From: Candidatus Pelagibacterales bacterium
GTDB taxonomy: Bacteria > Pseudomonadota > Alphaproteobacteria > Pelagibacterales > Pelagibacteraceae
DNA: 64,000 nucleotides
Direction of reading: 5' to 3'
NCBI GenBank assembly: GCA_965235415.1
Contig: CBDDXD010000002.1
Location: 93,596 to 157,595, forward strand
Shown: piece after piece, positions 1 through 64,000 of the stretch
How positions within the stretch are numbered: position 1 is the stretch's first letter
How the letters are laid out: every line of letters begins with the position of its first letter
The notes under the pieces: generated by a model
What the model saw: the letters and a program-made list of their open reading frames with translations, nothing else
What the model was told of the DNA's origin: nothing
Databases searched by the model: none
Made by a program: the position numbers and the translations under genes

Positions 1-613
1 TTTTAGTATTCTAGGCGATGAAATTAAAAATTTAGAAAAAGCAGGTGCAGATTTAATTCACGTTGATGTTATGGATGGCCACTTTGTTCAAAATATCACC
101 ATGGGTCCTCCCATTATTAAAATGGTCAGAAAATGCACAAAACTTCCATTTGATGTACATTTAATGATCTCTCCTGTTGAAAAATATATTAAAGCATTTG
201 CTGATGCAGGTTCAGATATTATTACCATTCACCCTGAGGCAACGGATAATTTAAAAAGAGCTGTTAGCACCATTAAATCCTTAGGAAAAAAAGCAGGCGT
301 TTCTTTAAATCCTAAGACACCCATTAGTGCTTTAATGGACGTTATTAATGAAATAGATCTTATTTTAATTATGAGTGTGAACCCTGGTTTTGCAGGTCAA
401 AGTTTTATGAGTGAAGTTTTACCTAAAGTTTCTGAACTTAGAAAAATGATTAATGATAAAAAACTTAAAATTGATATTGAAATTGATGGAGGAATTAACT
501 TTGAAACAGCTCCGCTTGCAGTGAAAGCAGGTGCTAATATCTTGGTGTCTGGAACTACTATTTTTTCTGGTTCTTTAAAAGATAATATCCAAAAATTAAG
601 AAATTGCGCTTAA
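1..613 (+). CDS. rpe: Ribulose-phosphate 3-epimerase (5' end outside window)
   Basis: Frame is open from base 2 (FSILGDEIKNLEKAGADLIHVDVMDGHF). Motifs HVDVMDGHF, DVHLM, MSVNPGFAGQ, IEIDGGI. Confidence 0.97.
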   Translation, partial: FSILGDEIKNLEKAGADLIHVDVMDGHFVQNITMGPPIIKMVRKCTKLPFDVHLMISPVEKYIKAFADAGSDIITIHPEATDNLKRAVSTIKSLGKKAGVSLNPKTPISALMDVINEIDLILIMSVNPGFAGQSFMSEVLPKVSELRKMINDKKLKIDIEIDGGINFETAPLAVKAGANILVSGTTIFSGSLKDNIQKLRNCA

Positions 614-2266
614 GTGTCCAATCTCAATACATTTAATCTTTATCTTTTATCTTTAAAAAAAAGCTTTCAGGATCGATTAAGAGAGAAAAAATTTAAAAGT
701 TCTAATTACAATGTTTCATTAGGAGGTATTCAACCTCACCGTATTTATGAATCTTCTAATATATTTTTAATTCAAGATCTTATTAATCATGATCCTATTA
801 TTCTTAACAGTGTTAGAAAATTTACAACTAATCTTTGGAAAATTACCAATTTAGAGGAAGATAAAACTAAAAAACTTCATAATTTTTGCTGGTTGCCAGC
901 GCTTAATATTAAAACTGAAAAAGAATTAGGCTGCTTAATCGTTGATCAATGGATCAATAATTTCTCAAATTATAATGAAAAATATTGGACCCTCGATGTT
1001 GTGACGATGCGTTTAATATATTGGATTTCAAGTTATGAGATTATTTTTAAAAATAGTGATCTTATTTTTAGAAGCAAAGTTATTAATAATATTGTCAAAC
1101 AAACAAAACATTTATTTAAAAATATCAGCTTAGTTCAAAATGGCGTTGATAAAATAAAAACCCTTGCAGCTTTAATTTTAGTTGGAAATTCCTTTGAACA
1201 ATATGAAGAATACACTCAATATGGACTTAAAAATTTAGAAGATGAACTTGGAAACTTTATAAATAAAGATGGATTTGTAAAAAGTAAAAATCCTGAAGAT
1301 TTATTTTGGACTTTATATTTTTTAGTTCTTATTAAGGAGTGGTTAACATTATCTAGAAAACAAACTCCTGCATTTATTAATATTTACATCAATTCCCTTG
1401 GGATTTGTTTTAAATTCTTAAGATTTTCAAATGGAGATCTTCCTCTATTTAACGGTGCCAATCATATTAATACTGAAAAATTTTATGAATTTTTAGAATC
1501 TCGAGGCTATGAGTTTGAAAATATGGAAAATATTTTCTGTGGTTATGCAAAAATTAAATCAAAAAAGATTGAATTATTTATGGATGCCAACAACCCCTCT
1601 TCCATATTGCATTCAAGAAATTATCAAGCAGGCCCATTATCGTTTGAACTTGCATCCAATGGAGTAAAATTTATCTGTAATTCTGGATCAGGTAAAAACC
1701 TTGGGGAAGAATTATCCTATTTAAGCTCATCAACCGCAGCTCATTCAACGGTTACAATTAACGATACCTCCTCTTGTATATTTCAAAAAAATGCTCTGAT
1801 TAGAAAATATTTTGGAAACTCTCTTATTGAAAAACATAATATTATTAAAAAAGAATTTAAAAATGATAAAGAATTTATTCAATGCATTGTTGCCCATGAT
1901 GGTTATGAAAAAAGATTTAAAATATTACATGAACGACAAATCACTCTTTTTAAAATTAAAAATCATATTGAGGGAATTGATAGTTTAAAATGTAAAAATC
2001 TAGAGAATAAAAATTTAACCTTTAGTGTAAGATTTCATATTCATCCTGATATTCGCATCACAAAAACCATGGGAAATGATATTTTGCTCAGTTCTAATAA
2101 AGGCGAGGGCTGGATATTTAGAAGTCCTCAAATACCAACTAAAATTGAGAAAAATCTTTATTTTGGCAATCCAGACAACATTAAAGAATCCTCATTTATT
2201 CTGCTCGAAGGTATCATAGATAACGAGAACACTAATATTATTTGGCATCTAGAAAAAGCCAAATAA
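614..2266 (+). CDS. Heparinase II/III family protein
   Basis: 550 aa with HAGPLSFE-like (YQAGPLSFEL), STAAHSTVTIND and AHDGY motifs and FSVRFHIHP. Lies between rpe and purH. Confidence 0.8.
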   Translation: MSNLNTFNLYLLSLKKSFQDRLREKKFKSSNYNVSLGGIQPHRIYESSNIFLIQDLINHDPIILNSVRKFTTNLWKITNLEEDKTKKLHNFCWLPALNIKTEKELGCLIVDQWINNFSNYNEKYWTLDVVTMRLIYWISSYEIIFKNSDLIFRSKVINNIVKQTKHLFKNISLVQNGVDKIKTLAALILVGNSFEQYEEYTQYGLKNLEDELGNFINKDGFVKSKNPEDLFWTLYFLVLIKEWLTLSRKQTPAFINIYINSLGICFKFLRFSNGDLPLFNGANHINTEKFYEFLESRGYEFENMENIFCGYAKIKSKKIELFMDANNPSSILHSRNYQAGPLSFELASNGVKFICNSGSGKNLGEELSYLSSSTAAHSTVTINDTSSCIFQKNALIRKYFGNSLIEKHNIIKKEFKNDKEFIQCIVAHDGYEKRFKILHERQITLFKIKNHIEGIDSLKCKNLENKNLTFSVRFHIHPDIRITKTMGNDILLSSNKGEGWIFRSPQIPTKIEKNLYFGNPDNIKESSFILLEGIIDNENTNIIWHLEKAK

Positions 2267-2290
2267 AAATCGTATACCCAATACTCCTTC

Positions 2291-3850
2291 ATGCAACTGA
2301 TTAAAATTAAAAAAGCCTTAATCTCTGTTTCCGATAAAACAAATCTAAAAGAAGTTCTCGAGTGTTTAAAGGCAAACAATGTTGAAATTATTAGCACCGG
2401 CGGTAGCTATAAATTTATAAAAGATCTTGGCTTTAAATGTACTGAAATTTCAGAATATACAAAATTTCCTGAAATATTAGATGGCAGACTTAAAACATTG
2501 CATCCAAAAATTCATGGGGGTTTACTTGCTAAAGCTGATGATAAAGACCACCAAGATCAAATTAAAAAAGAAGATATAGATTTTATAAATTTATTAATTG
2601 TTAATCTTTATCCATTTGAGAAGAAGCTTTTAGAAAAAGCAGACTTTGACACAATGATTGAAAATATCGACATAGGAGGTCCTGCCATGGTGAGATCATC
2701 TGCGAAAAATTTCAAATTTACAACTGTAATATCAAGCACCGATCAATACTCTGATTTAATAAATGAATTAAATAATAACAAAGGATCAACCTCTTTTGAG
2801 TTTAGAAAAAAACTTGCAACCGATGCCTTTCTTGAAACTGCTTATTATGACTCCGTAATATCCAACTGGATGAATGATTTAAGAGATAATAAATTTCCAA
2901 AAAAAATTACAATTGCAGGTCAGCTTAAAGATAAATTAAGGTATGGAGAAAACCCACATCAACAAGCTTCCGTTTATAAAATTAATTACAAAAATGATTT
3001 CTTATCAAAAATAAAACAAATCCAAGGCAAAGAACTAAGTTACAATAATTATTTAGATATGTATTCAGCGGTGTCCATAACTAAGGAATTGGGTGAAAAA
3101 GACAGTTCTTGCGTTATCGTTAAACACAATAATCCTTGTGGGTGTGCTATCGCAGAAAATGCCCTTAAATCCTACGAATTAGCCCTTTCTAGCGACCCTA
3201 TCAGTGCTTTTGGGGGTATCGTCAGCTTTAATGGAGAAATCGATGAAAAGCTTGCAAATGAGATCACAAAGACATTCTATGAGGTGATTATTGCAAGAGG
3301 CTTTAATAAAAAAAGCTTAGAAATTTTTGAAAAGAAAAAAAACTTAAGATTAATTTCTTTAGAAAATTTTAAAGAACAAGATAAATTTTCATACATATTT
3401 TTAGGTGATAATTTTTTAATTCAAGACAAAGATCAAATTGAAATTAATAAAAAAGAATTAAAATTTGTAACTAAAAACAAACCAACTGACAAAGAATTGG
3501 ACGATTTAATATTTGCATTCAAAGTTTGTAAATTTGTAAAATCCAATGCGATTGTTATAGCAAAAAATAATAAAACGCTTGGTATCGGCGCAGGACAAAC
3601 CAACAGATTAGCTTCTAGCAAAATTGCTTGTCAAAATGCTGCAGAATTTTTCAAAGATGAGATTAAAGGAAGTGTTGCAGCATCCGATGCCTTTTTTCCA
3701 TTTGCTGATGGATTAAATGAGCTAATTAAAATTGGAGTAAAATCTATTATCCAACCAGGTGGATCAATTAAAGATGAAGAAGTAATTGCTGCAGCGGAGA
3801 AGGCTGGAATATCAATGGTGTTTACTGGAATTAGAAACTTTAGACACTAA
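2291..3850 (+). CDS. purH: Bifunctional AICAR formyltransferase/IMP cyclohydrolase
   Basis: ALISVSDK, GRLKTLHP, IDIGGP, LRYGENPHQ, ASDAFFPF, QPGGS, TGIRNFRH. Confidence 0.99.
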   Translation: MQLIKIKKALISVSDKTNLKEVLECLKANNVEIISTGGSYKFIKDLGFKCTEISEYTKFPEILDGRLKTLHPKIHGGLLAKADDKDHQDQIKKEDIDFINLLIVNLYPFEKKLLEKADFDTMIENIDIGGPAMVRSSAKNFKFTTVISSTDQYSDLINELNNNKGSTSFEFRKKLATDAFLETAYYDSVISNWMNDLRDNKFPKKITIAGQLKDKLRYGENPHQQASVYKINYKNDFLSKIKQIQGKELSYNNYLDMYSAVSITKELGEKDSSCVIVKHNNPCGCAIAENALKSYELALSSDPISAFGGIVSFNGEIDEKLANEITKTFYEVIIARGFNKKSLEIFEKKKNLRLISLENFKEQDKFSYIFLGDNFLIQDKDQIEINKKELKFVTKNKPTDKELDDLIFAFKVCKFVKSNAIVIAKNNKTLGIGAGQTNRLASSKIACQNAAEFFKDEIKGSVAASDAFFPFADGLNELIKIGVKSIIQPGGSIKDEEVIAAAEKAGISMVFTGIRNFRH

Positions 3851-4178
3851 TCATATCTATCTTAGAAGCTAAGATAAAATCACTTAAAGAAAGTCCATTA
3901 ATTGCATGGGTGAATATATTAACTTCAGCATAACCCCAGCCAAACTTTAAATCTGGATGATGACCTTCCTCTTCAGCAATATTTGAGACCTTATTAATAA
4001 AACCTAGACTCTTTTCAAAATTAGAAAATTTAAAAACCCTTGATAAATAAAATGCTTTTTTTTCATTAATTTGAACTTTCCAATCAGTTAAATACTTTAA
4101 ATACTCATCAATCTGTTCTCTAGTAAATGGGGGAATATCCCCTCTACAAGGAACACATTTTTTTTTGTGAAGCTCCAT
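3840..4178 (-). CDS. phhB: Pterin-4-alpha-carbinolamine dehydratase
   Basis: EEEGHHPDL and THAINGLSLSDFILASKID motifs; 112 aa. Confidence 0.9.
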   Translation of the reverse strand: MELHKKKCVPCRGDIPPFTREQIDEYLKYLTDWKVQINEKKAFYLSRVFKFSNFEKSLGFINKVSNIAEEEGHHPDLKFGWGYAEVNIFTHAINGLSLSDFILASKIDMISV

Positions 4179-4184
4179 AATGAT

Positions 4185-4855
4185 CTAAATTATTTTTTCC
4201 AAATTCTTCTGAACTTATGAAGATTCATATAAGACTTATAGTTAGTAATAATCAATCTTTAAATTTAAGTTTTTTGGTATCTTGGTCTAATTTCAAAATA
4301 CTTTTATTGGGTCTTTTAAAAATAATTCCTATGCCTCTATCTGCAACACACGTATAAACATCTATATTTGGATTATTTCTAAAAAATGGAATAACTTTCC
4401 ATACATCACCAGAACCAAGCCCCGTTCATTCTAGGAATATTTTGTTCCCATATCTTTTCTGGCAAGCAATCATGCACCAGTATTACTCCATTATTATTTA
4501 ATATTTCTAAAGAGTTAATAATGTCTTGTTTAACCTGATTATAAACATGAAGACCGTCAATAAAAACTAAATCAAATTTTTCTTTATTCATCATAAAAAA
4601 ATTATCACTTGTTAATCTTAAAGTACCACCAGAATATGGATCTATACCAACTTTTTTTATATCTATTTTAGAAAACACATCATCTTTGTGACAACCAATT
4701 TCTAAATACGATTGATAATTATTTTTTTTAATAAAAAGTTTAATAATATCTAATCTGGTTGGTTTTGTTGGCCAAGCAAAATTAAGCCTTTTATAAAATT
4801 TTTCTCCATAAAAATAATATGCAAATCTTCTTAGGAGGTATAAAATTTTTTTCAT
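4185..4855 (-). CDS. Class I SAM-dependent methyltransferase (Methyltransf_24-like), frameshifted near 4410 and 4255
   Basis: YLEIG, FDLVFIDGLH, VILVHDCLP. Continues in a shifted frame as (S)GDVWKVIPFFRNNPNIDVYTCVADRGIGIIFKRPN. Confidence 0.75.
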
Positions 4856-4896
4856 TATATTCTAATGTAATTAAAAATTTAATATAGTGATTAATT

Positions 4897-4971
4897 TGGA
4901 GCGGGTGAAGGGAATTGAACCCACGACCTAATCGTTGGCAACGATTCGCTCTACCACTGAGCTACACCCGC
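4897..4971 (-). tRNA. tRNA-Gly (GCC)
   Basis: Minus strand reads GCGGGTG TAGCTCAGTGGTAGAGC G AATCG TTGCCAA CGATT AGGTC GTGGG TTCAATT CCCTT CACCCGC T CCA: cloverleaf with anticodon GCC and encoded CCA. Confidence 0.97.
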
Positions 4972-5062
4972 TTAATAATCCCGTGAAATTAAATGAAAAT
5001 AAATTTTAATCAATTGAAAAGTGAAATTGAATAAAGCAAATTAAACACTATATTAATTCATA

Positions 5063-5716
5063 ATGACAACTTTTGATAAAAAAGAAATCCCTGAAGAAAT
5101 ATCTGTTTTCCCACTTGCTAATGCGGTGTTTTTTCCAAATACAATTTTGCCTTTAAATATATTTGAACCTAGATATAAAAAAATGGTTGAAGATTCTTTG
5201 GCATCAAACAAAATGATTGGAATGATCCAAACAAAAGGAAGCAATAATTCAAATAAGCCTGAAGTGTTTAGTGTGGGTTGTCTTGGTAAAATAGAAAATC
5301 ATACAAAAACGGCAGATGGCAGATATTTAATAAATCTTAAAGGTTTAGTGCGATTTAGAATTCTAGATGAAGCTGAGACTGAACTTCCTTATAGAAAATT
5401 TAGAGTCACCTATGATGAGTTTTTAGATGATTTAGAAAAAATAAAATTTAACGATAAAATTGATGTACTACAACTTATCGATAAAGCACGAAAACTTTTT
5501 AAAATTCATCAATTATCAACGGATTGGAAAATTGTTGAAAAAGTTGAGCCAGACCAATTAATCAATTCATTATCAATGATATGTCCTTTTTCTGTGAGTG
5601 AAAAACAAGGATTGCTTGAAGCAAAAACTTTGCTGGATAGAAATTTATTAATCAATCAAATAATAAATTTTTATATTATTGGAAATAATCCTGGATCTGA
5701 AAGACAAATCCACTAA
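5063..5716 (+). CDS. LON peptidase substrate-binding (N-terminal) domain protein
   Basis: ISVFPL, FFPNTILPLNIFEPRYKKMVEDSL, VGCLGKI, DGRYLINLKGLVRFRI; no AAA+ or protease domain. Confidence 0.9.
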   Translation: MTTFDKKEIPEEISVFPLANAVFFPNTILPLNIFEPRYKKMVEDSLASNKMIGMIQTKGSNNSNKPEVFSVGCLGKIENHTKTADGRYLINLKGLVRFRILDEAETELPYRKFRVTYDEFLDDLEKIKFNDKIDVLQLIDKARKLFKIHQLSTDWKIVEKVEPDQLINSLSMICPFSVSEKQGLLEAKTLLDRNLLINQIINFYIIGNNPGSERQIH

Positions 5717-5723
5717 GAATTAA

Positions 5724-6995
5724 TTAGGCAGACTTATTCATAGAGTCAAAAAATTCTGCATTATTTTTTGTCTCTCTTAATTTACCAATTAAAAATTCTA
5801 TTGCTTCCATATTTCCCATTGGAGCAATCAGTCGTCTTAAAACGTTCATCTTCTGAAGATCTTCTTTCTTGAATAACAAGTCTTCTTTTCTAGTTCCAGA
5901 TTTTGTAATATCAATTGCTGGGAAAATTCTCTTATCTGCAATTTTTCTATCTAGAATAACCTCGGCATTACCTGTTCCTTTAAATTCTTCAAATATAACC
6001 TCGTCCATTCTTGAACCAGTTTCAATTAAAGCTGTAGAAATAATTGTTAAAGATCCACCCTCTTCAATATTTCTTGCAGCACCAAAAAATCTTTTTGGTC
6101 TTTGCAATGCATTTGCATCAACACCACCTGTTAATACTTTTCCTGAACTTGGAACAACAGCGTTATAAGCCCTTCCTAATCTTGTGATTGAGTCTAATAA
6201 AATTACCACATCTTTTTTATGCTCTGCTAATCTTTTTGCCTTCTCAATTACCATCTCAGCTACTTGTACGTGTCTCATGGCTGGTTCATCAAATGTTGAA
6301 CTTACAACTTCACCTTTTACAGATCTTTGCATGTCTGTAACTTCCTCTGGTCTTTCATCAATAAGCAAAACTATTAAATAAATCTCTGGGTGATTTGCTG
6401 TAATTGAATGTGCAATGTTTTGAAGTATTACTGTTTTACCAGCTCTTGGCGGTGACACAATTAAGGCTCTTTGACCTTTTCCAATTGGAGTTACAAGATC
6501 AATTAATCTTGCTGTTAAATCAGGTTTTTTATCTGCTTTACTAGATTCAACTTCTAAATTGATACGCTCGTCTGGATATAGTGGGGTTAAGTTATCAAAG
6601 TTAATTTTATTTCTAGATTTTTCAGGGTCTTCAAAATTTATTTTACTGACTTGTAAAAGCGCAAAATATCTCTCAGAATCTTTTGGAGCTCTAATTTCTC
6701 CTTCAACCGTATCTCCTTTTCGAAGGCCAAACCTTCTAATTTGGCTTGGGCTTACATAAATATCATCAGGGCCTGGTAAATAATTTGACTCTGTGGCTCT
6801 TAAAAAACCAAAACCATCTTGTAATGTTTCAAGAACACCACTTCCTGTTATTTTTTCATTTTTTTCGGCAAATTTTTTGAGTATGGCAAACAAGATTTCT
6901 TGTTTACGCATTGTGCTTGGATTTTCGATTCCTAACTTTTCAGCTTCTAAAATTAAATCTGCTGGTGTTTTATTTTTTAATTCTTGTAGGTTCAT
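5724..6995 (-). CDS. rho: Transcription termination factor Rho
   Basis: [49 protein letters not shown]. Confidence 0.99.
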
Positions 6996-7061
6996 TTATG
7001 TTTGGGATTGTTTTTGGAAACTTTTAGATGTGAATGGAATATAACAATAATTAATTATATT

Positions 7062-7493
7062 TCAAGCAGGTTTAAAAATAACCAAAAAAACAATGATTAT
7101 CAGTATTATAGTTGGTATTTCATTAATAACTCTAAAAAATTTTGAACTTCTTTGATTTCTATCAAATTCAAAATCCTTCAAACATTTAGATAAAAAACCA
7201 TGATAACCAGAGAGAATAATTACAAATAAAAATTTGATAGATAGCCACAAAGAAAAAATATTATTAAATCCCAAAATCCACAAAACAGATAAACCGGTCA
7301 ACCAGGTAATTATCATTGCTGGATTCATAATTATTTTCATCAATCTTTTTTCCATTACTTTAAAAATTTTTGAAGTTTCGGCATTATTATTTTCAACATG
7401 ATAAACAAACAATCTTGGTAAATATAAAAGTCCCACCATCCATGAAATAACGGCTATAATGTGAATTGCTTTAAGCGTTAAATATAAATTCAT
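7062..7493 (-). CDS. hemJ: Protoporphyrinogen oxidase HemJ
   Basis: KAIHIIAVISWMVGLLYLPRLFVYH, MEKRL, RVINEIPT; downstream of hemH. Confidence 0.95.
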   Translation of the reverse strand: MNLYLTLKAIHIIAVISWMVGLLYLPRLFVYHVENNNAETSKIFKVMEKRLMKIIMNPAMIITWLTGLSVLWILGFNNIFSLWLSIKFLFVIILSGYHGFLSKCLKDFEFDRNQRSSKFFRVINEIPTIILIIIVFLVIFKPA

Positions 7494-8506
7494 TAATTAA
7501 TTAAATATTTTTTTACAATATATTCCATCATTTTAATGTGGTCTTCATTATCATTAAGGCATGGAACGATATCATAATTTTCTCCGCCATTTTCTATAAA
7601 GCTTTCTTTTCCTTGAATTGCTATTTCTTCTAAAGTCTCAACGCAATCTGATGAAAATCCAGGACATATCATGAGCACATTTTTTTTTCCCTTCCTAGGA
7701 AGCTCTTCTAAAGTTTTGTCCGTATAGGGCGTTAACCATTCATCAGGCCCAAACCTTGATTGAAAAGTTGTTTCAATAGGGATGTCTTTAAATTTTTCTT
7801 TCATCAGGCGTGTCGTTTTTTGACAATAACAATGATATGGATCTCCCTTTGTAAAATATTTCTTTGGTATGCCGTGATAAGAGGCCAAGATTAAATCCGG
7901 TCTCCATTTGATTTCTGAAACTTTCTTTTTTATACTTTTGATAAGTGCATCAATAAATAATGGTTCGCTTTCATAATGTGGAATTGTTTGTAAACTAGGC
8001 TGCCATCTCATTTTTATTAAATTTCTATAAACCTCATCACACACTGTTGCTGTGGTCGCTGCTGCATATTGTGGATATAAAGGAAAAATAATAATTTTTT
8101 CGCATCCCTTTTTTTGTAAAAAATCTAATTTATTTTTTATGCTTGGGTTTCCATACCTCATTGCAAAATCAACAATAACTTTATCGCTTTCGATTTTTTC
8201 TTTTAATTTTTGAGTCTGGCTCTTAGTATAATATCTAAGCGGAGACTCATTAATATCGTTCATCCAAATTTGCTTATAAGCATGGGCTGTTTTTGACGGC
8301 CTAAAAGTTAATATAAATAAGTTTAAAATTATTTGCCAAAGAACAGGATTAACCTCTATTACTCTTTTATCAGACAAGAATTCTTTTAAATATTTTCTAA
8401 TGTCCCACCAACTCGTTGAATCTGGTGTTCCAAGATTAACTAGCAAAACGCCGGTTTTTCCAAATTTTACTTGTGGGTGATTTATTTTATCTAAATCAAA
8501 ACTCAT
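7493..8506 (-). CDS. hemH: Ferrochelatase
   Basis: GVLLVNLGTP, AMRYGNP, PLYPQY, SYHGIP, FQSRFG, FSSDCVETLEEI. Confidence 0.98.
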   Translation of the reverse strand: MSFDLDKINHPQVKFGKTGVLLVNLGTPDSTSWWDIRKYLKEFLSDKRVIEVNPVLWQIILNLFILTFRPSKTAHAYKQIWMNDINESPLRYYTKSQTQKLKEKIESDKVIVDFAMRYGNPSIKNKLDFLQKKGCEKIIIFPLYPQYAAATTATVCDEVYRNLIKMRWQPSLQTIPHYESEPLFIDALIKSIKKKVSEIKWRPDLILASYHGIPKKYFTKGDPYHCYCQKTTRLMKEKFKDIPIETTFQSRFGPDEWLTPYTDKTLEELPRKGKKNVLMICPGFSSDCVETLEEIAIQGKESFIENGGENYDIVPCLNDNEDHIKMMEYIVKKYLIN

Positions 8507-9517
8507 AAATTATAACTCCTTACAAATTCAACAAGCCTCTTAACATTTTCTGGTTTTGTTTGTGGCAATATCCCATGTCCTAAATTAAATATGTAAGGTT
8601 TGTTCTTAAAAAAATCTAAGTATTTTTTTGCTTCCTTAAACATTTTTTTATTATTACCAAGTAAAAATTTTGGATTCATTCCGCCTTGAAAAACTACATC
8701 ATTATTTAAATTTAAACTCTTAAGACTAACATCATGATCAATACTAATACCGTGTGGTTTAACTTCTTTAATAAATTTATTGATATTTTTATTAATTCCT
8801 TTTGGAAAACAAATAACTGGGTTGTTTGGAAAATCTTTTTTAATTTTATTAACAATGTTTTTGTTTGGATTAATACAATATTCCTTTAAGTTTTTTTTTT
8901 CAATTAAACCAGCCCAACTATCAAATAATTGTATAATATCAGCGCCTGCCAATATTTGCTGTTTACAATGAATATAAATTAAGTGCTCTAGTCTTTTAAT
9001 TATTTTTATTACTTCTTTTTTTTTAAGGTTTTTTAAAAATCTTATATTTTTTTTTGGTGAACCTTTGTTAATCATATAAGTTAAAAGTGTCCATGGGGAT
9101 CCCGCAAACCCTATTAATGACTTTTCTTTTGGTAGTTTTTTTCTTGTTTTGTTTATTATTTTGTAAACATTTTTTAATTTTTTTAGAAAATTTTTATCAT
9201 TTATTTTATTAAATTTATTTAAATTATAATTTTTTAAAATTGGTCCTATTTTTTCTTTAAATTCTATTTTTTGCCCAACCGCATTTAAAATTAACAAAAT
9301 ATCTGAAAAAACTATAACTGCATCTAAATCAAATCTATTTATGGGTTGTAATGAAACTTTTGTTGCATCATCTAACATTTAAACAAAAATTAATAAAATT
9401 TTTATTTTTTTTCCTAATCTTTTTATATTCTGGAAGATATCTTCCTGCTTGTCTCATAAACCAAATAGGAAAATTCTTTTGTTTGTTTAATAGAGAATAG
9501 TGAAGTGAACCACTCAT
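8503..9517 (-). CDS. hemE: Uroporphyrinogen decarboxylase (frameshift near 9378)
   Basis: ATG at 9517 gives MSGSLH...[15 protein letters not shown]. After an extra base (GTTAGAT) the frame continues [20 protein letters not shown]...QLFDSW...FNLGHG. Confidence 0.95.
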
Positions 9518-9792
9518 TAATAAATATTAGTTAAAATAGTAGTATTATATGGTTATGTTAGTAATGTGTTTATATTTTTATTAACAGTTTATTAACAAAG
9601 TTTGTTGATTAATTTTTTAAAATAACTTTAAATTTATATTGTTTATTTAAAATAACCAACAATTCTAAAATAAAAAAAACAAACTTATTAATGTTATTAA
9701 TTAAATAATAATAATTTATTAACTGTTAACCTTTCCTTTTTTTAAAGTTAGAAATGTACAAAGAATAATTATAAAAACTTGTTAACAGAGTT
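9518..9792. other. Probable chromosomal replication origin (oriC)
   Basis: 275-bp very AT-rich intergenic between divergent hemE and ppsR (DUF299), the known Caulobacter-type origin position. Repeated TTATTAACA-like 9-mers; parS and parAB lie about 17-19 kb away. Confidence 0.7.
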
Positions 9793-10608
9793 ATGAACAG
9801 AAAATATAATGTTTTTTTAGTATCGGATTCAACAGGCGAAACTCTTGATAGAATATTTCTTGCTTTAAAGGCACAGTTTGAAAATTTTAACAATAGCTTA
9901 CACCATTTTTCTTTTGTTAGAACGGAGACACAAATAACAACCTTATTAGAAAAATGTAACAAGCTCGGAAATTCAATAGTGCTTTATACTCTTGTAGAGC
10001 CTGGGGTAACTGCTTTTTTAATAAAAGAAACTGAAAAATACAAAATTCCTTGTTTTGGTGTTTTAGACTATTTAATTCCAAAATTTGAAATAGCTCTTAA
10101 TAGAAAGGCCAACAGAAAGCCTAGCGGTCAGCATATTTTAAATAAAGAATATTATAAAAAAATTGCTGCTATGCAATTTAGTATTGAGCATGATGATGGT
10201 CAAAAATTGGAGACAATTTTAGAGGCTGATATAATTATTTTAGGAATTAGCAGAACCAGCAAAACCCCAACAACTATTTATCTTGCAAACAAAGGCTACA
10301 AATCAGCCAATATTCCAATGGTTCCAAATCAAAAAATACCTGAAGAAGTTTTAAAAGATAAAAAAAAGACAATCGTTGGATTAATTGCTGATCCAGAAAG
10401 ATTAATGGATATAAGAAAAAATAGACTAAACACATTAAGCGAAGAAAAACACACTTCTTATGTTGATCTAGAAAGAATAAAGGAAGAGCTAGAAGAAAGC
10501 AGAAAAATTTTTAAAGCAAACAACATCCCAACAATTGATGTAACGAGAAAGTCAGTAGAAGAAACGGCAGCCTCAATTATAAAAATTCACGAAATTAAAA
10601 ATAGTTAA
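9793..10608 (+). CDS. ppsR: PEP synthase/PPDK regulatory kinase-pyrophosphorylase (DUF299)
   Basis: VSDSTGET, HDDG, GISRTSKTPT, IDVTRKSVEETA. Confidence 0.95.
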   Translation: MNRKYNVFLVSDSTGETLDRIFLALKAQFENFNNSLHHFSFVRTETQITTLLEKCNKLGNSIVLYTLVEPGVTAFLIKETEKYKIPCFGVLDYLIPKFEIALNRKANRKPSGQHILNKEYYKKIAAMQFSIEHDDGQKLETILEADIIILGISRTSKTPTTIYLANKGYKSANIPMVPNQKIPEEVLKDKKKTIVGLIADPERLMDIRKNRLNTLSEEKHTSYVDLERIKEELEESRKIFKANNIPTIDVTRKSVEETAASIIKIHEIKNS

Positions 10609-11195
10609 TGAGAAATATTATTTTAGCATCCGCAAGCGGAATAAGGCTAAAAATATTAAATGATTTTGGCTTTAATGTTAAAGTAGAGGTAGCTAATGTA
10701 GACGAGGATGAAATTAAAAACTCTTTGTTAGCAGAGAAATTTAGTTCATTTGATATTTCAAGAGCCCTTGCTGAAACAAAAGCAAAAAAAATAAGCAGTA
10801 AAATTTATGACCAAATAATTCTGGGCGCTGATCAAGTTTTGGATTTTGAAGGCAATATATATAACAAACCAGAAAATATGGAATTAGCAATGAACCTAAT
10901 GAAAAGATTAAACGGCAAAGAACATTCTTTGTTTAGCTCTATTTGTTTGAGTAAAAATGGTTCGACTATTTGGATGCATACAGAGCAGGTTGTTTTAAAG
11001 ATGAAGCAGTTTTCGGATAATTTTATTAAAGATTATTTACAAAAAGTAGGTTTAGAAACCATCAAGAAATATGGTGTTTATCAAATAGAAGGAATGGGCA
11101 AAGATTTATTTGAAGAAATAAAAGGAGATGAATACTCTGTAATGGGAATGCCAATTAAACAATTAATTAACTATTACAAACTAAATGAAAAATAG
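10608..11195 (+). CDS. maf: Maf family nucleoside triphosphate pyrophosphatase
   Basis: IILASAS, DEDEIK, AETKA, LGADQV, GVYQIEG, VMGMP. Confidence 0.93.
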   Translation: MRNIILASASGIRLKILNDFGFNVKVEVANVDEDEIKNSLLAEKFSSFDISRALAETKAKKISSKIYDQIILGADQVLDFEGNIYNKPENMELAMNLMKRLNGKEHSLFSSICLSKNGSTIWMHTEQVVLKMKQFSDNFIKDYLQKVGLETIKKYGVYQIEGMGKDLFEEIKGDEYSVMGMPIKQLINYYKLNEK

Positions 11196-12012
11196 AAAAA
11201 ACTTTTTAGTTATTGGAAATCCTATCAAGCATTCTTTGTCTCCTTTTTTGCATAATTATTGGTTTCATAAAAATAAAATTAATTGTGAATATAAAAAGTT
11301 AAAAACGACAAAAAGTTCAATAAAGCAAATTTTAAACAGAGTTAGAAAAAGAGAGATAGAGGGTATTAATGTAACTATTCCTTTTAAAAATAGTGTTATT
11401 AAACATTTAGATGTTTTAAAGGGAGACGCTCTGAAAACTTCTTCAGTTAATACCGTTTACCTGAATAAAAAAAAATTGATTGGTGACAATACTGATGTTT
11501 ATGGTTTCTCTTCAGGTGTTTTAAGAAAAATTAAAACAAGAATTAAGACAGCGGGAATTATTGGTGCTGGAGGCGTTACCTCCTCTATTATTCTCGCTCT
11601 AATACAAAAGGGGGTAAAAAAAATATATATAACTAATAGAACTTTTTCTAAATTAAAAGTATTTAAGAAAAAATTTAAAAAGGTCATTTATCCGATTAAA
11701 TGGAATGATCGTTATAATGTATTCGAAGAAGTTCAAATTTTAATTAATGTTACAAGTCTTGGGATGCTTGGACAGAAGGATTTAAAGTTTGACTTTAATA
11801 TTTTCGATAAAAAAATTAATGTGGTGGATATTGTTTATAACCCAGAAAATACGAGCTTTTTAAAAGATGCAAGAATGAAGGGTCATAAAACTTTTACAGG
11901 CTTAGATATGTTTATTTATCAAGCTCAGAAGGCATTTTATATATGGAATAGAAAAAAACCCAAAATAACAAAAGATATTTATAAAAAACTTAGAAAAAAA
12001 ATTAATGGTTAG
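11185..12012 (+). CDS. aroE: Shikimate dehydrogenase
   Basis: GNPIKHSLSP, NVTIPFK, SVNT, GDNTD, GAGG, DIVYNP, GLDMFIYQA. Confidence 0.96.
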   Translation: MKNRKNFLVIGNPIKHSLSPFLHNYWFHKNKINCEYKKLKTTKSSIKQILNRVRKREIEGINVTIPFKNSVIKHLDVLKGDALKTSSVNTVYLNKKKLIGDNTDVYGFSSGVLRKIKTRIKTAGIIGAGGVTSSIILALIQKGVKKIYITNRTFSKLKVFKKKFKKVIYPIKWNDRYNVFEEVQILINVTSLGMLGQKDLKFDFNIFDKKINVVDIVYNPENTSFLKDARMKGHKTFTGLDMFIYQAQKAFYIWNRKKPKITKDIYKKLRKKING

Positions 12013-12586
12013 AGTTGGTATTTTAGGGTCAGTTGGAAGTGGCAAAACTTTTATTGCAAATATTTTTAAAGAACTGAGTTTTAATATTTTCTCAGCAGAT
12101 AATGAGGTCGCTAATATTTATAAGAACAATAAGATTGTTAATAGAAAGATTGCCAAATTTTTTAAGTTAAAACTTTACAAGGGTAAAATAAATAAACAGG
12201 ATCTTAGAGATTTGCTTAAAAAAAATCCAAAAAAATTTAAATTTTTGAATAAGATTATTCATCCAATAGTTAGAAAGAGATTAGCTCTTTTTTTGTCTAG
12301 ATTTAAAAAAAACAAATTAGTTGTTTTAGATATTCCACTTTTAGTGGAGAATAAAATGCTCAATTTTGTTGATATTTTTATTCTTGTTAAAACTAAATCT
12401 AATTCTTTTTTAAGCAGAATAAAAAAAAGAAAAAATTTAGATAAAAAATTTTTAAATATATTAAAAAAACAACAGGCGAGTGAAAAGATCAAAGAAAGCT
12501 ATGCGGATTTTATAATTTATAATAGTTCCAAAAATAAAGTTAAATTGCAGGTAAAAAATATTCTTGATAAGATTCTTTTAAATTAA
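12005..12586 (+). CDS. coaE: Dephospho-CoA kinase
   Basis: GILGSVGSGKT P-loop, IIHPIV, LDIPLLVE, ADFIIYN. Confidence 0.92.
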   Translation: MVRVGILGSVGSGKTFIANIFKELSFNIFSADNEVANIYKNNKIVNRKIAKFFKLKLYKGKINKQDLRDLLKKNPKKFKFLNKIIHPIVRKRLALFLSRFKKNKLVVLDIPLLVENKMLNFVDIFILVKTKSNSFLSRIKKRKNLDKKFLNILKKQQASEKIKESYADFIIYNSSKNKVKLQVKNILDKILLN

Positions 12587-13257
12587 TGATTGAAGTTATT
12601 TTAGATACAGAGACAACGGGACTGTCAGCAGAGAAAGATAGAATTGTTGAAATTGCCTGCGTGGAATTAAACAATCATATCCCTACAAAAAATGTTTTTC
12701 ACACATTTTTAAATCCGGAGACCAAGGTATCAGCAGATGCCTTTAGTGTTCATGGGTATTCTGATGAATTTTTATCAAACAAACCTAAATTTAAAGATAT
12801 TGCTAAAGATTTTCTTAATTTTATTAAAGATAAAAAACTTATTATTCATAATGCAGATTTTGATCTTGGATTTTTAAATAATGAATTAAAAAGATTAAAT
12901 ATTAAACCTATTTTAAAATCTGATATTTTAGACACCCTCCAGCTCGCCAGATCTAAGTTTCCAGGAGTTGGTAATAGTTTAGATGCTCTGTGCAAGAGAT
13001 TTAAAATTAATATTGAGGCTAGAGAAAAACATTCTGCGTTGTTAGATTGCCAATTACTTTCCAAAGTTTATATCGAATTAGTTGATAAAAAAGAATTAAC
13101 GCTTGATCTAATGTCTAATGATAAAACTTTTAATGAAAAGATAAAATTGAGCCATGAGAACAGAGAAGGTATTGTTGTTAAAGTTTCGATGGAGCAAATG
13201 GAAGAATATAAGAAGTTTTTAAAGAAGAATGTTTCTAATGCTTTTGCGTTAGATTAG
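12586..13257 (+). CDS. dnaQ: DNA polymerase III epsilon subunit
   Basis: ExoI LDTETTGL, ExoII IHNADFD, ExoIII HSALLD, YIEL. Confidence 0.97.
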   Translation: MIEVILDTETTGLSAEKDRIVEIACVELNNHIPTKNVFHTFLNPETKVSADAFSVHGYSDEFLSNKPKFKDIAKDFLNFIKDKKLIIHNADFDLGFLNNELKRLNIKPILKSDILDTLQLARSKFPGVGNSLDALCKRFKINIEAREKHSALLDCQLLSKVYIELVDKKELTLDLMSNDKTFNEKIKLSHENREGIVVKVSMEQMEEYKKFLKKNVSNAFALD

Positions 13258-13693
13258 CAGATTGTTGTTCGTATAGTTCTTTAAAGTTAATTTCTTTCTT
13301 AAATTTAAATTCTTTAAACCCAGATTTTTGAAATAACTCAGTAATAAGATCTGTTAGTTTTTTTGCATATAAATCAGGTATTTCTGCAAGAATGATCTTT
13401 TTAACTTCTTCTGCTTTTAATTCTGTGTTTGTAATTTTAAATATTACTGCAAGACATGCCTCAGCATGAATTTTATTTTGAACTTCTTTTGGTGCTTCAA
13501 AAATAAGTTTTAAACTCAATTCTAACATCCCATTTTTTAGTGGTTTGTTAGAAATATCAACTTTTGTTTCATATTTTCCAAGATTTTGTGCGGCATCTAC
13601 AAAGCAATCTGGTGATGGGATTTCAAAAGATAAATCTTTTACGTAGTTTGCAATGATTTGGTATTTAGAATTTTCTTTATTTTTTTCTTCCAT
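13235..13693 (-). CDS. secB: Protein-export chaperone SecB
   Basis: YVKDLSFEIP motif, length and position after dnaQ. Confidence 0.8.
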   Translation of the reverse strand: MEEKNKENSKYQIIANYVKDLSFEIPSPDCFVDAAQNLGKYETKVDISNKPLKNGMLELSLKLIFEAPKEVQNKIHAEACLAVIFKITNTELKAEEVKKIILAEIPDLYAKKLTDLITELFQKSGFKEFKFKKEINFKELYEQQSANLTQKH

Positions 13694-13807
13694 TTAAAAT
13701 ATGAACTTTTGTATTATTTAAATATATTTTTTTATATTAAATATCATTTAATTCGATCTAAATTTAGATGTATTAATTTTTAACTATTTAATCTAAAATA
13801 CCCCTAA

Positions 13808-14423
13808 ATGAATGATAATTTTGGATATATAGACATTGTATTGCTCGCAATAGTAGCGGGTATAATTATTTTAAGACTTAGAAATGTTCTTGGCAAAGGA
13901 GCAGAGGATAGTGCCGTTAGAGCAAAAAAATCAGTGATAGTTGATGCTCAATTTGAAGATGTTAAGTCATCAGTAGTTGAAGAAAATATTAATTTAAGAG
14001 AATTTAAAGAGGAGACATTTTTAAAAGGCGCCCAAGCAGCTTATGAGATGATTGTTAATGCATTTGCTGCTGCAGACAAAAAGACTTTAAAAGATCTAGC
14101 CTCTCCCTGAAGTTTACAAAAGCTTCGTTGCTGTTCTTGATGAAAGAAAAAACAAAAAATATGTTAATCAATTTACATTTATAGGGATTAAGAAAGCAAA
14201 AATAGAGAATGTAGACAAGAAAGACAGTTTTTATACTGTAAAAACTAGATTTGTGAGTGAAATTATATCCTGCGTTAAAGATGCTAATAATAATATTATT
14301 GAAGGTAGTCCTGAAGAAATTCAAACAGTTAATGATGTTTGGAGTTTTTCGAGAGATTTAAATTCTGATGATCCTACTTGGCATTTAACTGAAATTGCAC
14401 AGGATGTGCATGCCAAAGAATAA
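13808..14423 (+). CDS. Tim44/TimA family protein (frameshift near 14105)
   Basis: N-terminal TM, LRLRNVLGK, FLKGAQAAYEMIVNAF. After an extra C (TCTCCCTGAA) it continues PEVYKSF...FVSEIISC...VNDVWSFSRDLNSDDPTWHLTEI to TAA at 14421-14423. Confidence 0.88.
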
Positions 14424-14847
14424 TAAAAATTCTACAAATCCAGAAGATATTAAAGCTTGGGAGGATTTTAAGAGCCAAAAATTTTTAGATGGCGATAAAG
14501 GAGAAATATTTAAAAAATCTATAAAAGGAAATAAAAAGCAAGATCATATCGATTTTAAAATAGATTTACATGGTTACTCATTGCAAGAATCTTTTCAGAA
14601 GATAAAAGGAGTTATAGAAAATTGTTATCAAAAAGATTTAAGAAATATTTTAATTATTACAGGCAAAGGACTACGATCTAAGGTTAAAGAAAATCCTTAT
14701 TTGTCAGAAGATCTAAGTTTATTAAAATATGCAGTTCCAAATTTTATCAAAGATAATTTTTCAGATATTATTAATTCCATGGATGAGCCAGATCAAAGTT
14801 TAGGTGGATCTGGTGCTTTTTTATTAAGATTAAAAAAAAGATTATAG
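14410..14847 (+). CDS. Smr/MutS2 C-terminal domain protein
   Basis: KIDLHGYS, LIITGKG, GGSGAFLLRL. Confidence 0.92.
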   Translation: MPKNNKNSTNPEDIKAWEDFKSQKFLDGDKGEIFKKSIKGNKKQDHIDFKIDLHGYSLQESFQKIKGVIENCYQKDLRNILIITGKGLRSKVKENPYLSEDLSLLKYAVPNFIKDNFSDIINSMDEPDQSLGGSGAFLLRLKKRL

Positions 14848-14921
14848 AATAGTATTTATTTCATCATTAAAGCTAATTTATTGATAAGGTAAGTTTTTCT
14901 ATATATAGATTGTTAATTCAT

Positions 14922-15509
14922 ATGAGGATCGCAAAAGTTAATAGAAAAACCAAAGAGACATCTATAGAGGCTGAGGTAAATTTAGATGGAAAAGGTGTTT
15001 ATAAAATAGATACGGGAATTGGTTTTTTAAATCACATGCTTGAACAGCTATCAAAACATTCTTTGGTAGATATAAATTTAAAAGCCAAAGGTGATTTGCA
15101 TATTGATCTTCACCACACAACAGAAGATTCAGGAATTGTTATAGGAGAGGCTATTGCCAAGGCTTTGGGAGACAAGAAAGGTATCAAAAGATATGCGCAT
15201 GCTTATATTCCAATGGATGAAACATTAAGTAGAGTTTCTCTTGATATATCAAATAGACCCTATTTAGTTTGGAATGTGAAATTAAAAGTAGAAAAGCTTG
15301 GAGAAATGGATACTGAACTATTTAAAGAGTGGTTTCAGGCTTTTTCACAAAGCGCGGGCATTACTTTGCACATCGAAAATATTTATGGTGATAATAGCCA
15401 TCATATTATCGAGTCTTGTTTTAAGGGATTAGCGAGGGCTTTACGTCTTGCATTAGAAAAAGATGCAAGGGCTGGAGATTCTTTGCCTTCTACTAAAGGA
15501 ATACTTTAA
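14922..15509 (+). CDS. hisB: Imidazoleglycerol-phosphate dehydratase
   Basis: [35 protein letters not shown]. Confidence 0.98.
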
Positions 15510-15520
15510 AGATTTTTTAA

Positions 15521-16162
15521 ATGTATGTATCAATTGTTGATTATGGAACTGGAAATCTCAATTCCGTTTCTAAAGCTTTAGAAGCTGCAGCTACAAAAAT
15601 TAATAAAAAAATAAATATAAGAATATCTAGTAAGCCCAAAGATATTTTAGATTCAGATAAAATTATATTGCCTGGCCAGGGTTCTTATAGACAGTGTGCT
15701 TTAGGAGTAAAAAATATATCTGGATTATGGGATTCTATTAATGAATTTGTTCTAATTAAAAAAAAACCAATTTTAGGAATTTGTGTTGGGATGCAGCTTT
15801 TTTCAGATCAAGGATTCGAAGAAGAGGTCACGGAAGGATTTGGTTGGATCAAGGGTTCTGTAAAAAAGATAAAACTTAATAATAAAGATTTAAAATTACC
15901 CCACATGGGTTGGAATGAAGTTAACATTGTTAAAAAAAATGATTTATTTTTAGATATTAAAAATTTATCTCATTTTTATTTTGTGCACAGTTATGCATTT
16001 GAGCCTGAAAATATTAATGATGTTATCTGCACAACAGATTATGAGAAGTCAGTCGTTGTTGGTCTTTTAAAAGGAAATATTTTTGGTACCCAGTTTCACC
16101 CTGAAAAGAGTCAGGAAAATGGAATTAAGTTATTGTCTAACTTTTTGAATTGGAATTCATAA
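15521..16162 (+). CDS. hisH: Imidazole glycerol phosphate synthase glutaminase subunit
   Basis: DYGTGNL, LPGQG, LGICVGMQ, PHMGWN, YFVHSY, QFHPEKS. Confidence 0.97.
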   Translation: MYVSIVDYGTGNLNSVSKALEAAATKINKKINIRISSKPKDILDSDKIILPGQGSYRQCALGVKNISGLWDSINEFVLIKKKPILGICVGMQLFSDQGFEEEVTEGFGWIKGSVKKIKLNNKDLKLPHMGWNEVNIVKKNDLFLDIKNLSHFYFVHSYAFEPENINDVICTTDYEKSVVVGLLKGNIFGTQFHPEKSQENGIKLLSNFLNWNS

Positions 16163-16875
16163 TGATTATATTTCCAGCAATAGATCTAAAAGACGGAAAG
16201 TGCGTGAGACTTTACAAAGGAGATTTTAATAAAACTACTATTTTTAACTCTTCTCCATATAATCAAGCCCTTCAATTTAAGAAGAAAGGTTTTACAAATT
16301 TACATCTTGTGGATCTTGATGGCGCCTTAAAAGGAAGATCTAAGAATAAAAAAGTTATAATTAGAATCATAAAAAACACAAATTTAAATGTACAATTAGG
16401 TGGAGGAATTAGAACTTTAAAACAAATATCTTTTTGGATTAAAAATGGAGTTTCAACGGTAGTTGTTGGAACGATGGCTGTAAAAAATCCAAAAATTTTA
16501 AAAAAGGCATGTGATTTATTTCCTGGAAGAATAGCCGTTGCACTTGATGTTAGAAATAATTTTTTAGCTATTAAAGGCTGGGTAAAACAAACAAAAATAA
16601 AACTTATGGATTTTTCTAAAAAGTTAGAGGATTTTGGCGTGTCTAGAATTATTTACACAGATATTAATCGAGATGGGACAAAGAAAGGCGTTAATTTTTC
16701 TCAATTAAAAAAAATAGTCAAAAAAGTTAATATTCCATTGGTCGTTTCTGGAGGTGTTTCAAATATAAAAGATATAAGAAAATTATATAAAGCGAATTTA
16801 TTTGATGGAGTTATTATTGGAAAAGCTATTTATGATAAATCAATTTCTCTAAATGAACTTAAAAAATTTGTTTAA
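16162..16875 (+). CDS. hisA: ProFAR isomerase
   Basis: [39 protein letters not shown]. Confidence 0.97.
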
Positions 16876-16880
16876 ATAAA

Positions 16881-17639
16881 ATGCTTAAAAAAAGAATCAT
16901 ACCTTGTCTTGATGTTAAAGAGGGTAGAGTTGTGAAAGGTATAAATTTTGTGAATTTAAGAGATGCTGGGGATCCAGTGGAACAAGCAAAAATATATGAT
17001 AAAGGTGGTGCAGATGAAATATGTTTTTTAGATATTACAGCATCAAATGAAAATAGAAAGATTTTATTAGATAAAGTAAGCGAAACAGCAAAAAGTTGTT
17101 TTGTTCCTCTAACCGTAGGAGGGGGGATTAGTAGTATTGAAGATATTAAAAATCTTTTACTTGCAGGAGCAGATAAAGTTTCAATTAATACTGCAGCAGT
17201 AAAGAATCATAATTTTATTAAAGAGAGCTCAATTAGATTTGGATCGCAGTGTATTGTTATTGCGATAGATGCAAAAAAAGTTGCAAATAATAAATGGGAA
17301 ATATTTACTCACGGTGGAAGAAATTCCACAGGTATTGACGCTATCGAATATGCAAGAATTGCTGAAAAGAATGGCGCTGGAGAAATTCTTCTTACATCAA
17401 TGGATAAAGATGGAACAAAGACAGGTTATGATCTTGAATTAACAAGGGCTATTGCAAGCTTAGTGTCTATACCTGTTATAGCTTCTGGAGGCGTAGGTAA
17501 TCTTGACCATTTATATGAGGGATTTAATACAGGATTGGCTAGTGCAGTTTTAGCAGCTTCAATCTTTCATTATGGCGAATATTCCATAATGGATGCAAAA
17601 AACTATTTAATTAAAAAGGGAATACCAATAAGAATTTAA
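16881..17639 (+). CDS. hisF: Imidazole glycerol phosphate synthase cyclase subunit
   Basis: [39 protein letters not shown]. Confidence 0.99.
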
Positions 17640-17641
17640 CT

Positions 17642-17968
17642 ATGTTTAAAAATTTAGAGCAACTTATAAAGACAATAAAGAAACAAAAGAATAAAAATTC
17701 AAAAATTTCATATACGGCAAGTCTTTTTAAAAAAGGAAAAAATTTTTGTATAAAAAAATTTATGGAAGAGGCAAGAGAACTTGCGGTTTCATCTAAATAT
17801 TCTAATAAAAAAAATATAGTTCATGAAGCGTCAGATTTATTATATCATTTTTTAGTTCTTCTTGAGTTTAAAAAAATCTCAATAGGTTCAGTTATGAGAG
17901 AGTTAAAGAGAAGACAAAAGATTTCAGGAATTCAAGAGAAGAAGAATAGAAAAAAAAATGTACGATAA
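17642..17968 (+). CDS. hisE: Phosphoribosyl-ATP diphosphatase
   Basis: SYTASLF, EE, HEASDLLYHFLVLL, ELKRR; follows hisF. Confidence 0.88.
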   Translation: MFKNLEQLIKTIKKQKNKNSKISYTASLFKKGKNFCIKKFMEEARELAVSSKYSNKKNIVHEASDLLYHFLVLLEFKKISIGSVMRELKRRQKISGIQEKKNRKKNVR

Positions 17969-18314
17969 AAATAATATATTTGCTAAAATTTTAAGAGGAG
18001 AAATTCCCTGCAATAAAATTTATGAAGATAAGTTTGCTCTTGCATTTAAAGATATTAATCCCCAGGCAAAAATTCATGTCTTGGTAATTCCAAAAGGCGC
18101 ATATGTAGATATGAATGATTTTGCAGCTAATGCTAAAAGTGATGAAATTGAGGGTTTAATTAGAGCTTTGGGTAAAGTTGCTAAAATTCTAGGAGTATCT
18201 GCTTCTGGTTATAGATATTTAGGTAACAACGGTAGTGATGGCGGACAAGAAGTTCCCCATCTGCATTTTCATATCTTTGGTGGAGAAAAATTAGGAAGAA
18301 TGATCCATAAGTAA
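17958..18314 (+). CDS. hinT: HIT family nucleotide-binding protein
   Basis: NIFAKILRGEIP, DINPQAKIHVLVIPK, GQEVPHLHFH histidine triad. Confidence 0.93.
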   Translation: MYDKNNIFAKILRGEIPCNKIYEDKFALAFKDINPQAKIHVLVIPKGAYVDMNDFAANAKSDEIEGLIRALGKVAKILGVSASGYRYLGNNGSDGGQEVPHLHFHIFGGEKLGRMIHK

Positions 18315-18315
18315 G

Positions 18316-18836
18316 ATGGAAAGATCCATAGATAGATTTTATCTACATCTTACTTTCAAGTTAGTGATTTAATAAAATCAAACTGTAAAGAAAAAAATTT
18401 AGAAGTTATTCTAGAAAAAAAACCAACGATAGATTTTTGCAAATTTTTTTATAAAGAGGTTGGAAAAGATTTTTTCTGGAGAGACAGACTAAAATGGAGC
18501 GATCAAGATTGGTTAGATTATATTAATAATGATTTTTTTAAATTATATATTTTAAAACATAATAATAATTTAGCAGGATATTATGAGTTACTTTATGATC
18601 CAAAAACTTCTTCAATGGAGATCCCTTATTTTGGGATATTTAAAGAATTTTATGGAAAGGGAATAGGTGGGTATTTATTAACTGATGCAATATTAACGTC
18701 TTTTAATCAAAAGATTAATAAAGTGTGGGTTCATACGTGCACACTTGACCATCCTAATGCTCTAAAAAATTATCTTGCACGAGGGATGAAAATTTTTAAG
18801 ACGGAAAAGATATTTTTTAATCCAGAAAATTTATAA
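18316..18836 (+). CDS. GNAT family N-acetyltransferase (frameshift near 18355)
   Basis: ATG at 18316. The long frame reads FYKEVGKDFFWRDRLKW...AGYYEL...YFGIFKEFYGKGIGGYLL...VWVHTCTLDHPNALKNYLARG. Confidence 0.85.
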
Positions 18837-18840
18837 TTTT

Positions 18841-19392
18841 TTATTTTGGGATTTCAAATTTTTCGTTTGTATTAATATTTATTGAAATATTTTTCATTAA
18901 GAATTCTAGATTTGATTTGTCATAGTTCTTTATTTTCCATCCTACAATATTCATTTCTTTGGAGTTAAAGTATATCTCAATACTTTCTTGAGAATTTAGA
19001 TCTATAATTGCTGTTATATTTTTATCTGATTTGTTAAATTTTTCTACTTTGGATAATTTTTCTATAATATTTTCTTTGTCTAACATAACTCCCAATGGGG
19101 TATCTTTGATATTATAGTTATAATTTTTATTTTCTCTTTTATTAATCAGGAATAAGTAATCATCATTTACAATAATTTCTTTGTCTTCTTCTTCATATAA
19201 GCACCTCATTTTTTTTGGGTAAACAATAAGACAATTGCCATTTTCTGTTATGTCATTTGTGATTTGAGTGAAATTAAATTTAATGGAATTTATTTTTTTT
19301 AAATTTTCAATTATTCTTTCTTTTTCAGATCCTTCCACATTAACACAAAAAAAAATTAACATTGTTAAAACAATGTATAAAAATCTCTTCAT
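18841..19392 (-). CDS. lolA: Outer-membrane lipoprotein carrier LolA family
   Basis: Signal peptide, FNFTQ, GNC..YPKKMRCLY, TPLGVML; downstream of ftsK. Confidence 0.82.
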   Translation of the reverse strand: MKRFLYIVLTMLIFFCVNVEGSEKERIIENLKKINSIKFNFTQITNDITENGNCLIVYPKKMRCLYEEEDKEIIVNDDYLFLINKRENKNYNYNIKDTPLGVMLDKENIIEKLSKVEKFNKSDKNITAIIDLNSQESIEIYFNSKEMNIVGWKIKNYDKSNLEFLMKNISININTNEKFEIPK

Positions 19393-19397
19393 TTATT

Positions 19398-21519
19398 TTA
19401 GTAGATTTCTCTTTTGCCTACGTGATTTGCTGGGCTAATTATTTTTTCTTCTTCCATTTGATCAATAATTCTAGCCGCCCTATTGTAACCAATTCCAAGT
19501 TTTCTTTGTAAAAAACTAGTTGATGCTTTGCCTTCTATTTTAATTATTTCAACTGCTTTATTATATAATTCATCTTTTCCTTCAGAGTTTAAAACTACTT
19601 CATCATTTTCTTGTTCTTCAATTCTAGTTACTTCTTCAATGTACGTCGGTGAGCCTTGAAGCCTTAAGAAGGTTGAAACTTTTTCTATCTCTTTTTCAGA
19701 AACATAAGGACCGTGAATTCTTATAATTCTACTTGCTGAAGACATAAAAAGCATGTCGCCATTACCAAGTAATAATTCAGCACCCTGCTCTCCCAATATA
19801 GTTCTGCTGTCTATCTTTGACGTTACTTGGAATGATATTCGAGTTGGAAAATTAGCTTTAATTGTACCTGTGATGACATCAACACTTGGTCTTTGTGTTG
19901 CCATAACTATATGAATTCCAGCAGCCCTCGCCATCTGTGCAAGTCTTTGTATGTAGTTCTCAATTTCTTTACCTGCAATCATCATTAAATCAGCCATTTC
20001 ATCAACTATCACAACAATGTAGGGCATTTTTTTTCTACTCTCAGAAGATGCTTTCTCATTAAATCCTGAAATATTTCTCACTCCAATTTCAGTCATTTCT
20101 CGGTATCTTTTTTCCATTTCTTTAACGACCCATTTTAAAGCTGTTGTTGCCTTTTTTAGGTTCAGTAATAACAGGCGTTAGCAGATGAGGAATTCCTTGA
20201 TAGATTGAAAGCTCTAACATTTTCGGATCAATCATAATAAGTTTACAGTCATCAGGTTTGTGTCTGTAAAGAATTGATAGGATTAAAGTATTAATACAGA
20301 CTGATTTTCCTGATCCTGTTGTTCCAGCAATTAAAAGATGTGGCATAGAAACTAAGTCCCCAACAATTGGAAATCCAGAAATACTCTTTCCAAGAGTTAT
20401 TGGAATCTTAATGTCTTTATTATTAAATTCTTTGCTAGAAATTATTTCTTTTAAAGCAACGTTTTCTCTTACTTTGTTTGGTATTTCTATTCCTATGGTG
20501 CTTTTGCCAGGAACAGTTGCAACTCTAGTTGATATAGAGCTTGTATTACGCGCTATGTCTTCAGAAAGATTTATAATTTTTGATGTCTTGATTCCTGCGG
20601 TTGGTTCAAATTCATATAAAGTTACAACAGGTCCGGCGCTTACTCTTTTAATTTCACCTGAAATGCTAAAATCTAAAAGAACATTTTCGAGAAATTTTGA
20701 TTGAGTTTTATAACTTTCTTCATCTAATTGATTTTCAATTTTTACTGGATCATCAAGTAGTTTTATTGGAGGAATCTTATAACTTGTAGATTTTTCAACC
20801 TTTGTATTTTCCAGAGGAAGCTGTTGTTGAGGAGAAGCTTCTTGTAATGGTATTTCTTCTTGAATTTTTTCAGCACTATTTTCTTGTATATGTGGGTTAA
20901 TAGTAATTTCTTCAGTATTTTTCTTTTTAACATATATTTTAAATATTAATTTTGGAAAAAAACTTAGTAAATTATTTATAGTTATAAAAACAACTTTCCA
21001 TTCTTGAATATTTAATCCTGCACTCAAATAAAAACATATAAGAGATATACATAAAAAAATAATTGAAAGATAAGCACCAAACGAATTATTTTTTATATTT
21101 AGTTTTTCAGAAATAAAATTAGCAACAAAACCCCCAAAGCCGTTATCAGGAAGCCAAAAACTTTGATCAATATTTATTGAGAAAAATAAAGCTCCAAAAA
21201 TAATAGATAAAATTAAGAATAATAATTTTATAGAAAAATTTTCAATTTTTTTTTTTATAATTAAATATCCACCCCAAATAATTAAATTAAGAAATATTAA
21301 AAATGCCAAAACGCCAAAAGCTTGAAGGAAAAAATCAGAAAGATAGTAAAAAAAAGAAAAAAATTTATTATGAATATTTTTTTCTGACGGGAATACGTAG
21401 CTTATATTATTGGCTGAATAGGTTGTTAAAGACACAAAATACGCAAGACCAGAAAAAATAGTTATTACGCCAGCAAGTTCAATTAATTTTACTTTAATAA
21501 ATGTTATTATTTTTTCCAT
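19398..21519 (-). CDS. ftsK: DNA translocase FtsK (frameshift near 20155)
   Basis: N-terminal TMs, [23 protein letters not shown]. An extra A in CCTAAAAAAGGC breaks [18 protein letters not shown]; then [17 protein letters not shown] and gamma domain [15 protein letters not shown]. Confidence 0.97.
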
Positions 21520-21597
21520 ATTTTACTTGGCGAATCACAATTAAAACCTTTGTATCATTAATATTCAGTTGATAGAATTCGAAAGGAAAAGACAATC

Positions 21598-22774
21598 ATG
21601 CTTAACTCTCAAAAAATTTGTATTATTGGTTCAGGTCTTACAGGCTTAACGATTGCTTATTTATTATCAAAATTAAGATTACAAATAGATATAGTTGAAC
21701 AGGATTTTAATAAAAAAAAAATTAACCCAACAAAAATTGCATTAAGCAAAAGTTCCTTAGATGAATTATGTCGTTATGGGTTAAAAGATATTAAAAAGAA
21801 ATCTAATATTATCAAGAATATTTACTTACACGATTCTTATTCATCCATTAGTCTAAAACAAGATCTTCATTTCTCCGCATCTAACAAAAAAGAAGCGCTA
21901 GCTTATATTATTGATAGCAATACTTTATTTTCAGATATTTATAAAAAATTAAAGAGTTTAAAAAATATCTACTTTATTAATAAAGAAATATCGTCGATTA
22001 ACGATGAAAAATTTTTCAAAGAAATTACTTTTAAAGATTTAATTAAAAAAAATTATAATCTTGTCATCTTTGCTTCTGCTAATAATCTTTCTTTATTATC
22101 AAGATTTAAATTAAGAAAAGTCGTAGATAAGTCCTATAACGAGGATGCATATGTTTTTAATCTATTTCATGAAAAAATTTCAAATAATTCTGCAAGGCAA
22201 TTTTTTTTAAAAGATGGACCTTTGGCTTTTCTTCCAGTTTCAAGTACAGAGACCTCTGTAATTTGGTCTATTAAAAACAATTCGATTAATAAAAAATATG
22301 TTTCAAATAAAAAGTATTTATTAAAGTTTTTTAATAATCATTTTAAAGAATTATTTAAAGAAATAATTTCAATTTCCGAGATTAATAAGTTTCGTCTAAA
22401 TTATATTTTTAATGAGTTAAAAGATTCCAAAAGAACTTTAATGTTTGGTGAGATAGCTAATAAAATTCATCCTATAGCTGGTCAGGGTTGGAATATGACT
22501 TTAAGAAATATATTTTCTTTAATTAAAGTTATTAAATATTGTGAAAATTTAGGTCTAGAAATTGGCAATGATATTTTTATTAAAAAATATTTAGATGAAA
22601 CAAATTTAAATAATTTCACTTTTGCAACATTGATCGATGCCATTACGAAAAATATTTGATGTTAAGATAGATAGTTATGCTTATATAAGAAAGAATACAC
22701 TTTCTAATCTTGATAAGAATTTTTTTATTAAAAATAATTTTGTTAATATAGCTAACAAGGGTTTATTTATTTAA
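21598..22774 (+). CDS. UbiH/UbiF/Coq6-family FAD-dependent hydroxylase (frameshift near 22648)
   Basis: IIGSGLTG, ARQFFLKDGPLAFLP, HPIAGQGWN. The C-terminus continues in a shifted frame RKIFDVKIDSYAYIRK...ANKGLFI to TAA at 22774. Confidence 0.8.
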
Positions 22775-23218
22775 TTCCTCAATTTTAAGAATTTTACTTT
22801 TCAACTTAATGCCTTGCTTGGCTGAAAAACCACCTAATAAACCATCGGACCTAATAACCCTATGACAAGGGATAAAAAGTAATAATTTATTTTCACCACA
22901 TATTCTTCCGACATGTCTTGGATGTATTTTTGTTTTTTTAGAAATGTAATTATAAGAGACAGTCTTTCCATAGTTTATTTTTTTTATTTGATTCCAAACT
23001 TGTAATTGAGTCTTTGATCCAATAGCTTTTGTTTTGAAGTTTAATCGTTTTAATTTTTTATTCAAAAATTTTTTAATTTGATCTTTAGCCTTAAGTAATT
23101 GTGAGCTAGTTTTTTGTTTGATTACTTTTCTAAAATTTATATCAGTAATATAACCATCCCTTTCTATAATTGAGACAAATCCTAGTGTTGTTTTAAAAGA
23201 TAATTGGAAAGTTGACAT
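22763..23218 (-). CDS. ogt: Methylated-DNA-protein cysteine methyltransferase
   Basis: QLQVWNQI..INYGKTVSY, VGRICGEN, IPCHRVI active site. Confidence 0.95.
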   Translation of the reverse strand: MSTFQLSFKTTLGFVSIIERDGYITDINFRKVIKQKTSSQLLKAKDQIKKFLNKKLKRLNFKTKAIGSKTQLQVWNQIKKINYGKTVSYNYISKKTKIHPRHVGRICGENKLLLFIPCHRVIRSDGLLGGFSAKQGIKLKSKILKIEELNK

Positions 23219-23249
23219 TTATATTAAAACTAAATCATATCGTTTTTTT

Positions 23250-24575
23250 ATGTCAATATTTGCATTAGCCACTGCACCAGGAACATCTGGTTTGGCAGTT
23301 ATAAGAGTCTCTGGAAAAGAGGCTTTTAAGGTGGCTCAAACTGTAACTAAATTTAAAAAAATTAAGCCAAGAGTGGCTAATTTTTCTTCCTTTTATGATC
23401 ATAAAAATATGCTTATTGATAAAGGAATTTTTATATTTTTCCCAAAACCGAATAGCTACACAGGTGATGATGTAGTTGAATTTCACATTCATGGAAGCAA
23501 TGCTGTTATTAAATATTTTTTAAAAACTTTATCCAATTTTAAAAACTGTAGATTAGCTAAACCAGGCGAATTTACTAAAACTGCCCTTCTTAATAAAAAA
23601 ATTAATTTATTACAGGCTGAGAGTTTAATTGATTTAATAAATTCAGAAACTGAACTTCAAAGAATTCAGGCTTTAAAAGTAATGAATGAAGATACTACAA
23701 AAGTGTACACTGATTTAAGAGACCAAATGATAAAAATACTCTCAGATTATGAGGCGGTCATTGATTTTTCTGATGATGAAGTAGGTGATAATGTATTTTT
23801 TAATAATCGAAATAAGCTATTGAAAATAAATGATAAAATTAAGGAAATAATACTTAAAGGTGAGAATTCAGAAAAGATTAGAGAGGGATTTAAGATATCA
23901 ATCATAGGACCTACTAATTCTGGAAAATCATCTTTAATTAATTGCTTGTCAAATAGGCAAGTGTCCATTGTTTCTAATGTGCCTGGCACTACTAGAGACA
24001 TTATAGAAACAAGTATTATGATAAATGGAAAGTTAGTAAGATTTTTTGATACAGCTGGTTTTAGAAATTCAAAAAATATTGTTGAAAAAAAGGGAATTGC
24101 ATTAACTAATAAAAATTTGAACGATTCAGATTTAAAGTTAATTATTTTTGATCACACAAAAAAAATAGATAAAAAAATTTTAAAATTATTTGATTCAAAA
24201 TCAATTTTAGTTTTAAATAAAATTGATATTAAAAGTTCAAATAAATTTTTAGAAGATAAAATTTATAAACCTATAAGAATTTCAGCTAAGAAAAATATTG
24301 GAATTTCTAATCTTGTAAAAACAATATCAAAAAAAATTGATGATCACTTTACGGTTAATGAGGATAATATAATTTCTAGACAAAGACATATAAAAAGCCT
24401 TGAAAACACAACGTTTTTTATTGAAAGATGCCTTAATAAAAAAACTATCGATCAAATTGATTTGGCGGCAGAAGATTTAAGATTAGCAGTTAGGAATCTT
24501 GGAGAAGTAGTCGGTTACGTTAATGTTGAAGAATTACTAGATAGAATATTTAAAGATTTTTGTATCGGTAAATAG
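23250..24575 (+). CDS. mnmE: tRNA modification GTPase MnmE
   Basis: IFALAT, PNSYTGDDVVEFHIHGS, GPTNSGKSS, PGTTRD, DTAG, NKID, FCIGK. Confidence 0.99.
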   Translation: MSIFALATAPGTSGLAVIRVSGKEAFKVAQTVTKFKKIKPRVANFSSFYDHKNMLIDKGIFIFFPKPNSYTGDDVVEFHIHGSNAVIKYFLKTLSNFKNCRLAKPGEFTKTALLNKKINLLQAESLIDLINSETELQRIQALKVMNEDTTKVYTDLRDQMIKILSDYEAVIDFSDDEVGDNVFFNNRNKLLKINDKIKEIILKGENSEKIREGFKISIIGPTNSGKSSLINCLSNRQVSIVSNVPGTTRDIIETSIMINGKLVRFFDTAGFRNSKNIVEKKGIALTNKNLNDSDLKLIIFDHTKKIDKKILKLFDSKSILVLNKIDIKSSNKFLEDKIYKPIRISAKKNIGISNLVKTISKKIDDHFTVNEDNIISRQRHIKSLENTTFFIERCLNKKTIDQIDLAAEDLRLAVRNLGEVVGYVNVEELLDRIFKDFCIGK

Positions 24576-24622
24576 CATAAAAATATCTTATCTTTTAAGT
24601 TAATGGGATATATAAACCCCAT

Positions 24623-26491
24623 ATGAATTTAGAAAAGAATTTTGACATAATTGTAATTGGAGCTGGTCACGCAGGTTGTGAAGCTGCTGCTGCTTCTGCA
24701 AGATCAGGGGTTAATACTGCTCTTATCACAAACTCACTTTCTACAATTGGCGAAATGTCATGCAATCCTGCAATCGGAGGATTAGGCAAAGGTCATCTAG
24801 TTAGAGAAATTGATGCTTTAGATGGTGTTATGGGAGTTGTTGCCGATCAATCAGGAATACAATTTAGATTATTAAATAGTAGTAGAGGACATGCTGTTAG
24901 AGGACCAAGAACACAATCTGATAGAGAGCTTTATAAAAAATATATGCAAGAAATGTTACTAAGTTACTGTAATTTAAGCCTTTTTTATGACCCTGTAACA
25001 AAGTTTGAATTTAGCAAAAATAAAATTATTTCGATAGAAACTCAGTCTGGAAATTCATTTTCAGCAAAAAAATTTATTTTAACGACTGGAACTTTTTTAA
25101 ATGGCCTTATTCATATTGGAGATGAAAAGATTTCAGCTGGAAGAATAGATGAGAAACCAACCTTAGGATTAAGTGAGCAGTTAAAAAAATTTAACTTTAA
25201 AATTGGCAGATTGAAGACCGGAACACCTCCAAGACTTGATGGAACAACAATTGATTATGAAAAACTTGAATTGCAAGATGCTGATGAGAAACCCTTTTTT
25301 TTTTCTTATTTAACAAAAAAAATTAATGCCAAACAGATTTCCTGCGGGGTGACATATACTAATGACAAGGTTCATAGAATTATTGAAAAAAATTTAAAAC
25401 GAAGTGCGATGTACTCCGGATCAATAAAAAGTGTCGGACCTAGATACTGCCCTTCTATTGAAGATAAGATTGTAAAATTTAGAGATAAGCAGCGTCATCA
25501 AATTTTTTTAGAACCAGAAAGTCTTACAACAAATATAGTCTATCCAAATGGTATATCAACTTCTCTTCCTAAAGAAATTCAACAAGAAATATTATTTAAA
25601 ATCAATGGTTTAGAGAATGTTCGAATGATTAGACCTGGGTATGCAATTGAGTATGATTATGTGTTCCCAACTGAGTTAGATTTCACTCTTAAGACAAAAA
25701 AAATTGAAAATTTATATCTTGCTGGTCAAATTAATGGAACAACAGGATATGAAGAGGCTGCCGCACAAGGAATTGTAGCTGGTCTTAATGCTGCTCAATC
25801 AGTTAAAAATTTAGAACCAATAAAATTTCAAAGATCACAGTCTTATATTGGAGTGATGATTGATGATTTAATTACTAAAGGTGTCAGTGAACCGTATAGA
25901 ATGTTTACATCGCGAGCTGAATATAGATTAACTCTGAGAGCAGATAACGCAGATTTAAGATTAACCCCTTTGGCTATTAAATATAATTTTATATCTAAAA
26001 TTAGAAAGTCTAAATTTGTCAATAAAATCAATAACTTAAATGAATTTAAAACTATTTTGTCAAACAAGATAGTGTCGCCCACTCTTTTAAAAAAAAATGG
26101 TATTAAAATTTCTCAAGACGGAAGAAAAAAATCCCTTTTACAGATTTTAAAATTTAAAGATGTTACTTTAGAAAAAATCAGATCTATATTTTCAGACATA
26201 CCAAAGTATGAAGATGAGATAGAAGATCTAATAAAAACTGATTCCCATTATAGTGGTTATATAGAACAACAAAAAAGGGACATAAGTATTTTCGAAAAGG
26301 ATGAGAATCTCATAATACCTAAAAATATTGACTATCAGTCTATTTCTGGCCTTTCAAATGAGATAAAAAGAAAACTTAAGGAGATAAAACCATTAACTTT
26401 TGGTCAAGCATTAAGAATAGATGGAGTAACCCCTGCCGCAATTAATATATTGATGATTTATTGTAAAAATACTCTTAGAAAAGCATCATAA
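24623..26491 (+). CDS. mnmG: tRNA uridine 5-carboxymethylaminomethyl modification enzyme
   Basis: [56 protein letters not shown]. Confidence 0.99.
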
Positions 26492-26496
26492 ACATC

Positions 26497-27126
26497 ATGA
26501 ATAATGATATTGAATTTTTTATAAAAAAATTCAATGTTTCACGTGAAACAATAGAAAAACTTAATAAATACAATGATTTTTTATTAGAAAATAATAAATT
26601 ATTAAATTTAATAGGAAAAACAACAGAAAAACATGTATTTTCAAGGCATTTTAAAGATTCTGCTCAAATATACGATTTAATTCAAGATAAATCTGAGATT
26701 ATAGATATTGGTTCAGGTGCTGGGTTTCCAGGAATTATAATAAAGATATTGATGGAAAACGATAAAATAAATGGAAACGTTATATTAATAGATAAAAGTC
26801 CAAAAAAATGTAAATTTTTAAAAGAATTGTCAGATAAACTTTCTCTAATATTAAAAATTGAAAATTTAAGATTAGAAGATTATAAATTTAATAAAATTTC
26901 AACCATAGTTTCAAGAGCATTTAAGAAAACAATACAAACAATAGATATACTTTTCAAAAATAATGAAAATATAAGAAGCATTATATTAATTAAAGGCAAA
27001 ACTTATCAACAAGAATTAGAGGAAGCTAAAAAAAAATATACTTTTGAGCTAGAAAAATTTAGAAGCATTACATCTGATGAATCTTATATTCTTAAAATTA
27101 GTAATATCAAACTTAGTACAACTTAA
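26497..27126 (+). CDS. rsmG: 16S rRNA m7G527 methyltransferase
   Basis: NVSRET, NLIG, RHFKDS, DIGSGAGFPG, VSRAF, KGK; lies between mnmG and parA. Confidence 0.95.
   Translation: MNNDIEFFIKKFNVSRETIEKLNKYNDFLLENNKLLNLIGKTTEKHVFSRHFKDSAQIYDLIQDKSEIIDIGSGAGFPGIIIKILMENDKINGNVILIDKSPKKCKFLKELSDKLSLILKIENLRLEDYKFNKISTIVSRAFKKTIQTIDILFKNNENIRSIILIKGKTYQQELEEAKKKYTFELEKFRSITSDESYILKISNIKLSTT
26535..26550. promoter_or_regulatory. parS centromere-like site (inside rsmG)
   Basis: Perfect 16-bp palindrome TGTTTCACGTGAAACA, identical to the canonical parS consensus, about 0.6 kb upstream of parA. Confidence 0.93.
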
Positions 27127-27134
27127 AGTTGTAA

Positions 27135-27935
27135 ATGCCTAGGATAATTTCTGTTATAAATCAAAAGGGCGGAGTTGGCAAAACTACCACGGCAATTAAT
27201 CTAGCAGCAGGTCTTGCTCTTAAAAATTATAAAGTTTTGCTTATTGATCTTGATCCGCAGGGTAACGCATCAACTGGTGTAGGTATTGATCAAAGCGAAA
27301 GAGAAAAATCTATTTATGATTTGCTTATAAAAAAAGATTCTTTTGTTGAATGTATAAAAAAAACTAAAATAGAAAATTTAAGCATCATACCAGCAAATGC
27401 AGATCTGTCAGGTCTTGAAACTGAAGTTGCAAATAATTCTCAAAAAGCTTTTTTATTAAAAAATATTATTGATGATCCAATAAACAATTTAGAAAAAGAA
27501 AAATTTTCATTCATCATAATAGATTGTCCTCCATCACTTAGTCTTCTTACAATTATGTCTTTGGTTATTTCTCATTCTTTAGTTGTTCCATTGCAAACCG
27601 AGTTTTTTGCCTTAGAGGGGTTAAGTCAGTTAGTTAAAACAATAGATCGTATAAAAATTAATTTAAATCCTAATTTAGAAATACAAGGCATAGTTCTGAC
27701 TATGTATGATAAGCGAAATAAACTTTGCGCTGACGTTGAAAAAGAAGGCAGAAATTTTTTTGGAAACAAGGTCTATAATACAAATATACCTCGGAATGTA
27801 AGAATTTCTGAGGCCCCATCATTTGGAATGCCAGTCATTTTGTATGATAAAAATTGTTCTGGTTCTTTGGCTTATAATCAATTTGTAGATGAGTTTTTAA
27901 TTAGGGAAAATTTGGAAGAAAAAAAAGTTGCATAA
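27135..27935 (+). CDS. parA: Chromosome partitioning ATPase ParA/Soj
   Basis: NQKGGVGKTT, DLDPQGNAS, IDCPPSL, QTEFFALEG, IPRNVRISEAPS. Confidence 0.98.
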   Translation: MPRIISVINQKGGVGKTTTAINLAAGLALKNYKVLLIDLDPQGNASTGVGIDQSEREKSIYDLLIKKDSFVECIKKTKIENLSIIPANADLSGLETEVANNSQKAFLLKNIIDDPINNLEKEKFSFIIIDCPPSLSLLTIMSLVISHSLVVPLQTEFFALEGLSQLVKTIDRIKINLNPNLEIQGIVLTMYDKRNKLCADVEKEGRNFFGNKVYNTNIPRNVRISEAPSFGMPVILYDKNCSGSLAYNQFVDEFLIRENLEEKKVA

Positions 27936-28802
27936 ATGATTGGAAATAAATTTAAAGGGCTAGGAAAAGGATTGTCAGCATTAATGGGGGATATTCCTCC
28001 AGAAAATATTCAAACTAAAAGTTCTTCAGAAAAAATTCCTATACATTTTATATATGCCAATCCTTCTCAACCAAGAAAAAATTTTAATCAACAATTACTT
28101 AATGAGCTTTCTGAATCAATTAAAGAGCAAGGAATTATTCAGCCAATATTAGTTAGAAAAAAATCAGAGGATAAATATGAAATTGTTGCTGGAGAAAGAA
28201 GATGGAGAGCAGCTCAACTTGCAAAAATTCATGAAGTACCAGTTATTGTTTTAAATATTGATGATAAAAAATCTTTAGAATTTGCAATATTAGAAAATAT
28301 TCAAAGGTCAGATTTAAACGGAATAGAAGAGGCTTTGGGTTATGATAATTTAGTTAGAAAATTTGCATATTCTCAAGAAACATTATCAAAAATTTTGGGA
28401 AAAAGCAGAAGTCATATTGCTAATACGTTAAGACTTGTTGGTCTGCCTGAAGAGATAAAAAAAATGATATCAGATGGATTATTAACAGCTGGACATGCTA
28501 GATGTTTAGTTAATGTTCCGGATAATATTAGACTTGCTAAAATAATAGTTAATAAAAATCTTTCAGTAAGGCAGGCTGAATTTTTAGTTAAAAAAGAGCA
28601 AGTTTTTTCAAGTTCTAAAAAAAATACAACAAATAATAAAGATACAAATATAAAATCTTTAGAAAGTGATCTTGAACTTTTAATGGGAATAAAAGTAGAT
28701 ATTAAGAATAAAAAAAATAATTCTGGAGAGATTAAATTTTCTTATAAAAATCTTGAACAGTTAAATAAAATTATTAGTGTTCTTAAAGGTTATTTTAGAT
28801 AG
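27936..28802 (+). CDS. parB: Chromosome partitioning protein ParB
   Basis: GLGKGLSAL, NPSQPRK, GIIQPILVR, IVAGERRWRAA, ENIQRSDL, GKSRSHIANTLRL. Confidence 0.98.
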   Translation: MIGNKFKGLGKGLSALMGDIPPENIQTKSSSEKIPIHFIYANPSQPRKNFNQQLLNELSESIKEQGIIQPILVRKKSEDKYEIVAGERRWRAAQLAKIHEVPVIVLNIDDKKSLEFAILENIQRSDLNGIEEALGYDNLVRKFAYSQETLSKILGKSRSHIANTLRLVGLPEEIKKMISDGLLTAGHARCLVNVPDNIRLAKIIVNKNLSVRQAEFLVKKEQVFSSSKKNTTNNKDTNIKSLESDLELLMGIKVDIKNKKNNSGEIKFSYKNLEQLNKIISVLKGYFR

Positions 28803-29786
28803 GTTTTGAGTTAAAAAATAATAAAATTGAGTATCTTGATTTAAATCATTTCTCTTAAACTCAGTCTCAACAATATTCAAATTACTTAAGAAATTTTTCA
28901 AGATTATTAGTGCTCCAAATTTTTAATATATTTTTTATTCTATCTTTATCTTTCCAGAAAATAGGAGGTTTATATCTTTCAATTCTTTCATCGATTGAAA
29001 GATGTTTTATTATTTTTTTGTATATCAAGAATTTTAATTATGAATGATCTTAGAATAATAATTATTTCTATAAAATTTTTTTCATAATTAGACATATTGG
29101 ATATAAATTCATTAATATTTTTTTCATTTTTAGATAGTAAAATATCAATAATTTCATCATTCTTTTTTAGATCTGCATCAGTACAAATTTCTTCAATAAT
29201 TTGATCTGTTATTTTTCCTGAATTTTTATATAGATTTAATTTTTCAATTACTTCTTTAATTTTTGATCTTTTTAAGGAAGAAGAATTAATAATAGTTTCA
29301 CTTTGTGAATCTGATAATTGAATATTATTTATTTAGAGTTGTTGTGTGAAGAAATTTTTTTATATCAAATTTAGTTTCTTGATAGCAGGGGATACAAATA
29401 GCTAATTTATCATATTCTCCAAATTGTCTTAGTTTCGAATTTTTTAGAAGTATTTCAGAGTTTAAAATAATAATATTATCATTAATATTATTTTTTATTT
29501 TATTAATAATTTCTAGTATTTTTTCAGAACAGTTTTTAATGATTGAAATATTTTTATTATCATCAAATAATGATCCATTAAGATAATAATTAATAATATT
29601 TTCTGGATTCTTAATTATATCTTCTTCAAAAAAAGATTTTGAGATTTTATTTTCTTCTATAAATTTAGATACAATTTGTTGATTTAAATCATTAACTAAA
29701 TCTTGATTTTCTCCATATAAAAGAATTATTTTTTCTTTAAAAAAATCTTTTTTTTTAAGACTTATCTCTTGTGATTTTAAGAGCAT
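28761..29786 (-). CDS. holA: DNA polymerase III delta subunit (frameshifted, first break near 29330)
   Basis: MLLKSQE, ILLYGEN, GSLFD, KNSKLR, IPCYQE. Downstream frames give IKEVIEKLNLYK and ...FYYFLTQNLSK. Follows leuS-lptE. Confidence 0.8.
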
Positions 29787-29791
29787 TTAAA

Positions 29792-30256
29792 CTAATTTAA
29801 TGAGACTCTAGATTTAAATAAGATATTTTGAATTATAGAATCTAATAATAATCTTTTTTCATTATTTTTTACTAAAATATTATTTGATAAATTGTCAGTT
29901 ACAGAAACTCTTTTGTCTTTGGTTATAGCATCTTGGTAGATGACAACTCCATTTTTATCTTGAAATTGATAGCTTACTGTTAATTTTATAATTTCTTCTG
30001 TAGAAATTCCTCTTGAATCAACAAGAGAACTTTCTGCTGTGTCATAAATTTGAGCTTTAAATATATAAGCATTTAAATTTTTTTCATCTTTTTTAAAATT
30101 TAATTTTTGTTCTAAATTAAAAGCTAGATCTTTATCACCAATAATTTCTGATTTAGAAATAATTACTTGTTTAGAGTTTCCAGTATAAATAGGTGAAAAA
30201 CCACAATGAGTTAAAGTAATTGATATTATAATAGCTAGAAAAAATTTATTTATCAT
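29792..30256 (-). CDS. lptE: LPS assembly lipoprotein LptE-like
   Basis: Lipobox LTHC followed by GFSPIY; lies between leuS and holA. Likely start is the ATG at 30256. Confidence 0.75.
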   Translation of the reverse strand: MINKFFLAIIISITLTHCGFSPIYTGNSKQVIISKSEIIGDKDLAFNLEQKLNFKKDEKNLNAYIFKAQIYDTAESSLVDSRGISTEEIIKLTVSYQFQDKNGVVIYQDAITKDKRVSVTDNLSNNILVKNNEKRLLLDSIIQNILFKSRVSLN

Positions 30257-32784
30257 TAGTAACAATATTAAGTAGTTTATTTTTTATAAAAATTTTTTTT
30301 ATTATATTTTTTTCTTCTAATATAACTTTAATATTTTTAATTGCTAAGGATTTGCTAAAAATATTTTCCTCACTTTCATTGTTAATAGCGTTGATAATTG
30401 CTCTTTTTTTACCATTTATTTGAATTACAATATCAAAATTATCTTTTTTTATAAGAGTATTTTCAATTTTAGGCCACTCTTGTGAACTTAGATTATTTTC
30501 TTTTGTAATTTTTTCCCAGCATTCGTTTGCGATGTAATGGAATAAAAGCAGATATAATAATTAAATATTTTTTATAAGCATTGATAATATCTTCTTCATT
30601 TAAAGTTTTTTTATCAATTTCTTCATTAAGATTATTTAAAAAAACATAAAGTTTAGCAACAGCTACATTAATATGAAATTTTTCTATACATTCTGTAATT
30701 TCTTTTATTAGAATATTTGTTTTAATTAAAAAACTATTATTATTTTCTTCTTTTTCTTTTTTATAAATTTTAATTTTTTCACAAACACGCCAAATTTTTT
30801 GTATATATTTAAATGCACCTTGGATACCGCTATCACTCCATTGAATATCTCGATCTGGAGGACTATCTGATAAAATAAACCATCTTACAGCATCTGCATC
30901 CATAAATTTTAATAATATCATCAGGATCAACAATATTTTTTTTAGACTTAGACATAGCTTGACTATCTCCTTTTAAAACTTTTTCTTTATTATCTAAAAA
31001 ATAAGATCCATCTTTTTCAATAACTTCTTTTGGAAAAACCCATTTTCCTTTTTCTGTTTTAAAGGTTGGATGACATACCATTCCTTGAGTAAAAAGATTT
31101 TCAAAAGGTTCAGAAACTTTTAATTTAAATTCATCTTGTAAGTGCTAAAGTAAAAAATCTTGAATATAAAAGATGAAGTATGGCATGCTCAACACCGCCA
31201 ATATATTGATCTACTGGCATCCAATAATTAGCTTCATCTATATTAAAAGGTTTTTCATTTTCTTTTGGTGAGCAGAAGCGAAGAAAATACCAAGAAGAAT
31301 CTACAAATGTATCAAGAGTATCAGTTTCACGAATAGCTTTCATTCCAGTTTCTGGACATTTTGTATATTTCCATGTGGGATGATTTTCTAATGGATTTCC
31401 TGGTTTGCTAAAATCTATATCTTTAGGCAGTTCTACAGGTAGATCTTTTTCTGGAACTAAAATAACCTTTCCATCTTCTCTATACATAATTGGAATTGGA
31501 CATCCCCAATATCTTTGTCTTGATATTCCCCAATCTTTAAGACGATAAATTATTTTAGAATTTCCTATTTTTTTTTCTTCTATTTTTTTAATAATATTTT
31601 TTTTTGCATCTTCAATACTTAAATCATTAAGAAAATCTGAATTAATAATATAACCATCCTCTGTATATGCCTGATCATTAATTATAATAGATTTAGACTT
31701 TATCAGGACTTACAACGGGAATTATTTCTAGATTATATTTTTTTGCAAATTCTAAATCTCTTTGATCATGTGCTGGACAACCAAATATAGCTCCAGTTCC
31801 ATAATCCATAAGTATAAAATTAGCTACATAAATTGGTATTTTTTTATTTAAAAAAGGATGTAATGCAAAAAATGGAGTTTTAAAACCTAATTTTTCATTT
31901 TTAGATAAAGATGATTCTGTGCCAATATTTTTTAAAGCAAGTTTTTTAAAATTTTGAAAATTTTTTTCATTTTTAAAATATTCAGTAAAAGGATGATCTG
32001 GAGCAATAGCAATAAATGAAGCTCCAAATATTGTATCTGGTCGTGTTGTAAAAATTTTAATTTTAGTATTTTTAAAATCTGAAATAAAATCAATTTCGCA
32101 ACCTATCAGATTTTCCAATCCAGTTTTTTTGCATTAACCTTACTTTTTCTGGCCAACCTTTTAAATTATCAAGAGATTTTAATAATTGATCTGAATATTT
32201 TGTAATATTTAAGAACCATTGATTTAATTCTTTTTTTTCAACAACTGCTCCAGATCTCCAACCTTTGCCATCAATCACTTGTTCATTTGCAAGAACTGTA
32301 TTGTCGATAGGATCCCAATTTACATAACTTTTTTTTTTATAAGCAATTCCTTTTTTAAAAAGAAAAGAAAATAAAATTTGTTGATGTTTATAATATGTAG
32401 CATCGCAAGTAGAAATTTCTTTATCCCAATCAATAGATAAGACCTAAGTCGTTTTAATTGCGATTTCATTGTTGAAATATTTTTTAATGTCCAATCTTTA
32501 GGATGTAGATTATTTTGTATAGCAGCATTTTCTGCAGGCAAACCAAAAGCATCCCAACCCATAGGATGCAAAACATTATAACCATTTAATCTTTTAAAAT
32601 TAGCTATAACATCACCAAGAGTATAATTTCTAACATGACCCATATGAATATTTCCTGATGGATAAGGAAACATTTCTAAACAATAAAATTTTTTATTTTT
32701 ATTTTTTTTAGTTTTAAAAATTTTATTTTTTTCAAAAAAATATTGCCATTTTTCTTCAATTGGAAGAGGATTGTAATTTTCCAT
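30246..32784 (-). CDS. leuS: Leucine--tRNA ligase (split by at least 6 frameshifts)
   Basis: Fragments in order: [101 protein letters not shown]. Confidence 0.97.
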
Positions 32785-32791
32785 TTTAAAA

Positions 32792-33365
32792 TTAAGTGCT
32801 ATTTTTGTTATCTTTTTTTGATTCTTCTATTTTTATTAGTCTTGCAGTTGAGATAATATGATTCTTTTATTTCATTAGTAAAATTATTATCTAATTTTTC
32901 AATTATAACATTTATCTAGATTATCACAAATTTTTTTATGAGCTAATAACTTTAATAGAATCTGATCTTAATTCATTACTTAAAAATCTTACTGAAATTT
33001 TTATTTGTTCATTTGATTTTCACCTTTGTCTGAATACCAATCATAAATTATTATCCCACCAGAATAATCAGCATTAACAAGAGGTAAAAAATCTAAACTT
33101 TTTAAGAGTTGCTCTCCATAAAACATTTGAAGTTGAAAATTCAAAAGTTTGTTCCGAGTATTTTTTTTACTAATATCTCCAAAAATACCACCACCTTTAT
33201 CTGCAAATTCTCTTGCTTTTTTTATCAGGATCAGGTTCTATAAGTAACTTTTTCACCAGTTATAGGGTCTGTTTTTGCAGCAATGATTTAATAGAATCAA
33301 TAAAATCAAATAAAAATAAAGAACATAAATTTATTAAAATGATTATATTTGAAAAATATTATATA
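32792..33365 (-). CDS. DUF3576-like protein (heavily frameshifted; start approximate)
   Basis: Manual translation across frames: [70 protein letters not shown]. Confidence 0.75.
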
Positions 33366-33542
33366 AAATATAGATATATTTAACTAAATATACTGTTGTA
33401 AAAATACAACACATATATTAATTAATTATTGCAATAATTCGATATTTATAAACAATAAATATAGTTAAATAATATAATTATCAAGTGTTAATTAAATAAT
33501 TATATTAATTAACTAAATTAATAACTAACAAAAAGGTAAAAA

Positions 33543-34663
33543 ATGAAAAAACTACTGTTAACAACTGCTCTTGCAGGTGCTTTAGTTAGCGTACATGCTG
33601 CATTTGCTCAAACAACAATAACTGGTGAGTCTAAGCTTGAACTTATCAAAGCTTAGCAAATTCTGCTACAGCTGGACACTAATGAACAGCTTACAAGGTT
33701 TTGGTAGCAGAACAGCAAATCAACGTTCAAACTAAAGGTAAATTAAATATTGGTGGCTTAGATTATGCTGCTGGATTTCGCTATAGAGAATGATGGTGAA
33801 TCAAACTGCTACTCTATTCAATGAAAACACTTACATGGACTTCACAAATGCAAGTTCAGGTACTACAATTTACTATTGGTAGAGACCACATTCAGAGATC
33901 AGACTCAGATAGATCAGCTACAGTACTTAGTTGGATTTGCTACCAAACGAGTTACTCTAGCTGATAGACGCTACAACAGCGTAACTACGTTTCAGCCAAA
34001 ACATTGGACCTGCAGTTGACAAGCTTATGGTAGTAGCATTATTACAAAAAACTCCAATTGGAACATTCTCATATAGTTCATATGCTCCAACAGCGGTGTT
34101 GACTGCAGCTGCTGTATGCATCTGGAGTTAACTGCAGCAAACACAAGGTTCAGAATCTAACAGCTGAATCGTGATGAACGAATCTGCTTATGAATATGGT
34201 TTCGCAGGTGATTTAGGTGTTAAAGGTTTGAATGCTTATTACTTCAAATCAGCAAATAAAAATCTTCAGGACGTGGTTAACAGACTAGTAGATGCAGAAG
34301 CTAATCAACTATGGTGTTAGCTACAACTTTGGTGCAATTCACAGTTGGTTAGCTGACAAGAAGATAACTATACAAACTCGCTGGAACAGCTTAACTGTTG
34401 AACTAATGACATACAGAAACAGCATATGGTGTTGCTTATGCAGTAAATAAAGAATCTATCTATTGGTGCTATTTATGCAAAAGCTGAATTAGCTACAGGA
34501 ACTATCAACAGCTGACTCAAAAAATTAAAGCAATTCAACGTTGGTTATAACTTAGGACCAGTATGCTTTAACAGTTGGTTATGCATAAAACTGAAGATGT
34601 CAGGTGGCACAGCTGGTGCTGATAAGAGTCATAGTTATGGTCAGATTACTTGGAGCGTTTTAA
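33543..34663 (+). CDS. Major outer-membrane porin (many indels; not in ORF track)
   Basis: Signal peptide MKKLLLTTALAGALVSVHAAFAQTTITG; fragments EQQINVQTKGKLN, ESAYEYGFAGDLGVKGLNAYYFK, YGVAYAVNK; ends VMVRLLGAF* with C-terminal Phe. Visibly higher GC than the flanks; followed by a strong terminator. Confidence 0.85.
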
Positions 34664-34693
34664 TTTAATTAATTATATAATTATTAATTAAAT

Positions 34694-34729
34694 AAGCCCG
34701 CTTACTAGAAATAGTAAGCGGGCTTTTTT
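34694..34729 (+). terminator. Intrinsic terminator after porin
   Basis: 14-bp perfect stem AAGCCCGCTTACTA-GAAA-TAGTAAGCGGGCTT followed by a T run. Confidence 0.92.
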
Positions 34730-34746
34730 ATTTGTAATTTATCTAT

Positions 34747-35293
34747 TTATATCCAAGATTTAACACCTACAGACATTGCTTTTGTTAAATTTATTTTTTT
34801 AATATTTGTTTAATTAATACCTCCTAAAGCACAAATGTTAGTTTTCCAATTTATAGAAATTAAATTAAATTTAATAGGATTTAATATTTTATTTTGTGAA
34901 TATTTATTGTTATAAAAAATCGGTGATAACATAATTGTTTTGCAGTTTTGTTTATTTTTTGATAAAGTATTCAAATTGATTATGAGCAGATCCTATTAAT
35001 ATTAAATTTTATTTTTTAAATAAATATTAATTAATTTTTTATTATTTACTAGATAAAAATATACCATGAGCTTTATAATTTATTGCAATTTATAATTATC
35101 GTTAAAATATAAAAAGGAATTCTGATTTTTTTTGCAAAATTTATTAATATATTATGCAAGTTTTAAGTATTTGTTTATTAATTGTAATATTTAAATATTA
35201 GATAAGTTCTTATATATTTTAAGTATATTTTTTATTATTATTTCATTTAAATTCATCAATAAAGATATAATATTTATAATTTAATGTATTCAT
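34747..35293 (-). CDS. Thiamine phosphate synthase (TMP-TENI)-like protein, frameshifted
   Basis: C-terminal fragment ...ICALGGIN..IKKINLTKAMSVGVKSWI* and MLSPIF motif; ends approximate. Confidence 0.55.
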
Positions 35294-35937
35294 GTAATAT
35301 ATCTATATAATTATAAAAATAATTAAAGAAAGAAATCAAATATTACTAAATAAATACAAATTTAATTAGTTGTAACTAAAAATCAAACTTTTGATAAAAT
35401 TAAATCTATTAATTAAATATGGTCATTATGATTTTGGAGAAAATAAAGTGCAAGAAGCTAAAGAAAAATGGTCAGATATTTATAAATAGTAATAAAAATA
35501 TAAAACTTCATTTAATTGGTAAACTTACAATCTAATAAAGCTAAAGATGCTTTTGCATTATTTAATTTTATTCACTCCTTAGATAATGAAAAATTAGCTA
35601 ATAAATTTTCTGAATTTGAAAAAAATTTCTAAAAAAAGTTAAATATTTTATTCAAGTTAATATTGGTAATGAAGATCAAAAAAATGGAATTAATGATGTC
35701 ATCTATTAGATGATTTTGTTAATTTTTGTAAAAATGATTTAAATTTAAATATTATAGGATTAATGTGCATTCCTCCAATTAATTTAGATCCTGAGATCAT
35801 TTTTTAAAAAAATGAAATATCTTAATGTTGAAAATAATCTTAACAGAACTTAGTATGGGAATGTCATCATGATTATAAAGATAGCAATAAATTGTGGATC
35901 TACTTTTGTAAGAATTGGTTCTGCTATATTTAAATAG
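35292..35937 (+). CDS. yggS: PLP homeostasis protein YggS/PLPBP (frameshifted)
   Basis: Fragments VVTKNQ, DFGENKVQEAKEKW, LHLIGKLQSNK, FIHSLD, QVNIGNEDQK.GI, GLMCIPP, LSMGMS, GSTFVRIGSAIF. Confidence 0.9.
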
Positions 35938-35944
35938 ATATTAA

Positions 35945-36442
35945 TTAGCCAATTTTGATTTTAGTATTTTTTTTAATTATTAGATAATAATTTTAATAAA
36001 TCATTTTTTTTTAAAGCAATACATCCTTTAGTTTTTTTATAATTTTTTTTTGCTATATGTAATAAATATAGCGCTACCTTTATTTTTTATATGTGGGATT
36101 TATATTATAATTTAATAACTACATATTATATCGTAAATATTGTCTTTTCGATATAATTTTTCATGACTAAATTTATTAGGTAATTTTATTTGTTTATTAT
36201 AATAATCACTTTTAGGATCATCACACCATCCCATATTTTTTTTAATTTTAATTTTTTTTAATTTGAGTTTTAATTTTTTTAATTCTATCTGTTCTGTAGT
36301 AAATTTTTATTATTTTAAATGTTCCTTTAGGAGTTATATTGTCACCTTCTTTTATTTTTTTTTTAATACCAGCTTTTCCTAAAGCACAACGAAATTTAAA
36401 ATTTTTATATTTTAAATATCCAGATTTTTTTACAATAATCAT
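35945..36442 (-). CDS. L,D-transpeptidase (YkuD-like) family protein, frameshifted
   Basis: FRCALGKAGI..KEGDNITPKGTF, GWCDDP, LYRKDNIYD, KGSAIFIHIA..YKKTKGCIAL (H...C catalytic motif). Confidence 0.82.
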
Positions 36443-36466
36443 ATTAAATGTATTATATATTTATTT

Positions 36467-37103
36467 ATGAATAATATTCATCTTCATATTATTGGATCAA
36501 AATCTTTTTATTAATTTATTAAATGAATTAGATCTTAATTATAATATTAGTTCTGATAATAAATCTAAAATATAATAATAAAGATTTATTAGTTAGAATT
36601 ATTTTTGCTGAAAAATTACAATTAATTGAAATTAAAAAATATTTTATTAGAAAATATTCCAACTATTTTTTTATTAAATAATAAAGATTTTTTAATAAAA
36701 AATAAATTAAATTTATTAGAATTTCATGTATCTTTATTTATTCCTATTGAAATTTTATCTTTTAAAGAAATATTAAATATTTTAATTACAAAATATAATT
36801 TTTTTAAAAAATCTAAAATTATTATTAATGATTATGAAATAGATTCTAATCAAAGAGTTATTATGAAAAATAGTATTAAAGTTAAACTTACAGAAAAAGA
36901 ATTAGAATTAATTTTAATCTTAAATAAAAATAATGGCTTAAATAAATCTTTTTTATTAAAAAATATATGGAATCATAGTTCAGATTTAGAAAGCACATGC
37001 TTTTGAAACTCATTTACATAGATTAAGAAAAAAAATAAATAAATTTTTTAAAGATAAAAAATTTATTATAGAAAAAAATTCTTTATATTATTTATCTAAA
37101 TAA
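36467..37103 (+). CDS. OmpR/PhoB-type winged-helix transcription regulator (frameshifted)
   Basis: KLTEKELELI, LLKNIWNH, then shifted ETHLHRLRKKI. The N-terminal region lacks recognisable receiver motifs. Confidence 0.78.
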
Positions 37104-37111
37104 TTATTAAT

Positions 37112-38064
37112 TTATTCTAATCTTGCTCCAATTTTTTGAATTATTTTTGAAGCAAGTATTGATCCAGTTATTAGACATTTTTTAATATCAGATTTTTCTA
37201 AATATTCTTTTAAAAATCCTGCAGCAAATAAATCTCCAGCACCAGTTAAATCTAATATTTTATCAACTTTTATACTTTCACAATTTATAATTTCATTATT
37301 TTTAATAGCTACACTTCCATTTTCACTTCTTGTTATAACTATTAATTTATTAAATTTTTTTAATTGATTTATAGAATCTAATAAATTTTTTTTATTTGTT
37401 AATTCATTTATTTCATTTTCATTTCCTATTAATATATCTAAATCATTTTTAAGTAAGTTTATAAAAATCTTCTTTATGTCTAGTTACACAAAAAATATCA
37501 GACAAACTCATTGCAATTTTTATTTTATTTTTTTTTGCTATATTTATTACATGTTTAAACATTTTTTCACTTATTCCTTTATCCCAAAGATATCCTTCTA
37601 AAAAAATTAATTCATGATTCTATAATATTATTTTCATTTATATCGTTATCTGAAAGATGTGATGATATTCCAAGATAAGTACACATAGTTCTTTCTGAGT
37701 CAGGAGTAATTAAAATGATAGATGCGCCTGTAGATAAATTTTCATTTTTTTCAATGTAAGAAAAATTTACATTTATATCTTCTAAGACTTTTTTTATATA
37801 ATTTCTCCAAAATTATCAGAATTAATTTTTCCAATAAAAGATGGATTTCCTTTAAGATAAGCAATTCCAGCCATAGTATTTGCAACAGAACCTCCTGCTA
37901 CAATTTTTTCAATTTTAATATTTTTTTTAAGATCTTCAAATTCAGATTTATTAATCAGTTTCATAGAGCCTTTAATAAGATTATTTTTTTATTAAAAATT
38001 CATCATCTACTTTTGCAAGTACATCAACAATTGCATTTCCTATTCCTAATATTTTTTTATTCAT
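37112..38064 (-). CDS. PfkB family carbohydrate/adenosine kinase (frameshifted)
   Basis: MNKKILGIGNAIVD, VAGGSVANTMAGIA, TPDSERTMCTYLG, DLTGAGDLFAAGF, GARLE*. Confidence 0.88.
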
Positions 38065-38695
38065 TTTTTTCTTTGTATAGACAAATTTTATTAATTACAC
38101 ATTTTTTACATAATGGATTTCTAGATTTACAGGTATATCTTCCATGCAAAAGTATTAAATGATGAGCTTTTTTTATATGTTTTTTAGGTAATATTTTTAA
38201 AAGTTGATTTTCAACTTGTTCAGGATTTTTACCATTAGAAAGACCAGTTCTATTACTAACTCTAAAAACATGAGTATCTACAGCAATAGTTGGTTTATTA
38301 AATGCAGCATTTAAAACTACATTAGCTGTTTTTCTACCAACTCCAGGAAGAAGTATTAATTCTTCAAATTTATTTGGAACTTTACTTTGATATTTTTCTA
38401 ATAAAATTTTAGATAAATAATATAAATTTTTAGCTTTATTATTAAATAGTCCTATACTTTTAATAAGATTTCTTATTTTATTTATTCCAAGATCTACAAA
38501 ATGTTTAGGAGTATAATATTTTTTATATATATTTTTAGTAACATTATTTACATTAACATCAGTGCATTGCGCTGAAAGAACAACAGAAGTTAATAGAGTA
38601 AATTTATTTCTATATTTTAAAGATGTTTTTGGATTTTTTATTGATTTATTTAATAATTTAATAAGTTCTAAAGCTTTATTTTTATTTAAAAGCAT
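38057..38695 (-). CDS. nth: Endonuclease III
   Basis: VVLSAQCTD, HhH LPGVGRKTANVVL, VDTHVFRV, C-x6-C-x2-C-x5-C cluster motif. Confidence 0.98.
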   Translation of the reverse strand: MLLNKNKALELIKLLNKSIKNPKTSLKYRNKFTLLTSVVLSAQCTDVNVNNVTKNIYKKYYTPKHFVDLGINKIRNLIKSIGLFNNKAKNLYYLSKILLEKYQSKVPNKFEELILLPGVGRKTANVVLNAAFNKPTIAVDTHVFRVSNRTGLSNGKNPEQVENQLLKILPKKHIKKAHHLILLHGRYTCKSRNPLCKKCVINKICLYKEKNE

Positions 38696-38721
38696 TAAAA
38701 TAATTTAAAAAATTTAATAAT

Positions 38722-39496
38722 TTATTTTAGACTAAACATATCTTGCATATTAAATAAGCCTTTATTTTTTTTACTTATCCATATAGCAGCATTTAATGCT
38801 CCATCAGCAAAAAGTTCTCTTGAAAAAGCAGTATGTTTTAATTCTATATTTTCTATTTTATTATTAAAAAGTACTGAATGTTTGCCAATAGTATTTCCTT
38901 TTCTTGTAATAAAAAAATTAATTTTATTTTTTTGCAAATTACCTTTTTTATTTAAAAACATTTTTCCTTTTATTGATTCTAAGTTTTTATTTTTACCTTT
39001 AGATACTGCATTTGCTAACATTAATGCTGTTCCTGATGGATAATCAATTTTTTTTTTGTGATGATTATCATTAATTCCAATATGATAATCATTAGGAATT
39101 TTTTTTGATAGAATATTAACAATATATTCTAAGAAGATTAATACCTAAACTCATATTACCTGATTTAAATATAGCAATTTTTTTTGAGTAATTTTTAATT
39201 AAATTATTTTGTTTTTTAGTAAAACCTGTTGTTCCAATTACAATTTTTTTTTTTAATTTTTTTGCATAATTTAAAATTTCAAGGGAAGCTTTGGGTCTTG
39301 AAAAATCAATAATAACATCAGTTTTTTTAAAAGCTTCTAAGTTATTTTTTTGTATCTTAATTCCACTTATAGTTTTTCCAGATTTTAAATCTGTTAAGCT
39401 AAATAATTTTAGATTTTTATTTTTTGATATTCTTTTAATTAGAATTTTTCCCATTCTTCCAAGAGCACCAGAGATTGTAATATTAATTTTTTTCAT
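38722..39496 (-). CDS. dapB: 4-hydroxy-tetrahydrodipicolinate reductase, copy 1 (full length; frameshift near 39130)
   Basis: ISGALGRMG, VIIDFS, VIGTTG, SGNMSLGINLL, HHKKKIDYPSGTA, HTAFSRELFADGA...MQDMFSLK*. Confidence 0.93.
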
Positions 39497-39586
39497 TAAT
39501 TACCACTCCAAAACTTTTTAGCTTTATTTATAAAATTTTTTATTTCTGAATTGTTATTTAAATCTTCTAAAGATTTAAATTTTTCG
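38746..39586 (+). repeat. 841-bp direct repeat, copy A (dnaJ last about 30 codons + dapB)
   Basis: Aligns by eye to 41443-42283 with 12 substitutions and 2 single-base indels. Confidence 0.97.
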
Positions 39587-41360
39587 TATAAAGTTGAGAA
39601 TTAAATAATGTTGAATTGCCTTTCTCTATTGAAAGCCTTTGTTTGATTTCTAATATTTTTCTATTATCATTTGAAAGTTTGACAGCTAAATCTTCATATT
39701 CTTTTTCTGAATAAGTTATTAATTCCCTCATGTTCATGGAGCTTAATAAACTTGCCGAAACTCTAGAAGCAAAGCTTTCTCCGGCAAGAGTTAATAAAGG
39801 AGTTCCAGCCCACAAAACATCGTTCGCAGTAGTATGTGCACTACATGGAAATGTATCTAGAAATAAGTCAGCAAGTTTATATCTATTTAAATTTTCTCCA
39901 ATATTAACCCTTTTAGTAAAAATTATTCTTTTGGGATTTATGTTTTTATTTGTGGCTTCAGATTTTAGATTATTTAATGGCTTGAGTATTGTCTGATAGT
40001 AACCATAAGACACTATTAGTGTTTCTTTTTTAAAATATTCATCCATGTATTAAAAATATATGGATTGATTTTTATTATATTATTAAAGCAACAAAAAATA
40101 AATTTGTTCTCTGGTAAATTGTAATCTTTTTTAAATAAATTATTTACAATACTTTCTCGCTTTTGGTCACTTACTTGATAGCTATTAGGTAAATAAATTA
40201 TTTTTTCCGAATAAAATTTTATGACTCTGATTAGGTATTAAAATCTTATCAGCTATTATATAATTTACGTAGTTAGTCCCCATAGTATTAGGAAAAGCTA
40301 AATAATTAATTTGTATTGGTGCTGCGTTTAATGCAAAAATGTTAGGCCTGCAATTTTTTATAAAACCATTTACATCGATAGCTATATCAAGATTTATTTT
40401 GTTACAAAACCTAGCTACCTTGTGATCGGAAATTGAAGAAATGTTATAGAATTTTGTTGCAGCATTTTTTATTCTATTTAACTTACCGTCAATTTTATTA
40501 CCAAAATAGAATATAAATAAATCAAATTTAGTTTTGTCGTGATATTCAAATAACTCAGGTATTAAATATCCAGTAGGATGAGAGTTGTTAAAATCACTTG
40601 AAAAGTACCCAATCTTAATTTTATTATTAGTGTGAGTACTTTTTGTTGGAGCATTAATCTTTGGAAAATTTTTAGTTGAGTAATCTTTAATGACTGTGCT
40701 TTGTATTTCTAAAGAATCAAATAAAAATACAATATCTAGCGGTTTAGAAACTTGTTTTTTTTTTATATTATTTCTAATAAATGTTGAATGTGGAAAATTA
40801 TTTTCATTTACAGCTAGACTTGTAAAAATTAATTTATTCTCATAATAGGTAGGGATAGTCAGGTTTTAATTTTAAAAGCTGATTATAGAATATAACGCAT
40901 CATCGTATTTTTTTGAAATTTCAAGTAATTCAGCCAGATTATAATAGGCATCATAAAAATTCTTATCAAATAATATTGCTTTATTATAACAATCTAAAGC
41001 TAAGTTAAAATTAGATGTAATTTTATATATTTGAGCTAAATTAAAAAATCCAATAGCATAATTTTCTTTTAATTCAATTGCATTTTTATAAAACTTAATT
41101 GCTTGATCGTACTTTTTTAATTCTTTAAATATAAATCCGAGGTTGTTGTAAGCAGAAAAATTTTTCGGATTAATTGAGATTGAATCTTTTATTAATTTAA
41201 TTGATTCAAAATATTTTTTTTTTGAGAAAAAAATAATTCCTAAAAGATTTTTCGCCTGAAAATTTTTTGGTTCATTTTTAATAATTTTTTGATAAATATT
41301 CTCTGCTTTTTCTAAAAAACCATCTTTATGAAATTTAATAGCCTCCTCTAACAAATCCAT
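39567..41360 (-). CDS. TPR-repeat + SPINDLY/O-GlcNAc transferase-like glycosyltransferase (GT41), frameshifted
   Basis: About 4-5 N-terminal TPRs (AYNNLG, AYYNLA). Manual translation gives KIGYFSSDFNNSHPTG, DIAIDVNG, APIQINYLAFPNTMG, FCCFNNIIKINP, DLFLDTFPCSAHTTANDVLWAGTP, GESFASRVSASLL. Confidence 0.88.
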
Positions 41361-41387
41361 TTTAAAAGTTCATAAAATTTTAAATTT

Positions 41388-41442
41388 TTATCCGCTCCAA
41401 AATTTTTTAGCTTTATTAATAAAATTTTTAATTTCTGAATTA
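41388..41442 (-). pseudogene. Orphan diverged dnaJ 3' tail (17 codons + stop)
   Basis: AAT TCA GAA ATT AAA AAT TTT ATT AAT AAA GCT AAA AAA TTT TGG AGC GGA TAA = [17 protein letters not shown], matching the DnaJ C-terminus with 5 synonymous differences. Confidence 0.9.
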
Positions 41443-42193
41443 CATATTAAATAAGCCTTTATTTTTTTTACTTATCCATATAGCAGCATTTAATGCTCCA
41501 TCAGCAAAGAGTTCTCTTGAAAAAGCAGTATGTTTTAATTCTATATTTTCTATTTTATTATTAAAAAGTACTGAATGTTTGCCAATAGTATTTCCTTTTC
41601 TTGTAATAAAAAAATTAATTTTATTTTTTTGCAAATTACCTTTTTTATTTAAAAACATTTTTCCTTTTATTGATTCTAAGTTTTTATTTTTACCTTTAGA
41701 TACTGCATTTGCTAACATTAATGCTGTTCCTGATGGGTAATCAATTTTTTTTTTATGATGATTATCATTAATTCCAATATGATAATCATTAGGAATTTTT
41801 TTTGATAGAATATTAACAATATATTCAAGAAGATTAATACCTAGACTCATATTGCCTGATTTAAATATAGCAATTTTTTTTGAGTAATTTTTAATTAAAT
41901 TATTTTGTTTTTTAGTAAAACCTGTTGTTCCGATTACAACTTTTTTTTTTAATTTTTTTGCGTAATTTAAAATTTCAAGGGAAGCCTTTAGGTCTTGAAA
42001 AATCAATAATAACATCAGTTTTTTTAAAAGCTTCTAAGTTATTTTTTTGTGTCTTAATTCCATTTATAGTTTTTCCAGATTTTAGATCTGTTAAGCTAAA
42101 TAATTTTAGATTTTTATTTTTTGATATTCTTTTAATTAGAATTTTTCCCATTCTTCCAAGAGCACCAGAGATTGTAATATTAATTTTTTTCAT
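41440..42193 (-). CDS. dapB: 4-hydroxy-tetrahydrodipicolinate reductase, copy 2 (lacks last 7 aa; frameshift near 41985)
   Basis: Same motifs as copy 1; ends GLFNM* where it is joined to the orphan dnaJ tail. Confidence 0.9.
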
Positions 42194-42283
42194 TAATTAC
42201 CACTCCAAAACTTTTTAGCTTTATTTATAAAATTTTTTATTTCTGAATTGTTATTTAAATCTTCTAAAGATTTAAATTTTTCG
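41443..42283 (+). repeat. 841-bp direct repeat, copy B
   Basis: Partner of 38746-39586; offset 2697 bp. Confidence 0.97.
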
Positions 42284-43335
42284 AGCAAGTCCTTTTGTTC
42301 TTTTGACAAGGATTCAGGAATTATTACATTTGTTTCTAGATATAAATCTCCATAATCATCACTTCTTATAATAGGCATGCCTTTGCCTTTTAGCCTAAAT
42401 TGTTTACCAGATTGTGTTCCAGCTGGAATTTTAATCTTTGATTTTCCACCATCAATTGTTGGAACCTCTATTTCGGCACCAAGCGCTGCATCAGTCATTG
42501 ATATTGGTAATTTATAATATAAATTTTCTTCAGATCTTTGAAAAATTTTATGTTTTTCAAGGGTTATAAATACATAAAGATCTCCATTAGATCCTCCTCT
42601 ATAACCAGCATCTCCTTTTCCAGATAATCTTATTTGTGTTCCATCATCAACTCCTTTTGGAATTTGAATGGATAGATTTTTTTTTGTCTTAATAGCCCCA
42701 GATCCTCTACAATCTTTGCAAGGGTTAGAAAGCACTTCACCTTCTCCCCCGCAATCAGGACAAGTTTGTTGTAGAGTAAAAAAACCTTGCTGTGTTCTTA
42801 CTTTTCCATGACCATTACAAGTAGAACATTTCTTTGGTTTTGAACCAGGTTCTGCACCATCACCAGAACATTTTTGACACTTTTCGTTTGAAGATAAATT
42901 GATAGTTTGTTTTTTTCCAAAGTAAGCTTCTTCTAAAGTTACTTCTAAATTAATTTTTAAATCAGATCCTCGATTAGATCTTGATTTTTTAGAACCTCTG
43001 CCACTTCTTCCCGATCCCATAAAGTCGCCAAAAAAATCATCAAAGATGTCAGAGAATGCGCCAGACTCAAAACCACCAAAATCAAAACCTCCAGCCCCAC
43101 CAGCCCCACCTTCAAATGCAGAATGTCCAAATTGATCATAGGAAGATTTTTTCTTTGGGTCAGATAAGACTTGATAAGCCTCAGATGCTTCTTTAAATTT
43201 AGCTTCAGCAGTTTTATCTCCCTGATTTCTGTCAGGGTGGTATTTCATTGCAAGGGATCGATAAGCTTTTTTTATTTCCTCAGGAGTTGCTTTTTTGGTT
43301 ACACCAAGAATATCATAATAGTCTTTTTTGGACAT
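42193..43335 (-). CDS. dnaJ: Chaperone DnaJ
   Basis: J-domain HPD, G/F region, four CxxCxGxG repeats, GDLYV. Confidence 0.99.
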
Positions 43336-43367
43336 AATGACTTAGGGCGAAACCAGTTATATATGGA

Positions 43368-45281
43368 TTAGCCGTTCTTTTTGTTATCGTCTTTTACTTC
43401 TTCAAACTCGGCATCAACTACATCTTTTTTATCATCAGGCTTAGCATCTGTTTTTGAAGTAGCAGCAGTATCTTGTTGAGCTTTATATATAGCCTCACCT
43501 AATTTCATAGAAGAAGTCATTAATTGCTGAGTTTTATTTTTGATGTCTTCAGTTTTGTCAGATTTAATAGCTTCTTTTAAATCTTCCATATCTTTTTCAA
43601 TTGCTTTTTTATCAGCTTCTGAAATTTTACTTCCATGTTCTTTTAAGCTTTGTTCTGTTGAAGCTATCAAAGAGTCAGCATGATTTTTTGCATCAACTTC
43701 TTCTCTTTTCTTTTTATCAGCTTCCTTATTAGCTTCAGCTTCTTTAACCATTTTTTGAATTTCTTCATCAGTTAAACCACCCGAAGCTTGAATTTGAATT
43801 TTTTGTTCTTTTCCAGTTCCTTTATCTTTTGCAGAAACGTTTACAATACCATTTGCATCAATATCAAAAGTTACTTCAATTTGAGGAACACCCCTTGGAG
43901 CTGGCGCAATTCCAGTTAATTCAAAATTGCCAAGTAATTTATTATCATTTGCCATTTCTCTTTCGCCTTGGAAAACTCTAATTGTTACAGCTGGCTGATT
44001 GTTTTCAGCTGTTGAGAATATTTGACTTTTTTTAGTTGGAATTGTTGTATTTTTTTCAATTAATCTTGTGAACACTCCGCCTAAAGTTTCAATACCAAGT
44101 GACAATGGAGTAACGTCAAGAAGAAGAACATCTTTAACATCACCTTGTAATACACCAGCCTGAACCGCAGCGCCTAAAGCAACTACTTCATCAGGGTTAA
44201 CACTTTGATTTGGTTCTTTACCAAAGAAATTTTTAACTGTTTCAACAACTTTTGGCATTCTTGTCATTCCACCTACAAGAATAACTTCATTAATTTCAGA
44301 TGCTGTGTAACCAGAATCTTTTAATGCAATTTTGCAAGGCTCTATAGTTTTTTCAATGAGTGCTGCAGTAAGAGCTTCAAGTTTTGCTCTTGTGATCTTC
44401 ATATTAACGTGTTTTGGACCAGTCTTATCCGCCGTAATAAATGGTAAATTAACTTCAGTTTGAGCTGATGAGGATAATTCTATTTTTGCTTTTTCAGCAG
44501 CTTCTCTTATTCTTTGTAATGCTAATTTATCAGTTTTTAAATTGATTCCGCTTTCTTTTTTAAATTCCTCAATAATATAATCTGTTACTACAGCATCAAA
44601 ATCATCACCACCTAAAGAAGTATTTCCGTTTGTAGACTTAACTTCAAATACTCCATCGCCCAATTCAAGAACTGAAATATCAAAAGTACCACCTCCTAAA
44701 TCGTATACAGCAATGGTTTTTGCTTTTTTCTTATCAAGACCATAAGCAAGAGCTGCAGCTGTTGGTTCGTTTATAATTCTTAAAACTTCAAGACCTGCAA
44801 TTTTTCCAGCATCTTTCGTAGCTTGTCTTTGTGCATCATTAAAATAAGCAGGAACAGTTATAACTGCTTGTTTTACTTCGCTACCAAGATATTTTTCTGC
44901 AGACTCTTTCATCTTCATTAAAACAAAAGCAGAAATTTGACTTGGGGAATATTTTTTATCACGAGACTGAACCCATGCATCAGTACCGTTATCAGATTTA
45001 ATTACTTTATAAGGAAGTCCTTGTATGTCTTTTTTTAAATTTGAGTCATCAAAACTTTTTCCAATTAATCTTTTAACTGAGAAGAAAGTATTTTCAGGAT
45101 TTGTTACCGCCTGTCTTTTTGCAGGAAGACCAACTAATTTTTCACCGGATTCTGTAAAGGCTACTATAGAAGGGGTTGTTCGAACACCTTCTGCATTCTC
45201 TAATACTTTTGGCTGCGCGCCATCCATAATAGCAACGCATGAGTTTGTGGTTCCTAAATCTATTCCAATTATTTTTGACAT
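43368..45281 (-). CDS. dnaK: Chaperone DnaK
   Basis: [51 protein letters not shown]. Confidence 0.99.
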
Positions 45282-45400
45282 AAAATTCTATTTTTAATTA
45301 ATTTGTTGACCTTATGTGGTGCTTAATTCTAGGATTACAACCTTTGGGGCTAAATTTTTTTTACTAAAAAACCCTTAATTTATTTGAGTTTATTAAGCTA

Positions 45401-45958
45401 TTAATTAGAATTAGCCTTTTTTTTAGAAATAGACACTAGGGCAGGTCTTAAAAGCCTATCATTTAGCATGTAGCCCTTTTGAATTTCATTTATAACTATT
45501 CCATCCTCTTGGTCGCTCTCTACTTCATTTAGAGCCTGATGAAAATTAGGGTCAAATTTTTTACCGATAGACTCAAAGGATTTTATTCCATTTTTATCAA
45601 AGCTATTGATTAATTCTTTTTCGATAAGCTCTATTCCAAGCATTGTATCTTTGAACTCATCAGACTTAAATTTAGGATTATCTTTAAATAAACCAAAGGC
45701 TCTTTCTAAATTATCAGCAAGGTTAAGAATTTCCCTAGCAAAAGATGAGGAGCTATATTTAATTAAATCTTCTCTTTCTTTTTCGTGAATTTTTCTAAGA
45801 TTTTGATTTTCAGCTAGCGAACGAAGTAGTTTGTCATTTAATTCTTCTATTTTTTTTTCAAGATTATTTTCTGTAATAGGCTCTGCAATATTATTTTCTT
45901 CGTTATCAATTTTCTGTTCTTGATCTTTATTAGCAGCAGTTTCTTCGTTATTATTCAT
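45401..45958 (-). CDS. grpE: Nucleotide exchange factor GrpE
   Basis: LRSLAENQNLRK, FDPNFHQA, QKGYMLNDRLLRPALV. Confidence 0.97.
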   Translation of the reverse strand: MNNNEETAANKDQEQKIDNEENNIAEPITENNLEKKIEELNDKLLRSLAENQNLRKIHEKEREDLIKYSSSSFAREILNLADNLERAFGLFKDNPKFKSDEFKDTMLGIELIEKELINSFDKNGIKSFESIGKKFDPNFHQALNEVESDQEDGIVINEIQKGYMLNDRLLRPALVSISKKKANSN

Positions 45959-46001
45959 AAGCCTATATATTTAAAGCAATACTTTATAATTTTTTTGACA
46001 T

Positions 46002-46029
46002 ATATAGGTACTATATTTCAGATTTCTAG
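46002..46029 (-). promoter_or_regulatory. Putative promoter of grpE (alphaproteobacterial RpoH/RpoD-like)
   Basis: Minus strand reads CTAG-N17-CCTATAT, close to the alphaproteobacterial CTTG-N17-CCTATAT motif. Confidence 0.45.
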
Positions 46030-46036
46030 CATTATT

Positions 46037-46753
46037 ATGAGAAAAGATAATAGAGACAATCTAAGTTTACGAAAAATTGAGATAATTCCAAATTTTATTA
46101 AAAATTCAGAAGGTTCATGTCTGGTTAGATTTGGAGAAACACAAGTCGTTTGCACCGCCTCTGTTGATTCAAAAGTTCCAAGATGGCTTGTTGGCTCAGG
46201 AAAAGGTTGGGTTACTGCTGAGTATGGAATGTTACCAAGATCCACCCATGAAAGAATGAGACGAGAAGCTGCAGTTGGTAAAATAGGGGGGAGAACATCA
46301 GAAATTCAAAGATTAATAGGAAGATCATTAAGAGCTGTTATTGATTTGGGATTATTAAATGAAAAGTTAATTACAATTGATTGTGATGTTTTAACTGCTG
46401 ATGGCGGCACTAGAACAGCAGCTATCACAGGCGGTTTTGTTGCATTAAAATTATGTATTGAACACCTGCTTAGAAATAAAGAAATTAAAACAAATCCAAT
46501 ACAGCAGTATATAGCGGCGGTTAGTTGTGGAATTTTAGATGGTAAAATTTTATTAGATTTAAATTATGAAGAAGATAGCGCAGCAGAGATTGATGCTAAT
46601 TTTGTGATCACTGAGAATATGCAATTAGTTGAAATCCAAGCAACAGGTGAAAGAAAGACTTTTTCAGATCAGGATCTAACTGAAATGCTAAAAATTTCAA
46701 AGAGTGCAATAAAAGAAATAATACAACATCAAAAGTCTTGTTTTGAAAAATAA
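46037..46753 (+). CDS. rph: Ribonuclease PH
   Basis: True start is the ATG at 46037 (MRKDNR). GWVTAEYGMLPRST, GRTSEIQRLIGRSLR, DGGTRTAAITG, LDLNYEED. Confidence 0.98.
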   Translation: MRKDNRDNLSLRKIEIIPNFIKNSEGSCLVRFGETQVVCTASVDSKVPRWLVGSGKGWVTAEYGMLPRSTHERMRREAAVGKIGGRTSEIQRLIGRSLRAVIDLGLLNEKLITIDCDVLTADGGTRTAAITGGFVALKLCIEHLLRNKEIKTNPIQQYIAAVSCGILDGKILLDLNYEEDSAAEIDANFVITENMQLVEIQATGERKTFSDQDLTEMLKISKSAIKEIIQHQKSCFEK

Positions 46754-47360
46754 GTTAGGAAATTTAAAGAATATAAAATCTTTATTGATAGCAACTAACA
46801 ATAAAGGAAAGCTTTCAGAAATAAAAAAATTATTACCAAAACATATTACATTTTATAATCCAAAAGATTTTAATCTGATAGAACCTAAAGAGAATGAAAA
46901 AACATTTGAGGGAAATGCTGTAATTAAAGCGAAATATTGTGCTGAAAAATCTAAATTAATATCTTTATCGGATGATTCAGGATTAGAAGTGTCGGTTTTA
47001 AATGGGGATCCTGGTGTTTATTCAGCTAGATGGGCAGGAAAAAATAAAGATTTTAAAGTAGCAATTAAAAAAATTTATTCAAAAATAAAAAAGAAAAATA
47101 AATTAAATAAAAAAAATAACGCTAGATTTTATTGTTCTCTAGCAGTTGCCTTTCCAAATGGCACATACAAAACATTTAGTGGGACAGTTAATGGTAAAAT
47201 TTCACAAAAACCCAAAGGGAATAATGGATTTGGTTATGATCCTATATTTATTCCAAATGGTTATAAAAAAACTTTTGGCGAGATGAGGTCTAATTTAAAG
47301 GATAAAATTAGCCATCGTTATAGAGCGTTTAATAAAATAAAAAGATATTTTAAATATTAG
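46743..47360 (+). CDS. rdgB: Non-canonical purine NTP pyrophosphatase
   Basis: IATNNKGK, DDSGLEV, PGVYSARWA, GFGYDPIF, KISHR. Confidence 0.96.
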   Translation: MKNKLGNLKNIKSLLIATNNKGKLSEIKKLLPKHITFYNPKDFNLIEPKENEKTFEGNAVIKAKYCAEKSKLISLSDDSGLEVSVLNGDPGVYSARWAGKNKDFKVAIKKIYSKIKKKNKLNKKNNARFYCSLAVAFPNGTYKTFSGTVNGKISQKPKGNNGFGYDPIFIPNGYKKTFGEMRSNLKDKISHRYRAFNKIKRYFKY

Positions 47361-47364
47361 ATTC

Positions 47365-48219
47365 GTGGAAAATATTAAATTTATAGATCAAAATTTAGAG
47401 AAGGGGCTCTATTTAGTTTCAACACCTATTGGAAATTTAGCAGACATTACCATACGCGCTTTAAATATTTTAAAAAAATCAGATATTATTTTGTGTGAAG
47501 ATAAAAGAGTTTCAAAAAAATTATTAGATTATTATGACATTAAAGCTCAATTATTTACATATCATAAGTTTAATGAAAAAGAGTCGGTTGAAAAAATATT
47601 AGATATTTTTAAAAAGAATAAAATTGTATCTTTAATTAGTGATGCAGGAACCCCACTAATATCTGATCCTGGAAAAATTTTAATTAATGAGATTGAAAAA
47701 AATAATATAAAAATAATTCCAATACCAGGCCCTTCAGCAGTTACAGCAGCTTTTAGTTTGGCAGGTTTTAGCGATGATTATTATTTTTATGGATTTTTAC
47801 CAAAAAAATTAGGTGAGAGAAAAAAAGTGTATGAAAAATTCTCTAATTTAGATAGTTCAATTATCATATTTTTACCGGCTAGAGACTTAGTTTCTGTAAT
47901 AAAAGAAATGAAGGAGTTTCTTGGAGAAAGATACATATTAGTTGCAAAAGAAATTACAAAAATTCATGAGAATATTATTAAAGGAACACTCAATGATATT
48001 CTTGATAAAGTTAAATCAATTATTCTTAAAGGAGAGATCACAATAGTATTGTCTTCCGAGACAAATAAAAATAAAGACCAAAATATTGATTTGAATAAAG
48101 AAATTTTAGATTTATCAAAAAAAATGAAAACATCAGATCTTGCCAAATATTTATCTAAGAAGTTTAAATTTTCAAAAAAAGAAATTTATCAAAAGATCTT
48201 GATGTTAGATAAAAAGTGA
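47365..48219 (+). CDS. rsmI: 16S rRNA C1402 2'-O-methyltransferase
   Basis: LYLVSTPIGNLADIT, CEDKR, SDAGTPLISDPG, PGPSA, KEITKIHE, KGEITIV. Confidence 0.96.
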   Translation: MENIKFIDQNLEKGLYLVSTPIGNLADITIRALNILKKSDIILCEDKRVSKKLLDYYDIKAQLFTYHKFNEKESVEKILDIFKKNKIVSLISDAGTPLISDPGKILINEIEKNNIKIIPIPGPSAVTAAFSLAGFSDDYYFYGFLPKKLGERKKVYEKFSNLDSSIIIFLPARDLVSVIKEMKEFLGERYILVAKEITKIHENIIKGTLNDILDKVKSIILKGEITIVLSSETNKNKDQNIDLNKEILDLSKKMKTSDLAKYLSKKFKFSKKEIYQKILMLDKK

Positions 48220-48806
48220 TGAAATTTTTAAAAGTAATTTTTATATCTCTATTTTTAACTTCTTGTATTGGGAATATTACATCAACCGTTTTTGGCGTCG
48301 GTGTTAACATTAACTTAGATCCAAGATCTCCAGGTTTATACTTAGATGATAAATTAGCAGAAACGCTTATTATGAAAAAAATTGTTCAACACGATTACAA
48401 GCAGATTTTTTTAAATGTTAAAGTTATTGATGGAACGGCTATTTTGAGCGGGCGTGTTGAAAAAGCTGAAGATAAATTAAAAATGACAAAATTTGCATGG
48501 GAAACAGCAGGTATTAAAGCGGTGAGAAATGATATTGTGGTTGCTGACGAAACTTCTTTCAGACAGAGAGCAAAAGATATTTTAATATCCTCACAATTGA
48601 GTGCGGCGTTATTAATTAATAAAAAGATTAATTCTCGAAATTATAATTTAGAAACTATTAATGGTAAGATTTATATTTACGGAATGGCAAGAACTACAGC
48701 TGAACTTGAAGAGGTTATTAAAGAGGCGAAATTAATACCTGATGTAGTTGAAGTTGTGCCAAGTATTATTCTTGCTGATAATTTATCTAGAAAAAATTAT
48801 CTTTAG
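48216..48806 (+). CDS. BON domain lipoprotein (DolP/YraP-like)
   Basis: Lipobox LTSC; two BON-like repeats (LSGRV...GIKAVRN; IYIYGMA...VVEVV). Confidence 0.82.
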   Translation: MMKFLKVIFISLFLTSCIGNITSTVFGVGVNINLDPRSPGLYLDDKLAETLIMKKIVQHDYKQIFLNVKVIDGTAILSGRVEKAEDKLKMTKFAWETAGIKAVRNDIVVADETSFRQRAKDILISSQLSAALLINKKINSRNYNLETINGKIYIYGMARTTAELEEVIKEAKLIPDVVEVVPSIILADNLSRKNYL

Positions 48807-51070
48807 TCTTTTTTATATTTAATGACATCTGATTTATAAGCAGCCATAGCTGCCATATTAAATATATCAGTGACTTTTGATCGTAAGGTTGAAATTTGAA
48901 TAGGTTTGTTTAGACCAATTAAAACTGGACCAATTAGTGTGCTTCCACCAAGTTCTTTAAGTAACTTTGTAGAAATTGCAGCACTATGAATTGCTGGCAT
49001 AATTAAAATATTTGCAGGCGCAGATAATTTTGAAAATGGATAAATAGTTTTAAATTTTTGATTTAAAGCTACATCCGGCTGCATTTCTCCTTCAAATTCA
49101 AAATCGACTTTTCTTTTTTCAAGTAAATCTCTAGCCTCTCTTAAGTGAACACTTCTTTCAGACATAGGCTTTCCAAATGTTGAATGAGCAAGAAAAGCAA
49201 CTCTTGGAGTAAAACCAAGGATTCTTGCAACTCTAGCTGAGGAAATAGCAATATCTGCTAAATTTTCTGCAGTTGGGTATTCATGAACATTAGTGTCAGC
49301 AATAAATACTGTTCCTTTTTTTGTTACAGCAATTGTAAGTCCAAAAATAATTTCACCTGGTCTTTCATCGACAACATATTTTATATTTTCTAAAGTATCG
49401 CTGAAAGTTCTGGTTACCCCTGTTACCATTGCATCAGCGTCACCAAGATCAACCATACAAGATCCAAAAACAATTCTGTTTGTTCTAATTAATCTATCGC
49501 AGTCTCTTTTTAAGAAGCCTTTTCTTTGTAATCTTTTGTAAATATGGTCTGTATATCTTTGTCTTTGTTTTTCATCTTTTGAATTATGAATCTCAATAGA
49601 TTTATCTAGTGTCAAACCAAGATCTTTAAGTTGCTGTGCAATTTTTTCACTACTTCCAATTAAAATTGGTGTTCCAAGGCCATTGTTTTTAAAATCGATC
49701 GCAGCTCTAAGCATGGATTCCTCTTCTCCTTCTGCAAAAATAACTCTTTTTTGTTTTTTTCTTACTTGAGCATAAATGTTTTGTAAAAAACCTATGGAAG
49801 GATCTAGTCTTGCAGCAAGACTATCTTTATAAGCTGAAAAATCTTCAATTTTCTTTTGTGCAACTCCGCTTTTCATAGCGGCTTCTGCTACTGCAGCAGA
49901 TACGTTTCTAATTAATCTTGGATCAAAAGGAGAAGGGATAATATAATTTTTTCCAAATTTTGGTCTTTCACCACCGTAAGCCGCAACCACTTCATCAGGA
50001 ACATCTTCTTTTGCAAGATCGGCTATAGCCTTTGCAGCAGCAATTTTCATTTCTTCGTTAATAGTTTTTGCGCGACAATCTAAAGCTCCTCTGAAAATAT
50101 ATGGGAAACCTAAAACGTTATTTACTTGGTTTGGATAATCGGATCTTCCCGTTGCAACAATTGCATCACTTCTTGTTTCCTCAATTAATTCAGGAAGAAT
50201 TTCAGGATCAGGATTTGCACAAGCAAAAATAATCGGATCTTTTGCCATAGATTTTACCATTGCGGGGGTTACCACATTCTTTGCAGATAAACCTAAAAAT
50301 ATATCTGCTCCTTTCATTGCCTCTTCTAAAGTTCTGAGTTTTGTATTTGCAGCATGTGCTGATTTAAATTGATCTACTTTTGGACGACCTTTATAAATAA
50401 CTCCTTCTTTATCTAACATCACAACATTATCATCGGGTAAGCCCATTGCTTTCAGCAGTGATATACAAGAAAGCCCAGCAGCTCCTGCGCCATTAGCAAC
50501 AACTCTTACATTTTTTATTGATTTTTTTACAATTTCTAAAGCATTTAAAATTCCAGCTACGGTAATGATAGCAGTTCCATGTTGATCATCATGAAACACT
50601 GGAATTTTAAGTCTATTTTTTAATTCTTGTTCAATAATAAAACAGTCTGGAGATGCAATGTCTTCAAGGTTTATACCTCCAAAACTATTTCCAATTTTAG
50701 CAATACAATTAATAATTTCTTCTGCATTTTGTGAATCAACTTCAATATCAATTGAATCAATATCGGCAAATCTTTTAAAAAGTACAGCTTTGCCTTCCAT
50801 CACTGGTTTTGAGGCAAGCGCTCCTAAATTGCCAAGCCCCAAGATTGCAGACCCGTTTGATATAACAGCAACAGTGTTTCCTTTGCTTGTGTAGTCATAA
50901 GCTTTGGATGGATCTTTTGCTATCGCCTCAACAGGAACGGCAACACCAGGAGAGTAGGCAAGCGCCAAATCTCTTTGGGTTGACATTGGTTTGCTTGCTA
51001 TTATTTCAATTTTCCCAGGCTTACCTTGACTATGATAGTCTAAAGCTTCTTTATCTGTAAACTTTTCCAT
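48803..51070 (-). CDS. maeB: NADP-dependent malic enzyme with phosphotransacetylase-like domain
   Basis: LAYSPGVA, VMEGKAVLFK, NLEDI, FHDDQHGTA, TGRSDYPNQVNN, FAEGE, GPVLIGL. Confidence 0.98.
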   Translation of the reverse strand: MEKFTDKEALDYHSQGKPGKIEIIASKPMSTQRDLALAYSPGVAVPVEAIAKDPSKAYDYTSKGNTVAVISNGSAILGLGNLGALASKPVMEGKAVLFKRFADIDSIDIEVDSQNAEEIINCIAKIGNSFGGINLEDIASPDCFIIEQELKNRLKIPVFHDDQHGTAIITVAGILNALEIVKKSIKNVRVVANGAGAAGLSCISLLKAMGLPDDNVVMLDKEGVIYKGRPKVDQFKSAHAANTKLRTLEEAMKGADIFLGLSAKNVVTPAMVKSMAKDPIIFACANPDPEILPELIEETRSDAIVATGRSDYPNQVNNVLGFPYIFRGALDCRAKTINEEMKIAAAKAIADLAKEDVPDEVVAAYGGERPKFGKNYIIPSPFDPRLIRNVSAAVAEAAMKSGVAQKKIEDFSAYKDSLAARLDPSIGFLQNIYAQVRKKQKRVIFAEGEEESMLRAAIDFKNNGLGTPILIGSSEKIAQQLKDLGLTLDKSIEIHNSKDEKQRQRYTDHIYKRLQRKGFLKRDCDRLIRTNRIVFGSCMVDLGDADAMVTGVTRTFSDTLENIKYVVDERPGEIIFGLTIAVTKKGTVFIADTNVHEYPTAENLADIAISSARVARILGFTPRVAFLAHSTFGKPMSERSVHLREARDLLEKRKVDFEFEGEMQPDVALNQKFKTIYPFSKLSAPANILIMPAIHSAAISTKLLKELGGSTLIGPVLIGLNKPIQISTLRSKVTDIFNMAAMAAYKSDVIKYKKD

Positions 51071-51173
51071 AATATTGTTTTTAATATAAATAAAACTGCA
51101 AGAAGAAGTTATTTTTTTTATACTAAGTTCTTAGATTTTAAATTATTAAAACAAAGTTGAAACTAAATATCAA

Positions 51174-52688
51174 ATGAATATTTTAAAAAATATCTCTTAT
51201 TTTGGATTTTCAACTTTTTTAAGTAGAATTCTTGGTTATTTAAGGGATACTTTAATTGCAGTATTTCTTGGAACCTCAGCTGTTGCAGATGCTTTATTTG
51301 TTGCGTTTAGAATACCAAATACCTTTAGATCTTTATTTGCAGAAGGATCTTTTAATTCAGCTTTTGTTCCAGCTTACACAAAGCAAAAAGGTAGTAAAAA
51401 AAATTATTTTGCAAATCAAATATTAAATTTATTAATTATTTTTATACTTTTTATAATTTTCGTTATTGAAATATTTACACCAGAATTCTTATTTTTTATT
51501 TCACCTGGTTTTCAAGATATTGATGGAAAATTTGATCTTGCCGTAGAACTTAGTAGAATTACATTTCCATTTTTATTTTTTATATCTATTTCATCTTTTC
51601 TTTCAGCTATCTTAAATTCAAAAGGAAAGTTTTTAATCACAGCAGCAGCACCTATTATATTAAATATTTTATTAATTTTATCTTTAGTTTTTTTTCATAG
51701 TTCTCATACAGAAGTAGTTTATGCTTCTTCTTATGCTTTAACTCTTGCTGGAATTATTCAGGTTATTTTTTTATTTTTCTTTGCAAAAAAATATTTCAAG
51801 ATTAAGTTAAGTTTTGTTATTAATATTAATAACCAAGTTAAGTCTTTTTTTAAAAAATTATTACCGAGTATTTTTGCATCGGGTGTAAATCAGATTAATA
51901 TTTTAATCGGTACAATTATTGCTTCATTTGAGAGTGGAGCAGTTTCTTATTTGTATTATGCTGATAGAATTTATCAGCTACCACTAGCTTTGACTGGAAT
52001 TGCGATCGCAACAGTGATTTTACCAAGTTTATCTAAAGAGGTTTTTAAATTGAAATTGACAAAAGTAAATTTTATTCAAAATCGTTCTTTAGAGTTGTGT
52101 TTGTTTTTATCCTTACCAGCAACCATAGGAATTTTTATTGCCTCAAAACAAATTATATCGGCTTTATATGGTTACGGTTTTTTTGATGAGGAGAGCGTTA
52201 TGAATACATCTGCAGCCCTTTTATTATTTGGAATAGGCCTGCCTGCTTTTGGATTAATTAAAATTTATTCAAGTTTTTACTTTGCAAGAAGTAATACAAA
52301 ATTTCCTTTTTACTTGTCTTTGTTTTCAGTAATTTTAAATATTTCAATTAGTCTTGCTTTATTTAAAAGCTATGGTTTTTTAATCATACCTCTTGCAACT
52401 AGTATCTCAGCTTGGCTGACAGTTATTATTTACCAACTAAATCTTATTAAATCGGGATATCATTCCTTTGATAAATTGTTTGTCATTAGATTTATAAAAT
52501 CAATTTTGTGCACAGTAATGATGGGATTAATTCTCTCTGTTTTATTAAAATATTTTGCAAATTATTTAGAATCAAAATCGATATTAAAAGCTATGACTTT
52601 AATATCTATGGTTTTATTTTCTGCGTTTATCTACTTTTTAACTGCCTATTTTTTAAAAGCGTTTCGTATTAAAGATTTAAAGGTTTAA
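51174..52688 (+). CDS. murJ: Lipid II flippase MurJ
   Basis: SRILGYLRD, AFRIPNTFRSLFAEG, YYADRIYQLP; multi-TM. Confidence 0.97.
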   Translation: MNILKNISYFGFSTFLSRILGYLRDTLIAVFLGTSAVADALFVAFRIPNTFRSLFAEGSFNSAFVPAYTKQKGSKKNYFANQILNLLIIFILFIIFVIEIFTPEFLFFISPGFQDIDGKFDLAVELSRITFPFLFFISISSFLSAILNSKGKFLITAAAPIILNILLILSLVFFHSSHTEVVYASSYALTLAGIIQVIFLFFFAKKYFKIKLSFVININNQVKSFFKKLLPSIFASGVNQINILIGTIIASFESGAVSYLYYADRIYQLPLALTGIAIATVILPSLSKEVFKLKLTKVNFIQNRSLELCLFLSLPATIGIFIASKQIISALYGYGFFDEESVMNTSAALLLFGIGLPAFGLIKIYSSFYFARSNTKFPFYLSLFSVILNISISLALFKSYGFLIIPLATSISAWLTVIIYQLNLIKSGYHSFDKLFVIRFIKSILCTVMMGLILSVLLKYFANYLESKSILKAMTLISMVLFSAFIYFLTAYFLKAFRIKDLKV

Positions 52689-52695
52689 ATTTTAA

Positions 52696-53703
52696 ATGAT
52701 TAAAAATAGAATTTTATCCGGTGTTCAGCCAACGGGAAACCTTCATCTTGGCAATTATTTAGGTGCAATCAAAAATTTTGTTAAATTACAAAAAGATTAT
52801 GAGTGCTATTTTATGTTAGCAGACCTTCATTCAATCACAATCTTTCAAGATCCTAAACAACTAAGAGAAAATATAATTGAAACTGCGGCTGTTTTTCTTG
52901 CCTGCGGATTAGATCCAAAAAAGAATGTGATATTTTGCCAGTCGAGTGTTCCCGGACATTCTGAATTGGCATGGATATTTAATTGTGTTGCGCGAATTGG
53001 GTGGTTAAATCGAATGACGCAATTTAAAGAAAAGGCAGGATCAAACAAAGAAAAGGCAAGTGTTGGTCTTTATTCTTATCCAACTTTAATGGCAGCTGAT
53101 ATTTTGCTTTATAAAGCAACGCATGTACCTGTGGGAGAAGATCAAAAACAACATTTAGAACTATGTAGAGATATTGCTGTTAAATTTAATAATGATTTTA
53201 ATTGCAAGGATTTTTTTTCATTGCCGGAGCCTATTATTACAAAAGAAGTTGCAAGAATTATGAGTTTAAAAGACGGAACTAAAAAAATGAGCAAGTCTGA
53301 TGAGTCTGAGGCTTCAAGAATTAATTTAACTGATACCGAAGAAGATATTATACAAAAAATTAGAAAGGCGAAAACGGATAACGATTTAATTCCAAAAAAT
53401 GAGTTACAATTAGCTGATAGACCAGAGGCTAGAAATTTAATTAATATCTTATCTATTTTAAATAGCAGTACAATTGAAAAAACATTAAAAGACTTAAGCG
53501 GTAAAAATTTCTCAGAATTAAAAAACAAATTAAGCGAAGTTTTGATTAAAGAAATTGTACCTATTGGAAAAAAGATTAAAGAATTTAAAAAAGATACGGA
53601 TACAATTAAAAAAATATTAAAGAGTGGCAGCGAAAAAGCTAATATTGAATCTCAAAAAACTATAAAAGAAGTACAAAAGATTATTGGATTATCTCTTTCT
53701 TAA
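52696..53703 (+). CDS. trpS: Tryptophan--tRNA ligase
   Basis: SGVQPTGNLHLGNY, YPTLMAADIL, VPVGEDQKQHLE, KKMSKS. Confidence 0.99.
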   Translation: MIKNRILSGVQPTGNLHLGNYLGAIKNFVKLQKDYECYFMLADLHSITIFQDPKQLRENIIETAAVFLACGLDPKKNVIFCQSSVPGHSELAWIFNCVARIGWLNRMTQFKEKAGSNKEKASVGLYSYPTLMAADILLYKATHVPVGEDQKQHLELCRDIAVKFNNDFNCKDFFSLPEPIITKEVARIMSLKDGTKKMSKSDESEASRINLTDTEEDIIQKIRKAKTDNDLIPKNELQLADRPEARNLINILSILNSSTIEKTLKDLSGKNFSELKNKLSEVLIKEIVPIGKKIKEFKKDTDTIKKILKSGSEKANIESQKTIKEVQKIIGLSLS

Positions 53704-54158
53704 TGAGAAAAAATTATTTAGTTATTATTGATGAAAGTGATGAATTAAAGAATGCAATTTATTTTGCAGCCAAAAGATCAGTTGTAAATAATGCTAATTT
53801 AATAATGCTTTATGTTGTAAGACCTGCTGTGAATGCAGAATGGGCGTCTGTCGGTAATCTTATTGAGCAAGAGGAGACAAGTGAGGGAAAAAAAATCAGT
53901 AGGCTTTGGTCTACTGTAGTTGAAGAAAAATTTAAAATTAAACCACAGATCATTATTAAGATGGGCGATAAGGTTGATGAGATAATTAAGTTTCTCAAAG
54001 AGAATGAAAGTATTAGATTTTTGGTATTAGCTTCCTCAACTGATAGCGACCCAGGCCCTATTATCAAATCCTTATCAAAAAAAATGAATGATTTACCGGT
54101 GCCGTTAGTGATAATTCCAGGTGGTATTTCTGAAAAAGAACTTGATAACTTAATATAA
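53703..54158 (+). CDS. Universal stress protein
   Basis: YLVIIDES, LVLAS, GPII, VPLVIIPG; lies between trpS and nfuA. Confidence 0.85.
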   Translation: MRKNYLVIIDESDELKNAIYFAAKRSVVNNANLIMLYVVRPAVNAEWASVGNLIEQEETSEGKKISRLWSTVVEEKFKIKPQIIIKMGDKVDEIIKFLKENESIRFLVLASSTDSDPGPIIKSLSKKMNDLPVPLVIIPGGISEKELDNLI

Positions 54159-54231
54159 GTTATTGAATTATAAGCCTTATTATAAATAGTAATTACTTTA
54201 ACAACAAATCATACTAACTAAATATACACTT

Positions 54232-54771
54232 ATGAATATAGATGTGCAGCAGACTCCAAATCCAGACACATTAAAATTTGTGTTAGGTTTTGAGTTAGTG
54301 CAAAACGGTACTATAGAATTTAAAAGCCATTTGGAGGCTAAAGAGTATCCTTTTGTTCAAAAAATATTTGAACTTGGCGCTGAGCTTGTCTTTTTTGGAG
54401 CTAATTTTATCTCCGTTAAAAAAAATAGTTCTTTAGAGTGGCGAGAAATATTAGAAGAAATTAAAAATATTATAAAAATTGATTTTCCAAAAAATTTTAA
54501 GGCAATCAGTATACAAAAAGAGACAAGCGAAAATAAAGATGAGATATTTAAAAAAATAGAAGAAGTACTCGAGCTTAAAATTCGACCTGCAGTTGCAATG
54601 GATGGAGGCAATATTAGTTTAAGATCTTTTGTTGATGGTGTAGCTGAAGTTGAACTACAAGGCAGTTGTGCAGGCTGTCCATCTTCTACATTAACTTTAA
54701 AACAAGGCGTTGAACGAATGCTTGTTCATTATGTGCCTGAAGTGAAAAGCGTTAGAGCTGTAACTCTATAA
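54232..54771 (+). CDS. nfuA: NifU/NfuA Fe-S cluster carrier
   Basis: QTPNPDTLKF, IRPAVAMDGGNI, LQGSCAGCPSS (CxxC), TLKQGVE. Confidence 0.93.
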   Translation: MNIDVQQTPNPDTLKFVLGFELVQNGTIEFKSHLEAKEYPFVQKIFELGAELVFFGANFISVKKNSSLEWREILEEIKNIIKIDFPKNFKAISIQKETSENKDEIFKKIEEVLELKIRPAVAMDGGNISLRSFVDGVAEVELQGSCAGCPSSTLTLKQGVERMLVHYVPEVKSVRAVTL

Positions 54772-54782
54772 TCTAAACCAAT

Positions 54783-55934
54783 ATGAATAAAATTATTTTT
54801 AATCAAAAATTAATTAATTTTTTTAAAAAAATAAAAGAAGCAATTTTAAATAATGGTTTCTCGCGTTATATCGTTGATACAATTGCTCCAACCTTTAGAT
54901 TTTTTTCTTTTATTTTAAAAAACATAAATAAAATTTATTTTTTTTTAATTAAGAGAGTTAATCTTAAAAAAATATTGCCTTACACTGTGATTATAGCTTT
55001 GGTAATTTTTACTGCTTTTGTTCCAGAAATTTTTAAATCTACAGCCGATAAAAGAAAAATTATAAATAATCAAACAGAAGAATATACGACTAACGATCCT
55101 TCCATCGATCAGATGTTAAAGAAAAGTTTTTTAACAAGTGATACAAAAAAATTAGGCCTAGATTTTCAACAAGTTGTCAGTATTATTAATTTATTTGAGA
55201 AGAGTGGTTATAATCTTGAAAAAGTAAGAGAAGGCGAACCAGTTGCTAATTTCTTTTTAGCAAAATTTCCAGAAGGTATTAGTGAATTAGATAATATTGA
55301 ACAAAGAAAAAGAATTTTTATACAAATATTGTTACCCATTGTTTTATCAGAGAATGAAAAAATTATTGCTGATCGAAGAAAGTTAATTGCAATAATGAAT
55401 AGAAAAAGTTTTAAAAAAGATTCTGATTGGTTAAACGAAAAATTTCAACAATACAAAGTTAAAAATAATAGTGTTAAAGAATTATTAGTTAAAATGGACA
55501 TTATTCCTCCTTCGTTAGCTATAGCCCAAGCAGCTTATGAAAGTGGCTGGGGAACTTCTCGTTTTGCAATAGAGGGCAATGCTTTATTTGGTCAGTGGGG
55601 ATGGAAAGAAAATAAAGGAATGGTACCAGAAAATCGAGGCGAAGATGAAAAGCATGAAGTTTCAAAGTTTAATCAAATTAGATATGCTGTGAGCGCTTAT
55701 AAGAATAACCTAAATACACATCCATTTTATGAGGAATTTCGAACAGAAAGAGCTAAACAAAGATCAGGTAGATTAAGCGGATCAATATCAGGAATAAAAT
55801 TAATTAAATATGTTCATAAATATTCAATTAAAGGTGATGATTATGTTCTTGGTTTAAAGAAAATTATTGAGCAAAATTCTTTGCAAGATTTCGATAAAGC
55901 AAACTTATTAGTTAAGAGATCAGGATCGATCTAA
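54783..55934 (+). CDS. Membrane-anchored glucosaminidase (GH73/Bax-like)
   Basis: N-terminal TM; IIPPSLAIAQAAYESGWGTSRFAIEGNALFGQW, NLNTHPFY, KYS..GDDY. Confidence 0.88.
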   Translation: MNKIIFNQKLINFFKKIKEAILNNGFSRYIVDTIAPTFRFFSFILKNINKIYFFLIKRVNLKKILPYTVIIALVIFTAFVPEIFKSTADKRKIINNQTEEYTTNDPSIDQMLKKSFLTSDTKKLGLDFQQVVSIINLFEKSGYNLEKVREGEPVANFFLAKFPEGISELDNIEQRKRIFIQILLPIVLSENEKIIADRRKLIAIMNRKSFKKDSDWLNEKFQQYKVKNNSVKELLVKMDIIPPSLAIAQAAYESGWGTSRFAIEGNALFGQWGWKENKGMVPENRGEDEKHEVSKFNQIRYAVSAYKNNLNTHPFYEEFRTERAKQRSGRLSGSISGIKLIKYVHKYSIKGDDYVLGLKKIIEQNSLQDFDKANLLVKRSGSI

Positions 55935-56983
55935 TTTCCGTCTATTACAAATTGGAAACCCAACCAACGCCATTGATTATCTTTATCTAATAAAGAACAA
56001 TTAATTCTTCCTGTTCTTGTTGTAAATTTCTTATCCAAATTTATTTTTATCCAATTTTTTTCAATATAAGAGATTTTCTTTTTATTCCACTCGCCACCAT
56101 CATTAGCAAAGCAATTAATCTTTTCTAAGTTATTAATCTCTTTAAAAAACTCTATTTCAATTTTTGGAGGATTTTCTGATTTTGTAATAAATTTATTTTC
56201 TGGTTTAAAAGATTTAAAAGGAAAAGGTTTAGTATTTAACAATGTTAAAAATCTTTCGGGTTTTCCATAATTTTCATTTACTGGATAGCGTGGTAGTTCA
56301 AATAAATCTTTTGATTTATCAATTACTCCTGAATGTTGTCCAAAGGCTAATTCGTAATTAAATTCTTTTACAATTTTTTTAAAAGTAGAACTATACTCAC
56401 CAAATGGATATGAAAAATATTTAGGTTTAAAAGATAGTTCTCTTAAAAAATCTTTATGAGATTTTTCTAAATCTTCTCTGATTTCAGTTTCAGATTTATT
56501 AATTAAATATTCATGGGAAAAACTATGACCACCGATAGTCCCAATTTTTGAATTATGAATTTCTCGTATCTGATCCCAAGTCATATAATTTGGGTTATTG
56601 GCGTTCACTTCTCGGGTGTTAAAAAATAGAATGAATGGGATTTTTTTTTCTTTTAATATTTTCCAGCCATTATCGTAAAAAGATCTAAAAGCATCATCAA
56701 CAGTAATTAAAACTTTCTTAGAATCATAACTTTTATTTTCAATAAGAATCTTTCTTAACTCATCAATAGAAATAAATTCAATCTTATTTTGATTAATAAT
56801 TTCAAGTTGTAAATTAAACTCTTTAAGTCTCACATTGGTTGTTGGATATTTATTTTCTTCAAAACGATGATACATTAATCCAATAATTCCTTTTTCATTT
56901 TGATATTCTTGAGAGTTAACTGGATAAAGATTAACAATTATTAAAAAAGTAATTAAAACAATTCTTTTTATGAATGGAACCAT
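55931..56983 (-). CDS. Exported polysaccharide deacetylase (NodB/CE4 domain)
   Basis: Signal peptide MVPFIKRIVLITFLIIVNLYPVNSQ, LMYHRF, LITVDDAF, GGHSFSH, FSYPFGEY, LPRYP. Confidence 0.9.
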   Translation of the reverse strand: MVPFIKRIVLITFLIIVNLYPVNSQEYQNEKGIIGLMYHRFEENKYPTTNVRLKEFNLQLEIINQNKIEFISIDELRKILIENKSYDSKKVLITVDDAFRSFYDNGWKILKEKKIPFILFFNTREVNANNPNYMTWDQIREIHNSKIGTIGGHSFSHEYLINKSETEIREDLEKSHKDFLRELSFKPKYFSYPFGEYSSTFKKIVKEFNYELAFGQHSGVIDKSKDLFELPRYPVNENYGKPERFLTLLNTKPFPFKSFKPENKFITKSENPPKIEIEFFKEINNLEKINCFANDGGEWNKKKISYIEKNWIKINLDKKFTTRTGRINCSLLDKDNQWRWLGFQFVIDGN

Positions 56984-57530
56984 GAATTCTCGTTTTTGTT
57001 CAATCGATTTTACTCTTGGATGTTTAATACTAATTGCAAAGGAAAACAATTCTGACTTTACTTTTGTTAAAGATAAATTCTCAAATAGTGAAAATTTTAT
57101 AAATATTCTTCTAGATTTCTTTAAAGAGAATAATTTAAAAATAGAAAACTTAGATTTTTTTATGATTAATTTAGGACCTGGTGGATTTGTTGGTCTTAGA
57201 AATATTTTATCTTCAATTAAAAGTATTGCTTTAGTTAAGAAAATTAAAGTACTTGGATTTAATAATTTTCAGATTCTAAAAACTACAATTGTTAATCAAG
57301 ATTATGAAAAAGTCGCTTTAGAAGTGAATAATAGATTTTATATAAAAGATTTAAAAAATTGCGATGACTATTATTCAAAATTTAATTCACAAAATACTTT
57401 AGAAAAAAAAAGCGGTAAAATAGTTAAATTTTCAAAATTACCTAAATACACATCTAAGAATCTTCAATATATTTTAGATAATAAACTTTTTATTGATAGT
57501 AATTTGTTCCCTATTTATGAAAATATGTAA
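56982..57530 (+). CDS. tsaB: TsaB-like (glycoprotease M22 family) protein, short and divergent
   Basis: DFFMINLGPGGFVGLR matches the TsaB GPGSFTGLR motif; VLGFNNF; lies upstream of miaB. Confidence 0.7.
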   Translation: MNSRFCSIDFTLGCLILIAKENNSDFTFVKDKFSNSENFINILLDFFKENNLKIENLDFFMINLGPGGFVGLRNILSSIKSIALVKKIKVLGFNNFQILKTTIVNQDYEKVALEVNNRFYIKDLKNCDDYYSKFNSQNTLEKKSGKIVKFSKLPKYTSKNLQYILDNKLFIDSNLFPIYENM

Positions 57531-57598
57531 CAAATATATTTCATTTATTTGTTTTTTTTTATACCTTCATACCTTCTAATATTTTGAGATTAAAATAA

Positions 57599-58936
57599 TT
57601 GTTAAAAAAATTTTATATAAAGACTTTTGGTTGTCAGATGAATGAGTATGATTCTGATAAAATATCTGACCTAATGCAGTCTGTTAATTTTGTAAGATCT
57701 GAAACTCTAGCAGATGTAGATTGCATTATATTTAATACTTGTCACATTAGAGAAAAAGCAACTGAAAAAGTTTATTCTGATATTGGTAAAATTAAAAAAC
57801 TAAATCGATCAAAAAAGAAACCCATTTTTGTATTAGCAGGATGCATAGCTCAGGCACAAGGAAAAGAGATTTTTAAAAGAACCAATTATGTTGATATTGT
57901 TGTTGGACCGCAATCTTACCATCGATTACCAGAACAGATTAAAAATTTTGCAGAAAGAAAAGAAAATTTTTCTGATACCAATTTTGAGTTAATAGAAAAA
58001 TTTGACACTTTGGATAATTTAAAATCTTCAAGAAAATCTAAAACTTCTGAATTTTTAACGATCCAGGAAGGTTGTGATAAATTTTGTGCTTTTTGCGTTG
58101 TTCCTTACACAAGAGGTCCTGAATATTCTAGATCATTTAACAGCATTATTAATGAAGCAAAAAAATTATCAGACAATGGAGTTAGAGAAATTGTTTTACT
58201 TGGGCAAAATGTTAGCGCTTATAATTTTATTGATGGAAATAAAACCTATAATCTTGCAAAACTCATAAATGAGATTGCTAAAATTAATTCAATTCATCGG
58301 ATACGTTTTACCACTTCTCATCCTAATGATATGGATCAAGAATTGATTGAAGCATTTAAATATCAAAAAAAATTAATGCCCCAATTACATCTACCTATCC
58401 AATCAGGATCTAATAAAATTTTAAAATTAATGAACAGAAAACATACAAGAGAATATTATTTGGATTTAATTGCTAAATTTAAAGAAGCAAATTCAGAAAT
58501 AGAGTTTTCTAGTGATTTTATAATCGGTTTTCCAGGTGAGGATGAAAAAGATTTTCAAGATACACTTGATATCATTAATAGAGTAAATTTTATAAACTCT
58601 TATTCATTTATTTATAGTCAAAGACCAGGCACTCCGGCCGTTGACCGGGATCAAATATCATTAGATATATGCAAAGATCGACTGCTAAAGTTGCAGACTT
58701 TATTAGCTGAAATTCAAACGAAAAACAGTAAACAGTTAATTGGTAAGAAAGTTGAAATATTGATTGAAAACAAAACTAAAACACCAGGCCAATTTTTTGG
58801 CAGAAGTAAATTTATGCATTCTATTTTCTTTAACTCTGAAAATTGTAATCCAGGAGATTTAGCGGATGTTGAAATTACTTCCTGCAATAGTAAAAATCTT
58901 TTTGGTATCTTGCAAAAACAAGAAGCGCTCGTTTAA
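57599..58936 (+). CDS. miaB: tRNA-i6A37 methylthiotransferase
   Basis: TFGCQMNEYDS, NTCHIREKA, QEGCDKFCAFCVVPY radical SAM motif, TRAM domain. Confidence 0.98.
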   Translation: MLKKFYIKTFGCQMNEYDSDKISDLMQSVNFVRSETLADVDCIIFNTCHIREKATEKVYSDIGKIKKLNRSKKKPIFVLAGCIAQAQGKEIFKRTNYVDIVVGPQSYHRLPEQIKNFAERKENFSDTNFELIEKFDTLDNLKSSRKSKTSEFLTIQEGCDKFCAFCVVPYTRGPEYSRSFNSIINEAKKLSDNGVREIVLLGQNVSAYNFIDGNKTYNLAKLINEIAKINSIHRIRFTTSHPNDMDQELIEAFKYQKKLMPQLHLPIQSGSNKILKLMNRKHTREYYLDLIAKFKEANSEIEFSSDFIIGFPGEDEKDFQDTLDIINRVNFINSYSFIYSQRPGTPAVDRDQISLDICKDRLLKLQTLLAEIQTKNSKQLIGKKVEILIENKTKTPGQFFGRSKFMHSIFFNSENCNPGDLADVEITSCNSKNLFGILQKQEALV

Positions 58937-59961
58937 TGAATATATCTAAAGTTTCAAGTTCACAGATAGAAATTATTGAGAAAAATAATGACTATTTAAG
59001 TTTTTATATAAAAAATAATTTAGTTTTAAGTAAAATCATTGGTGAGTTTGATTCCAATCTTAAAGAAATAGAAAATATTACTAATACGAAAATAAATTTA
59101 AGAGGAAATCTAATGATCGTTCGTGGTGATTTGAATAACAGACAGTCGGTCGTTCAAATTATGGATAATCTCATAGCAAAATTTGTAAACACTAACAGCA
59201 TCGAAAAAGAAGACATAAAAACTATTTTTGATGTAACTAAAATGAATAGAGTGGATGCAAATCCTAATTCAATTTATGGTGATAATGATGCTATTAAAAC
59301 ATCAAAAAAAATTATTCTACCAAGATCAGAAAAACAAAAAATTTACGTTGATGCTTTAAAAAATCATAGAATTGTAATGGCATTAGGACCTGCTGGAACT
59401 GGAAAAACATTCTTGGCGGTTGCGGTAGCTGTTACTTTTTTATTAGAAGATAAAGTAAAAAAAATAATATTATCAAGACCTGCAGTGGAAGCTGGAGAAA
59501 ATTTAGGTTTTTTACCCGGTGATATGAAAGATAAAATTGATCCTTATCTTATTCCTCTTTACGATTCTCTTTATGAACTATTAGGTTACGAAAAAATTCA
59601 AAGAAAAATAGAAGAGGGGATAATAGAAATTGCACCACTTGCGTTTATGCGTGGAAGAACGCTTAAAGACTCATTTGTCATATTAGATGAAGCACAAAAT
59701 GCAACGTTTACTCAAATTAAAATGTTTCTAACTAGACTTGGTAATAACTCAACAATGGTGATTAATGGAGATCCATCACAAGTTGATTTGGCAAAGTCAA
59801 AAGAGTCAGGACTTTATGAGACCACAAAAATTCTTAAAGATGTTAAAGAAATTAAAACTATAAACTTTGATCATAGCGATGTTATGAGACATCCTTTGGT
59901 TTCTAAAATTGTTAAGGCTTATGATGATTATAAAAAAAAAGAGCCAAATGGTAAAAGTTAA
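58936..59961 (+). CDS. phoH: PhoH family ATPase
   Basis: GPAGTGKT, SRPAVEAGENLGFLPG, APLAFMRGRTL, DEAQN, RHPLV. Confidence 0.96.
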   Translation: MNISKVSSSQIEIIEKNNDYLSFYIKNNLVLSKIIGEFDSNLKEIENITNTKINLRGNLMIVRGDLNNRQSVVQIMDNLIAKFVNTNSIEKEDIKTIFDVTKMNRVDANPNSIYGDNDAIKTSKKIILPRSEKQKIYVDALKNHRIVMALGPAGTGKTFLAVAVAVTFLLEDKVKKIILSRPAVEAGENLGFLPGDMKDKIDPYLIPLYDSLYELLGYEKIQRKIEEGIIEIAPLAFMRGRTLKDSFVILDEAQNATFTQIKMFLTRLGNNSTMVINGDPSQVDLAKSKESGLYETTKILKDVKEIKTINFDHSDVMRHPLVSKIVKAYDDYKKKEPNGKS

Positions 59962-60415
59962 TTTAGTTATTGATAATAAGAACTGGAAATCTAGATATCC
60001 TAAAATTAATTTGTTTCTTAACAAAAGTATAAAAAAGATTTTATCATTTATTTTTTTATCTCGAGCAACTACCTTTGAAATATCTGTTCTTCTAACGGGT
60101 ACAAAAAATATGAAGGGTCTTAATAAAAGATTTAGAAAAATAAATAAAGATACAGACGTTTTATCATTTCCAGCTGAGGAAAAAAAATTCTTTAAGAAGG
60201 ATCTTAAATTTAATGAAAAAATTTACCTTGGAGATATAGCGTTAAGCTATGAATATATTGTCGCGATTATTAAAAAGCAGAATATAAGTTTTGATGATTA
60301 TTTTAAAAAGATTTTAGTCCACGGTGTTTTGCATCTAATTGGTTATGAACATAATTCATTTAAAAAATATAAAAAAATGCATTTGTTAGAGCAAAAAATT
60401 ATTAGAAATATTTAA
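59948..60415 (+). CDS. ybeY: Endoribonuclease YbeY
   Basis: TDVLSFP, LGDI, HGVLHLIGYEH; likely start is the ATG at 59948. Confidence 0.96.
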   Translation: MVKVNLVIDNKNWKSRYPKINLFLNKSIKKILSFIFLSRATTFEISVLLTGTKNMKGLNKRFRKINKDTDVLSFPAEEKKFFKKDLKFNEKIYLGDIALSYEYIVAIIKKQNISFDDYFKKILVHGVLHLIGYEHNSFKKYKKMHLLEQKIIRNI

Positions 60416-60423
60416 AACCAAAG

Positions 60424-61962
60424 ATGTCAAAAAAAAATATCTTTTTTTTTTATATTTTTTTATTGCTATTGGGTTCTCTATCTAGCTTTTCTTTACCTCC
60501 TTATAATTTTATCTTTATAAATTTTATTACTTACTCTCTATTTTTGTATTTAATAATTCTGTTTAAAGAGAAAAGAGTTAAATTATCTAGTTTCTTTTTT
60601 TTAGGTTTTGCTTTTGGCTATGGATATTTTGTAAGTAGCCTTTACTGGGTAGCGCACTCATTAACTTTTGATAAACAGTTAACTTTTTTAATTCCCGTTG
60701 CCATATTCGGTCTACCTATTTTACTTGCTGTATTTTACGGCTTTGCAGTACTCGTAATCCATTCTTTTATAAAAAGAGATTATATGTTTTTATTAATCTT
60801 TTCTATTTCTTTATCTGTATTTGAATATTTACGAGGAATATTATTTACGGGATTTTCTTGGAATCTAATATCTTATTCATGGAGTTTTTCACTAGAGAAC
60901 ATTCAAATATTAAAATTTATTGGCACATATACTTTTAACTTTTTTAGCATTCTTATCTTTTCAATTTACTTTAATTCTTTATGGCCTTTGCAGTTTAAGA
61001 AAATATTAATTAATTCTGTTTTTTTATTTAGTATTTTAATTTCTAATTACTTATTTGGAAAAATTATTATAAAAAATTCAGAGTTGAATCACTATAACGA
61101 AGTTAAAGTAAAAATAGTTCAGCCCAATATTGATATTGCAAAGACTTGGGGCATTGAAAATGAGAATAGAAATTTAATTTCTTTAATTAATCTTAGCAAA
61201 ACTAATAAAGATGAAAGAACTTTAATTGTTTGGCCCGAGGGGATGATCCAGCAGACCAATCCTAAAGATCTATATAAATATAAAGAATATTTTAATAAAA
61301 ATTTTTCTAAAAATCATTTAGTGATTGTCGGCGTAACTAATCCAAGCATTTCTGGTAATAAAATTAATTTTTATAATTCCTTAGTGATACTGAATAATAA
61401 TGCTGAAGTTGTTAGCGTTTACAACAAAATAAAACTTGTTCCATTTGGAGAATTTATCCCTTTTGAAAATTTATTAACAAAATGGGGATTAAAAAAAATC
61501 ACATTTGGGTACAGTTCTTTCTCTTCAGGAAATGAAAGAAAAGAGATTAAAATATTTAATAATTTATCTTTCCTGCCTTTGCTTTGTTATGAAATAATTT
61601 ATTCTGGAGATCTTAAACTTAATTCTAAAGAATATAATTTTATAATTAATATTTCAGAAGATGGTTGGTTTGGAGACTCAATTGGTCCTTATCAACATTT
61701 AACTCAAGCAGTTTTTAGAGCAGTAGAGCAAGGTGTTCCAATTGTAAGATCAACTAACAAAGGAATGTCTGCTTTTATTTCTCCAAATGGAAAAATTATA
61801 AATTCTTTAGAGTTAAATAAATCTGGATTTATTGATTTAAAATTGTCCTTTTTAAAAGGAAAAACCTTATTTTCTTTATTAGAAAACTATATTTTTTATT
61901 TTATAATCTTCTTAAGTATTATATTCGTTATTGCTCTTAGAAAATTAAATAAGAATGGCTAA
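60424..61962 (+). CDS. lnt: Apolipoprotein N-acyltransferase
   Basis: [53 protein letters not shown]. Confidence 0.96.
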
Positions 61963-63118
61963 ACAAGATTATATATTTACCAGTGAATCAGTATCAGAGG
62001 GACATCCCGATAAAGTTTGTGACATTATATCAGACTCAGTGCTTGATCTATATTTATCAAAATTTCCAGAAAGTAGAGTTGCTTGTGAAACTTTAGTAAC
62101 TACAAATACGGTTGTGATTGCTGGCGAAGTAAGAGGGCCCGACATAAAAAGCGATGAAATTGAAAAAGTTATTAGATCTAGAGTTAAAGATATTGGTTAC
62201 GAACAAGAAGGTTTTCATTGGAAAAATTTAAAATTTACAAACTATCTTCATAGTCAATCACAAGACATAGCTGCAGGCGTTGATTCATCCGGTAATAAAG
62301 ATGAAGGCGCAGGTGATCAAGGAATAATGTTTGGCTACGCCTGCACAGAAACAAAAGATCTGATGCCAGCACCGATAAGTTATTCTCACAAAGTTTTACA
62401 ATTAATGTCAGAAGCTAGAAAATCTGGAAAAGAAAAATTTTTAAGACCGGATTCAAAAAGCCAATTCTCAGTTATTTATGAAAAAGGAAAACCGAAAGCA
62501 ATTTCTTCAATAGTTGTTTCAACACAACATGATGAGAGTGTTGATCAAGAAAAAGTTAAAGAAATTGTGCGTCCTTACGTTTTGTCTGTAATTCCAAAAG
62601 GATGGATGTGTGATGAGAAACATTTTTATGTTAACCCAACGGGTAGATTTGTTATTGGTGGACCTGATGGTGATACAGGATTAACTGGTCGAAAAATTAT
62701 CGTTGATACTTATGGCGGAGCAGCGCCTCATGGCGGAGGAGCATTTTCAGGAAAAGATCCCACAAAAGTGGATCGATCAGCAGCTTACGTTGCAAGATAT
62801 TTAGCAAAAAATATTGTTGCCGCAGGTGTTTCAGAAAAATGTTTAATTCAATTATCTTATGCAATTGGAGTGTCACAACCTCTTTCAATCTACATCGATT
62901 TATTTGATGGCGAAGATAAAAAATCAAAAAAGATTGAAGAAATTATTTCTAAAAATTTTAATTTAAGTCCAAGAGGTATTCGTGAGTTATTAAAACTTAA
63001 TAAACCAATTTACCAAAAAACAGCGGCCTACGGACATTTTGGCAGACAACCAGAGGACAATGGTTCTTTTAGCTGGGAAAAAATAGATTTAATTAAATAT
63101 TTTCAATCAAAAGTATAA
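61955..63118 (+). CDS. metK: S-adenosylmethionine synthetase
   Basis: [58 protein letters not shown]. Confidence 0.99.
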
Positions 63119-63119
63119 T

Positions 63120-63785
63120 TTGATCGACGACAAGAAAAAGATTTTTTTCGGAAGGTCAAAATCAAGAGCCTTATCCAAAAGTAAAAAATTTTTTTATGAA
63201 AACCATAAAAAAGATTTTTTAGTTAATTTCGAAGACATAAAATTAATTAAAAATAAAGATTTTGTTTTAGAAATAGGATTTGGTTTAGGAGAAAATTTAT
63301 TATTTCAAGCAAGTACTAATCCAAAAGATTATTTTATTGGAGTTGATCCGTTTGTTAATGGTGTAGCTAATATTATCCAAAAAGCTAAAGAATTAAACTT
63401 AAATAACATTTCAATTTTAGATACACCGGTGCAAAAAGTTATAGATAATTTTTTAGATAATTTTTTTTCAAGAATTTTTATTTTATTTCCTGACCCATGG
63501 ATGAAGAATAGGCAAAAAAAAAGAAGATTACTTAATTATTTATTTTTAGAAAAAATTTTAAAAAAGATGAAACTTAAATCGACGTTAATATTTATAACGG
63601 ATGATCAGGATTATTTTAATTACGTGTTAAAAGAGATTTCTTTATTAAAGAAAAAGAATGATACTTTTGAATACAGTTTGAACAACAAGCATCCCATAGT
63701 GGATACAAAATACTTAAATAAAGCCAATAAATTAAAAAAAGATATTTATTTTTTAAATCTTGATAAGTTAAAAAATGTAGCATAG
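63120..63785 (+). CDS. trmB: tRNA (guanine-N7)-methyltransferase
   Basis: LEIGFGLGE, FIGVDPF, LFPDPW.K.R.KKRRL, TD; follows metK. Confidence 0.92.
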   Translation: MIDDKKKIFFGRSKSRALSKSKKFFYENHKKDFLVNFEDIKLIKNKDFVLEIGFGLGENLLFQASTNPKDYFIGVDPFVNGVANIIQKAKELNLNNISILDTPVQKVIDNFLDNFFSRIFILFPDPWMKNRQKKRRLLNYLFLEKILKKMKLKSTLIFITDDQDYFNYVLKEISLLKKKNDTFEYSLNNKHPIVDTKYLNKANKLKKDIYFLNLDKLKNVA

Positions 63786-63812
63786 ATTAAAAGAAATTAT
63801 TGAAAAGTACAG

Positions 63813-63837
63813 AATGGGCTTAGGCCCATTTTTTTTT
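63813..63837 (+). terminator. Intrinsic terminator-like hairpin between trmB and nusA
   Basis: AATGGGC-TTAG-GCCCATT with a 9-T run (63829-63837). Confidence 0.75.
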
Positions 63838-63853
63838 ACAGGAAACAAAACTA

Positions 63854-64000
63854 ATGTTAAATAACAGAGTTGATACAGTAGAACTAATAAGGATAGTTGA
63901 TGCTGTAGCAAATGAAAAATCGATTGATAAAGAGCTTGTTATTACTTCTATGGAAGAAGCCATAGAGAAAGCTGCAAGAACTCGCTATGGACAAGAGAAT
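63854..64000 (+). CDS. nusA: Transcription termination/antitermination factor NusA (5' part)
   Basis: MLNNRVDTVELIRIVDAVANEKSIDKELVITSMEEAIEKAARTRYGQEN matches the alphaproteobacterial NusA N-terminus. Confidence 0.92.
   Translation, partial: MLNNRVDTVELIRIVDAVANEKSIDKELVITSMEEAIEKAARTRYGQEN

Follow-up and report, generated by a model that had tools for sequence, protein, structure and literature searches.

Results

Architecture of the dnaJ-dapB locus

The window analysed here is a 64-kb stretch of contig CBDDXD010000002.1 (GCA_965235415.1), from a genome that is SAR11-like in its size (1.16 Mb), GC content (28-30%) and gene order. A repeat search and MAFFT alignment of the window located two 841-bp direct copies, at 38746-39586 (copy A) and 41443-42283 (copy B), around 1856 bp of intervening DNA, exactly where the original prediction had placed them. 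Their start-to-start spacing is 2697/2696 bp; 12 transitions and 2 single-base indels separate the two copies (~98% identity). The pair is the sole direct repeat of at least 60 nt in the window and is far beyond chance. Each copy consists of the final 90 nt of dnaJ followed by dapB; a third, 80-nt copy of the dnaJ tail, 79% identical, is located at 41373-41452. ORF and Pfam analyses agree with the gene order proposed earlier, i.e. on the minus strand dnaK, dnaJ, dapB copy B (7 codons short), a diverged dnaJ tail, TPR-GT41, an identical dnaJ tail, dapB copy A and nth. The features are as follows.

42193-43335, minus: dnaJ, intact, 380 aa (ORF); its final 90 nt (42194-42283) form the upstream end of copy B
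41443-42283, minus: repeat copy B, dnaJ tail plus dapB copy B (repeat search, alignment, Pfam)
42193-41440, minus: dapB copy B, ending GLFNM*, 7 codons short (ORF, Pfam)
41435-41450, minus: junction J1 (alignment with the parental layouts L054, L055, L060 and L061 and with copy A)
39587-41442, minus: segment S2, 1856 bp, comprising the final 17 codons of a foreign dnaJ, a 27-nt spacer and TPR-GT41
41360-39567, minus: TPR-GT41, final 23 codons missing (Pfam TPR and PF13844)
39574-39590, minus: junction J2 (alignments of parental sequences)
38746-39586, minus: repeat copy A, 90-nt dnaJ tail remnant plus full-length dapB (repeat search, alignment, Pfam)
39497-39586, minus: dnaJ tail remnant, 29 codons, 100% identical to the real tail
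39496-38722, minus: dapB copy A, full-length (ORF, Pfam)
38057-38695, minus: nth (endonuclease III), intact, 212 aa (Pfam HhH-GPD; syntenic in all relatives)
28850-42000, no strand: low-quality patch (non-3n indels in core genes syntenic with relatives)

The only ORFs of at least 60 aa in 38.0-43.4 kb are nth, dapB pieces, TPR/GT41 pieces and dnaJ, with Pfam assignments to HhH-GPD, DapB_N/C, TPR and Glyco_transf_41. No transposase, integrase or recombinase gene was found among the ORFs in or beside the unit, no inverted repeats bracket it, and ARAGORN returned no tRNA or tmRNA genes in 28-46 kb. The lack of mobile-element genes and of a tRNA, as the original prediction had it, is thus confirmed, and a mobile element or integrase/tRNA island (IS, transposon, integron cassette) was rejected, there being no such gene, tRNA target or inverted repeat.

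Consensus quality and strain mixture

Frameshifts occur in both dapB copies and in GT41, and the deposited repeat structure therefore contains no intact gene. The single frameshift of dapB copy B, near 41985 (AAA[G]GCT), is at a site with an A/G polymorphism in the population, and that of copy A, near 39131 (CTTCT[T][A]GAA), has both alleles of a polymorphic site present; the occurrence of both alleles at the two frameshifts is the signature left when a consensus is built from mixed strains. Between the dapB copies there are 9 synonymous and 3 conservative changes (1.4% divergence), which are population alleles, implying that they are alleles of two strains rather than a fresh duplicate. The GT41 gene carries five frameshifts, lacks its final 23 codons and has a 63-nt garbled patch (40779-40842) in place of the conserved CDWANFDD region. 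No source was found for this patch, and its origin by local inversion or by copying of another sequence was rejected; genetic code 4 (TGA=W) was rejected as the source of the broken ORFs, since it is frameshifts that break them and table 11 reads cleanly through the flanks.

The repeat structure falls within a 13-kb frameshift-rich patch, with 1-40 non-3n indels per kb across 28.85-42.0 kb, the worst region being 33-36 kb; GC falls to 0.15-0.16 at 35-37 kb. Error-free sequence resumes sharply at ~28.8 kb and ~42.0-42.2 kb. A consensus error of long-read type in copy B is situated 545 nt from J1, inside the noisy patch; J1 therefore does not just mark where clean sequence meets noisy sequence, and a single read, or one set of reads, may have contained both copies.

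The genome bin is demonstrably composite, being made up of mixed strains. Contigs C5 and C6 are 85-87% identical across ~39 kb, C1:1-5335 matches the end of C3 in reverse complement at 99.1%, and pieces of C7 duplicate parts of C1 and C2. A second unique tandem duplication, of 4.1 kb, is present in the same contig as the repeat (C2:253320-261591). The situation matches that expected of a strain-chimeric artefact in that the assembly contains more than one strain and the locus lies within poorly supported consensus.

Origin of the GT41 segment

Segment S2 is 97.3% identical, noise counted, to the corresponding region of L054, a contig with GT41 after dnaJ', and is essentially identical to it except for the 63-nt patch, a cluster of changes in the dnaJ tail and spacer at the upstream end, and isolated single-base indels. 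The window flanks of S2 are merely 85-93% identical to L054, whereas S2 is nearly identical to that lineage; S2 is thus foreign to its flanks, which upholds the proposed foreign origin of the GT41 segment. The resident dnaJ is 89-96% identical to dnaJ of same-genus genomes.

TPR-GT41 is the sole GT41 in the genome, and its read-through protein is 95% identical to P0001, a 618-aa intact form. In the window the N-terminal TPRs and the full PF13844 catalytic region that characterise a GT41, SPINDLY-like O-GlcNAc transferase do not stand in one open frame; instead, PF13844 is matched in pieces (positions 69-212, 358-394 and 412-543), alongside TPRs. The 23 missing C-terminal codons are kept by all homologues checked, and none of the best 120 homologues ends in ...YTKNLNL. 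The TPR piece, the C-terminal piece of GT41, nth and the gene at 27936-28802 gave no exact protein match in look-ups, and the sole match in a search of genome contigs for related loci with P0001 was unrelated, from Flavobacteriales.

The dnaJ|dapB site in relatives

Two natural layouts occur in relatives, namely dnaJ-dapB-nth, termed type (a), and dnaJ'-GT41-dapB'-nth, termed type (b). Among same-genus genomes with a readable dnaJ flank, 11 have dnaJ-dapB and 6 have GT41 after dnaJ; none of these genomes has a second dapB.

dnaJ-dapB direct: G009, G019, G012, G001, G010, G008, G002, G015, G014 and G011; also other genera
GT41 between dnaJ and dapB: G003, G013, G016, G018 and G020
GT41 directly after dnaJ: G005, on a contig too short to show dapB

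Those public contigs with the closest GT41 proteins that are long enough read dnaJ'-GT41-dapB'-nth, and none of the 11 listed (8 of them for P0001 alone) has a dapB duplication. The exact DnaJ protein of the window is also encoded on six other public contigs, i.e. a sibling MAG and five short-read contigs, all of which are free of an insert. The sibling MAG (L065, GCA_965235275.1) is 98.85% identical to the window across 7.9 kb ending with copy B and runs from dapB directly to nth, as does short-read contig L067. Short-read contigs with the identical DnaJ end 60-190 nt into dapB, which implies that clean sequence gives way to noisy sequence at a diversity boundary located at that very site.

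At least four GT41 classes, just 36-42% identical in protein, occupy the site. The survey of the interval suggested in the original prediction thus did reveal variable inserts, the site being empty in some relatives and filled with divergent GT41 alleles in others, as is characteristic of a single-gene islet. The assignment of dnaJ|dapB as a one-gene hypervariable GT41 islet in the genus is solid, and it holds whether the duplication is real or an artefact.

Junctions J1 and J2

At J1, dapB lacking 7 codons (...TTTAATATG) is joined to the foreign dnaJ tail (minus 17 codons; TAATTCAG...), the common sequence being just an imperfect T.TAATA of 5-7 nt. At J2, GT41 (...CAACTTTATAC) is joined to the resident dnaJ (minus 29 codons; GAAAAATTTAAATC...); the parental sequences, GT41 of L054 and dnaJ, have C[A/G]AAAAATTTA in common, i.e. 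9 perfect bases plus one. Short sequence matches are thus present at both joints, in accord with the homology that had been proposed. A 31-mer probe for J1 (GGCTTATTTAATATGTAATTCAGAAATTAAA) gave 0 matches in JGI metagenome contigs and in 185,579 species genomes, and a 34-mer probe for J2 (CAACTTTATACGAAAAATTTAAATCTTTAGAAGA) gave 0 matches in JGI metagenome contigs.

Two simple technical origins were rejected. Traversal of an assembly-graph bubble as the sole cause fails because J1 would require an edge connecting the dapB end with the dnaJ tail, and none exists. With respect to alignment endpoints, a permissive local alignment of types (a) and (b) starts 15-30 nt from J2, where such an origin is plausible, but nothing comparable exists for J1.

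In homology-facilitated illegitimate recombination (HFIR), joints form at 3-10 bp matches (de Vries & Wackernagel 2002, as summarised in PMC6382021). A match of this kind is present at J2, the J1 match being imperfect; the foreign segment is not continuous with a homologous anchor on one side. S2 starts in the dnaJ' tail yet joins dapB (minus 7 codons), not dnaJ, an arrangement that fits only a two-step or a circle model.

Discussion

Our analyses demonstrate a three-part mosaic, its parental layouts, a poor consensus with mixed-strain errors, and a composite bin. The deposited repeat unites pieces of two or three co-occurring strains and is more likely chimeric than a real accordion. We consider that the dapB duplication is probably an artefact, of a chimeric read or of assembly, that combines co-occurring haplotypes and does not reflect the chromosome of any one cell, notably because both parental layouts are intact and repeated in public data while the hybrid is found nowhere else, and because the structure sits within the frameshift-ridden consensus of a mixed bin. 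The contig would begin as type (a), with dnaJ and dapB up to 7 codons before the dapB stop, and would then jump to a type (b) molecule 17 codons before the dnaJ' stop. The type (b) stretch would continue through GT41 to 23 codons before its stop, where a return jump to type (a), 29 codons before the dnaJ stop, would be followed by dapB and nth. The joints would have been made in vitro or in silico, not in a cell, candidate routes being a polymerase that switched templates at short matches while the DNA was amplified, or a join introduced by an assembler or gap-filler; such a mis-join or chimeric long read may have become fixed into the contig in a thinly supported, strain-mixed region. Given that J1 is unobtainable by standard overlap or graph traversal, an artefact would have to stem from a chimeric molecule or from an error during extension or filling. 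The caveat of a strain-haplotype chimera, entered in the original prediction, has accordingly become the better-supported reading, with three segments from different lineages, a unique hybrid and a mixed bin.

This requirement counts against an artefact, as do several observations. Matches such as the 9-10 nt at J2 and the imperfect 5-7 nt at J1 are what real illegitimate recombination is expected to leave, and ligation-type nanopore chimeras would not yield a three-piece local mosaic. MDA chimeras have junctions primed at 2-21 nt complementarity and are mostly inverted (>85%) and intramolecular (Lasken & Stockwell 2007, PMC1855051); they share with the present locus short-complementarity junctions and local rearrangement, but the two joints of this locus connect different strains and are direct, an orientation that argues against an MDA artefact. 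No MutS domain was found in the genome, which also counts against an artefact, since loss of MutS in other bacteria raises recombination of diverged DNA and HFIR (PMC6382021). A real, recent recombinant chromosome, in which a type (a) cell gained the type (b) GT41 segment via two illegitimate joints beside dnaJ homology, is therefore to be weighed, though we regard it as distinctly the less probable account. It may have arisen by two successive HFIR events anchored in dnaK-dnaJ, the first adding dnaJ'-GT41 (J2) and the second dnaJ-dapB (J1), or by RecA integration of a 2697-bp circle (dnaJ' tail-GT41-dnaJ tail-dapB); either route leaves the 841-bp direct repeat, which RecA could resolve back to dnaJ-dapB. 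Consistent with such a history, the short matches at both joints are within the 3-10 bp HFIR range (PMC6382021), the recipient-side breakpoints all fall within 36 nt of one another in the dnaJ tail, adjacent to where the homologous anchor ends and where HFIR would place them, S2 plainly comes from a source other than its flanks, GT41 genes are naturally gained and lost at this hotspot, the genome is without a MutS domain, and the copy B consensus error suggests that both copies were in the same long-read-derived stretch. This history would, however, need at least two rare illegitimate events and the DNA of three lineages in a very short time, since S2 is near-identical to its donor whereas 1.4% divergence separates the dapB copies; moreover, no second instance was seen in the public contigs or genomes searched, the GT41 is without 23 conserved C-terminal codons, the extra dapB has no evident benefit, and strain mixing and poor quality of the assembly are demonstrable at the locus. 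It is correspondingly doubtful that we have a real intermediate caught in the act, in which a MutS-less SAR11-like cell captured the GT41 of another species-level lineage at the dnaJ stop and RecA can delete or amplify the 2.7-kb unit, restoring dnaJ-dapB.

It is very improbable that J2 alone is real, i.e. that a natural haplotype dnaJ-GT41(truncated)-dnaJ tail remnant-dapB-nth arose by one HFIR event, with J1 and copy B coming from a joined type (a) contig end. One dnaJ-anchored HFIR event gives exactly that product, and the stronger match at J2 (9-10 nt), the weak, imperfect match at J1 and the ending nearby of type (a) short-read contigs with the same DnaJ are in keeping with it; set against these are the absence of the J2 k-mer from JGI metagenome contigs, the lack of a GT41 ending in ...YTKNLNL among the best 120 homologues, and the long-read-type error in copy B 545 nt from J1, which places J1 off the clean/noisy seam. 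With regard to the proposed capture by homology-assisted illegitimate recombination, the anatomy, the foreign GT41 and the short joint matches stand, but a chimera is the better-supported cause. The proposal that a core heat-shock operon holds a reversible accordion locus has the existence of the repeat as its sole support.

With strain-chimeric misassembly or a chimeric long read in a MAG, the locus shares the joining of lineage segments at one place, merged-allele indels, redundant bin contigs (85-87%, 99%) and a structure seen in no other assembly; it differs in that J1 is not made by the usual graph or overlap errors and in that both joints have short matches. With HFIR it shares foreign DNA beside the homologous anchor dnaJ, short joint matches and a host without MutS; a single event, however, would fuse the foreign dnaJ tail seamlessly to dnaJ, whereas here it is fused to the dapB end, such that two HFIR events or a circular intermediate are needed.

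If the duplication is an artefact, it is a warning that long-read MAGs of microdiverse plankton can hold local duplications that look biologically meaningful, with seemingly purifying-selected alleles, exactly where the gene content of haplotypes is not the same. Were it real, a surface/protein-glycosylation gene would have been gained by illegitimate recombination in a streamlined genome without mobile elements, which would provide a testable route for reversible gene gain and would show how one-gene flexible islets come and go without mobile-element machinery. Marine SAR11-like bacteria have flexible (replacement-type) genomic islets carrying glycosyltransferases. The dnaJ|dapB site resembles these in being a conserved core site that is empty or holds a divergent TPR-GT41, without integrase, tRNA or repeats; it differs in being one gene, not a multi-gene island, its native form being without flanking repeats.

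Structure of the repeat region

Re-analysis recovered the direct repeat of 841 bp exactly where the original prediction had placed it (38746-39586 and 41443-42283), with the copies lying 2697/2696 bp apart from start to start and differing in 12 transitions plus two indels of one base each. No other direct repeat of at least 60 nt is present within the 64-kb window. The minus-strand gene order, i.e. dnaJ-dapB, then a dnaJ tail with a GT41 gene, then a further dnaJ tail with dapB and nth, was likewise obtained again.

Features of the repeat region, in minus-strand order
45281-43368, minus, dnaK
43335-42193, minus, dnaJ
42193-41440, minus, dapB copy B, with a frameshift near 41985
between dapB copy B and GT41, minus, diverged dnaJ tail of 17 codons
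41360-39567, minus, TPR-GT41 gene
39586-39497, minus, dnaJ tail of 29 codons, identical to the resident dnaJ
39496-38722, minus, dapB copy A, with a frameshift near 39131
38695-38057, minus, nth

The proposed lack of a transposase, integrase or tRNA agrees with our searches, which found at the repeat structure no tRNA, no bracketing inverted repeats and no ORFs of at least 60 aa besides the named genes. A point missing from the prediction is that nothing inside the repeat structure is intact. The GT41 gene is readable only with five frame changes, its stop comes 23 codons early (at ...YTKNL-NL*), and at 40779-40842 it contains 63 nt that resemble no homologue and replace 65 nt encoding a conserved GTIVNLKLQICDWANFDDSLKE motif; neither the genome nor any of the loci retrieved yielded a source for this stretch.

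A variable GT41 islet between dnaJ and dapB

In 11 genomes of the same genus dnaJ and dapB abut and are followed by nth wherever the sequence extends (type (a)), an abutting arrangement shared by most other genera of the order. Five same-genus genomes (G003, G013, G016, G018 and G020) have the order dnaJ-TPR/GT41-dapB-nth (type (b)), and in another, G005, GT41 directly follows dnaJ, the contig being too short to reach dapB. A second dapB is present in none of the same-genus genomes read at the dnaJ flank. The interval, for which the prediction had proposed a survey of relatives, is thus variable, being either empty, as in most species, or filled by GT41. The GT41 proteins encoded there form at least four classes with 36-42% identity between them, and mobile-element features are absent at the islet (window 42193 and the public loci L044-L048 and L054-L063). 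The two layouts, together with the divergent GT41 classes, identify the dnaJ/dapB site as a one-gene hypervariable islet of the genus; that it is empty in some species and holds very different alleles in others is a solid result.

Read through its frameshifts, the GT41 protein of the window shares 95% identity with the homologue P0001 (618 aa). Among the 11 contigs listed with P0001 and two other homologues, P0002 and P0005, from samples in ENA, JGI and Logan, those of sufficient length have the layout dnaJ'-26 nt-GT41-27 nt-dapB'-nth-pfkB... (primes marking genes of the GT41-bearing lineage), and none of these has the duplication.

Equally solid is a sharp boundary at the dnaJ stop. Four contigs assembled from short reads of other samples and encoding an identical DnaJ (L066, L068, L069 and L070) each stop within dapB, 60-190 nt from its start, and the contig of a sibling MAG, L065 (GCA_965235275.1), becomes noisy exactly at dapB and is noisy across the same genes as the window. 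The dnaJ stop therefore marks the transition from conserved to highly microdiverse sequence in the population, which is why clean sequence gives way to noisy sequence here.

A three-part mosaic in low-quality consensus

The 1856-bp segment between the repeats (41442-39587) is 97.3% identical, noise included, to L054, a GT41-bearing public contig, and the two are essentially identical once the 63-nt patch, the clustered changes in the upstream dnaJ tail and spacer, and isolated single-base indels are set aside. Against the window flanks, L054 is 93% identical in dnaJ, approximately 86% in dapB and 85-92% in the rest of the noisy patch. The flanks belong to the type (a) population: L065, with an identical DnaJ, matches the window at 98.85% between 49334 and 41440, exactly where copy B ends, and beyond the equivalent point runs straight into nth; the order dnaJ-dapB(257 aa)-nth is also present on short-read contig L067. 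The two dapB copies are 1.4% apart (9 synonymous and 3 conservative site differences), and since every variant also occurs in some other population member, they are two natural alleles. Identical copies would be expected of a fresh duplication, and after an old one the GT41 segment would have diverged from its donor lineage. Polishing with mixed-strain reads could, however, sort different alleles onto two draft copies, so the allele difference weighs little either way.

Between about 28.85 and about 42.0 kb, indels not divisible by three disrupt core genes whose order is conserved in relatives, at 1-13 per kb across most of this sharply edged patch and 26-41 per kb in its worst part (33-36 kb), where no ORF exceeds 56 aa; GC content falls to 0.15-0.16 at 35-37 kb. 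Such errors are absent for more than 20 kb on both sides, and the duplication is contained entirely in the right-hand end of the patch. The frameshifts of both dapB copies fall at population-polymorphic sites and each contains both alleles: copy A (~39131) reads CTTCT[T][A]GAA, with CTT or CTA in other sequences, and copy B (~41985) reads AAA[G]GCT, with AAAGCT or AAGGCT elsewhere. An error of this type, CC[C][A]TC, is also present in dapB of L065 and of a relative, G009. This is the signature of a consensus over reads from several strains. The isolated indels within GT41, in contrast, lie away from polymorphic sites; they resemble the usual errors of long reads where coverage is thin.

The window corresponds to C2:93596-157595 of an assembly (1.16 Mb, 7 contigs, ~29% GC, 95.5% completeness, 3.2% contamination) whose size, GC content and gene order suggest a SAR11-like alphaproteobacterium. 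This assembly is a composite, redundant bin. Two of its contigs, C5 and C6, are 85-87% identical across ~39 kb. In reverse complement, C1:1-5335 matches C3:182576-187909 at 99.1% (43 mismatches, 5 indels). Pieces of C7 and C5 are shared with C1 and C2 at 85-100%, with matches of C7 pieces to C1 and C2 at 86-87%.

The two joints

At the first joint, J1, dapB copy B ...GGCTTATTTAATATG meets TAATTCAGAAATT... from the tail of the foreign dnaJ, and only an imperfect T.TAATA is common to the parents; at the second, J2, GT41 ...CAACTTTATAC is joined to GAAAAATTTAAATC... of the resident dnaJ, with C[A/G]AAAAATTTA in common. The acceptor points all fall within a 36-nt stretch of the dnaJ tail, where homology of the two layouts ends. 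Joints of this kind are compatible with illegitimate recombination or template switching, but not with chimeras made by ligation. Walking a simple bubble between two haplotypes was also rejected, as in neither of them does the end of dapB lead into a dnaJ tail. Permissive local alignments of type (a) with type (b) start 15-30 nt from J2, which could thus be an alignment-endpoint join; no comparable explanation was found for J1.

A J1 31-mer and a J2 34-mer gave zero matches in 241 million JGI metagenome records, as did the J1 31-mer in 185,579 species genomes. The absence of the joints elsewhere is weak evidence, because these collections omit some ENA and Logan assemblies. A GT41 ending in ...YTKNLNL is absent among the best 120 homologues, and the full-length homologues checked (P0001, P0013 and P0015) keep a ...ELAYLEIWNNFRKGL.PKN.Y.E tail.

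Origin of the duplication

We consider it probable, with some reservation, that the dapB/GT41 duplication is a chimeric molecule or an assembly artefact. One chimeric molecule, or one faulty join, would suffice in a sample holding all three lineages. This reading fits the low-quality mixed-strain consensus and the composite bin, a second odd duplication on the contig that holds the window, the lack of a second instance of the hybrid, and the truncated and garbled state of GT41. The strain-haplotype chimera, which the prediction had entered as a caveat, is the more likely reading, and the functional 'accordion' locus that it had proposed is not supported. The weakness of an artefactual origin is that there is no step to name as the source of J1 and J2; chimeras formed in MDA prime at 2-21 nt matches, and more than 85% of them are inverted (PMC1855051).

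A fully real recombinant chromosome is distinctly less probable. It might have arisen by two successive events of homology-facilitated illegitimate recombination (HFIR) anchored in dnaK-dnaJ, or by one such event after which a 2697-bp circle formed and was integrated by RecA. Either origin explains why the breakpoints cluster beside the dnaJ anchor, but requires two or more rare illegitimate events at a single locus, all very recent, with DNA contributed by a type (b) lineage and by two type (a) strains. HFIR uses matches of 3-10 bp, is 10^-2 to 10^-3 times as frequent as homologous transformation and increases when MutS is missing (PMC6382021). MutS domain V (PF00488) was not detected in this 95.5%-complete genome by a search that was positive in 11/14 control reference genomes, so a real origin is not far-fetched. 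That J2 is real and J1 is not strikes us as very improbable.

Outside the window, the second tandem duplication (C2:253320-261591; L071:4321-12592) consists of two 4134-bp copies that differ by 3 SNPs and 1 indel, with 5 nt (ATACG) between them. All relatives searched have this segment only once. Judged by eye, its ORFs resemble arsC and an aquaporin-type channel; an adjacent ORF is truncated by the duplication and is 201 aa long in one copy and 251 aa in the other.

Follow-up and report, generated by a model that had tools for sequence, protein, structure and literature searches.

Integrative islands and prophages may bring along a duplicate of the terminal part of the gene into which they insert, as is the case for the 3' ends of tRNA and tmRNA genes and for the 5' end of dusA. 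False duplications, either haplotypic or strain-derived, arise in assemblies of mixed genotypes, the usual breaks being located within shared sequence or at gaps. Homology-facilitated illegitimate recombination was reportedly described in naturally transformable bacteria by de Vries and Wackernagel (2002) and by Prudhomme et al. (2002). The same term is used in PMC6382021. In SAR11 (Pelagibacterales), small flexible genomic islands occupy fixed core-gene hotspots and are devoid of mobile-element genes (PMC11796062), and single-cell genomes of the LD12 clade display hypervariable regions, with very low recombination being reported (PMC4053759). A hotspot between dnaJ and dapB is not mentioned in this literature on variable regions of SAR11 and LD12 (PMC11796062, PMC4053759).

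In this study, we analysed a 55-nt copy of a dnaJ 3' end which lies upstream of a glycosyltransferase gene, separated from the intact resident dnaJ by a copy of dapB. We assign a probability of roughly 0.8 to the reading that this tail is the authentic dnaJ 3' end of another Candidatus Fonsibacter lineage, in which a gene of the GT41 family is located between dnaJ and dapB, and that it was carried along as a passenger. The tail has no function of its own. It is a scar left by a passively carried piece of DNA, or else strains were mixed up during assembly. All explanations considered below are known kinds of feature, and the tail itself is an ordinary one.

Results and discussion

Organisation of the locus

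In the window, by which we refer to the whole analysed stretch of 64,000 nt, all genes of the locus reside on the minus strand in the order dnaK, dnaJ, dapB copy 2, tail, 27-nt spacer, TPR-GT41, second dnaJ tail, dapB copy 1 and nth. Besides GT41, the ORFs flanking the locus are housekeeping genes (dnaK, dnaJ, dapB, nth). The features are as follows:

43368-45281, minus strand: dnaK
42193..43335, minus strand: resident dnaJ, encoding 380 aa in an intact frame, with a stop codon that overlaps the dapB start (TAATG)
41440..42193, minus strand: dapB copy 2, without its last 7 codons, with a blunt left joint between 41442 and 41443 and a private 1-nt insertion (G near 41985)
41388..41442, minus strand: third dnaJ tail, corresponding to the terminal 55 nt of a B-type dnaJ (17 codons and stop) and forming the left end of the foreign block
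41361..41387, minus strand: intergenic spacer between dnaJ and GT41, B-type, 27 nt, with homologous spacers of 26-27 nt in contigs L055-L057 and L138-L144
39587..41360, minus strand: TPR-GT41 (SPINDLY/OGT-like), without its last ~21 codons, with 5 frameshifting indels and 2 garbled patches
39576..39586, minus strand: right joint, an 11-nt stretch CGAAAAATTTA, corresponding to TATACAAAAAATTTAGAA in the GT41 3' region of L138
39496..39586, minus strand: second dnaJ tail, matching the terminal 91 nt of the resident dnaJ with 100% identity
38722..39496, minus strand: dapB copy 1, present over its full length, with one extra base (A near 39130) that is private to it
38057-38695, minus strand: nth
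38746..39586, minus strand: direct repeat unit copy 1 (dnaJ tail and dapB), with its partner at 41443-42283, the copies being 98.3% identical
28800..42190, no strand assigned: poor-consensus stretch with leuS, holA, pfkB, yggS, a porin gene, both dapB copies and GT41 frameshifted and with clean flanks

The repeat unit of 841 nt is composed of the last 91 nt of dnaJ and of dapB, the latter breaking off 7 codons before its stop. Between its two copies lies a block of 1.86 kb, running from 41442 to 39587 and comprising the tail, the spacer and GT41, which is collinear with the B-type allele of related genomes introduced below.

The tail is a diverged dnaJ end

The tail reads, from 41441 to 41388 on the minus strand,

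AAT TCA GAA ATT AAA AAT TTT ATT AAT AAA GCT AAA AAA TTT TGG AGC GGA TAA

and the 3' end of the resident dnaJ reads

AAT TCA GAA ATA AAA AAT TTT ATA AAT AAA GCT AAA AAG TTT TGG AGT GGT AAT TAA

with base 41442 (T) also being part of the foreign block. A preliminary description of this DNA had noted 17 codons with five synonymous third-position changes (ATA>ATT twice, AAG>AAA, AGT>AGC, GGT>GGA) and a stop one codon early, all of which we find to be exact to the base. Its counting of the tail as a third one was likewise correct, with the second dnaJ tail at 39496-39586 and the resident dnaJ end being present besides 41388-41442, and the distance of 27 nt that it gave to the TPR-GT41 start agrees with a spacer at 41361-41387 and an ATG at 41360.

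In BLASTN, the tail matches the resident dnaJ end with 92% identity over 50 nt (90% elsewhere in our analysis) and E = 1e-14 in the genome of 1.16 Mb, a match far above chance level. Considering this similarity, the resident dnaJ tail could have been duplicated locally, with the copy diverging in place, or the resemblance could be accidental, and both options carry a practically negligible probability. The E value speaks against chance, and five changes that are exclusively synonymous would be unexpected for a relic evolving without selection. Further, the first 39 nt of the tail, the spacer and the next 1.8 kb match foreign B-type contigs and not the resident sequence.

These first 39 nt, including both ATT codons, are identical to the dnaJ end of the independent contigs L138-L144. 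The last 15 nt differ, with AAA TTT TGG AGC GGA TAA in the window tail compared to AAG TTC TGG AAA GAA TAA in L138, and in total ~8 positions differ from L138 over the last 15 nt and the spacer. This terminal part resembles both the A-type genome G009 (AAA TTT TGG AGC GGT) and the B-type genome G003 (TGG AGT GGA GAT TAA), and the donor allele may be a mosaic of A-type and B-type, as judged from this pattern. The ending AGC GGA TAA was absent from all B-type contigs found, the nearest alleles of which end with AAA GAA TAA. Since the last 15 nt are unlike L138, the exact donor allele is so far unseen. The expectation of the preliminary description, a full dnaJ ending with AGC GGA TAA and followed by TPR-GT41, was therefore borne out with respect to the adjacency of dnaJ and GT41 and failed with respect to the exact ending.

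Two natural arrangements behind dnaJ

The relatives of the DnaJ protein are named Candidatus Fonsibacter, SCGC AAA027-L15 and AAA028-C07, from which we assign the genus Fonsibacter, the LD12 freshwater clade of SAR11; many of them are MAGs from one long-read lake project. Throughout the order, dapB directly follows dnaJ, and in the clade of the window stop and start codon overlap in TAATG ("A-type"). The arrangement dnaJ, TPR-GT41, dapB, nth ("B-type") is found in 6 of 21 Fonsibacter species (G003, G005, G013, G016, G018, G020), with dnaJ overlapping or abutting dapB in the remaining ones. It additionally occurs in at least 10 independent metagenome contigs (JGI L055-L057; ENA/Logan L138-L144) with a spacer of 26-27 nt. 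Relatives carrying TPR-GT41 directly behind dnaJ, as anticipated from the window alone in the preliminary description, hence do exist in both sets. L055-L057 share the layout dnaJ, 27 nt, GT41 (619 aa), 27 nt, dapB, nth, and their GT41 displays 78-91% protein identity to the window in the segment queried in the metagenome scan, the nucleotide identity to the window GT41 amounting to 90% for L055 and 87% for L056. In L055 (2737-3511), dapB is split into two ORFs of 134 and 99 aa near an A run, for which an error in the homopolymer or a genuine slip may be responsible. In none of the natural B-type alleles was a dnaJ-tail remnant found between GT41 and dapB, where the spacer measures only 8-35 nt (27 nt in the metagenome contigs).

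In close relatives, the GT41 cassette is polymorphic, being present in some and absent from others at one position between the two core genes. Mapped onto the DnaJ tree, which is a single-gene tree, its presence and absence require at least 3 changes forced by well-supported branches and 5 by parsimony. A and B labels do not cluster on this single-gene tree, and the distribution does not follow host phylogeny. From these repeated flips, we conclude that genes are gained and lost in the interval between dnaJ and dapB, which constitutes a small hotspot. This resembles the flexible islands of SAR11, in that a gene of surface or glycosylation type is variably present between two core genes, in that integrase and transposase are missing and in that the distribution on the DnaJ tree is patchy. 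In contrast to those islands, the island consists of a single gene here, and the cassette of the window is not cleanly swapped, lying between duplicated flanks with out-of-register joints.

Among the 137 related loci, only the genome of the window contains more than one dnaJ tail, and no relic tails were found in the others. Assemblies with identical DnaJ (L043, L045) show the plain order dnaJ-dapB-nth. The locus of the sister MAG L043 is broken downstream of dnaJ, as is the poor-consensus stretch of the window. Furthermore, 4 of 5 short-read contigs with identical DnaJ (L044, L046, L047, L048) end 64-190 nt past the dnaJ stop. Between strains, identity amounts to 96-98% in dnaK-dnaJ compared to 89-93% from dapB onward. 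In the sequences of natural populations, the dnaJ end constitutes a sharp boundary between conserved and variable DNA.

GT41 open frames of the six B-type species encode 659-694 aa and are 30-50% identical to the window copy. The same range of 30-50% is found between the GT41 genes at this position (window 39567-41360, L049-L054, L138) of Fonsibacter species with ~90% identical DnaJ, which points either to very rapid evolution of the cassette or to its replacement by distantly related variants.

Origin of the 1.86-kb block

From 41442 to 39643, the block is 98-100% identical to L138 in 300-nt bins, two garbled patches aside. From the right joint onward, in dapB, nth and beyond, identity to L138 drops to about 75-92%. 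Since the block is this close to L138 and the core flanks are this distant, the tail represents the native dnaJ end of another lineage and is a passenger. The claim of the preliminary description that GT41 was transferred together with the dnaJ end of a relative is in line with this result, the tail, spacer and GT41 forming one B-type block between diverged flanks. The tail would be present because the left breakpoint of the B-type block fell 55 nt inside dnaJ, and its differences would be synonymous only because they accumulated under purifying selection in the working dnaJ of the other lineage. Identity and origin of the block can be read directly from these alignments. Its apparent recency is unsafe, since polishing with cross-mapping B-type reads could inflate the identity to L138.

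The broken frames of the window GT41 were traced by mapping against relatives. The window gene matches TPR_1/2/17 and PF13844 (Glyco_transf_41), the latter reaching the profile end, and accordingly displays the TPR and Glyco_transf_41 architecture of the GT41 family, though truncated and frameshifted as written. L138 encodes an intact orthologue of 618 aa (P0003), which was found on 8 contigs, originating from an ENA assembly made with MEGAHIT and from the Logan assemblies of six runs, in the constant order dnaJ end, 26 nt, GT41, 27 nt, dapB. Compared to L138, the window GT41 contains five frameshifting indels, two garbled patches and only ~4 other substitutions, and this dominance of indels suggests consensus error. 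The two patches (40779-40842 and 40148-40152) differ by ~50% from L138 between identical flanks, and the first one wipes out the conserved protein segment LGxIxNLKLQICDWxNF. A small inversion as the origin of patch 40779-40842 was rejected, the reverse-complement alignment scoring 34 compared to 131 in forward direction.

The right joint costs GT41 ~21 final codons, and the gene now ends with ...YTKNLNL*, running into the dnaJ tail in another frame. In a search with the 159-aa ORF crossing this joint, a second YTKNLNL C-terminus was not found among ~15 billion proteins, the matches and the members of their cluster having only native C-termini (YTKNIELAY...), and the cluster of P0003 contains no truncated variant. 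The exact products of the three ORFs crossing or bordering the joints were not found outside this record.

Nature of the joints and the att-site reading

Both joints can be inspected at nucleotide level. At the left border, dapB lacking 7 codons (-24 nt) meets position -55 of the B-type dnaJ, and the sequence runs from dapB ...AATATG directly into TAATTCAG... of dnaJ, constituting a blunt joint with 0-1 nt in common. At the right border, GT41 lacking ~21 codons (about -63 nt) meets position -91 of the A-type dnaJ. Here, the donor-type GT41 reads TATAC-A-AAAAATTTA-GAA and the resident-type dnaJ GCTC-G-AAAAATTTA-AATC, while the window reads TATAC-G-AAAAATTTA-AATC, with 10 of 11 nt in common and 9 of them uninterrupted. 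The chance of a microhomology of at least 9 nt at random joints between these sequences is 4.4e-4. Relative to dnaJ, the joints are mutually out of register (-55, -91). It is because of these two non-homologous, out-of-register joints that the block is flanked by two 841-bp copies of dnaJ tail and dapB.

The preliminary description had compared the dnaJ 3' end, as an anchor of exchange, to an att site. In such a scheme, a mobile cassette bearing its own copy of the gene end would integrate by means of a recombinase. Like an integrative island, the window contains a diverged gene-end copy bordering variably present DNA, with direct repeats of the dnaJ tail on both sides of GT41 and with a cassette that relatives have or lack. 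The further properties of such elements are missing. Tyrosine recombinases (PF00589) were searched for near the insert and yielded no match on contig C2, the only matches in the genome being located on C1 and C3, and an integrase or any other mobile-element gene was found in none of the B-type loci. The two borders lie at different positions and do not share a common core. A gene-end replacement did not take place either, since the resident dnaJ still ends in its original tail; dapB copy 2 comes next, and the foreign tail is located behind it. Finally, the arrangement does not recur, with natural B-type alleles having no second tail between GT41 and dapB and stacked tails being seen nowhere else in the 137 loci. 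This reading is consequently very improbable, the proposed att-like anchor has to be abandoned, and we conclude that a site-specific mechanism (att/integrase) is not involved.

Strain mixture and assembly

The poor-consensus stretch (28800-42190) includes leuS in at least 5 pieces, and holA, the porin gene, yggS, a YkuD-type gene, pfkB and both dapB copies are frameshifted as well. A second leuS copy was not found in the genome; leuS being single-copy, the frameshifts of the stretch most probably reflect errors in the consensus. The region of 10-50 kb of contig C5 is matched by contig C6 (39 kb) with 85-87% identity over 39 kb, from which it follows that two lineages of Fonsibacter are present in the bin. 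At its start, contig C1 contains 5.3 kb which are the reverse complement of the end of contig C3 (99.1%). Outside the window, a 4.1-kb tandem duplication (99.9%) is located at G000:C2:253320-261591, including aquaporin-like, ArsC-like and neighbouring genes, one gene being truncated at the joint, and may be a genuine amplification or may have been created in assembly.

The two dapB copies differ by 12 substitutions, all transitions, with 9 of them synonymous and 3 non-synonymous. Due to this synonymous excess over random error (P = 0.01), we consider the copies to be distinct natural alleles. The locus contains three alleles in tandem (A2, B, A1). The private frame-breaking insertions of both dapB copies are missing from the related contigs L043 and L045.

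The composite could on these grounds have arisen in assembly, with co-occurring lake strains of A-type (two alleles) and B-type being strung together by chimeric or mis-chained long reads. The tail would then be the end of an intact dnaJ from a B-type strain, without a link to dapB copy 2. We regard this as a serious possibility, though the odds are against it. It would agree with the position of the locus inside a 13-kb stretch in which even single-copy leuS is frameshifted, with differences between GT41 and L138 of a kind typical of consensus error, with a bin of two lineages having redundant contig ends and a second tandem duplication, and with related MAGs of the same project which are frameshifted, too. 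Distinct dapB alleles and three alleles in a row would likewise be expected from mixed strains; moreover, the sister assemblies do not have the structure and the joint is found in no independent record. As in false duplications, alleles stand in tandem within a low-quality stretch of a multi-lineage bin. However, assemblers join reads within shared sequence, and neither joint is in homologous register. Neither Ns nor adapter remnants are present at the joints, and the microhomology of 9-11 nt at the right joint (P about 4e-4), which sets the locus apart from false duplications, fits annealing of DNA ends and not ligation or scaffolding, and in this respect speaks for a real event on the DNA. 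The whole 3.5 kb would also normally be contained within one long read, and dapB copy 2, the block and dapB copy 1 belong to the same class of sequence quality.

How the joints arose, we can only infer from their sequence, and three outcomes share the field. Both joints might be products of real illegitimate recombination in the cell, by two one-sided events or one template switch, which we hold as a tentative option. It appears somewhat unlikely that only the microhomology joint would be real, with two strains having been chimerically fused at the blunt joint. An origin of the entire composite in the long-read assembly of mixed strains is, again, conceivable at less than even odds.

A possible route in the cell

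If the composite is real, two one-sided events would be the simplest in-cell route. Incoming DNA would pair via the highly conserved dnaK-dnaJ, and its far end would be sealed illegitimately a few dozen bases inside the dnaJ tail of the recipient, as in homology-facilitated illegitimate recombination. A first event would have brought in the B-type GT41 and made the right joint, and a second event would have brought in an A-type dnaJ-dapB and made the left joint. Alternatively, a single replicative template switch might have doubled the 841-nt unit and, at the joint, copied in B-type DNA of 1.86 kb.

In such a real structure, the stacked tails would be scars of successive one-sided recombination and dnaJ would be an anchor of exchange in a weaker sense, which we consider unlikely but not to be dismissed. 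Both joints fall within a dnaJ tail (-55, -91), just where homology between the alleles stops, and the right one contains microhomology. The contrast in conservation between dnaK-dnaJ and the region from dapB onward points in the same direction, as does the fact that 4 of 5 short-read contigs with this DnaJ stop <200 nt after dnaJ. The cassette has been repeatedly gained or lost, and the differing dapB alleles would fit a second donor. With homology-facilitated illegitimate recombination, the locus shares foreign DNA beside a strongly conserved stretch and a microhomology of 9-11 nt at the far end; it deviates in that the anchor is only deduced, in that two events or a duplication are needed and in that microhomology is missing from the left joint. 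One locus would have to have undergone two rare events, in a clade reported to be low-recombining, and the relic tail is found in no other genome of the 137 loci. Since LD12 is reported to recombine rarely (PMC4053759), the prior for either in-cell route is lowered. It is more doubtful still that the three tails record a series of such one-sided entries of foreign or sister-strain DNA, each displacing earlier contents downstream. If so, Fonsibacter would repeatedly gain genes at the 3' end of dnaJ.

Conclusions

In either case, the tail itself is explained, namely as the dnaJ end of a GT41-bearing Fonsibacter lineage. If the composite is an artefact, it serves as a warning that relic gene ends and duplicated flanks in strain-rich long-read MAGs can mimic integration scars. 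If it is real, it would represent a gain of GT41 caught in the act, by illegitimate joining beside a chaperone operon in a mobile-element-free, streamlined freshwater SAR11, and would mark the interval between dnaJ and dapB as a small hotspot of gain and loss in Fonsibacter. Should the reading of the tails as one-sided scars be true, it would show how genes enter a streamlined genome in a clade thought to recombine little.
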